Position numbers and translations under genes: made by a program | Shown: positions 1-24,000 of the stretch, piece by piece | How positions within the stretch are numbered: the first letter of the stretch is position 1 | How the letters are laid out: every line of letters begins with the position of its first letter | NCBI GenBank assembly: GCA_013425325.1 | Contig: JACCLL010000099.1 | Span: forward strand, 8,792-32,791 | Source of the DNA: Candidatus Micrarchaeota archaeon | GTDB lineage: Archaea; Micrarchaeota; Micrarchaeia; Norongarragalinales; UBA8480 | Direction: 5' to 3' | DNA length: 24,000 nt | Notes under the pieces: model-generated | Database searches by the model: none | What the model saw: the letters and a program-made list of their open reading frames with translations, nothing else | What the model was told of the DNA's origin: nothing

Positions 1-22
1 CGAGGACGTCGAGTGGCTTAAA

Positions 23-679
23 GTGTCGCAGTTGAAGCTGGGTGAAGGTAATTTCGGCAAAGTATTCGCAGGTCGGCTGAAACTACGCGGCAAAAAACCA
101 ATTTCAGTCGCAGTAAAAAAATTCAACCCGTCCATTCCGATTACTGATGGGCGGGGTCGTATTATAGACCGGCATCCGTTCCGCGTGGAAGACCATTTGA
201 GTGAATACGAGCGAGCAGTCTCCGAACTCAAAACGGCGGGAATACGCATTCCCAAAATAGCATTCGTAAAACACGAGGGACGAACCGTGCAAGTCTCTTC
301 CATCTTTCAAAAGGAGGGAAAAACGAAAATAATGGACGCCCGCTCGTTTGTTAGAACAGGAAGCATAGCCGCGCCCCAGACGCTAAGAGTTTTGACCAAA
401 CTGATTGAACGAGGCTATTCTCCGCATTTTGATTCAATGGGCTTCATCCACAACAGATACGGACTATCCCCCATAGTATTTGACTTGGATTCGTTCGTAA
501 TCAACGGACCCTTCGGGGCGTCCTTGCAAGTGGAAGACTGGCTCCACACGTTGTTTCCTGACGACGCAAGCCGCCGCAAGGAAGCGCTGGAAACACTGAT
601 TGACGCCGCAAAACACCCCGAAATAAGGCAGGGACTGCTCGACCTCAAAAAAAGAAGGTGGTTCGCGCAGCCTCCGTAA
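23..679 (+). CDS. Atypical protein-kinase-like protein (RIO/Bud32-like features); probably 5'-incomplete in this window
   Basis: Gly-rich loop GEGNFGKVF followed by VAVKKF (ATP-binding Lys) matches a protein-kinase N-lobe. The later PHFDS...VFDLDSF resembles the HxD and metal-binding Asp of RIO/Bud32-type kinases; canonical HRD/DFG motifs are absent. The frame has no stop between nt 2 and the GTG at 23, so the true start may lie upstream of the window. Confidence 0.5.
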   Translation: MSQLKLGEGNFGKVFAGRLKLRGKKPISVAVKKFNPSIPITDGRGRIIDRHPFRVEDHLSEYERAVSELKTAGIRIPKIAFVKHEGRTVQVSSIFQKEGKTKIMDARSFVRTGSIAAPQTLRVLTKLIERGYSPHFDSMGFIHNRYGLSPIVFDLDSFVINGPFGASLQVEDWLHTLFPDDASRRKEALETLIDAAKHPEIRQGLLDLKKRRWFAQPP

Positions 680-683
680 GAAA

Positions 684-1508
684 GTGAGACTAACCTTGGC
701 ACTAGTTTTTTCAACAGAGTGCGCTGCCGGCCGCAACATTGCCGCGCAACTCATTCAAAACGGCTTCCAACCAATCGGGCCCGTGCCTTGCGCGGGAAAG
801 CACTTGCCCGCTTGGAAAAACAAAGACGGACTTCTCTTGATTCAAGTCAGCGAACGCCTTTCCCGCGACGTCGAATACCTTTCGCAACTGCCGCTGCCTG
901 AAGAGGAGTTGGTTGTCTTTCTTTCCCGTCACCGCGCCGAAAACGGGCCCTCCTCTTTTACTGTTCATTCCCTCGGCAACTGGGGCTTCGACCCGGAAAG
1001 GGGAGGAAATCCTCGCGAGTTGGCGCGCGCAAGCGCCGGCGCAGTAGCCGCCGCGTTCGAATACTACCGCGCGCACGCGTTGGAAGGCTTCCGGCTTGAT
1101 TTGGAAGCAACTCACCACGGGCCAACCAGCCTGCCTTGGCCGTCCTTGTTCGTCGAAGTGGGCTCGGGAGAAAAAGAGTGGCAAAACCAAGCCGCTTGCG
1201 CAGTAGCGGCCGAAGCGGCTCTCGCCGCCTGCAGTCAAAAAAAGAAAGGAAAAGTTGCGCTCGCCTTCGGCGGAACCCACTACTGCCCCAAGTTCGGCGG
1301 ATTGGAAGGGAAAGACTACCTGTTTTCACACATTGCTCCCGGCTACGCGTGCGATTCGCTTGATGAAAACCTGTTTACACAAGCCGTTCAAAAAACAGTC
1401 GAAAAAGTAGAGTGCGCGGTAATCGATTGGAAGGGGCTTTCTTCTCAGCAGAGGAAAAAAGTGATCGCACTGGCCGAGCAAGCAGGCCGCCGATGGGAAA
1501 AAGCCTGA
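684..1508 (+). CDS. dtdA: D-aminoacyl-tRNA deacylase, archaeal DtdA type
   Basis: GTG start 4 nt after the upstream stop. Motifs FTVHSLGNWG, ATHHGPT, FVEVGSGEKEW and FGGTHYCPKF, plus the ~270 aa length, fit the archaeal tRNA_deacylase (DtdA) family. Confidence 0.75.
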   Translation: MRLTLALVFSTECAAGRNIAAQLIQNGFQPIGPVPCAGKHLPAWKNKDGLLLIQVSERLSRDVEYLSQLPLPEEELVVFLSRHRAENGPSSFTVHSLGNWGFDPERGGNPRELARASAGAVAAAFEYYRAHALEGFRLDLEATHHGPTSLPWPSLFVEVGSGEKEWQNQAACAVAAEAALAACSQKKKGKVALAFGGTHYCPKFGGLEGKDYLFSHIAPGYACDSLDENLFTQAVQKTVEKVECAVIDWKGLSSQQRKKVIALAEQAGRRWEKA

Positions 1509-1532
1509 GCTACCTCCGTCTGTCTCGCGGCC

Positions 1533-1937
1533 TCATTGCACGTTCCAGTGCCTGGACTGCGGTCGCCCTCGCGCCCGCGGCCCTTCGCCCGACGCTTCGG
1601 CTAATTTCCTGCCTATCAACTGCAAGTTGGCTTCCATTCGCGCGAGCCAAGGAGTGGGCAGCTTTGCTTTTTGGCGGTAATTCTGGACGGCATCAAGAAT
1701 TCTGTCCGCTTCGCGGGCCAGTCCTCGTGCCTTTTCGGCCGCGCTGAATTTTTTGACTTCTATTCTCTCTATTGTTCCGATTCCAAAGGCTGGCGGCGCA
1801 TAGTCTTCGGGTTTTCTGAAGAAAAGACGTTTTTTTGACCAGCCCCGGTGTTCTACGACGAGGTGGCCTTGTTCTACTACTGCCTTTACCAGTCCATGGT
1901 ACTCGGAATAGATTTCGCCTCGGCGCAACAGAACCAT
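1533..1937 (-). CDS. Hypothetical protein (start trimmed to internal ATG)
   Basis: The ORF track gives 1533..2063, but its first 42 codons are R/S-rich and overlap the upstream 68-aa ORF. The ATG at 1937 (MVLLRRGEIYSEYHG...) leaves a 37-nt gap. I recognise no family. Confidence 0.4.
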   Translation of the reverse strand: MVLLRRGEIYSEYHGLVKAVVEQGHLVVEHRGWSKKRLFFRKPEDYAPPAFGIGTIERIEVKKFSAAEKARGLAREADRILDAVQNYRQKAKLPTPWLARMEANLQLIGRKLAEASGEGPRARGRPQSRHWNVQ

Positions 1938-1974
1938 GAAAACATATTGGCGCCGTCGGTTTTTAAGAGGTAGG

Positions 1975-2181
1975 CTACGCGAACTTCTTGAGCTTGGCCA
2001 AGAATTTTTTCTGAATCCGAATAGTTTCCTTAACGTGCTTTCGGAGGTTCTTGTGGCCGCCAATCATCTTCCTGTGAACCGCCACTTCCTCCTTCGCGTG
2101 CTCGCGCCATATTTCAGCAAACTCGTGAAACTTCTTTGCGAGCTCGTGTTCCTTCTTCTTTGCCTTGTTCAAAAACTTCAT
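1975..2181 (-). CDS. Small K/E/H-rich helical hypothetical protein
   Basis: ATG start. The composition looks like a natural helical protein, unlike the overlapping plus-strand ORF 1936..2232 (L/R-rich). A/T box TTTTTATTT (complement of 2213..2221) lies upstream. First gene of a two-gene minus-strand unit. Confidence 0.4.
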   Translation of the reverse strand: MKFLNKAKKKEHELAKKFHEFAEIWREHAKEEVAVHRKMIGGHKNLRKHVKETIRIQKKFLAKLKKFA

Positions 2182-2283
2182 GAAAATCCCCGGTCTTGCT
2201 CACTGAACCGCGAAATAAAAACGCTTTGTTAGCGCAAAAACAGAGGTAAACTCGATTTTGTTTTCAAAGCCACTTTCGCAACC

Positions 2284-2384
2284 CTCTTAGATGCCTCTTA
2301 TTCGTCTCTTACGCGTCTATTTGCGCCTCATAGCCGTTTCTTACAGGAGGTGGATTGACGCAAAAGTCTTTTACGCGTCTCTTA
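2284..2384. repeat. Phased short direct repeats: CTCTTA at 2284, 2295, 2306 (11-bp period), TTCTTA at 2338, CTCTTA at 2379; TTACGCGTCT at 2309 and 2371
   Basis: Read directly from the sequence. Three exact hexamers lie one helical turn apart, and further copies stay roughly in phase. The ACGCGT palindrome occurs twice (2311..2316, 2373..2378). The array sits in the 235-bp divergent intergenic region upstream of the AAA+ gene. Confidence 0.6.
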
Positions 2385-2416
2385 CAAGGCGTTTAGTGGA
2401 ACAATGGTCTTTTTAT

Positions 2417-3601
2417 ATGACTCATACTTTCTTGTGCTGTTTTGGTGGGTTTGTGGCAGACATTTTTGAGGCAAAGGAAAAGCTTCTGAAGGACCTCGGA
2501 TGGGAAGAAAATCCGTTTGTGAAGGACTTGAGGGTCTTCGACCGCGAGTCTTTTCTCAGGCATTATTGTCCTTTCGAGTCCGCCTCCATTCTCCAGAAGC
2601 TTGCGTTTGATACAAAGGCTTGTCTGCTCCTCGGCCCGAAGGGCGTGGGGAAAACCTCGGCCTTGTATCACGTCTATTATTCCTTGCCTCAAAACGAGTT
2701 TCTTCCAATAATGCTCAAAGAACCCCCTGCCAGCGTCAACTCCCTCGCCAAGGAAGCCGGCTTCGTGAAGCAGGACGGGTTTTTTGACGGGTTTTTGTCC
2801 GCGTTGCGCGGAAAAAAAGAAGTTTCCCGAGACGAACTCGTGCGTGTAATAAAATCGCAGGACAAGAAAGTGATCTTATTCGTAGACGAAGCGCACCTCG
2901 AGCCTTCGAAGGAAATGTACATGGAGTTCAAGTACCTGCTCGACGAAGTGCCGAACCTCCGAATGGTTTTCTCCGCCCTCGGCCAGGAAAACTTTCCCGA
3001 CTCGCTCGTACAATTGATTGGGACAAAAAACGTTTTCAGCCGCAGGGGCTTTTCAAAAGAGGAAATGAGGACAATAGTCGAACACCGCATTTCAGCAGTG
3101 GGCGGAAAAGGAGTCGTTCCGTTCGACGAAGAATTCCTCGGAAAAGCGTTCACGGAACAAAATCTTCTTACTCCGAGGTACGTTTTCGACGAACTGAACT
3201 CGTGCTTGGCTCAAATTGCTGCGGGCGAAGCCGCAGTGCAGCCTTACTCAGACGACCCGATAGTAATGGCGGCGGTCCAGCATTCTAAAGAACAGCCTAT
3301 TACTACCGCGCACGCCGAGTGGTGGATAATGCTTTCTCCCTCGCAGCAGGGAGTGATGAAGCAGTTGTTCAACCATCCGGAGGGCATGACCCTCAACGAG
3401 TTGATGGTTGCCCTCCAGCTCTCGCAGAACACGTGCTTCAACGCCTTGTACCAGTTGAGAGGCGAAGACGACGCCGAGCTGAAACGCAAGCCGGAAGTTC
3501 CTTTTCCATTAGTAGAGGTAAAAACCAAGCTAGTCGGAGGACGCAAGAAAAACATTTATTTCGCTAACCAGAAAGTCAAAAACCTTTTCACGCTGCACTA
3601 G
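2417..3601 (+). CDS. AAA+ ATPase with C-terminal winged-helix domain (Orc1/Cdc6-like architecture, divergent)
   Basis: Walker A LLLGPKGVGKTS and Walker B VILFVDEAH. FSKEEMRTIVEHRI resembles the lid region of Orc1/Cdc6 and archaeal ATPases. The C-terminal segment LSPSQQGVMKQLFNHPEGMTLNELMVALQLSQNTCFNALYQL looks like a wHTH. The track start at 2291 adds 42 non-protein-like codons that cover the repeat array; the ATG at 2417 is preferred, and the GTG at 2453 is also possible. Confidence 0.6.
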   Translation: MTHTFLCCFGGFVADIFEAKEKLLKDLGWEENPFVKDLRVFDRESFLRHYCPFESASILQKLAFDTKACLLLGPKGVGKTSALYHVYYSLPQNEFLPIMLKEPPASVNSLAKEAGFVKQDGFFDGFLSALRGKKEVSRDELVRVIKSQDKKVILFVDEAHLEPSKEMYMEFKYLLDEVPNLRMVFSALGQENFPDSLVQLIGTKNVFSRRGFSKEEMRTIVEHRISAVGGKGVVPFDEEFLGKAFTEQNLLTPRYVFDELNSCLAQIAAGEAAVQPYSDDPIVMAAVQHSKEQPITTAHAEWWIMLSPSQQGVMKQLFNHPEGMTLNELMVALQLSQNTCFNALYQLRGEDDAELKRKPEVPFPLVEVKTKLVGGRKKNIYFANQKVKNLFTLH

Positions 3602-3660
3602 ACTCAGCGAGTCCGGCGGTGGGACGCCGAGCAGTTAGAAAAGCAACGAGGTGGGTTGAA

Positions 3661-3882
3661 TTGGCGGCTAGAGCCTTTTCATTACTAGACATAGACAGAT
3701 TCTTAAGAAACGCAGGAGCAGACCGAGTGGGCGAAGACGCCAGCATAAAGCTCTGCCAGCTCTTGGAAGACTCGGCCGACGAAATAGTTTCCAAAGCCAG
3801 GATACTGGCGCGCCACGCGGGCCGCAACGACGTGACCCGCGAAGACATAGTCCTAGCGGCGAACATGCTTTACGCGCTTTAG
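3661..3882 (+). CDS. Archaeal histone (HMf-type histone fold)
   Basis: IDRFLRNAGADRVGEDASIKLCQLLEDSADEIVSKARILARHAGRNDVTREDIVLAA matches the archaeal histone pattern (..AGAERVS....L...LEE.A.EI...A...A.HAGRKTV...DI.LA). The in-frame TTG at 3661 is preceded by GAGGTG (3648..3653) and gives a typical ~73 aa length. The track's GTG at 3619 would add an atypical N-terminal extension. Confidence 0.8.
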   Translation: MAARAFSLLDIDRFLRNAGADRVGEDASIKLCQLLEDSADEIVSKARILARHAGRNDVTREDIVLAANMLYAL

Positions 3883-5285
3883 CCGAACCCTTGTTTCCGA
3901 AGAGTTGCCTTCAAGCGCCTGAGGAACTCGCTCTCGCGTTCTTTACTTATGGTGGCGCCGGCGGCTACTTTATGACCGCCTCCAAAGCCGATTCCTTCCA
4001 CTGAAGTGCGTAGCGCGGCATCCAAGTCCAATCCTTTTTCAACAAGGGAAAGCGTGCCCCTTGCCGAAACCTTGGTGTCTCCTTTTTCATCCAATGCGAA
4101 TGCAACGGCTGGTTTGATTCTTTCAACCAGGCCGGAGCCGAGGAAGCTTCCCGCGACGACACCTACGACGGTGTCGCTTACTTCCTCGCGGCAGTCGAGG
4201 AAATAAAAAGCGCCCAAATCAACGAAGTTTTTTCTCGCAAAAAACAAGCCGTTCCTGATTGCCGCCCTGTGCTCGTTCAACAAAGCCTTTCCTTCATTCA
4301 ACGCGCCTTCCTTGTTCATGCAAACGCGCAAGCCGATCGCAGCGTGGCCGTGCCTGCCGCAGGCGTTAAGCAAAGTGCTGTACTCGAGGGCGTCGAAGAG
4401 CTCCGTGTGCGGGTCCTCTTTCGGGAAGACGTAAACGTCTCCAACCAGTCCTTCGACTACTTCGGGAGCCAGGTTTTTTGCGACGCAGTAGTTCACGAAC
4501 GCGCCCACGAATTTTTTCTTCAATTCGGGCGAAAGGTCCCAATAGTGAACCCAGTTTCCCTCAGCGTCCCTCGACGGAATGCCGTTTTCCTGCAAGAACA
4601 GCGCGCAAGCCTTTTCATCCCCGCTCAAGCCGGGAACGAACGGTTCCGAAGAATAAGCAATGAAGCCCACTAAAGGACGGGAGTTGCGGCCGAACATTCT
4701 CAAGTCCCGCAGCACCTTGCAGAAGCCGTTGTCAACCGCTTCGCGCAGCATCAACGCGTTCAAGTCCTTGAAGCCGCTGCGGTCCTGCATGTCGCCCACT
4801 GCGCCGACTATTCCAATCGGCGCCAGGTCGGGAAAGCGGTTGCGGAAGCAAAAGTATGCCGTCGAGGCCGCTGAAGCCGAGTCGGTTCCTGAGAACCCGA
4901 ATTCCTCGCAGTTCACGTGCGCAACCGAGCCGGAAGGCGGTTGTTCGAGCTTGTGGTGGTCGATTACTGCAAGCTTGAAGCGCTTGGCCAGTTCTTCGAC
5001 TCCGCCAATCATTCCGGAACCAAAGTCGGTGAAAACAATCGCGTTACAGCCCTTTTCGTCGGCCTTGGCGGAAACGCGTTTCAACGCCTCGGCGCTCAAC
5101 TGCTTTTCATCGTGAGTAACAACGGTTTTGCCGCTTCTCTCGAGCGCCCAGACCGCTATTGCTCCCGATGCCAGGCCATCGCAGTCGATGTGGTGGACTA
5201 CTAGCGCTTTTTCGAACGACAGGATAGTCTCTCCAACCGCCTTGGCGCGTTCTAAAAAGCCTTTTTCGTTTCCAGTCAAGCCCAA
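3879..5285 (-). CDS. DHH/DHHA1 phosphoesterase, archaeal RecJ/GAN-like nuclease
   Basis: DHH motifs VVHHIDCDGLASG and VIDHH plus the DHHA1 motif GGGHKVAAG. The ~468 aa length is typical of archaeal RecJ/GAN homologues. Confidence 0.75.
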   Translation of the reverse strand: MGLTGNEKGFLERAKAVGETILSFEKALVVHHIDCDGLASGAIAVWALERSGKTVVTHDEKQLSAEALKRVSAKADEKGCNAIVFTDFGSGMIGGVEELAKRFKLAVIDHHKLEQPPSGSVAHVNCEEFGFSGTDSASAASTAYFCFRNRFPDLAPIGIVGAVGDMQDRSGFKDLNALMLREAVDNGFCKVLRDLRMFGRNSRPLVGFIAYSSEPFVPGLSGDEKACALFLQENGIPSRDAEGNWVHYWDLSPELKKKFVGAFVNYCVAKNLAPEVVEGLVGDVYVFPKEDPHTELFDALEYSTLLNACGRHGHAAIGLRVCMNKEGALNEGKALLNEHRAAIRNGLFFARKNFVDLGAFYFLDCREEVSDTVVGVVAGSFLGSGLVERIKPAVAFALDEKGDTKVSARGTLSLVEKGLDLDAALRTSVEGIGFGGGHKVAAGATISKERESEFLRRLKATLRKQGFG

Positions 5286-5401
5286 AACCCGTTTTCACTT
5301 GTCTTTAGGCTGCAAGAGGCTAAAAACCCGCCCGCCGGCTTTTTGGCGGTTTAACGCTGTCTTTTTATTTTTCGTGGCCGTAAGCCATCCGGTGGACTGT
5401 T

Positions 5402-5671
5402 TTGTCAAGGGTTTCCCAGCGTACTTTCAGTAAAGTAGCCGAGTTTGCCTTGGCGTTTTTGAACGAGCGGTATCCGGAGGCCATGACTTGCAGGGAAATT
5501 GCGGAGGAACTGGCTCGCGACAACGAGTTCGTGGCCAGGGTGCTGTTTTTTCTCAAGGAAAAGGGGCTGGCAATGCAGGTTACTGCTTCTCCGAGGGGAA
5601 GGGACTACGTACGCTGGACTAAGTGGACGCTGACTCCGTCGACTAAAGCAAAGTTTGAGTCACTTGGCTAG
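5402..5671 (+). CDS. Small winged-helix DNA-binding protein (putative transcriptional regulator)
   Basis: FLNERYPEAMTCREIAEELARDNEFVARVLFFLKEKGLA looks like an HTH plus wing. TTG start with GGTGGA at 5391..5396 and the A/T box CTTTTTATTTTT at 5361..5372. The start codon is uncertain. Confidence 0.45.
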   Translation: MSRVSQRTFSKVAEFALAFLNERYPEAMTCREIAEELARDNEFVARVLFFLKEKGLAMQVTASPRGRDYVRWTKWTLTPSTKAKFESLG

Positions 5672-7020
5672 ATCTCGTGCGTTTCTCCGAGAGATGGAAC
5701 GATTGCTTCGGCGCCGGTTGCTTTCTCGATTGCTTTCGCCAGTTCTTCGGACTTGCCGCCTTCGCCGTGCACTACGAACACTTTCTTGAGGCCGTTGATG
5801 CTTTTTGCGAAGTGCACGAGCTCGCGGTGGTCGCTGTGTGCAGTAAACGGAGCCTGTGCTACCTTGAGTTCTATGTCAATTCGCTTGTCGCGTAACTGCA
5901 GTTGCTTTGCTCCTTCGAGCAGGGCCCTTCCTCTCGTTCCTTCGGCTTGGTATCCAACGAGGATTAATGAGTTTTTCCTGCTTTGTCCGAGGTGCTCTAA
6001 GTATGAGAGTACGGGTCCTCCGTTCAGCATTCCGGAAGTTGATAGGATTACTGCTTTTCGTTGTGCGAAGACGTCGCGGCGATCCTTGCTTTTGGGAATG
6101 AGGTAGTACTCGCTTTTGAAGGGGTCGTCGTCGCTGGTTAGAATCCTGCGCTGGATTTCTTTCTTCAAGTAAATGGCGTTGTGGCGGTAGATTCTCAGCG
6201 CCTTCTTTATCATGCCATCCAAGTAAATAGGACATTTTTCCATCACGCCTGACCGCAAGTAGCTTTCAAGCGTGAACAGAATTTCTTGTCCTCTTCCTAT
6301 TGCAAAAGTGGGAACAATTACTTTTCCTTCTTTTTGGAGCGTGCCGTTGACTAAGTCAATGAAGATTTTGTCCGCGTCTTTTGCGGCGACGTGGCGGTCT
6401 GCTTTGGCGCCGTAAGTGCTTTCGATTATCAGAGTGTCTCCTTCGAACCCGGTTTTTGCGCCGTCGAGCAGCCGCGAGCTGCGCAGGTTGATGTCGCCGG
6501 AGTAAATTATTTTGCGTCCGTCCATCTTTAACTCGGTTATTGCGCTTCCTAGAATGTGGCCGGCTTCCTGGAACCGAATCGGTCCCTTGCCGCGTTCGCT
6601 CCACTCGTTGTACTCCATTATTTCCGTGTGCGTAAGCAGCTTGTCGATGTCGTCCTGCGAGTATGGCGAAAAGTCTTTCTGCAACCGCAAATAGTCCGCT
6701 AGAAGAAGCTGCGTCAAGTCGCGCGTTGGTTTAGTCAAATAGACTTTGCCTTCGTAGCCAGCTGCGTACAAAGCAGGAAGAAATCCGGAGTGGTCCATGT
6801 GCGCGTGGCTTAGTATGACGCGGTCGAGCTTGCGCGCGGTCTTGTTGTCAAGCAACGGGAATTCTTCTCGTTCCTTGAACTTCACGCCGCAATCTAACAG
6901 AATGCGTTCGCTGCCTTCGATTAGGAAACAGCTTCTGCCTACTTCCCCGGCTGCGCCGAGAAACTTTATGTTCAATAACTCACCTTTGTGAGGAACGGCT
7001 TCGCAAAACGCCTGCGTCAA
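5668..7020 (-). CDS. Beta-CASP metallo-beta-lactamase-fold ribonuclease (aCPSF2-like, no KH domains)
   Basis: IKFLGAAGEVGRSCFL N-terminus and the HxHxDH motif LSHAHMDHSG. The beta-CASP region and C-terminal H (FTAHSDH) are present, and the ~430-450 aa length fits. An alternative TTG start at 6975 (MNIKFLG...) is preceded by GGTGAG. Confidence 0.8.
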   Translation of the reverse strand: MTQAFCEAVPHKGELLNIKFLGAAGEVGRSCFLIEGSERILLDCGVKFKEREEFPLLDNKTARKLDRVILSHAHMDHSGFLPALYAAGYEGKVYLTKPTRDLTQLLLADYLRLQKDFSPYSQDDIDKLLTHTEIMEYNEWSERGKGPIRFQEAGHILGSAITELKMDGRKIIYSGDINLRSSRLLDGAKTGFEGDTLIIESTYGAKADRHVAAKDADKIFIDLVNGTLQKEGKVIVPTFAIGRGQEILFTLESYLRSGVMEKCPIYLDGMIKKALRIYRHNAIYLKKEIQRRILTSDDDPFKSEYYLIPKSKDRRDVFAQRKAVILSTSGMLNGGPVLSYLEHLGQSRKNSLILVGYQAEGTRGRALLEGAKQLQLRDKRIDIELKVAQAPFTAHSDHRELVHFAKSINGLKKVFVVHGEGGKSEELAKAIEKATGAEAIVPSLGETHEI

Positions 7021-7063
7021 GCGCGGGCGCTTTCCGAAAGCCGCCTTTTAAATGCTTATACAA

Positions 7064-7070
7064 TTTTATT
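7064..7070 (+). promoter_or_regulatory. TATA-like box (TTTTATT) about 27 nt upstream of ATG 7094; suggests a leaderless mRNA
   Basis: A/T-rich heptamer at the spacing typical for archaeal TATA-to-TSS. No SD lies before the ATG. Confidence 0.35.
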
Positions 7071-7093
7071 GCCGGCCTTCTTTATTATCTGGT

Positions 7094-7801
7094 ATGGCGT
7101 TCGAAAAAATCCTGCCTTTCCTGAAGACCCGAGGCAAACCCAAGGAAGCCGAAATCCAGCCGAAGGCCGACGTCTGCGCCCTCGAAAAGGAAGAAGCCTT
7201 GTTCTACAAGACGCGTGCTGCCGTCTACCGCAAGATAATCGAGCGCTACGCCGAGGCAATAAACGGCGGCGAGGAAAAAACCCTTCCCGAGCTCAAGGCA
7301 TTGATAAAGCCGTCCGAGCCGGCGGTGCAGGACGTCAAAATGAAACTGCTTGAACCAATTCTGCAGGGGCGGCAGTATGACTTCGAGAAGGACTTTCAGC
7401 AAGCCGCGGAAGCGTCTTTCCAGCGCGTCAAGGCCCTGCACTTCGTGCACGCCGACTTGCCCGTCTCGTACTGGCTTTCTCCGGCAGAGATAATCGAAAT
7501 CGGCGCCGCGGATCCGTTTGACCGCGCGTTGCTGTACTGCTCGCTATTGATTGCGCTGGGCTGCAAGGAAGCCAGGATCCGCGTGGTGGAAATAGAGGGA
7601 GGAATAAGGCATCCTCTGGTGTTTTTCTCGTCCGGCGGAAAAACGTTTTTGTCCGATCCCACCCAGGACAAGGCTGCTTTAGAACGCGCCGGAACCACGG
7701 ATGAATTGATTGCGGCGTTTGAGTTGGACGGAAAAAAGGTCAGCCGCAGCTTGTTCGAGTTCAACGACCAGGATTACCAGCAGTTCGAAGAGAGCGAGTA
7801 G
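7094..7801 (+). CDS. Hypothetical protein with transglutaminase-like (papain-fold) core, possibly catalytically altered
   Basis: GAADPFDRALLYCSLLIALGCKEARIRVV...IRHPLVFF...FLSDPT parallels the TGase-core pattern G.C..fa.l..all.a.Gi.aR.v...HaW.ev...DPT. His and Asp are present. The canonical Cys position appears to be Asp, with a Cys 9 residues later. Start trimmed to the ATG at 7094. Confidence 0.35.
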   Translation: MAFEKILPFLKTRGKPKEAEIQPKADVCALEKEEALFYKTRAAVYRKIIERYAEAINGGEEKTLPELKALIKPSEPAVQDVKMKLLEPILQGRQYDFEKDFQQAAEASFQRVKALHFVHADLPVSYWLSPAEIIEIGAADPFDRALLYCSLLIALGCKEARIRVVEIEGGIRHPLVFFSSGGKTFLSDPTQDKAALERAGTTDELIAAFELDGKKVSRSLFEFNDQDYQQFEESE

Positions 7802-7855
7802 CAACCTTTAAGTAATTTAATCAAGCCAATTACTACGCGGCTTTTTGGTGTTTGA

Positions 7856-8041
7856 ATGGTTCAGAAATTCAGTCTAGACTCCTCGAAGTGCATTTACTGC
7901 GCCGGCTGCGTGTCGGTTTGCCCGGTTTTGGCGCTTACTCTTAACGAAACCAAGATTTTGTGCGACGAAGGCAAGTGCATTGCCTGTGGAACGTGCGAAA
8001 AAGGCTGTCCAGTCGCCGCAATCAAGATTACGAAACCGTGA
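7856..8041 (+). CDS. 2x[4Fe-4S] ferredoxin
   Basis: Two CxxCxxCxxxCP motifs (CIYCAGCVSVCP, CIACGTCEKGCP) in 61 aa. GGTG at 7846..7849 precedes the ATG. Confidence 0.85.
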   Translation: MVQKFSLDSSKCIYCAGCVSVCPVLALTLNETKILCDEGKCIACGTCEKGCPVAAIKITKP

Positions 8042-8047
8042 TTTTAC

Positions 8048-9241
8048 TTGAGACTTCAAACAGAGTATGACGTGGTAGTTCTTGGCGCCGGCCCGGGAGG
8101 AAGCACTTTCGGCAAGAAAGCAGCGGCTGCCGGGATGAAGGTTCTAGTTCTCGACAAGAAGAAGGAAATAGGCACGCCGGTGCGCTGCGGAGAGGGAATT
8201 GCGGAACACAGCGAAGCCGAACTTGGAATCAAGGTGCTTCCAAACGCGATTGCGAGTACGATAGACGGCGCGCGTGTGTTCGCTCCTAACGGAAAAACAA
8301 TTCGCTTGAAGACGCCCAGCACGCGTGGCTACGTTCTTGAGAGAAAACTTTTCGATAAGCATTTGGCGATGGATGCAGTGCGCGCCGGAGCGCACGTGCT
8401 TCCCCACACTCTTGCGGCTTCCCTCATAAAAAAAGACGGAAAGCCGGCCGGCGTCAAGGCCGTTCACATGGGGGAGGAAATAGAGTTCCGTGCGCCGTTG
8501 GTTGTTTCAGCCGAGGGAATGGAGGCTAAGATAGCAAGGGAAGCGGGGTTCGACGCGAAAGCAACTTTGTACGACGTCGACACTTGCTTTGAGTATGAAA
8601 TGGCTGGAGTTCCCTGCGAGCCTTACATTGACTTGTATTTCTCGACCCGCATCGCCAACCGCGGTTACGTCTGGATTTTTCCCAAGGGAAAGGACGTTGC
8701 TAACGTAGGCATCGGAATAGGCGGAAACGTGAACCAGAATCCTAAAGTGCAGTTGGATTTGTTTATTTCAGAGCACCCGGAGCTCTTCAAGCGCGCGCAG
8801 CCGGTCGAGTACAAGGGAGGCATCATCAGCGTCGGCGCGCCCATAAACGAGTTCGTTAAAGACAACTTCATGGTAATAGGCACCGCCGCGCACCAGGTGG
8901 ATCCCATTCATGGGGGCGGAATAGGTTTAGCAATCGAGGCAGGCAACCTGGCGGCCGAATCAGCAGTTGAAGCGTTCAAGAAAGGAGATTATTCCAAGAA
9001 GAACTTGTTGCCTTACGAGGAGAAGTGGCGCAAGCAAACCGGTCCGAAGCTGGCAAAGCGCTTGATGCTGCGCAAGGTTTTGGAAAAACTGTCTGACGAC
9101 GACTGGAACCATATAGTGGGATCCATTAATGAAGCTGACTTGGATAAAGTACTGTCGGGGGACTACAAGCCGGTAGTCGCAAAGGTTTTGATTACGCGTC
9201 CCACCTTGTTGAAAGTGTTGGGCGTTCTTACGGGAATTTGA
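8048..9241 (+). CDS. Geranylgeranyl reductase family flavoprotein (digeranylgeranylglycerophospholipid reductase-like)
   Basis: FAD-binding fingerprint DVVVLGAGPGGS, the GGR-typical PVRCGEG motif and RGYVWIFPKG. About 397 aa. TTG start 7 nt after the ferredoxin stop. Confidence 0.8.
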   Translation: MRLQTEYDVVVLGAGPGGSTFGKKAAAAGMKVLVLDKKKEIGTPVRCGEGIAEHSEAELGIKVLPNAIASTIDGARVFAPNGKTIRLKTPSTRGYVLERKLFDKHLAMDAVRAGAHVLPHTLAASLIKKDGKPAGVKAVHMGEEIEFRAPLVVSAEGMEAKIAREAGFDAKATLYDVDTCFEYEMAGVPCEPYIDLYFSTRIANRGYVWIFPKGKDVANVGIGIGGNVNQNPKVQLDLFISEHPELFKRAQPVEYKGGIISVGAPINEFVKDNFMVIGTAAHQVDPIHGGGIGLAIEAGNLAAESAVEAFKKGDYSKKNLLPYEEKWRKQTGPKLAKRLMLRKVLEKLSDDDWNHIVGSINEADLDKVLSGDYKPVVAKVLITRPTLLKVLGVLTGI

Positions 9242-9250
9242 GGGGTTTCG

Positions 9251-9454
9251 ATGGCAAAAAAAGAAATAAAGTTGACGAAATACGAGAAAGCGCGTTTGAT
9301 CGGCGCGCGTGCGCTGCAGTTGGCGATGGGCGCGCCCGCGTTGGTAAAGCTTCCGAAGGGAGTGCGCAACGCGATTCAACTCGCGTTCTACGAATACGAA
9401 GAGGGAGTAATTCCCTTGCAGGTAGTTCGCGTTAAAGCCGTCACGGCAAAATAA
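9251..9454 (+). CDS. rpoK: DNA-directed RNA polymerase subunit Rpo6 (RpoK, omega/Rpb6 homologue)
   Basis: LTKYEKARLIGARALQLAMGAP...IPLQVVR matches the conserved Rpb6/RpoK core. GAGGGG at 9240..9245 precedes the ATG. Confidence 0.85.
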   Translation: MAKKEIKLTKYEKARLIGARALQLAMGAPALVKLPKGVRNAIQLAFYEYEEGVIPLQVVRVKAVTAK

Positions 9455-9467
9455 GTTTTTTCTTGTT
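9455..9467 (+). terminator. Oligo-T tract (GTTTTTTCTTGTT) immediately after the rpoK stop
   Basis: T-rich run of the kind archaeal RNAP uses as a termination signal. It abuts the stop of the convergent permease gene. Confidence 0.35.
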
Positions 9468-10685
9468 TTATTCGTAGCGCAGTGCTTCAACGGGCTGCAG
9501 CGCAGCCGCCTGCCGCGCGGGAAACACGCCGGAAATAACTCCCACTACTATCGAGAAGCACAGCGCGAACGCAACCAGTTCAAGCGTGACTACTATGGGC
9601 ACTCCGAAGTAGGCGGCTAGCGCGCCCAGTGTGACTCCGAACGCTATTCCGAGAGCGCCGCCAAGAGCGCCGATAAGCGCTGCTTCTATCAGGAAAATTT
9701 CGAGAATTGTTTCATTGCTTGCGCCTATCGACTTTAGGACGCCGATTTCCCGCGTTCTTTCCAGCACGGAAGTGAACATCGCGTTCGCGATTCCTATTCC
9801 TCCCACCAGCAGGGAGATAGCGGCGATTCCGCCGAGGAAGAGCGAGAGCATTGCCGTTATTTGTCCCACGCTTTCTGCAATGGTTAACGCGGACATTACG
9901 GTAAAGTCTTTGTCGGTTGACTTGACGTGGTGCATGTTGACGAGCGTTTTTTCCACGTCCGCCGACACTTTGTTGATGTCGGCGCCGTCCTTTATTATGA
10001 TTAGAATGACGGTTACGCGGTTTTTGTCGTAGGCGCTGCCGAGAATCTGGCGCATTGCCTGCAGGTCTATGAATACTCCGTTGTCTATGTCCGTTCCGGC
10101 CGCGCCTACTTTGTTCAGGATTCCCTTGACCCTGAAGTTTTGTCCCAGTACGTTGATTGTCTGGCCGAGTTCTATTTTTCTTTCGAACAGGGTGTTTGCC
10201 ACATTGTAGCCTATCACGACGCTTTCAGTGTCCCCGTTTTTCATCGCCTTTCCAGAAGTGTAGCCGGTTGTAATGTACTTGTTAAGCGCTTCCGGGTCGC
10301 CGGCGCTGACTTCCAAGTTGACGCTTTCGTCCCGGTATTTTACGGGCGCGAACTGCTGGGAAAGCATTCCCGTGACTGCGTCTATTCCGGGAATTCGTTT
10401 AAGCGCGGTTACGTCCCGGTTGTAAAGCGCTCCTTTCAACACTGGGGTTCCAAGGCCGCCGCCGGTGCCTCCGCTTAGGGACAACTGGCCGGGGAGAACC
10501 ATGATGTATTTGCTTCCGAGGACGGCCAGCTGGTCGCGTATTTCTTTGTCTATTCCTTGTCCTAGCGCAATCAAGACTACTATTGCTCCGATGCCTATGA
10601 CTATTCCTAGCACGGTCAGCCAGCTGCGGAGCTGGCGGTGCGACATACTGTGAAGCGAGTACTGCGCCAGCGACAGGTGATTCAT
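9468..10685 (-). CDS. ABC transporter permease, FtsX/MacB type
   Basis: N-terminal TM, a large extracytoplasmic domain, then a C-terminal FtsX-like 3-TM bundle (ERTREIGVLKSIGAS motif). About 405 aa. Last gene of the ABC operon. Confidence 0.8.
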   Translation of the reverse strand: MNHLSLAQYSLHSMSHRQLRSWLTVLGIVIGIGAIVVLIALGQGIDKEIRDQLAVLGSKYIMVLPGQLSLSGGTGGGLGTPVLKGALYNRDVTALKRIPGIDAVTGMLSQQFAPVKYRDESVNLEVSAGDPEALNKYITTGYTSGKAMKNGDTESVVIGYNVANTLFERKIELGQTINVLGQNFRVKGILNKVGAAGTDIDNGVFIDLQAMRQILGSAYDKNRVTVILIIIKDGADINKVSADVEKTLVNMHHVKSTDKDFTVMSALTIAESVGQITAMLSLFLGGIAAISLLVGGIGIANAMFTSVLERTREIGVLKSIGASNETILEIFLIEAALIGALGGALGIAFGVTLGALAAYFGVPIVVTLELVAFALCFSIVVGVISGVFPARQAAALQPVEALRYE

Positions 10686-10695
10686 TCTTTTTGCC

Positions 10696-12231
10696 TCAGA
10701 GGGTTGCGTGCTTTTTCTTGCGGAGGACTTTTACGTACACGGCGTAACCGCCGACTGCAAGAATCACGAGAATTGCGACAAGCCAGCCGGTGTTGTCGCC
10801 GCCTTTTGCAGAAAGGGTTGCTATGTCGGGCGAGAACACGCTCAGCTGCAGGTTGTGGTTCTCTTCGTGCGGGGTGTTGAACGCGTCCTTGTAGCGCAGC
10901 GTTACGTTCAGCGGATAGTTTCCCGGCGTAAGGCCTTGCTTGGTTATTATCGCGAACTGGGCCGTGCTGTAGTCGTCGACGTCCAGGTTTCCAATGTAGT
11001 TGTAGTCCGTGTCAGTCGCGCGAATCAACGGCGACTCGATTGAAACGGAGAGCGCCCGCACTGTCGCGTCTCCGAGGTTGGAAACTTGGACCGAGAGCGA
11101 ATAACTGCCTCCGTTCGTCGTAATCGGCGTCGGGTTGGTGCTCGCCGAGGCCGATAACTCGGTTTTTCCGCGAACTTCCAATCCCAGTGCCTTGGTTTCG
11201 GTTTCCGTTCCCCGTCCTCCGTCGTATGAAACGTTGAAGGAAACAGAGTAATACTGAGGCGCCGCCGCCGGGCTTATTCCTATTGCAAACAAAAGGTCTT
11301 TAGTTTCGCCGACGTCGAGTCTGCCCACGCTTTTTTCCGCGTATTCAAGCGGAACAAAGAAAGAAGCGGGTTGTAGTGAGATGCGCACGTTTTCGAGCGC
11401 GGTTGTTCCTGCGTTCGTTACGCTTGTAACCACCTGCGTCCTGCTGCCGGGATTGGTGTCGGTCGCTGAAATGCCGACTATTATCGCCGGCGTTTTCTCG
11501 GAAATTGGTACTGGGCCTAGCAACAGTTGTTCAGTACTCTCCGCGCCGGTTACGTCGTCGTAAGTCAGCGTCAGCGCAGCGCTTTGGAGTCCGGTTGAAA
11601 GCGAAGTCGAGGCGATTAACGGGATTGTTTTTTCAACGCTTTCTCCAACGGCTATGTCGCCCACTTCAATGCGCGAGACTCCGTCCAGCGAAAACGAGTC
11701 GCTCGCCGTTATGACTGCATTGTAGATACTGCCGCCAGTATTCCTGAAGTTGACGGTCAGCAAAAAGCGATCTCCCGGGGAGACGGTTTGCGGCGAAATT
11801 TCAGCGGTGCTGACTTCGATTCCGGTGGTCGTGCTTATCGTATACGGAACCGAAAGCGTGACGTATCTTGACGCCCCGCTTGCCGTTGCGTAAGCGGTAG
11901 AAACGTAGCCTATTGTTATTGAAGCGGCGTACGAACCTGCCTTTGCATCCTGTTTTACGACAAAGGGTACCGCAAGGTTGGTAGTCCCGGCCGAGCCAAG
12001 GTCTCCCACGTAAATGCTTCCCGTGAAGGCCAGTCCAGTGCCGCTTGCCGTAAGCGTAGCGCCGCTTACGTACTCCGCACCCGCATTCTGTAGCACTAGG
12101 TTCATGCTGCCGCTGGTGCCTGGCTTTAGCGTGGCCGGGCTGAAAGAATAGTTTTGCAGAGTAAGCGCGTTCACTGCGCCGGCCAAGAGCGCAACCGCCG
12201 CGAATAACAACAGCATTTTAGGGCACTTCAT
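10696..12231 (-). CDS. Secreted, C-terminally membrane-anchored repeat protein (COG1361/CARDB-like beta-sandwich modules)
   Basis: Signal peptide MKCPKMLLLFAAVALLAGAVNA. Four modules share the pattern ..PG.....L.V.N.G (LKPGTSGSMNLVLQNAG, VSPGDRFLLTVNFRNTG, TNPGSRTQVVTSVTNAG, NGGSYSLSVQVSNLG). C-terminal TM plus basic tail WLVAILVILAVGGYAVYVKVLRKKK. Confidence 0.65.
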   Translation of the reverse strand: MKCPKMLLLFAAVALLAGAVNALTLQNYSFSPATLKPGTSGSMNLVLQNAGAEYVSGATLTASGTGLAFTGSIYVGDLGSAGTTNLAVPFVVKQDAKAGSYAASITIGYVSTAYATASGASRYVTLSVPYTISTTTGIEVSTAEISPQTVSPGDRFLLTVNFRNTGGSIYNAVITASDSFSLDGVSRIEVGDIAVGESVEKTIPLIASTSLSTGLQSAALTLTYDDVTGAESTEQLLLGPVPISEKTPAIIVGISATDTNPGSRTQVVTSVTNAGTTALENVRISLQPASFFVPLEYAEKSVGRLDVGETKDLLFAIGISPAAAPQYYSVSFNVSYDGGRGTETETKALGLEVRGKTELSASASTNPTPITTNGGSYSLSVQVSNLGDATVRALSVSIESPLIRATDTDYNYIGNLDVDDYSTAQFAIITKQGLTPGNYPLNVTLRYKDAFNTPHEENHNLQLSVFSPDIATLSAKGGDNTGWLVAILVILAVGGYAVYVKVLRKKKHATL

Positions 12232-12938
12232 TTCAAACCACCTTTTCCATCGCTTTCTATTCTTCCGTCTTTCAAGTGCACCACGCGCTCGGCGTGGTGA
12301 AGCAAGTCAGGATCGTGAGTTACCAACACTACTGTCCGGCCTTCTTTCTTACGGAGGTCGGCGAACAACCGCAGTATTTCGTGGCCGGACTTCGAGTCCA
12401 GGTTTCCGGTAGGCTCGTCTGCCAAAACCATTACCGGGTCGTTGGCAAGCGCCCTCGCTACTGCGACTCGCTGGCGCTGGCCTCCGCTCAACTGCGAGGG
12501 AGTATGCCACAACCGGTCGCCTAGCCCGACTTTTTTCAGCAATTCTATTGCTTTCTCCCTGCGCTCGTCTGCGCCCAGGCCGTTGAACAGCATGGGCAGC
12601 TCAACGTTCTCAACTGCGTTCAGGGTGGGCATGAGGAAAAAGAATTGGAATACGAAGCCGATTTTCTGTCCCCTTACTCTGGCGAGTTCGGCGTCGGTCA
12701 ACCGCGCGGTGTCGATGCCGTCGAGGAGTATTTTGCCGTGCGTCGGCTTGTCGAGGCAGCCTAGGAGGTGAAGCATTGTGCTTTTGCCGCTTCCGGACGG
12801 CCCCATTATTGCGAGGGCTTCGCCGGCGTAAATCTTCAGGTTGATGTCGGTTAATGCGTCGCACTTCGTCTGTCCCAGGGTATAGAACTTGCTGACGTTC
12901 CGCAGTTCAAGAATAGTCTTTCTGGCCACTGATTTCAA
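12228..12938 (-). CDS. ABC transporter ATP-binding protein (MacB/LolD-like)
   Basis: Walker A GPSGSGKST, signature LSGGQRQRVAVARAL, Walker B VLADEPTGNLD and H-loop VTHD. There is a 4-nt overlap with the downstream gene. TTG start; a GTG at 12929 is also possible. Confidence 0.9.
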   Translation of the reverse strand: MKSVARKTILELRNVSKFYTLGQTKCDALTDINLKIYAGEALAIMGPSGSGKSTMLHLLGCLDKPTHGKILLDGIDTARLTDAELARVRGQKIGFVFQFFFLMPTLNAVENVELPMLFNGLGADERREKAIELLKKVGLGDRLWHTPSQLSGGQRQRVAVARALANDPVMVLADEPTGNLDSKSGHEILRLFADLRKKEGRTVVLVTHDPDLLHHAERVVHLKDGRIESDGKGGLK

Positions 12939-13006
12939 CCCATCGCGGAAGGCAATTAATACTCACGTGTTGAAAAGCTTTTTTAGTGCTGATTGAAATG
13001 CAGACG

Positions 13007-14071
13007 ATGAGCAACCTGGACTATTATTTCGTGTGCCGCGAGCTCAGCGCAAGCCTTGAAGACGCGTTCCTGAACAAAGTCTACGAACTCCGTCCCGGCG
13101 TTCTTAGGCTGAAATTCCACAAGAAAGGCGAGATCAACCTACTCGCGGAACTCGGTTCGTGCGTTTACTTGGCGACCAAGCTCGAAGAACCGCCGAAAAC
13201 GCCTTCGCACTTCGCTTCGATTCTCCGAAAAAAATTAGACAACGCAGTAGTGACCGCCGTGGAGCAATTGAATTTCGACCGCTTGTTCCGCATTCGCTTC
13301 CGAGCCCCTTCCGCCGAATACTCGCTGGTCTTTGAAATGTTTGGCAAAGGAAACCTGCTCTTGTGCGCCGCGGACGACACTATAGTCTCCGCGTACCGGC
13401 AGGAAGAGTTTGCGGCGCGCTCGCTCAAGGCAAAGCAGAAGTACTTGACTCCTCCTTCGAACAAGGCAAACCCGTTTGAAGCGGCACAACGGGATTTCGA
13501 GGGCCTTTCCGGAAAACTTGTTTCCGCGTTGTCAAAGAAAATCAATTTGTCTCCGTTTTACTTGGAGGAAGCCTGCGCTCGCGCTGGAATTGCGTTTGAC
13601 TCGGATGCTTCAAAGCTCTCGGCAGAACAAAAAACCAGGTTGGTGGCGTCGTTGGCTTCGTTTTCGTCGGACTCCGTTCCGGTAGTGTACTGCGAGGAAG
13701 GAAAGCCGGCTGCTTTCGCGCCATCCAAGCTGGCCAAGCTGGGGACTGCTCCGTGCGTGGAGTTCGGCTCTTTTTCCCAGGCTGTTGAAGAATATTTTTC
13801 GTCAGCCCCCCGCGAAGCCCCAGTGGCTCACGAGAAGGAAATTGCTTCGCTAAAGCACGCGCTAGCGCAGCAGGAAAAAGCCCTTGTCGAAGGAGAGGAG
13901 GAGGAAAAAGCGCTTCGGGAAAATGCTGCTTTGCTGGAAGGAAAGCTGCATCGCGTGCAGGAACTGATTGACTCGTTTGCGGCTTTGAAGAAGAAAAGGA
14001 AGTCGGACGCCGAGATAGCGCGCGAGCTGGGCGTTGAAGTAAAACAAGGAAAAATAGTGGCCGAGTTCTAG
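13007..14071 (+). CDS. NFACT-N domain protein (RqcH/Rqc2/FbpA-like), truncated: lacks NFACT-R
   Basis: LDYYFVCRELSASLEDAFLNKVYELRPGVLRLKF...YSLVFEMFGKGNLLL matches NFACT-N. It is followed by an HhH-like segment (INLSPFYLEEACARAGI) and one coiled-coil helix, and it ends at ~355 aa. ATG 13007 lies 25 nt after the A/T box CTTTTTTAG (12978..12986). The track's GTG is at 12986. Confidence 0.75.
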   Translation: MSNLDYYFVCRELSASLEDAFLNKVYELRPGVLRLKFHKKGEINLLAELGSCVYLATKLEEPPKTPSHFASILRKKLDNAVVTAVEQLNFDRLFRIRFRAPSAEYSLVFEMFGKGNLLLCAADDTIVSAYRQEEFAARSLKAKQKYLTPPSNKANPFEAAQRDFEGLSGKLVSALSKKINLSPFYLEEACARAGIAFDSDASKLSAEQKTRLVASLASFSSDSVPVVYCEEGKPAAFAPSKLAKLGTAPCVEFGSFSQAVEEYFSSAPREAPVAHEKEIASLKHALAQQEKALVEGEEEEKALRENAALLEGKLHRVQELIDSFAALKKKRKSDAEIARELGVEVKQGKIVAEF

Positions 14072-14352
14072 AAGGACGGGCCGGAGCTGCTTTCGGCAGT
14101 CAGGCCGCGGCGGTCCATTACCATTACGTCTTTTACGTCAAGCACGCTCGCGTACGGCAAGCTGACTGTTCCAGCGCCTTCCTTCTTTGCGCGCGCGGCG
14201 AGGCTTGACTCGGGATTCGGCTCGACTACGACTGTCTCGATTTTGCCCGTGAGTTCGTTGATGTACAAATCAATGACTCTTCCTATTTCCTCTCCGTCGG
14301 TAGTAATAATGCGTTTTCCTGCAAGCTGTTTAGCTATAGCAAACTTAACCAT
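14068..14352 (-). CDS. PRC-barrel domain protein
   Basis: LAGKRIITTDGEEIGRVIDLYINELTGKIETVVVEP is a typical PRC-barrel signature. The ATG at 14352 is preceded by GGTGAG. The track's GTG is at 14370. Confidence 0.7.
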   Translation of the reverse strand: MVKFAIAKQLAGKRIITTDGEEIGRVIDLYINELTGKIETVVVEPNPESSLAARAKKEGAGTVSLPYASVLDVKDVMVMDRRGLTAESSSGPSF

Positions 14353-14524
14353 TTTAGACTCACCCTGCACTGAGCTGTTTGAGTATTTGAAAGTGGGTTT
14401 AATTTAAAAGCATATGGCTAGGAACGCGTTATTTTTTTAGCAAGGGCGAGAGGTTGCTTTTTTTTAAGGCACCGGCAAGCCACTGGGAATGTGCTTTAAA
14501 AACCGTGAAAAATTAATGCGTACG

Positions 14525-14637
14525 CGCCGCTGGACGAGCGGGGAGAGCCTATGGAGGTACCGCATTAGCAGGCCGTTGAAGCAGGAAGGCCGTAGCTAAT
14601 GGAAAGGCTGCGTCACATAACCTTCGCCGCCGCGGCG
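14525..14637. ncRNA. Candidate structured small RNA of unknown class (strand unresolved)
   Basis: GC-rich island in a 316-bp A/T-tract-rich intergenic region. There are five nested co-linear helices: CGCCGC 14525-30 / GCGGCG 14632-37; GACG 14533-36 / CGTC 14611-14; AGCCT 14546-50 / AGGCT 14605-09; CATTAGC 14563-69 / GCTAATG 14595-601; GGCC 14571-74 / GGCC 14588-91. On the plus strand an ACA follows the CGTC arm (14615-17). TATA-like boxes and T-runs flank the island on both strands. Confidence 0.25.
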
Positions 14638-14686
14638 GGATACTTTTAAATATGCGGTCGGCGTTTTTGTTTAATAGGTGACATTT

Positions 14687-14935
14687 ATGAAAATCAAGGA
14701 CGAAGTACTCAAAGTTATTGACGCTCTCAAGAAACAGGGGTTCAACCCCGTCGACGCAGTTTTCGAAGGCGCGGTCGGAGTAAAAGAGGACACTACCTTG
14801 GCGTTCATGGACAAGCTCAACGACGCCCAGTTGGTATCCGGCGTCATCAGAGTTATATACACGGCTGACGGCGAGAGCGTGCGCTTCGTCGAAATCCCGG
14901 TCGGCCAGGCTCCTGCCCAGGAAGCCCAGCAATAG
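14687..14935 (+). CDS. Small hypothetical protein
   Basis: The ATG at 14687 is preceded by GGTGA (14677..14681). The sequence MKIKDEVLKVIDALKKQGFNPVDAV... looks like a natural protein, unlike the two overlapping minus-strand ORFs. I recognise no family. Confidence 0.45.
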   Translation: MKIKDEVLKVIDALKKQGFNPVDAVFEGAVGVKEDTTLAFMDKLNDAQLVSGVIRVIYTADGESVRFVEIPVGQAPAQEAQQ

Positions 14936-14967
14936 CAACTTATTGCTTTTTCTTCACTATTCCTAGC

Positions 14968-15924
14968 ATGGACTCTGTGCAACAGCGCATGCGCAACGCC
15001 GGTTACGTTTTCGTCGGCCCGTCAAAACACGCGGCAATCAAGGTCTGCGCGTGGACCAAGAAAGCGCTTACCGGAAAAGGAGAGTGCTACAAGAACGCTT
15101 TCTACGGAATCAAGAGCTGGCGCTGCCTCCAGCTGTCGACGGGATTGTTTTGCGACAACTCCTGCCTGCACTGCTGGCGCGAAACAGCGTTTTTGGGCAA
15201 GGAGTGGAGCGGTTCCGCGGACTCTCCTGCGCAGATTCTCGACGAAGCAATTGCGGCACAACGGCATTTGCTTAACGGCTTTCCCGGGCACGAAAAAATA
15301 GACCGAACCCGGTTGCAGGAAGCCCGGGAACCGTTGCACGCCGCAATTTCGCTCACGGGCGAGCCAACGCTCTATCCCCGGCTTTCGGAGCTGTTGCGTG
15401 AATTAAGAGAGCGGAAAATGACTTCTTTCCTTGTTTCAAACGGCTTGCATCCTGAAATCTTCCGTAAGCTTGCGGAAGAGAATGCGCTTCCGACCCAGCT
15501 ATACGTTTCGCTGAACGCTTGGGACGCGGTGTCCTTCGCGAAAACAAGCGGCAACCCGTCCAATCGCGTATGGCCGCTGTTCGGCGAATCGCTTGATGAA
15601 ATGAATTCGCTGCGGGGAAAGACGCGCACCGTGTTGCGCATGACTCTCGCAAAAAACTTGAATCTCAGCCATGCCTCCGAGTACGCGGAATTGATTAAGA
15701 AAAGCGGTTGCGACTACTGTGAAGTCAAGGCGTGGATGGCGCTCGGTTCGTCACGCGAACGCCTTGGGGTTGGAGCGATGCCTTCGCATGCTGAAATAAG
15801 GGAATTCGCGCTGGAACTCGCGCGCGAAACCGGTTACTTGCCGTCGGTTGAGCACGTTCCGTCGCGCGTCGTTCTTCTTTGCCGTGACGAAAAAGCGGAG
15901 AAGAGCAGACTGCTTCATTTCTGA
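14968..15924 (+). CDS. taw1: tRNA 4-demethylwyosine synthase (radical SAM, Taw1/TYW1)
   Basis: AAIKVCAWTKKAL...CYKNAFYGIKSWRCLQ, the radical-SAM cluster motif CDNSCLHCW (CxxxCxxC), HAAISLTGEPTLYP and PTQLYVSLNA closely parallel archaeal Taw1. About 318 aa. Confidence 0.85.
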   Translation: MDSVQQRMRNAGYVFVGPSKHAAIKVCAWTKKALTGKGECYKNAFYGIKSWRCLQLSTGLFCDNSCLHCWRETAFLGKEWSGSADSPAQILDEAIAAQRHLLNGFPGHEKIDRTRLQEAREPLHAAISLTGEPTLYPRLSELLRELRERKMTSFLVSNGLHPEIFRKLAEENALPTQLYVSLNAWDAVSFAKTSGNPSNRVWPLFGESLDEMNSLRGKTRTVLRMTLAKNLNLSHASEYAELIKKSGCDYCEVKAWMALGSSRERLGVGAMPSHAEIREFALELARETGYLPSVEHVPSRVVLLCRDEKAEKSRLLHF

Positions 15925-15928
15925 GGCC

Positions 15929-16879
15929 TTACAGTCCTTTCGGCTGGCCCATTACAAGCGCGAAGGTCTTGTCTTTGTTTGCGGCAAACATCACTACTTT
16001 GAATCCGGCGTACTTGAAGAGTTTCTTCAGTTCGGCGGGAGTAAACTTGTGGGACATTCCCAAGAAGATTTTCTGTCCTTTTCTGAGTTCGACCCACTCG
16101 TCTCCCAAGCGCACGGCAGTGTCTTTCGAGAGTTCAAAGCGCCATTCGACTTGGTTTTTCAAGTGGTTGTAGCTGACTATGAAGCGACCTCCGTGGCGGT
16201 TGACGCCGAGGTTCTTGAGGATATTAAAGAATACTGCGAGCACGGCTTCGCTTCTGTAGCGCTTGAGCATGTTCTGTAGTTCGTCGTTGCCTTTTGGAAC
16301 CAGTTCCACGCCTATCAGCAGGTAGTCGCTTGCGGCCATGCTTTCGCGGAAGTTTATCAGAATGCGCGTGCGGTCGGACAGGTTGCCGAAGGTGTTTCCG
16401 AAGAAGAACAACAGGTTGTTCCTATAGAATCTTTTGCGCAGCGAGCTCGTGATGTGCGCGAAGTTTCCTCCCTCGAAGTCGATCCGCGCGGTTTCGACCA
16501 ACAGGTTTCGCTTTATTTTCTGCGCGATCTTCTTTTTTCCGATTTCAAGCATTGTGGGGCTGATGTCCAGCAGGCACAGGTTGACCGGAGAATGGGTTTT
16601 GGAGGCTGCTCTGATTAGGGGAATGGCTTTGAAGCAAGTGCCGCAGCCCAAGTAAAGCAAGTTGACTTTGTTGCGGCCTATTTTTGCGAAAATGTCTTTC
16701 GCGCTGTCGCGGATGAGCTTGAACTCGTTTTGCCCCAGGTCGTATTCCTCGGCTTCGGCGAGCCTGCTCCACGCTTCGGCTCCTTCGCCCATGTACTCCA
16801 GCTTGAAGGGAATTTCTCCGCGGCCGTATAGCGCCGTAAGCAGTTCCTGCGGTTGTGTTCCTTGAAACTCTATAGCCAA
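15929..16879 (-). CDS. EgtD-like SAM-dependent methyltransferase (Methyltransf_33-like)
   Basis: LLYLGCGTCFK (SAM-binding loop), LLFFFGNTFGNL (compare EgtD FLGSTIGN), YLLIGVEL and the C-terminal SHKFTPAELKKLFKYAGF follow the order and spacing of the EgtD-type histidine methyltransferase fold. There is a 1-nt gap after the upstream membrane-protein gene. Confidence 0.55.
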   Translation of the reverse strand: MAIEFQGTQPQELLTALYGRGEIPFKLEYMGEGAEAWSRLAEAEEYDLGQNEFKLIRDSAKDIFAKIGRNKVNLLYLGCGTCFKAIPLIRAASKTHSPVNLCLLDISPTMLEIGKKKIAQKIKRNLLVETARIDFEGGNFAHITSSLRKRFYRNNLLFFFGNTFGNLSDRTRILINFRESMAASDYLLIGVELVPKGNDELQNMLKRYRSEAVLAVFFNILKNLGVNRHGGRFIVSYNHLKNQVEWRFELSKDTAVRLGDEWVELRKGQKIFLGMSHKFTPAELKKLFKYAGFKVVMFAANKDKTFALVMGQPKGL

Positions 16880-16880
16880 T

Positions 16881-17729
16881 TCAAACCCCTGCCATTATTC
16901 TCAGCGCGTCTCTTGCTCCCGGCGCGAGCCCGAAAATCGTGAGGAGCAACAACACGTAATTCTTTTTCTCGAAGTCCACCGGTTTTTCCAGCTCTTTTTT
17001 TACCAACATAACCGCCGCGAGGGCGAACGCGACTTTCAACGCGTAGAACGCAATCGGCCCCATTGCGCCGATGAGCGTTCCTCCGACGACGTGCTGCTCG
17101 AAGTACGTTGACGTCGGCGTTCCAATGCCGATTCCGACGAACGTGGCTGCTCCGTCGAAGCACTGCGCGAAAACCGCGGCCCGTTCAACCCAGTTGTTTT
17201 GCTGCTTCAGCAGCCGCGAAAGCCCTTCGAACAGGAACAATCCCGCGGCTCCAAGCACTAGAATTAGCAGCCCCTGGAATAAATATTTAGCAGACAGGAG
17301 AACCGGCGCCAGCGCTGCCGCCGCAAACAAGCAGCCGAGGCCTCCCAGCACTTTCCAAACCGGCGCGTTGAACTTTCTTTCCGCGATTAACGCAATTGCT
17401 AGCGAGAAGACGACTGCGCCGAAAGTAAGGAAGTAAATTCCAGGAGTGACGAAGGGAAACAGTTCGACTCCCAAGAAGTTCACGGCGCGCGGCAGGATTC
17501 CCGCGTCTTCGATGACGCGCAGGGCGCTGCCGAACAACACGAACGGAATTATTGCTGCAACAAACCGTTCATCGATTTTTACTCCGAGCCGTTTCAACAG
17601 CTTGTAAATCAGGTAAGCGGCAACGAGCGCGGCAACCGCGTAGACTACGGTGTTTACGAGGTTGTACGGCGCGTAGCTCTCAGGGTGCCGCATTGGATTC
17701 AGGAAGTACTCTTCGATGAAGTCGGCCAT
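16881..17729 (-). CDS. Polytopic membrane protein (DUF63-like)
   Basis: Multiple hydrophobic segments. The N-terminus FIEEYFLNPMRHPESYAPYNLVNTVVYAV...GSALRVIEDAG resembles the archaeal DUF63 family as I recall it. ATG start 27 nt from the shared A/T box. Confidence 0.45.
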   Translation of the reverse strand: MADFIEEYFLNPMRHPESYAPYNLVNTVVYAVAALVAAYLIYKLLKRLGVKIDERFVAAIIPFVLFGSALRVIEDAGILPRAVNFLGVELFPFVTPGIYFLTFGAVVFSLAIALIAERKFNAPVWKVLGGLGCLFAAAALAPVLLSAKYLFQGLLILVLGAAGLFLFEGLSRLLKQQNNWVERAAVFAQCFDGAATFVGIGIGTPTSTYFEQHVVGGTLIGAMGPIAFYALKVAFALAAVMLVKKELEKPVDFEKKNYVLLLLTIFGLAPGARDALRIMAGV

Positions 17730-17751
17730 CGAGAGTTTTACTGCGCAAGCG

Positions 17752-17760
17752 CTTTTTATT
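17752..17760. promoter_or_regulatory. Single shared TATA-like box (CTTTTTATT) centred between two divergent start codons
   Basis: The box centre at ~17756 lies 27 nt from ATG 17729 (minus) and 27 nt from ATG 17783 (plus). The start codons are only 53 nt apart, and there is no SD on either side. Confidence 0.45.
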
Positions 17761-17782
17761 GCCTCTCCGAGAAAAGCTTTTC

Positions 17783-18643
17783 ATGAGCGGCTTGAAAAAC
17801 GAGTTGCTGCGCTTGGGCTTTCCCGAGGAAAAACTCGGTTTGGTGCGGAGTTCGTACGACCTAATTGGCGACATCGCGTTGCTCGAAATTCCCTCGGAAG
17901 CGAAAAAATACTCTAAACAAATTGCGCAAGCCGTGCAAAACATTAACAAACACGTTAAAGTGGTTGCAGTCAAGGCCGGAGCTACGAAAGGAAAGTACCG
18001 CGTGCGCAAAATAAAGGTAATCGCCGGCGAAAAACGCTCTTCGACAATCCACCGCGAAAGCGGCTGCTCGTTCAAAGTTGACTTAAATAAAGCGTATTTT
18101 TCGACGCGCTTGTCCCACGAACGCGAGCGCATTGCTTTGCAGGCGGCGCCAAAAGAACGCGTGCTCGTCCTCTTCGCGGGCGTCGGGCCGTTTGCAATAG
18201 TCACCTCCAAAAAACAGCCTATGGCTTCAGTCACCGCAGTTGAACTCAATCCCGCCGCAGTCAAGCTATTGAAGGAAAACATTGTGTTGAACAAAGTTGC
18301 GGGCCGTGTTGTTGCAGTTAAGGCCGACGCGAAAAAGTTCTGCGCAAAAAAGGAGAACAAGGCCGCTTTCGATCGGGTTGTAATGCCGTTACCGCATTCC
18401 GCGCACGAGTTTCTTTCCGGGGCAATCCGTGTGCTGAAGCCAAAGGGGGTTATTCACTTTTATTCAATCGGCGAAAAGAGGCGGCGGTCGCACGAGAAGC
18501 TTGATGTTTTCAAAAAACCCATCGTCAGGGTTTCGCTAGCGTGTAAGAAAGCAAAGAAAAAATGTGAAATAGTCAACAAGCGCACGGTGTTGCACTATTC
18601 TCCCTTCGAAGACGAAGTGGTAATCGACTTCAAGGCAGTCTGA
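17783..18643 (+). CDS. Trm5/Taw2-family (Met-10+ domain) SAM-dependent tRNA G37 modification enzyme, lacking the N-terminal D1 domain
   Basis: SYDLIGDIALLEIP, TIHRESGCSFKVDLNKAYFSTRLSHERERI, VLVLFAGVGPFAI, VELNP and FDRVVMPLPHSAHEFL follow the Trm5/Taw2 pattern. Only ~23 aa precede the D2-like region. I cannot separate Trm5 (m1G37) from Taw2 or a bifunctional Taw22 by eye. Confidence 0.7.
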   Translation: MSGLKNELLRLGFPEEKLGLVRSSYDLIGDIALLEIPSEAKKYSKQIAQAVQNINKHVKVVAVKAGATKGKYRVRKIKVIAGEKRSSTIHRESGCSFKVDLNKAYFSTRLSHERERIALQAAPKERVLVLFAGVGPFAIVTSKKQPMASVTAVELNPAAVKLLKENIVLNKVAGRVVAVKADAKKFCAKKENKAAFDRVVMPLPHSAHEFLSGAIRVLKPKGVIHFYSIGEKRRRSHEKLDVFKKPIVRVSLACKKAKKKCEIVNKRTVLHYSPFEDEVVIDFKAV

Positions 18644-20009
18644 ATAAAGCTTTTGACGTCTCCGGCCGGCGGTAAGCGCCTTTTTCCTTCAAGTAGGGCT
18701 GCATTATGCGGTGAGTGACTTGGCCCGCGTCCTCTAGTTTCTGCGGGTTTCGGCAGGCGACTAAAACTATTTTGCGGCTTTCTCCAACCTTAGGCGCGAA
18801 AACAGTTGGTTCTATCGTCCCATCGCGTTTCAGCACTCTTACTTTCAACGGTTTTTCGAAGTTGGGCGTGACTGCGACGATGAAGTCTTCTCTCGGAAGT
18901 CTTCTCGCGAGTTTTCGTTCCAGTAACTTCTTGAAGGCAGTTGTTTGCACGGTTCGTTTGCCGCGTTCGTTTAGTGCTGTGAAAGAAGTTTGGAAGGCGG
19001 GGTCGAAAGACAGCCACGGCGAGTGCCAGAAGAGCGCGTGTGCTTCCGGTATTCCTGCTTTTTCCATTTTTCGAAGTAATGTCTCGTCTTCGGTAAAGAA
19101 GTCTTCAGCGGAAATCGCTTTCTGCTTAAGGCTTTTTTCGACCGCGCGCCTCAGCAGGTCGCGCCCCATCATTGACGCCGGGTGAAAGTAAACTGTTGCG
19201 GAAAGCACGTTCCGATACTTAGCATATCGTTCCAGTGCTTCCTTTGCTTCTTCACGTACGCATAGTTGGCCGTCTTTTACCGCAAGGCCGGAAATCACTT
19301 TGTTTAAGTTTGCCTTCATTTCCCTCGCGAGCTTTTGGTTGCCGGCTCCCGAGTGGTGGAGGTCCCGTTGCAGGTAGTCTATTCGGTCGGCGAAGTCGGT
19401 TATTATTTCTCCCAGGCCTTCGCCGTGAATGTGCGCGAGTATTCTGTCGTAGTCGTAGCCGCTTTGCGCGATTAATTTGTCTACTCCTTCGCTTCGCAGG
19501 CGCTGGTCAATGACTTGCTCGTGGTCCACGCCCAACTCTTTTTTAACAAAGGGTTCGAGCGCGTGGCCGAATGCGGTGTGTCCAACGTCGTGCAATAAGG
19601 CCGCAATACGGATTTCCTGCTGCTGTTTCGGCGGCAGCTTCAATCGTTTGACTATTCGGCTAGCCACGTGAAGCGTTCCCAGAGAGTGCGCGAGCCGGCT
19701 GTGCGTCGCGCCAGGATAAAAGCCGCCACTTACGGTCTCGAGTTGCTTGACGTAATTAAGTCGGTTAAACAAGGGGGTTGCGGCCAGCCGCTGTTCTACT
19801 GGCGTAAGTTTGACTAGTCCGTGAACCGTAAGAAATTCGTATTGCCCGTAGTCTTCCTGGTCGAGAAAGGTTCTCATCGCCTGCCCCGAGTGGATTGCGT
19901 CGCTCAGGCTTCGTTGAGGCAGTTCGCCTTGCTTTACGCGTTCCTTAATTCGTTTTATCATGAGCTTGTCGATTTCAGGTAGCCTGCGCCAGCGTCTTGT
20001 CCGAGGCAT
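18630..20009 (-). CDS. HD-domain phosphohydrolase, COG1078/SAMHD1-like (dNTP triphosphohydrolase-like), paralogue A
   Basis: HSRLAHSLGT, LLHDVGHTAFGH and ADRIDYLQRD are the H..HD..D signature shared with SAMHD1-type enzymes. The ATG lies 1 nt after the upstream paralogue's stop, with GAGGGA upstream. Confidence 0.7.
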   Translation of the reverse strand: MPRTRRWRRLPEIDKLMIKRIKERVKQGELPQRSLSDAIHSGQAMRTFLDQEDYGQYEFLTVHGLVKLTPVEQRLAATPLFNRLNYVKQLETVSGGFYPGATHSRLAHSLGTLHVASRIVKRLKLPPKQQQEIRIAALLHDVGHTAFGHALEPFVKKELGVDHEQVIDQRLRSEGVDKLIAQSGYDYDRILAHIHGEGLGEIITDFADRIDYLQRDLHHSGAGNQKLAREMKANLNKVISGLAVKDGQLCVREEAKEALERYAKYRNVLSATVYFHPASMMGRDLLRRAVEKSLKQKAISAEDFFTEDETLLRKMEKAGIPEAHALFWHSPWLSFDPAFQTSFTALNERGKRTVQTTAFKKLLERKLARRLPREDFIVAVTPNFEKPLKVRVLKRDGTIEPTVFAPKVGESRKIVLVACRNPQKLEDAGQVTHRIMQPYLKEKGAYRRPETSKALFRLP

Positions 20010-20010
20010 T

Positions 20011-21402
20011 TCATTCCCTCATTTCGGCGACGGGCAGCCGCCACCGCGTCGTGATCCTTATTTGTAGGGGGTTTTCTTCAGTCAGGTACGGCTGCATGAA
20101 CTCTTTCACTGTTTTCCTCATTTCGTCGGCTTTTTTCTGGTCGCTGCACGCGACTAAGAAAACTTTGTCGGAGTCGGCCACGGTCGGCGCGTAAGCAACG
20201 TTTTCGATTCTCCCGTCTTTGTGCAGCAGGCGGTATTTGAACGGCTTTTCGAACTTTGGAGTCGCGGCTACTACTATCTCTGCTTTTCCAGCAATTTCTT
20301 GCAGCCTTCGTTCGAGGACGGCCTTGAACTTGGAGTCGTTGACCGTCAGTTTTCCCCTTTCATTCAGTGAAGAAAAGTCGATCGCAAAAGCCGGCGTGAA
20401 GTGGTGGGCTATCAAACCCGTTTCAAAGTGCTTTGCCTCTGGAATTCCGCCTGCCAGCATTTTGTCGACCAGCTGGTCGTCGGAAAGCAGCAGGTCCTTC
20501 GGCGATAGTTTTTTCTCGCGCAGTCCGCGGTCGACCGCGCGCGTTAGCAGCTCCCTTGCCATCAATGCCGACGGGTGGAGGTAGAGCGTGGTGAAAAAGT
20601 AGTTGCGGTAGCGCGCGAATTTTTCCGCTAGGGGCTTGGCTTCCTCTCTTACGCACACTTTTCCGTCGCGCAAAACGAGGTTGGAAGCGAGCTTGTTAAG
20701 GTCCCGGCTTAGTGCAGTTATTATTTGGCGCATTCCCGTCGCAAAACGCGCGTCTCGCTGCAGGTAGTCTATGCGGTCCGCCCATTCGGTCAGGATTTCG
20801 CCGGTTCCTTCGCCGTTGATTTTGGCGAGTACGCGCTTGTAGTCGATTCCGTTGCGTTCGAGAAACTCGGGCACTCCCTGCCGTCTCAGCAGTTCATTGG
20901 CTATTTCTTCATGGTCTAGCCCCAAGTGCTTTTTTATGAACGGTTCGGTGGCGTGAGAAAAGGCGGCGTGACCTACGTCGTGAAGCAAGCCAGCTATGCG
21001 CAGTTCGGCTTGCTCTTGCTTCGACAGCTTCAGCTGCCTGGCCAAGCGGCCGCTGAGGTGCATTGTTCCAAGCGAGTGCTGGAAGCGCGTGTTGTTGGCC
21101 GTAATCCAGAAGCCGCCGTGCGACGCTTCGAACTGTTTTACGTGGGCCAGCCGCAGGACTGCCGGCGCGTGGTGCAGTTCCCACTCGAGTGGCGACATTA
21201 TTATGGGGCCGTGAACGGCGTCGTAGTAGCCGTTTTCGCGGTCGATTGCTTCCATCGCAAGCGCGTGGTGAATCATTGAACTTAAGTGGACTTCGGGAAC
21301 AATGCCTTTGCGCACGAATTCCTTCGTTTGCTTGATTCCCTGTTCTTCACCCGGCCAGAGGCTGCGCCACTTTCGCTTGCGGTACTTGCGCGCGGGTTCC
21401 AT
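20011..21402 (-). CDS. HD-domain phosphohydrolase, COG1078/SAMHD1-like, paralogue B
   Basis: TRFQHSLGT, LLHDVGHAAFSH and ADRIDYLQRD. It is collinear with paralogue A over the full length. The ATG lies 28 nt after an A/T box. Confidence 0.7.
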   Translation of the reverse strand: MEPARKYRKRKWRSLWPGEEQGIKQTKEFVRKGIVPEVHLSSMIHHALAMEAIDRENGYYDAVHGPIIMSPLEWELHHAPAVLRLAHVKQFEASHGGFWITANNTRFQHSLGTMHLSGRLARQLKLSKQEQAELRIAGLLHDVGHAAFSHATEPFIKKHLGLDHEEIANELLRRQGVPEFLERNGIDYKRVLAKINGEGTGEILTEWADRIDYLQRDARFATGMRQIITALSRDLNKLASNLVLRDGKVCVREEAKPLAEKFARYRNYFFTTLYLHPSALMARELLTRAVDRGLREKKLSPKDLLLSDDQLVDKMLAGGIPEAKHFETGLIAHHFTPAFAIDFSSLNERGKLTVNDSKFKAVLERRLQEIAGKAEIVVAATPKFEKPFKYRLLHKDGRIENVAYAPTVADSDKVFLVACSDQKKADEMRKTVKEFMQPYLTEENPLQIRITTRWRLPVAEMRE

Positions 21403-21424
21403 GAGAGAAAAAGTGCGTCGGCGC

Positions 21425-21434
21425 GTTATTAATG
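21425..21434 (-). promoter_or_regulatory. TATA-like box (CATTAATAAC on the minus strand) about 28 nt upstream of ATG 21402
   Basis: A/T-rich box at leaderless spacing. No SD is present. Confidence 0.35.
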
Positions 21435-21471
21435 GTTTTGAGGGCTGGCGCTAAAAGCAGTAGTAAAGAGT

Positions 21472-21586
21472 GACAGCAGCAACCAGCGTTCCCGTTCACC
21501 AGAACAGTACTTGCACGGTCGTAAGAGGGATTGACTTCCGTGTTCGGAAAGGGAACGGGTCTTGCCCCTCTCCTATGACCGCTGTC
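21472..21586 (-). rRNA. 5S ribosomal RNA
   Basis: The minus-strand sequence GACAGCGGUCAUAGGAGAGGGGCAAGACCCGUUCCCUUUCCGAACACGGAAGUCAAUCCCUCU...GUACUG...GCUGCUGUC carries the universal 5S core (CCGAACACGGAAGU.AA). A 9-bp helix I forms between the termini. Ends are uncertain by a few nt. Confidence 0.85.
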
Positions 21587-21606
21587 GCTACTTATTTGGA
21601 GGGCTG

Positions 21607-21617
21607 AAATATAAAAA
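21607..21617 (-). promoter_or_regulatory. TATA box (TTTTTATATTT on the minus strand) about 26 nt upstream of the 5S rRNA 5' end
   Basis: Strong A/T box at canonical archaeal spacing from the start of helix I. It begins directly after the stop of the upstream small ORF. Confidence 0.6.
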
Positions 21618-21620
21618 GCC

Positions 21621-21830
21621 TTATGCTCGGCGTTCCAGCTTGTCCAGCCTGCGCATTAGGTAGATTATGAGGAGGAACGAGAACGCCTGCAGAAGCATGA
21701 GCGTTTGTTCCGCTACCGTCTTTGCGCCGACGTCCATGGCCTGCCATACTAGCACTGCGACGAATATTACGAGCAGCACGGCGTAGACTAGTTTCTCCAA
21801 ATCCGTTTTCTGTGTTTTTTCTTTAGCCAT
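21621..21830 (-). CDS. Small two-TM membrane protein (hypothetical)
   Basis: ATG start 6 nt after the TBP-domain gene stop. Two hydrophobic helices (LVYAVLLVIFVAVLVW, LLQAFSFLLIIYL) are flanked by charged termini. Confidence 0.5.
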   Translation of the reverse strand: MAKEKTQKTDLEKLVYAVLLVIFVAVLVWQAMDVGAKTVAEQTLMLLQAFSFLLIIYLMRRLDKLERRA

Positions 21831-21836
21831 TTGTCT

Positions 21837-22136
21837 TCACGCTATGTAGTCGCGTAGTAGTTCAACTGCTTTTTTTATGCTGGCTTCGATTTGTTTCTCG
21901 CTTTTTGCTCCGCTGCAAATGACTTTGCCGTTTTTGAACAGTAGCAGGGTTGTCCCAATTTCCTTCAAGCGCATTATTGCGCCGGGGAATTGTTCGGGCT
22001 CGTATTCCACGTTGTCGATGTTCATTGCTATGTTGAACAAGTCAAGTTCAACTTTTAGGTTGGCGCTAGCAACGATGTTTTCGACTTTGAAACTCGTGTC
22101 GATTCTTTTGTGGAGTTTCTTAGCCTTTTTTCCCAA
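21837..22136 (-). CDS. Single-repeat TBP-domain protein (half of a TATA-binding protein)
   Basis: FKVENIVASANL..LDL..IA....N.EYEPEQFPGAIMRL.E..TTLLLFKNGKVICSGAKSE carries the hallmark motifs of one TBP repeat (ENIVAS, EYEPEQFPG, LLLF..GK..C.GAKS), including both DNA-inserting Phe positions. The protein is only 99 aa with a basic N-terminal tail. TTG start with GGTGAG 6 nt upstream. An in-frame TAG lies at 22173..22175 upstream, and the TGA stop is followed by an unrelated ORF. Confidence 0.85.
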   Translation of the reverse strand: MGKKAKKLHKRIDTSFKVENIVASANLKVELDLFNIAMNIDNVEYEPEQFPGAIMRLKEIGTTLLLFKNGKVICSGAKSEKQIEASIKKAVELLRDYIA

Positions 22137-22173
22137 ATTAGCCTCACCTTTAATAAAGGATATTAAAACCCCC

Positions 22174-22181
22174 TATTTAAA
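22174..22181 (-). promoter_or_regulatory. TATA box (TTTAAATA on the minus strand) upstream of the TBP-domain gene
   Basis: Near-consensus archaeal TATA octamer about 40 nt upstream of the TTG start and about 28 nt upstream of the SD. It lies between the upstream gene's stop (22201) and the SD. Confidence 0.5.
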
Positions 22182-22200
22182 CCCCGCTCAAAAGGCGTTT

Positions 22201-22530
22201 TCAGAGGGCTAGAAGGAGCACGGTAATGAACGCCAGGACCGCCAGCACGTGCGCGGAGCCGAACGCGCCGACGAAACCGTCTTTCAACAGCAGAAGGACC
22301 ACAAACAAGGCGACTATTCCGACGAAGCCGAAAGACAACAGGAATCCAAGTCCTGCCGCCAGTGCGTTTCCGAGGGCAATTAGCGTGATTCCGATGCCTC
22401 CCGCGAGGATTGCGGGTGCTCCGATGAGTGCGCTGGCCGTTGTTGCGCCCTGCAATTCAACAAGTATAAATACCAGAAGGAGAAAACCAATTAGAAGCGT
22501 CGACAAATCGTCTGCGTTCATCGATATCAC
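22201..22530 (-). CDS. Small G/A/L-rich integral membrane protein (hypothetical)
   Basis: Three to four hydrophobic segments and no recognisable family. The start may be the ATG at 22521 (MNADD...). Confidence 0.5.
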   Translation of the reverse strand: MISMNADDLSTLLIGFLLLVFILVELQGATTASALIGAPAILAGGIGITLIALGNALAAGLGFLLSFGFVGIVALFVVLLLLKDGFVGAFGSAHVLAVLAFITVLLLAL

Positions 22531-22577
22531 TACTATTAGTTAGTAACAAGTTTAAATAGGTTTGCAGGTGCGTTTGC

Positions 22578-22859
22578 TTGAAGAGATCACATGGCTATTA
22601 CGCGGGAAGAAGCCGCGGTCTTAAAATCCGCGGCAGGGTGCCGATCACAAGGCAGCTCGCCGAGTTTAATGAAGGCGAGACCGTGCGAATCCGGTTGGAC
22701 TCGCGCGTTAGGGGCGGCGGAATTTCTTTGCGTTACAACGGCAGGGTATGCAAGATAGTGGGCCGGCAGGGCAGGGCATACAAGATACTGCTTAAGGACA
22801 TCAACAAGCCCAAGCACTTCGTCGTGTCGGCAAGGCACTTGCAGAAGATTGAGGGTTGA
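22578..22859 (+). CDS. rpl21e: 50S ribosomal protein L21e
   Basis: KRSHGYYAGRSRGL...ITRQLAEFNEGETVRIRLD....RYNGRVCKIVGRQGRAYKI fits the L21e pattern. TTG start with GCAGGTG upstream. It is first in the conserved archaeal L21e-RpoF-DUF655 gene order. Confidence 0.8.
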   Translation: MKRSHGYYAGRSRGLKIRGRVPITRQLAEFNEGETVRIRLDSRVRGGGISLRYNGRVCKIVGRQGRAYKILLKDINKPKHFVVSARHLQKIEG

Positions 22860-22865
22860 TTTTGA

Positions 22866-23204
22866 ATGCAGGCAATTTCGGAAAAACCGGTGACGCTCGC
22901 AGAAGTAACCGAACTGCTCAAGAAAAGGCAGAAGGAACAGCGGGACGGAGCGCCGTTGAGCTACGAGCAACAGAATACTCTGGACTACGCCGAGAAGTTC
23001 GCCCACGTTTCAGTGAAGGACGCGGCCGCGCTGCGCAAGAAACTCGAGGCGCTCGGAGTACTGAACGAGAAGCAGATAGTAAAACTAATTGATGTACTGC
23101 CTTCGAAGGAAGAGGATGCGAAAACCATTCTTTTCCAGGGCGGCTTTTCAGTGGAAGCCGAGCAGCTCAAGCAGGTAGTCGTGTTGTGCAAGGAATACCG
23201 ATAG
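22866..23204 (+). CDS. rpoF: DNA-directed RNA polymerase subunit Rpo4 (RpoF, Rpb4 homologue)
   Basis: The ~112 aa length, VTLAEVTELLKKR....LSYEQQNTLDYAEKF...A..L...L......KQIVKLIDVLP and its position after rpl21e fit archaeal RpoF. Confidence 0.75.
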   Translation: MQAISEKPVTLAEVTELLKKRQKEQRDGAPLSYEQQNTLDYAEKFAHVSVKDAAALRKKLEALGVLNEKQIVKLIDVLPSKEEDAKTILFQGGFSVEAEQLKQVVVLCKEYR

Positions 23205-23262
23205 ACTTAATTAAAACGGCTTCCAAACTTTTTGAAGTTACTTGAACCCCGAGTGATGGCAA

Positions 23263-23832
23263 ATGATAAAACGCGAAGAATACGGTTTAGTCCTTGACTT
23301 TCTTCCACACGGCAAGTCCGGCGGCGCGTCAGGCGAGCCGACTGCGCAAGTAGTTGGAGAGACTTACTTTACCCTGCTTGAAATAACGCTGAAGCCGGAC
23401 GCAAAGGCGCAGGAGGGAGAACGGCTTTACTTGGGACGGGAACAGCGCGACAAAGTAGACCGGATAATCGGCCGCGTGGGCTTCAACGACTTGACGAACA
23501 GCGCGCAGAAATCATTGGTTCCCGTAGCCGGCAAAATAGTGAAGTCGCGCGAGCCTGACTTCGTGCAGTTCTTGAACCGCGCCGGGGCAATAAGCATCCG
23601 CAGCCACTCGCTCGAACTGCTTCCTTCAATCGGCAAAAAGCACTTGCAAAGCCTTCTCGACGCCCGCACTAAACAGCCGTTTGCCAGCTTCGAGGATATC
23701 CAGAACCGAGTACCGCACATCCGCAGCGTCGAGCAGATAGTCGTAGACCGCGTGCTTGAAGAACTGCGCGGCGGCTCCAAGTACTATTTGTTTACCAAGC
23801 CGGTGCGCGAGGAAGAAGAGCGCAGATTCTAA
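23263..23832 (+). CDS. DUF655-family protein (putative nucleic-acid-binding, HhH-containing)
   Basis: The N-terminus EEYGLVLDFLPHGK and the C-terminal HhH-like region (LELLPSIGKKHLQSLLDAR...FASFEDIQNRV) fit the family. It holds the canonical position downstream of rpoF. Confidence 0.7.
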   Translation: MIKREEYGLVLDFLPHGKSGGASGEPTAQVVGETYFTLLEITLKPDAKAQEGERLYLGREQRDKVDRIIGRVGFNDLTNSAQKSLVPVAGKIVKSREPDFVQFLNRAGAISIRSHSLELLPSIGKKHLQSLLDARTKQPFASFEDIQNRVPHIRSVEQIVVDRVLEELRGGSKYYLFTKPVREEEERRF

Positions 23833-24000
23833 ATGCTTCCCCTGGCGCACGTAGGCATTTCCTCTTTTTTCGCCAAGCACTTCAAGTCCTTCCACTTTCC
23901 CTTGGTTGCAACCGCTTTCTTCGCGCTGCTGCCCGACTTGGTCGACAAGCCGCTCTTCTTGCTCGGCCTTGCGCCGTCCAGCCGCTTCATCGCCCACACC
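23833..24000 (+). CDS. Membrane-bound metal-dependent hydrolase-like protein (YdjM/DUF457-like), 3'-truncated by the window end
   Basis: The ATG sits immediately after the upstream TAA and the frame stays open for 56 codons to the window edge. MLPLAHVGISSFF...ALLPDLVDKPLF...RFIAHT resembles the N-terminus of the DUF457 family (H....LPDlD...H). It is not in the supplied ORF track because it has no stop. Confidence 0.45.
   Translation, partial: MLPLAHVGISSFFAKHFKSFHFPLVATAFFALLPDLVDKPLFLLGLAPSSRFIAHT

Follow-up and report, generated by a model that had tools for sequence, protein, structure and literature searches.

TATA-binding protein (TBP) normally consists of two halves, and its two-lobe saddle is derived in textbooks from the duplication of a homodimeric one-lobe ancestor that is still treated as hypothetical; a 2026 paper (PMC12917281) depicts the monopartite TBP as a hypothetical prototype and uses RNase HIII as its stand-in. 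In a 24 kb stretch of archaeal DNA (hereafter the window), we examined a small gene that appears to encode only one of these halves, as an earlier note made from the sequence alone had proposed. Is this gene a genuine free-standing single-repeat TBP gene or a fragment of a two-repeat gene, and does it take the place of the normal TBP in the organisms that carry it? We show that it is a genuine, non-extendable single-repeat gene, conserved in a deep clade of Micrarchaeota and most often found at the locus where related genomes keep their two-repeat gene, and we propose that its product probably works as a symmetric homodimer.

A 99-codon gene encoding a single TBP repeat

To test whether the gene encodes a complete TBP repeat, we first established its structure. 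The gene lies on the minus strand, starts with TTG (22136-22134), ends with TGA (21839-21837) and encodes the product MGKKAKKLHKRIDTSFKVENIVASANLKVELDLFNIAMNIDNVEYEPEQFPGAIMRLKEIGTTLLLFKNGKVICSGAKSEKQIEASIKKAVELLRDYIA. The elements of the locus are as follows.

21837-22136, minus strand: coding sequence of the single-lobe TBP, 99 aa, stop codon included, with a Lys-rich N-terminal tail (aa 1-14) and the TBP repeat (aa 15-97)
22143-22148, minus strand: Shine-Dalgarno-like GGTGAG, 6 nt upstream of the TTG start
22173-22175, minus strand: in-frame TAG, 12 codons upstream of the TTG, which closes the reading frame so that the gene cannot be extended at its 5' end (stop-to-stop segment 21840-22172)
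22174-22181, minus strand: TATA-box-like TTTAAATA, about 40 nt upstream of the start codon, whose function as a promoter is inferred; a second A/T box, TTTTAATA, lies at 22161-22168
21621-21830, minus strand: downstream 69-aa hydrophobic ORF, unrelated to TBP, starting 6 nt after the TBP stop
22201-22530, minus strand: upstream 109-aa hydrophobic ORF, unrelated to TBP, between the TBP gene and L21e
22578-23832, plus strand: divergently transcribed L21e (22578-22859), RNA polymerase subunit Rpo4/F (22866-23204) and DUF655 (23263-23832) (Pfam PF01157 and PF03874, and PF04919 on the same 189-aa product)

The earlier note had not stated the strand, and its range, 21837-22181, includes the promoter; its other observations hold. 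A 111-aa plus-strand ORF at 21877-22212 is an antisense shadow of the TBP gene. Neither hydrophobic ORF has a Pfam hit, and the rest of the window is ordinary archaeal housekeeping DNA, with genes for D-aminoacyl-tRNA deacylase, a beta-CASP nuclease, geranylgeranyl reductase, NFACT and a wyosine radical-SAM enzyme in addition to L21e and Rpo4/F.

Firstly, we searched the product against Pfam and found one TBP domain (PF00352) at aa 15-97, covering profile positions 1-85 of 85 (E 8.2e-29, 99.7 bits against a cut-off of 22.9). The motifs ENIVAS, EYEPEQFPG and LLLFKNGKVICSGAKSE are present, as are both Phe residues (F50 and F67). The NCBIfam TBP models match the protein with either their N-terminal or their C-terminal half at 62-89 bits, far below their whole-protein cut-offs of 181-347 bits, as expected for half a TBP. 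Secondly, we compared the protein with solved structures. The best matches are the archaeal TBPs 2Z8U, 1MP9 and 1AIS, at 40-45% identity to their repeats, and in each of them both repeats align with similar scores (for example 72.5 and 63.8 bits for 2Z8U). Thirdly, an AlphaFold2 model (pLDDT 88.1) showed the strand and helix order expected of one TBP lobe (S1-H1-S2..S5-H2, half a saddle); its top 44 Foldseek matches in the PDB are all TBPs, with rmsd 0.8-1.2 A over 77-81 residues and a target TM-score of 0.40-0.46, which is half of the target. Lastly, a profile search of all six frames of the window revealed no second TBP repeat, the next-best hit having E > 2. Hence, the protein belongs to the TBP repeat family but is not a canonical TBP by architecture, since it lacks the two tandem repeats in one polypeptide of about 180 aa.

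Conservation of the gene in independent assemblies

An apparent single-domain TBP could be a fragment produced by a frameshift, misassembly or recent decay. Brindefalk et al. found that most apparent single-domain TBPs in databases were misannotated two-repeat genes, and one related locus in our own data (L079) does have a two-repeat gene broken by an in-frame stop. The evidence refutes this explanation for the gene studied here. In addition to the absence of any trace of a second repeat in the window, the flanks are unrelated genes 6 nt and 64 nt away. The identical 99-aa protein was called on five contigs, and the four places shown come from four samples (SRR9617868, ERZ27247694, SRR12594517 and ERZ27247851) and have the same neighbours, the upstream hydrophobic ORF being called there as 106 aa; this answers the concern about assembly or frameshift without read data. 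A search of 5.8 billion proteins gave 1070 hits. Of the best 120, 104 are single-domain proteins of 91-132 aa that are 77-94% identical to the query and that, where named, are labelled Micrarchaeota, Micrarchaeia or Norongarragalinales, mostly as 'hypothetical protein', because half-length proteins fail the cut-offs of the TBP models; the other 16 are two-repeat TBPs of 145-174 aa at 50-63% identity. The gene is represented by more than 100 protein clusters of the same length under strong purifying selection. A viral origin is unlikely, since a motif scan of IMG/VR gave only two hits, both in divergent two-repeat TBPs on 174-kb contigs.

The single-lobe gene at the TBP locus

We then investigated the genomic context of the gene by scanning one genome per species (GTDB) for the back-translated motif EYEPEQFPGA, a scan that was partial and tied to this one motif. 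Profile analysis of the six-frame ORFs sorted 120 loci into three groups: 80 loci with a two-repeat TBP gene, 18 loci with the family of the window gene (Family A, with the hallmark AIMRLKEIGTT) and 22 loci with other single-lobe genes (Family B, with the hallmark AILKLKxPKxS...ICTG). In most loci of all three groups, the TBP gene lies head-to-head with the L21e-Rpo4/F-DUF655 cluster (53 of 80, 14 of 18 and 15 of 22, respectively), the conserved neighbour of the TBP gene in Micrarchaeota and Iainarchaeota. The synteny is not universal, since four of the 18 Family A loci, and the protein P0049, are not next to L21e, although many of the apparent exceptions are genes near the edge of their 8-kb chunk. 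A tblastn search found no match to the downstream hydrophobic ORF in other Family A loci, and the upstream one is absent from, for example, locus L062, where TBP and L21e are 136 nt apart. All 18 Family A orthologues carry TTTAAA or TTTATAAA-type boxes in the 75 nt upstream, and most have GGTG or AGGTGA at the place of the Shine-Dalgarno sequence.

On a neighbour-joining tree built from the three linked markers, the Family A genomes, including the window, form one clade (13 taxa, bootstrap 97), although their markers are only 38-65% identical, while Family B forms two or three other clades interleaved with two-repeat clades. At equal marker divergence (45-55% identity), Family A proteins are 86% identical, Family B proteins 72% and the N or C repeats of two-repeat TBPs 64%. 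Family A is also more conserved than the neighbouring L21e, Rpo4/F and DUF655 genes. This constraint fits a homodimer in which each residue must serve both halves.

These results bear on the possibility that the protein is an accessory lobe, acting as a competitor or regulator (for example by capping TBP or TFB) or in another nucleic-acid-binding role beside a canonical two-repeat TBP encoded elsewhere. Halobacterium TbpA, a single-domain TBP reported as apparently functional but not essential that coexists with full TBPs (PMC3597702), provides a precedent. We consider this unlikely, given the position of the gene, its fixation in a deep clade, its conservation beyond that of bona fide TBP repeats and the retention of the DNA- and TFB-contact residues (see below). 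The non-syntenic two-repeat loci with room on both sides in the scan (about 9) belong to diverse other groups. However, a co-resident canonical TBP is not excluded by a partial scan in which even the 1.30 Mb contig behind one locus (L057) cannot be claimed as fully searched. An attempt to assign non-syntenic loci to Family A genomes by G+C content was uninformative, since Family A loci range from 0.34 to 0.61.

A split TBP, in which the protein pairs with a more divergent single-lobe gene elsewhere in the genome, is a realistic alternative, since genomes with other single-lobe families carry two or three different single-lobe genes, one in the syntenic locus and one elsewhere: JAGGYF01 (loci L052 and L004), JAPLWT01 (L086 and two copies in L084) and JAIOSL01 (L058 and L109). 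In contrast, none of the 18 Family A genomes appears twice in this partial, single-motif scan, and no separate partner class is left unassigned among the 120 loci, whereas partner classes are visible for Family B. In addition, the Family A sequences are unimodal (core identity 77-100%, median 88%), with no two paralogous subfamilies, and Family A is more conserved than Family B, the opposite of what is expected if each half could specialise. A divergent partner lobe is not excluded by the partial scan, but is less favoured than the homodimer.

Functional residues and proposed mode of action

We next assessed whether the residues that define TBP function are retained. N20 and V22 (central minor-groove contacts), F50 (one of the two DNA-kinking Phe residues) and E46-P47-E48 (the acidic motif contacted by TFB/TFIIB on the C-terminal lobe) are invariant across single-lobe and two-lobe relatives, and F67, the second kinking Phe, is at least 90% conserved; the roles of these residues are those established from TBP-DNA and TBP-TFB structures. 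E46-P47-E48 align with the C-terminal repeat of P. woesei TBP from the TBP-TFB-DNA complex 1AIS. The stirrup loop, however, is KEIGTT instead of the usual KEPKxS, which could change TFB binding.

A single lobe cannot form a saddle alone. Of the three functions that the earlier note considered (homodimer, half of a split TBP, competitor or regulator), the evidence favours the homodimer, although none is excluded. In the reading that we consider the most likely, with moderate confidence, the gene is the positional orthologue of the two-lobe TBP, and two identical 99-aa chains pair through the surface that joins the two repeats in canonical TBP. Such a dimer would recreate the ten-stranded sheet as a perfectly two-fold-symmetric saddle with four intercalating Phe residues and two identical stirrups, and would bind near-palindromic TTTAAA-type TATA boxes. 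TFB could dock on either stirrup, because each carries the E-P-E motif, and the direction of transcription would be set by TFB-BRE contacts, as is already established for archaea. Dimerisation, TATA binding, TFB recruitment and the absence of another TBP in these genomes are inferred, without biochemical evidence. Besides the sequence constraint and the absence of a partner class in the scan, the homodimer is indirectly supported by related fused TBPs that work with lobes 66-80% identical to each other (loci L090, 0.80; L042 and L093, 0.78; L006, 0.75), against a median of 0.41 across TBPs in general. Crude k-mer counts upstream of ORFs, made to ask whether Family A genomes use a more palindromic TATA box, showed a TTTAAA core in all three groups (14%, 23% and 25% of upstream regions), and no difference can be interpreted at this resolution.

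Origin of the lobe

The earlier note described the repeat as a mosaic of N- and C-terminal features, and our analysis supports this. The repeat is equidistant from N and C repeats (mean identity 0.42 against 0.43) and carries 4 N-like and 5 C-like states at the nine columns that separate the N and C lobes of the outgroup two-repeat proteins. In repeat trees, the DPANN N lobes, C lobes and single lobes group together, apart from the canonical N and C clades, and within DPANN the N and C lobes tend to pair by lineage; however, deep bootstraps of these neighbour-joining trees of 77-87 columns are below 30. On the marker tree, a two-lobe ancestor with four losses and a one-lobe ancestor with re-duplications are equally parsimonious, at four steps each. 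Either repeated fission, or repeated re-duplication or gene conversion, has occurred in this locus, and the data do not distinguish between them.

Discussion

A more far-reaching reading remains possible, though tentative: that this deep clade of Micrarchaeota has no two-lobe TBP at all and initiates all transcription with an obligate, perfectly symmetric homodimer of the 99-aa lobe, a living equivalent of the postulated pre-duplication TBP, and that, more broadly, Micrarchaeota and Iainarchaeota have switched repeatedly between one-lobe, split and fused two-lobe TBPs in the same locus, so that the duplication-fusion step that created TBP can be studied in extant organisms. If the protein is the sole TBP of its clade, it allows direct tests of whether a perfectly symmetric TBP can bind and bend TATA DNA, how promoter polarity is imposed when both stirrups are identical and what lobe asymmetry added. 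The mixture of one-lobe, multi-paralogue and near-symmetric two-lobe versions in one syntenic locus also gives a natural series for studying domain duplication and fusion, or fission.

The earlier note knew of no characterised free-standing single-repeat TBP in archaea, which needs correction, since such proteins have been reported: Halobacterium TbpA and the Thermococcales candidates (PMC3597702), together with a one-sentence mention in PMC7221094. In contrast, in full-text searches that did not cover most subscription journals, we found no description of a Micrarchaeota or DPANN single-lobe TBP, of its location in the TBP locus or of a clade lacking a two-lobe gene, so that this conserved, clade-wide, syntenic replacement appears undescribed. 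A DPANN comparative-genomics paper scores TBP as 'conserved'. The supplements of PMC8407392 do not mention K03120, TBP or TATA, those of PMC7221094 mention neither single lobes nor Micrarchaeota, and arCOG01764 was found only in an unrelated paper.

Compared with canonical archaeal TBPs (M. jannaschii 2Z8U, P. woesei 1AIS, S. acidocaldarius 1MP9), the protein has the same Pfam family and predicted fold, the Phe pair, the central Asn/Val and the E-P-E motif, and shares the genomic locus of the two-repeat TBP of related DPANN genomes, but it has one repeat per polypeptide, a different stirrup, a short Lys-rich N-terminal tail and a slower evolution. Its closest sequence relatives are DPANN two-repeat TBPs with near-identical lobes (for example loci L090, L042, L093 and L006, and proteins P0010 and P0012; 50-64% identity), which share the motifs EYEPEQFPGA and LLLFKNGK, the locus and the host phyla; their two lobes are fused in one chain and are 45-80% identical to each other, hence nearly but not perfectly symmetric. 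Halobacterium TbpA is likewise a free-standing single TBP domain that clusters with genuine TBP repeats; according to the literature (PMC3597702), it is very similar to full-length TBPs of the same species, coexists with them and is not essential, and it is a recent truncated paralogue, not a clade-wide replacement in the TBP locus, although coexistence with a full-length TBP is not excluded for the window protein either. The Thermococcales monopartite proteins (PMC3597702, Table 3; for example P. furiosus NP_578195, 96 aa) have about the same length, a single TBP-like domain and an archaeal host, but are described as highly diverged from TBP, forming a separate cluster and coexisting with normal TBPs, while the window protein gives a full-length, high-scoring TBP match. 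Finally, the N-terminal TBP-like domain of RNase HIII (DUF3378, PF11858) has the same helix-grip TBP-like fold and is used as a single copy to bind double-stranded nucleic acid, but it is bacterial, forms part of a multidomain enzyme and shows only marginal similarity to the window protein (Pfam E 0.15, 12.7 bits against a cut-off of 27; Foldseek E 0.2, TM 0.3), which is not a domain of this type.

Genomic context of the single-lobe genes

We examined the surroundings of the single-lobe TBP genes. A minority of the genes of Family A, the family of the window protein, are not next to L21e (L001/P0049 and the loci L026, L066, L072 and L075). For example, P0049, a 104-aa protein encoded on a 452 kb contig, lies between a T2SSE-type ATPase and the CCA-adding enzyme. 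Hence, the gene has moved in some lineages while staying single-lobe. In the window itself, two adjacent paralogous HD-domain proteins (459 and 463 aa; HD + HD_assoc_2) are encoded immediately downstream of the TBP-69-aa ORF pair, and the same arrangement is present in an independent assembly (L124):

18630-20009, minus strand, HD-domain protein
20011-21402, minus strand, HD-domain protein

In the viral collection, the only hits to the motif used for the scan (EYEPEQFPGA) are a divergent two-repeat TBP (244-aa ORF segment) on two large contigs of ∼174 kb classed as viral (L122 and L123), which is unrelated to the single-lobe family.

Multiple and interrupted TBP genes

Some genomes carry two or three different single-lobe TBP genes belonging to Family B, the other single-lobe genes recovered in the scan. 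These are JAGGYF01 (Iainarchaeum; loci L004 + L052), JAIOSL01 (L058 + L109) and JAPLWT01 (L084 5132-5462 and 6410-6737 + L086). In these genomes, one gene sits in the L21e/Rpo4/DUF655 locus while the others sit elsewhere, the two copies in L084 being about 1 kb apart. These genes could be naturally split, heterodimeric TBPs. In another locus, L079 (minus strand, ORF segments 1-358 and 361-598), a two-repeat TBP gene is interrupted by a single in-frame stop at the start of the second repeat, which could be a sequencing error, a pseudogene or a fission in progress.

Variation in tails, repeat number and lobes

Firstly, four single-lobe and two-lobe DPANN TBPs, P0247 (183 aa), P0212 (152 aa), P0123 (261 aa) and P0151 (229 aa), carry long Lys/Ala/Pro-rich tails resembling histone H1-like basic tails, whereas the window protein has only a short basic N-terminal tail (MGKKAKKLHKR). 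Secondly, we found representative proteins of unknown origin with three or four TBP repeats in one chain, namely P0121 (376 aa), P0122 (272 aa), P0126 (702 aa) and P0154 (329 aa); the first two repeats of P0122 are near-identical. Thirdly, the two-repeat TBPs of loci L090, L042, L093 and L006 (and most of the clade L002, L007, L015, L028, L030, L047, L049, L073, L098) have N and C lobes that are 66-80% identical to each other, against a median of 41% in TBPs generally, pointing to recent re-duplication or gene conversion between lobes in Micrarchaeota. Finally, the stirrup loop (aa 57-63 of the window protein, nt ∼21950-21968) is KE(I/L/M)GTT in the window protein and all Family A orthologues and is conserved within the family, where other DPANN and canonical TBPs have KEPKxS or DPK.
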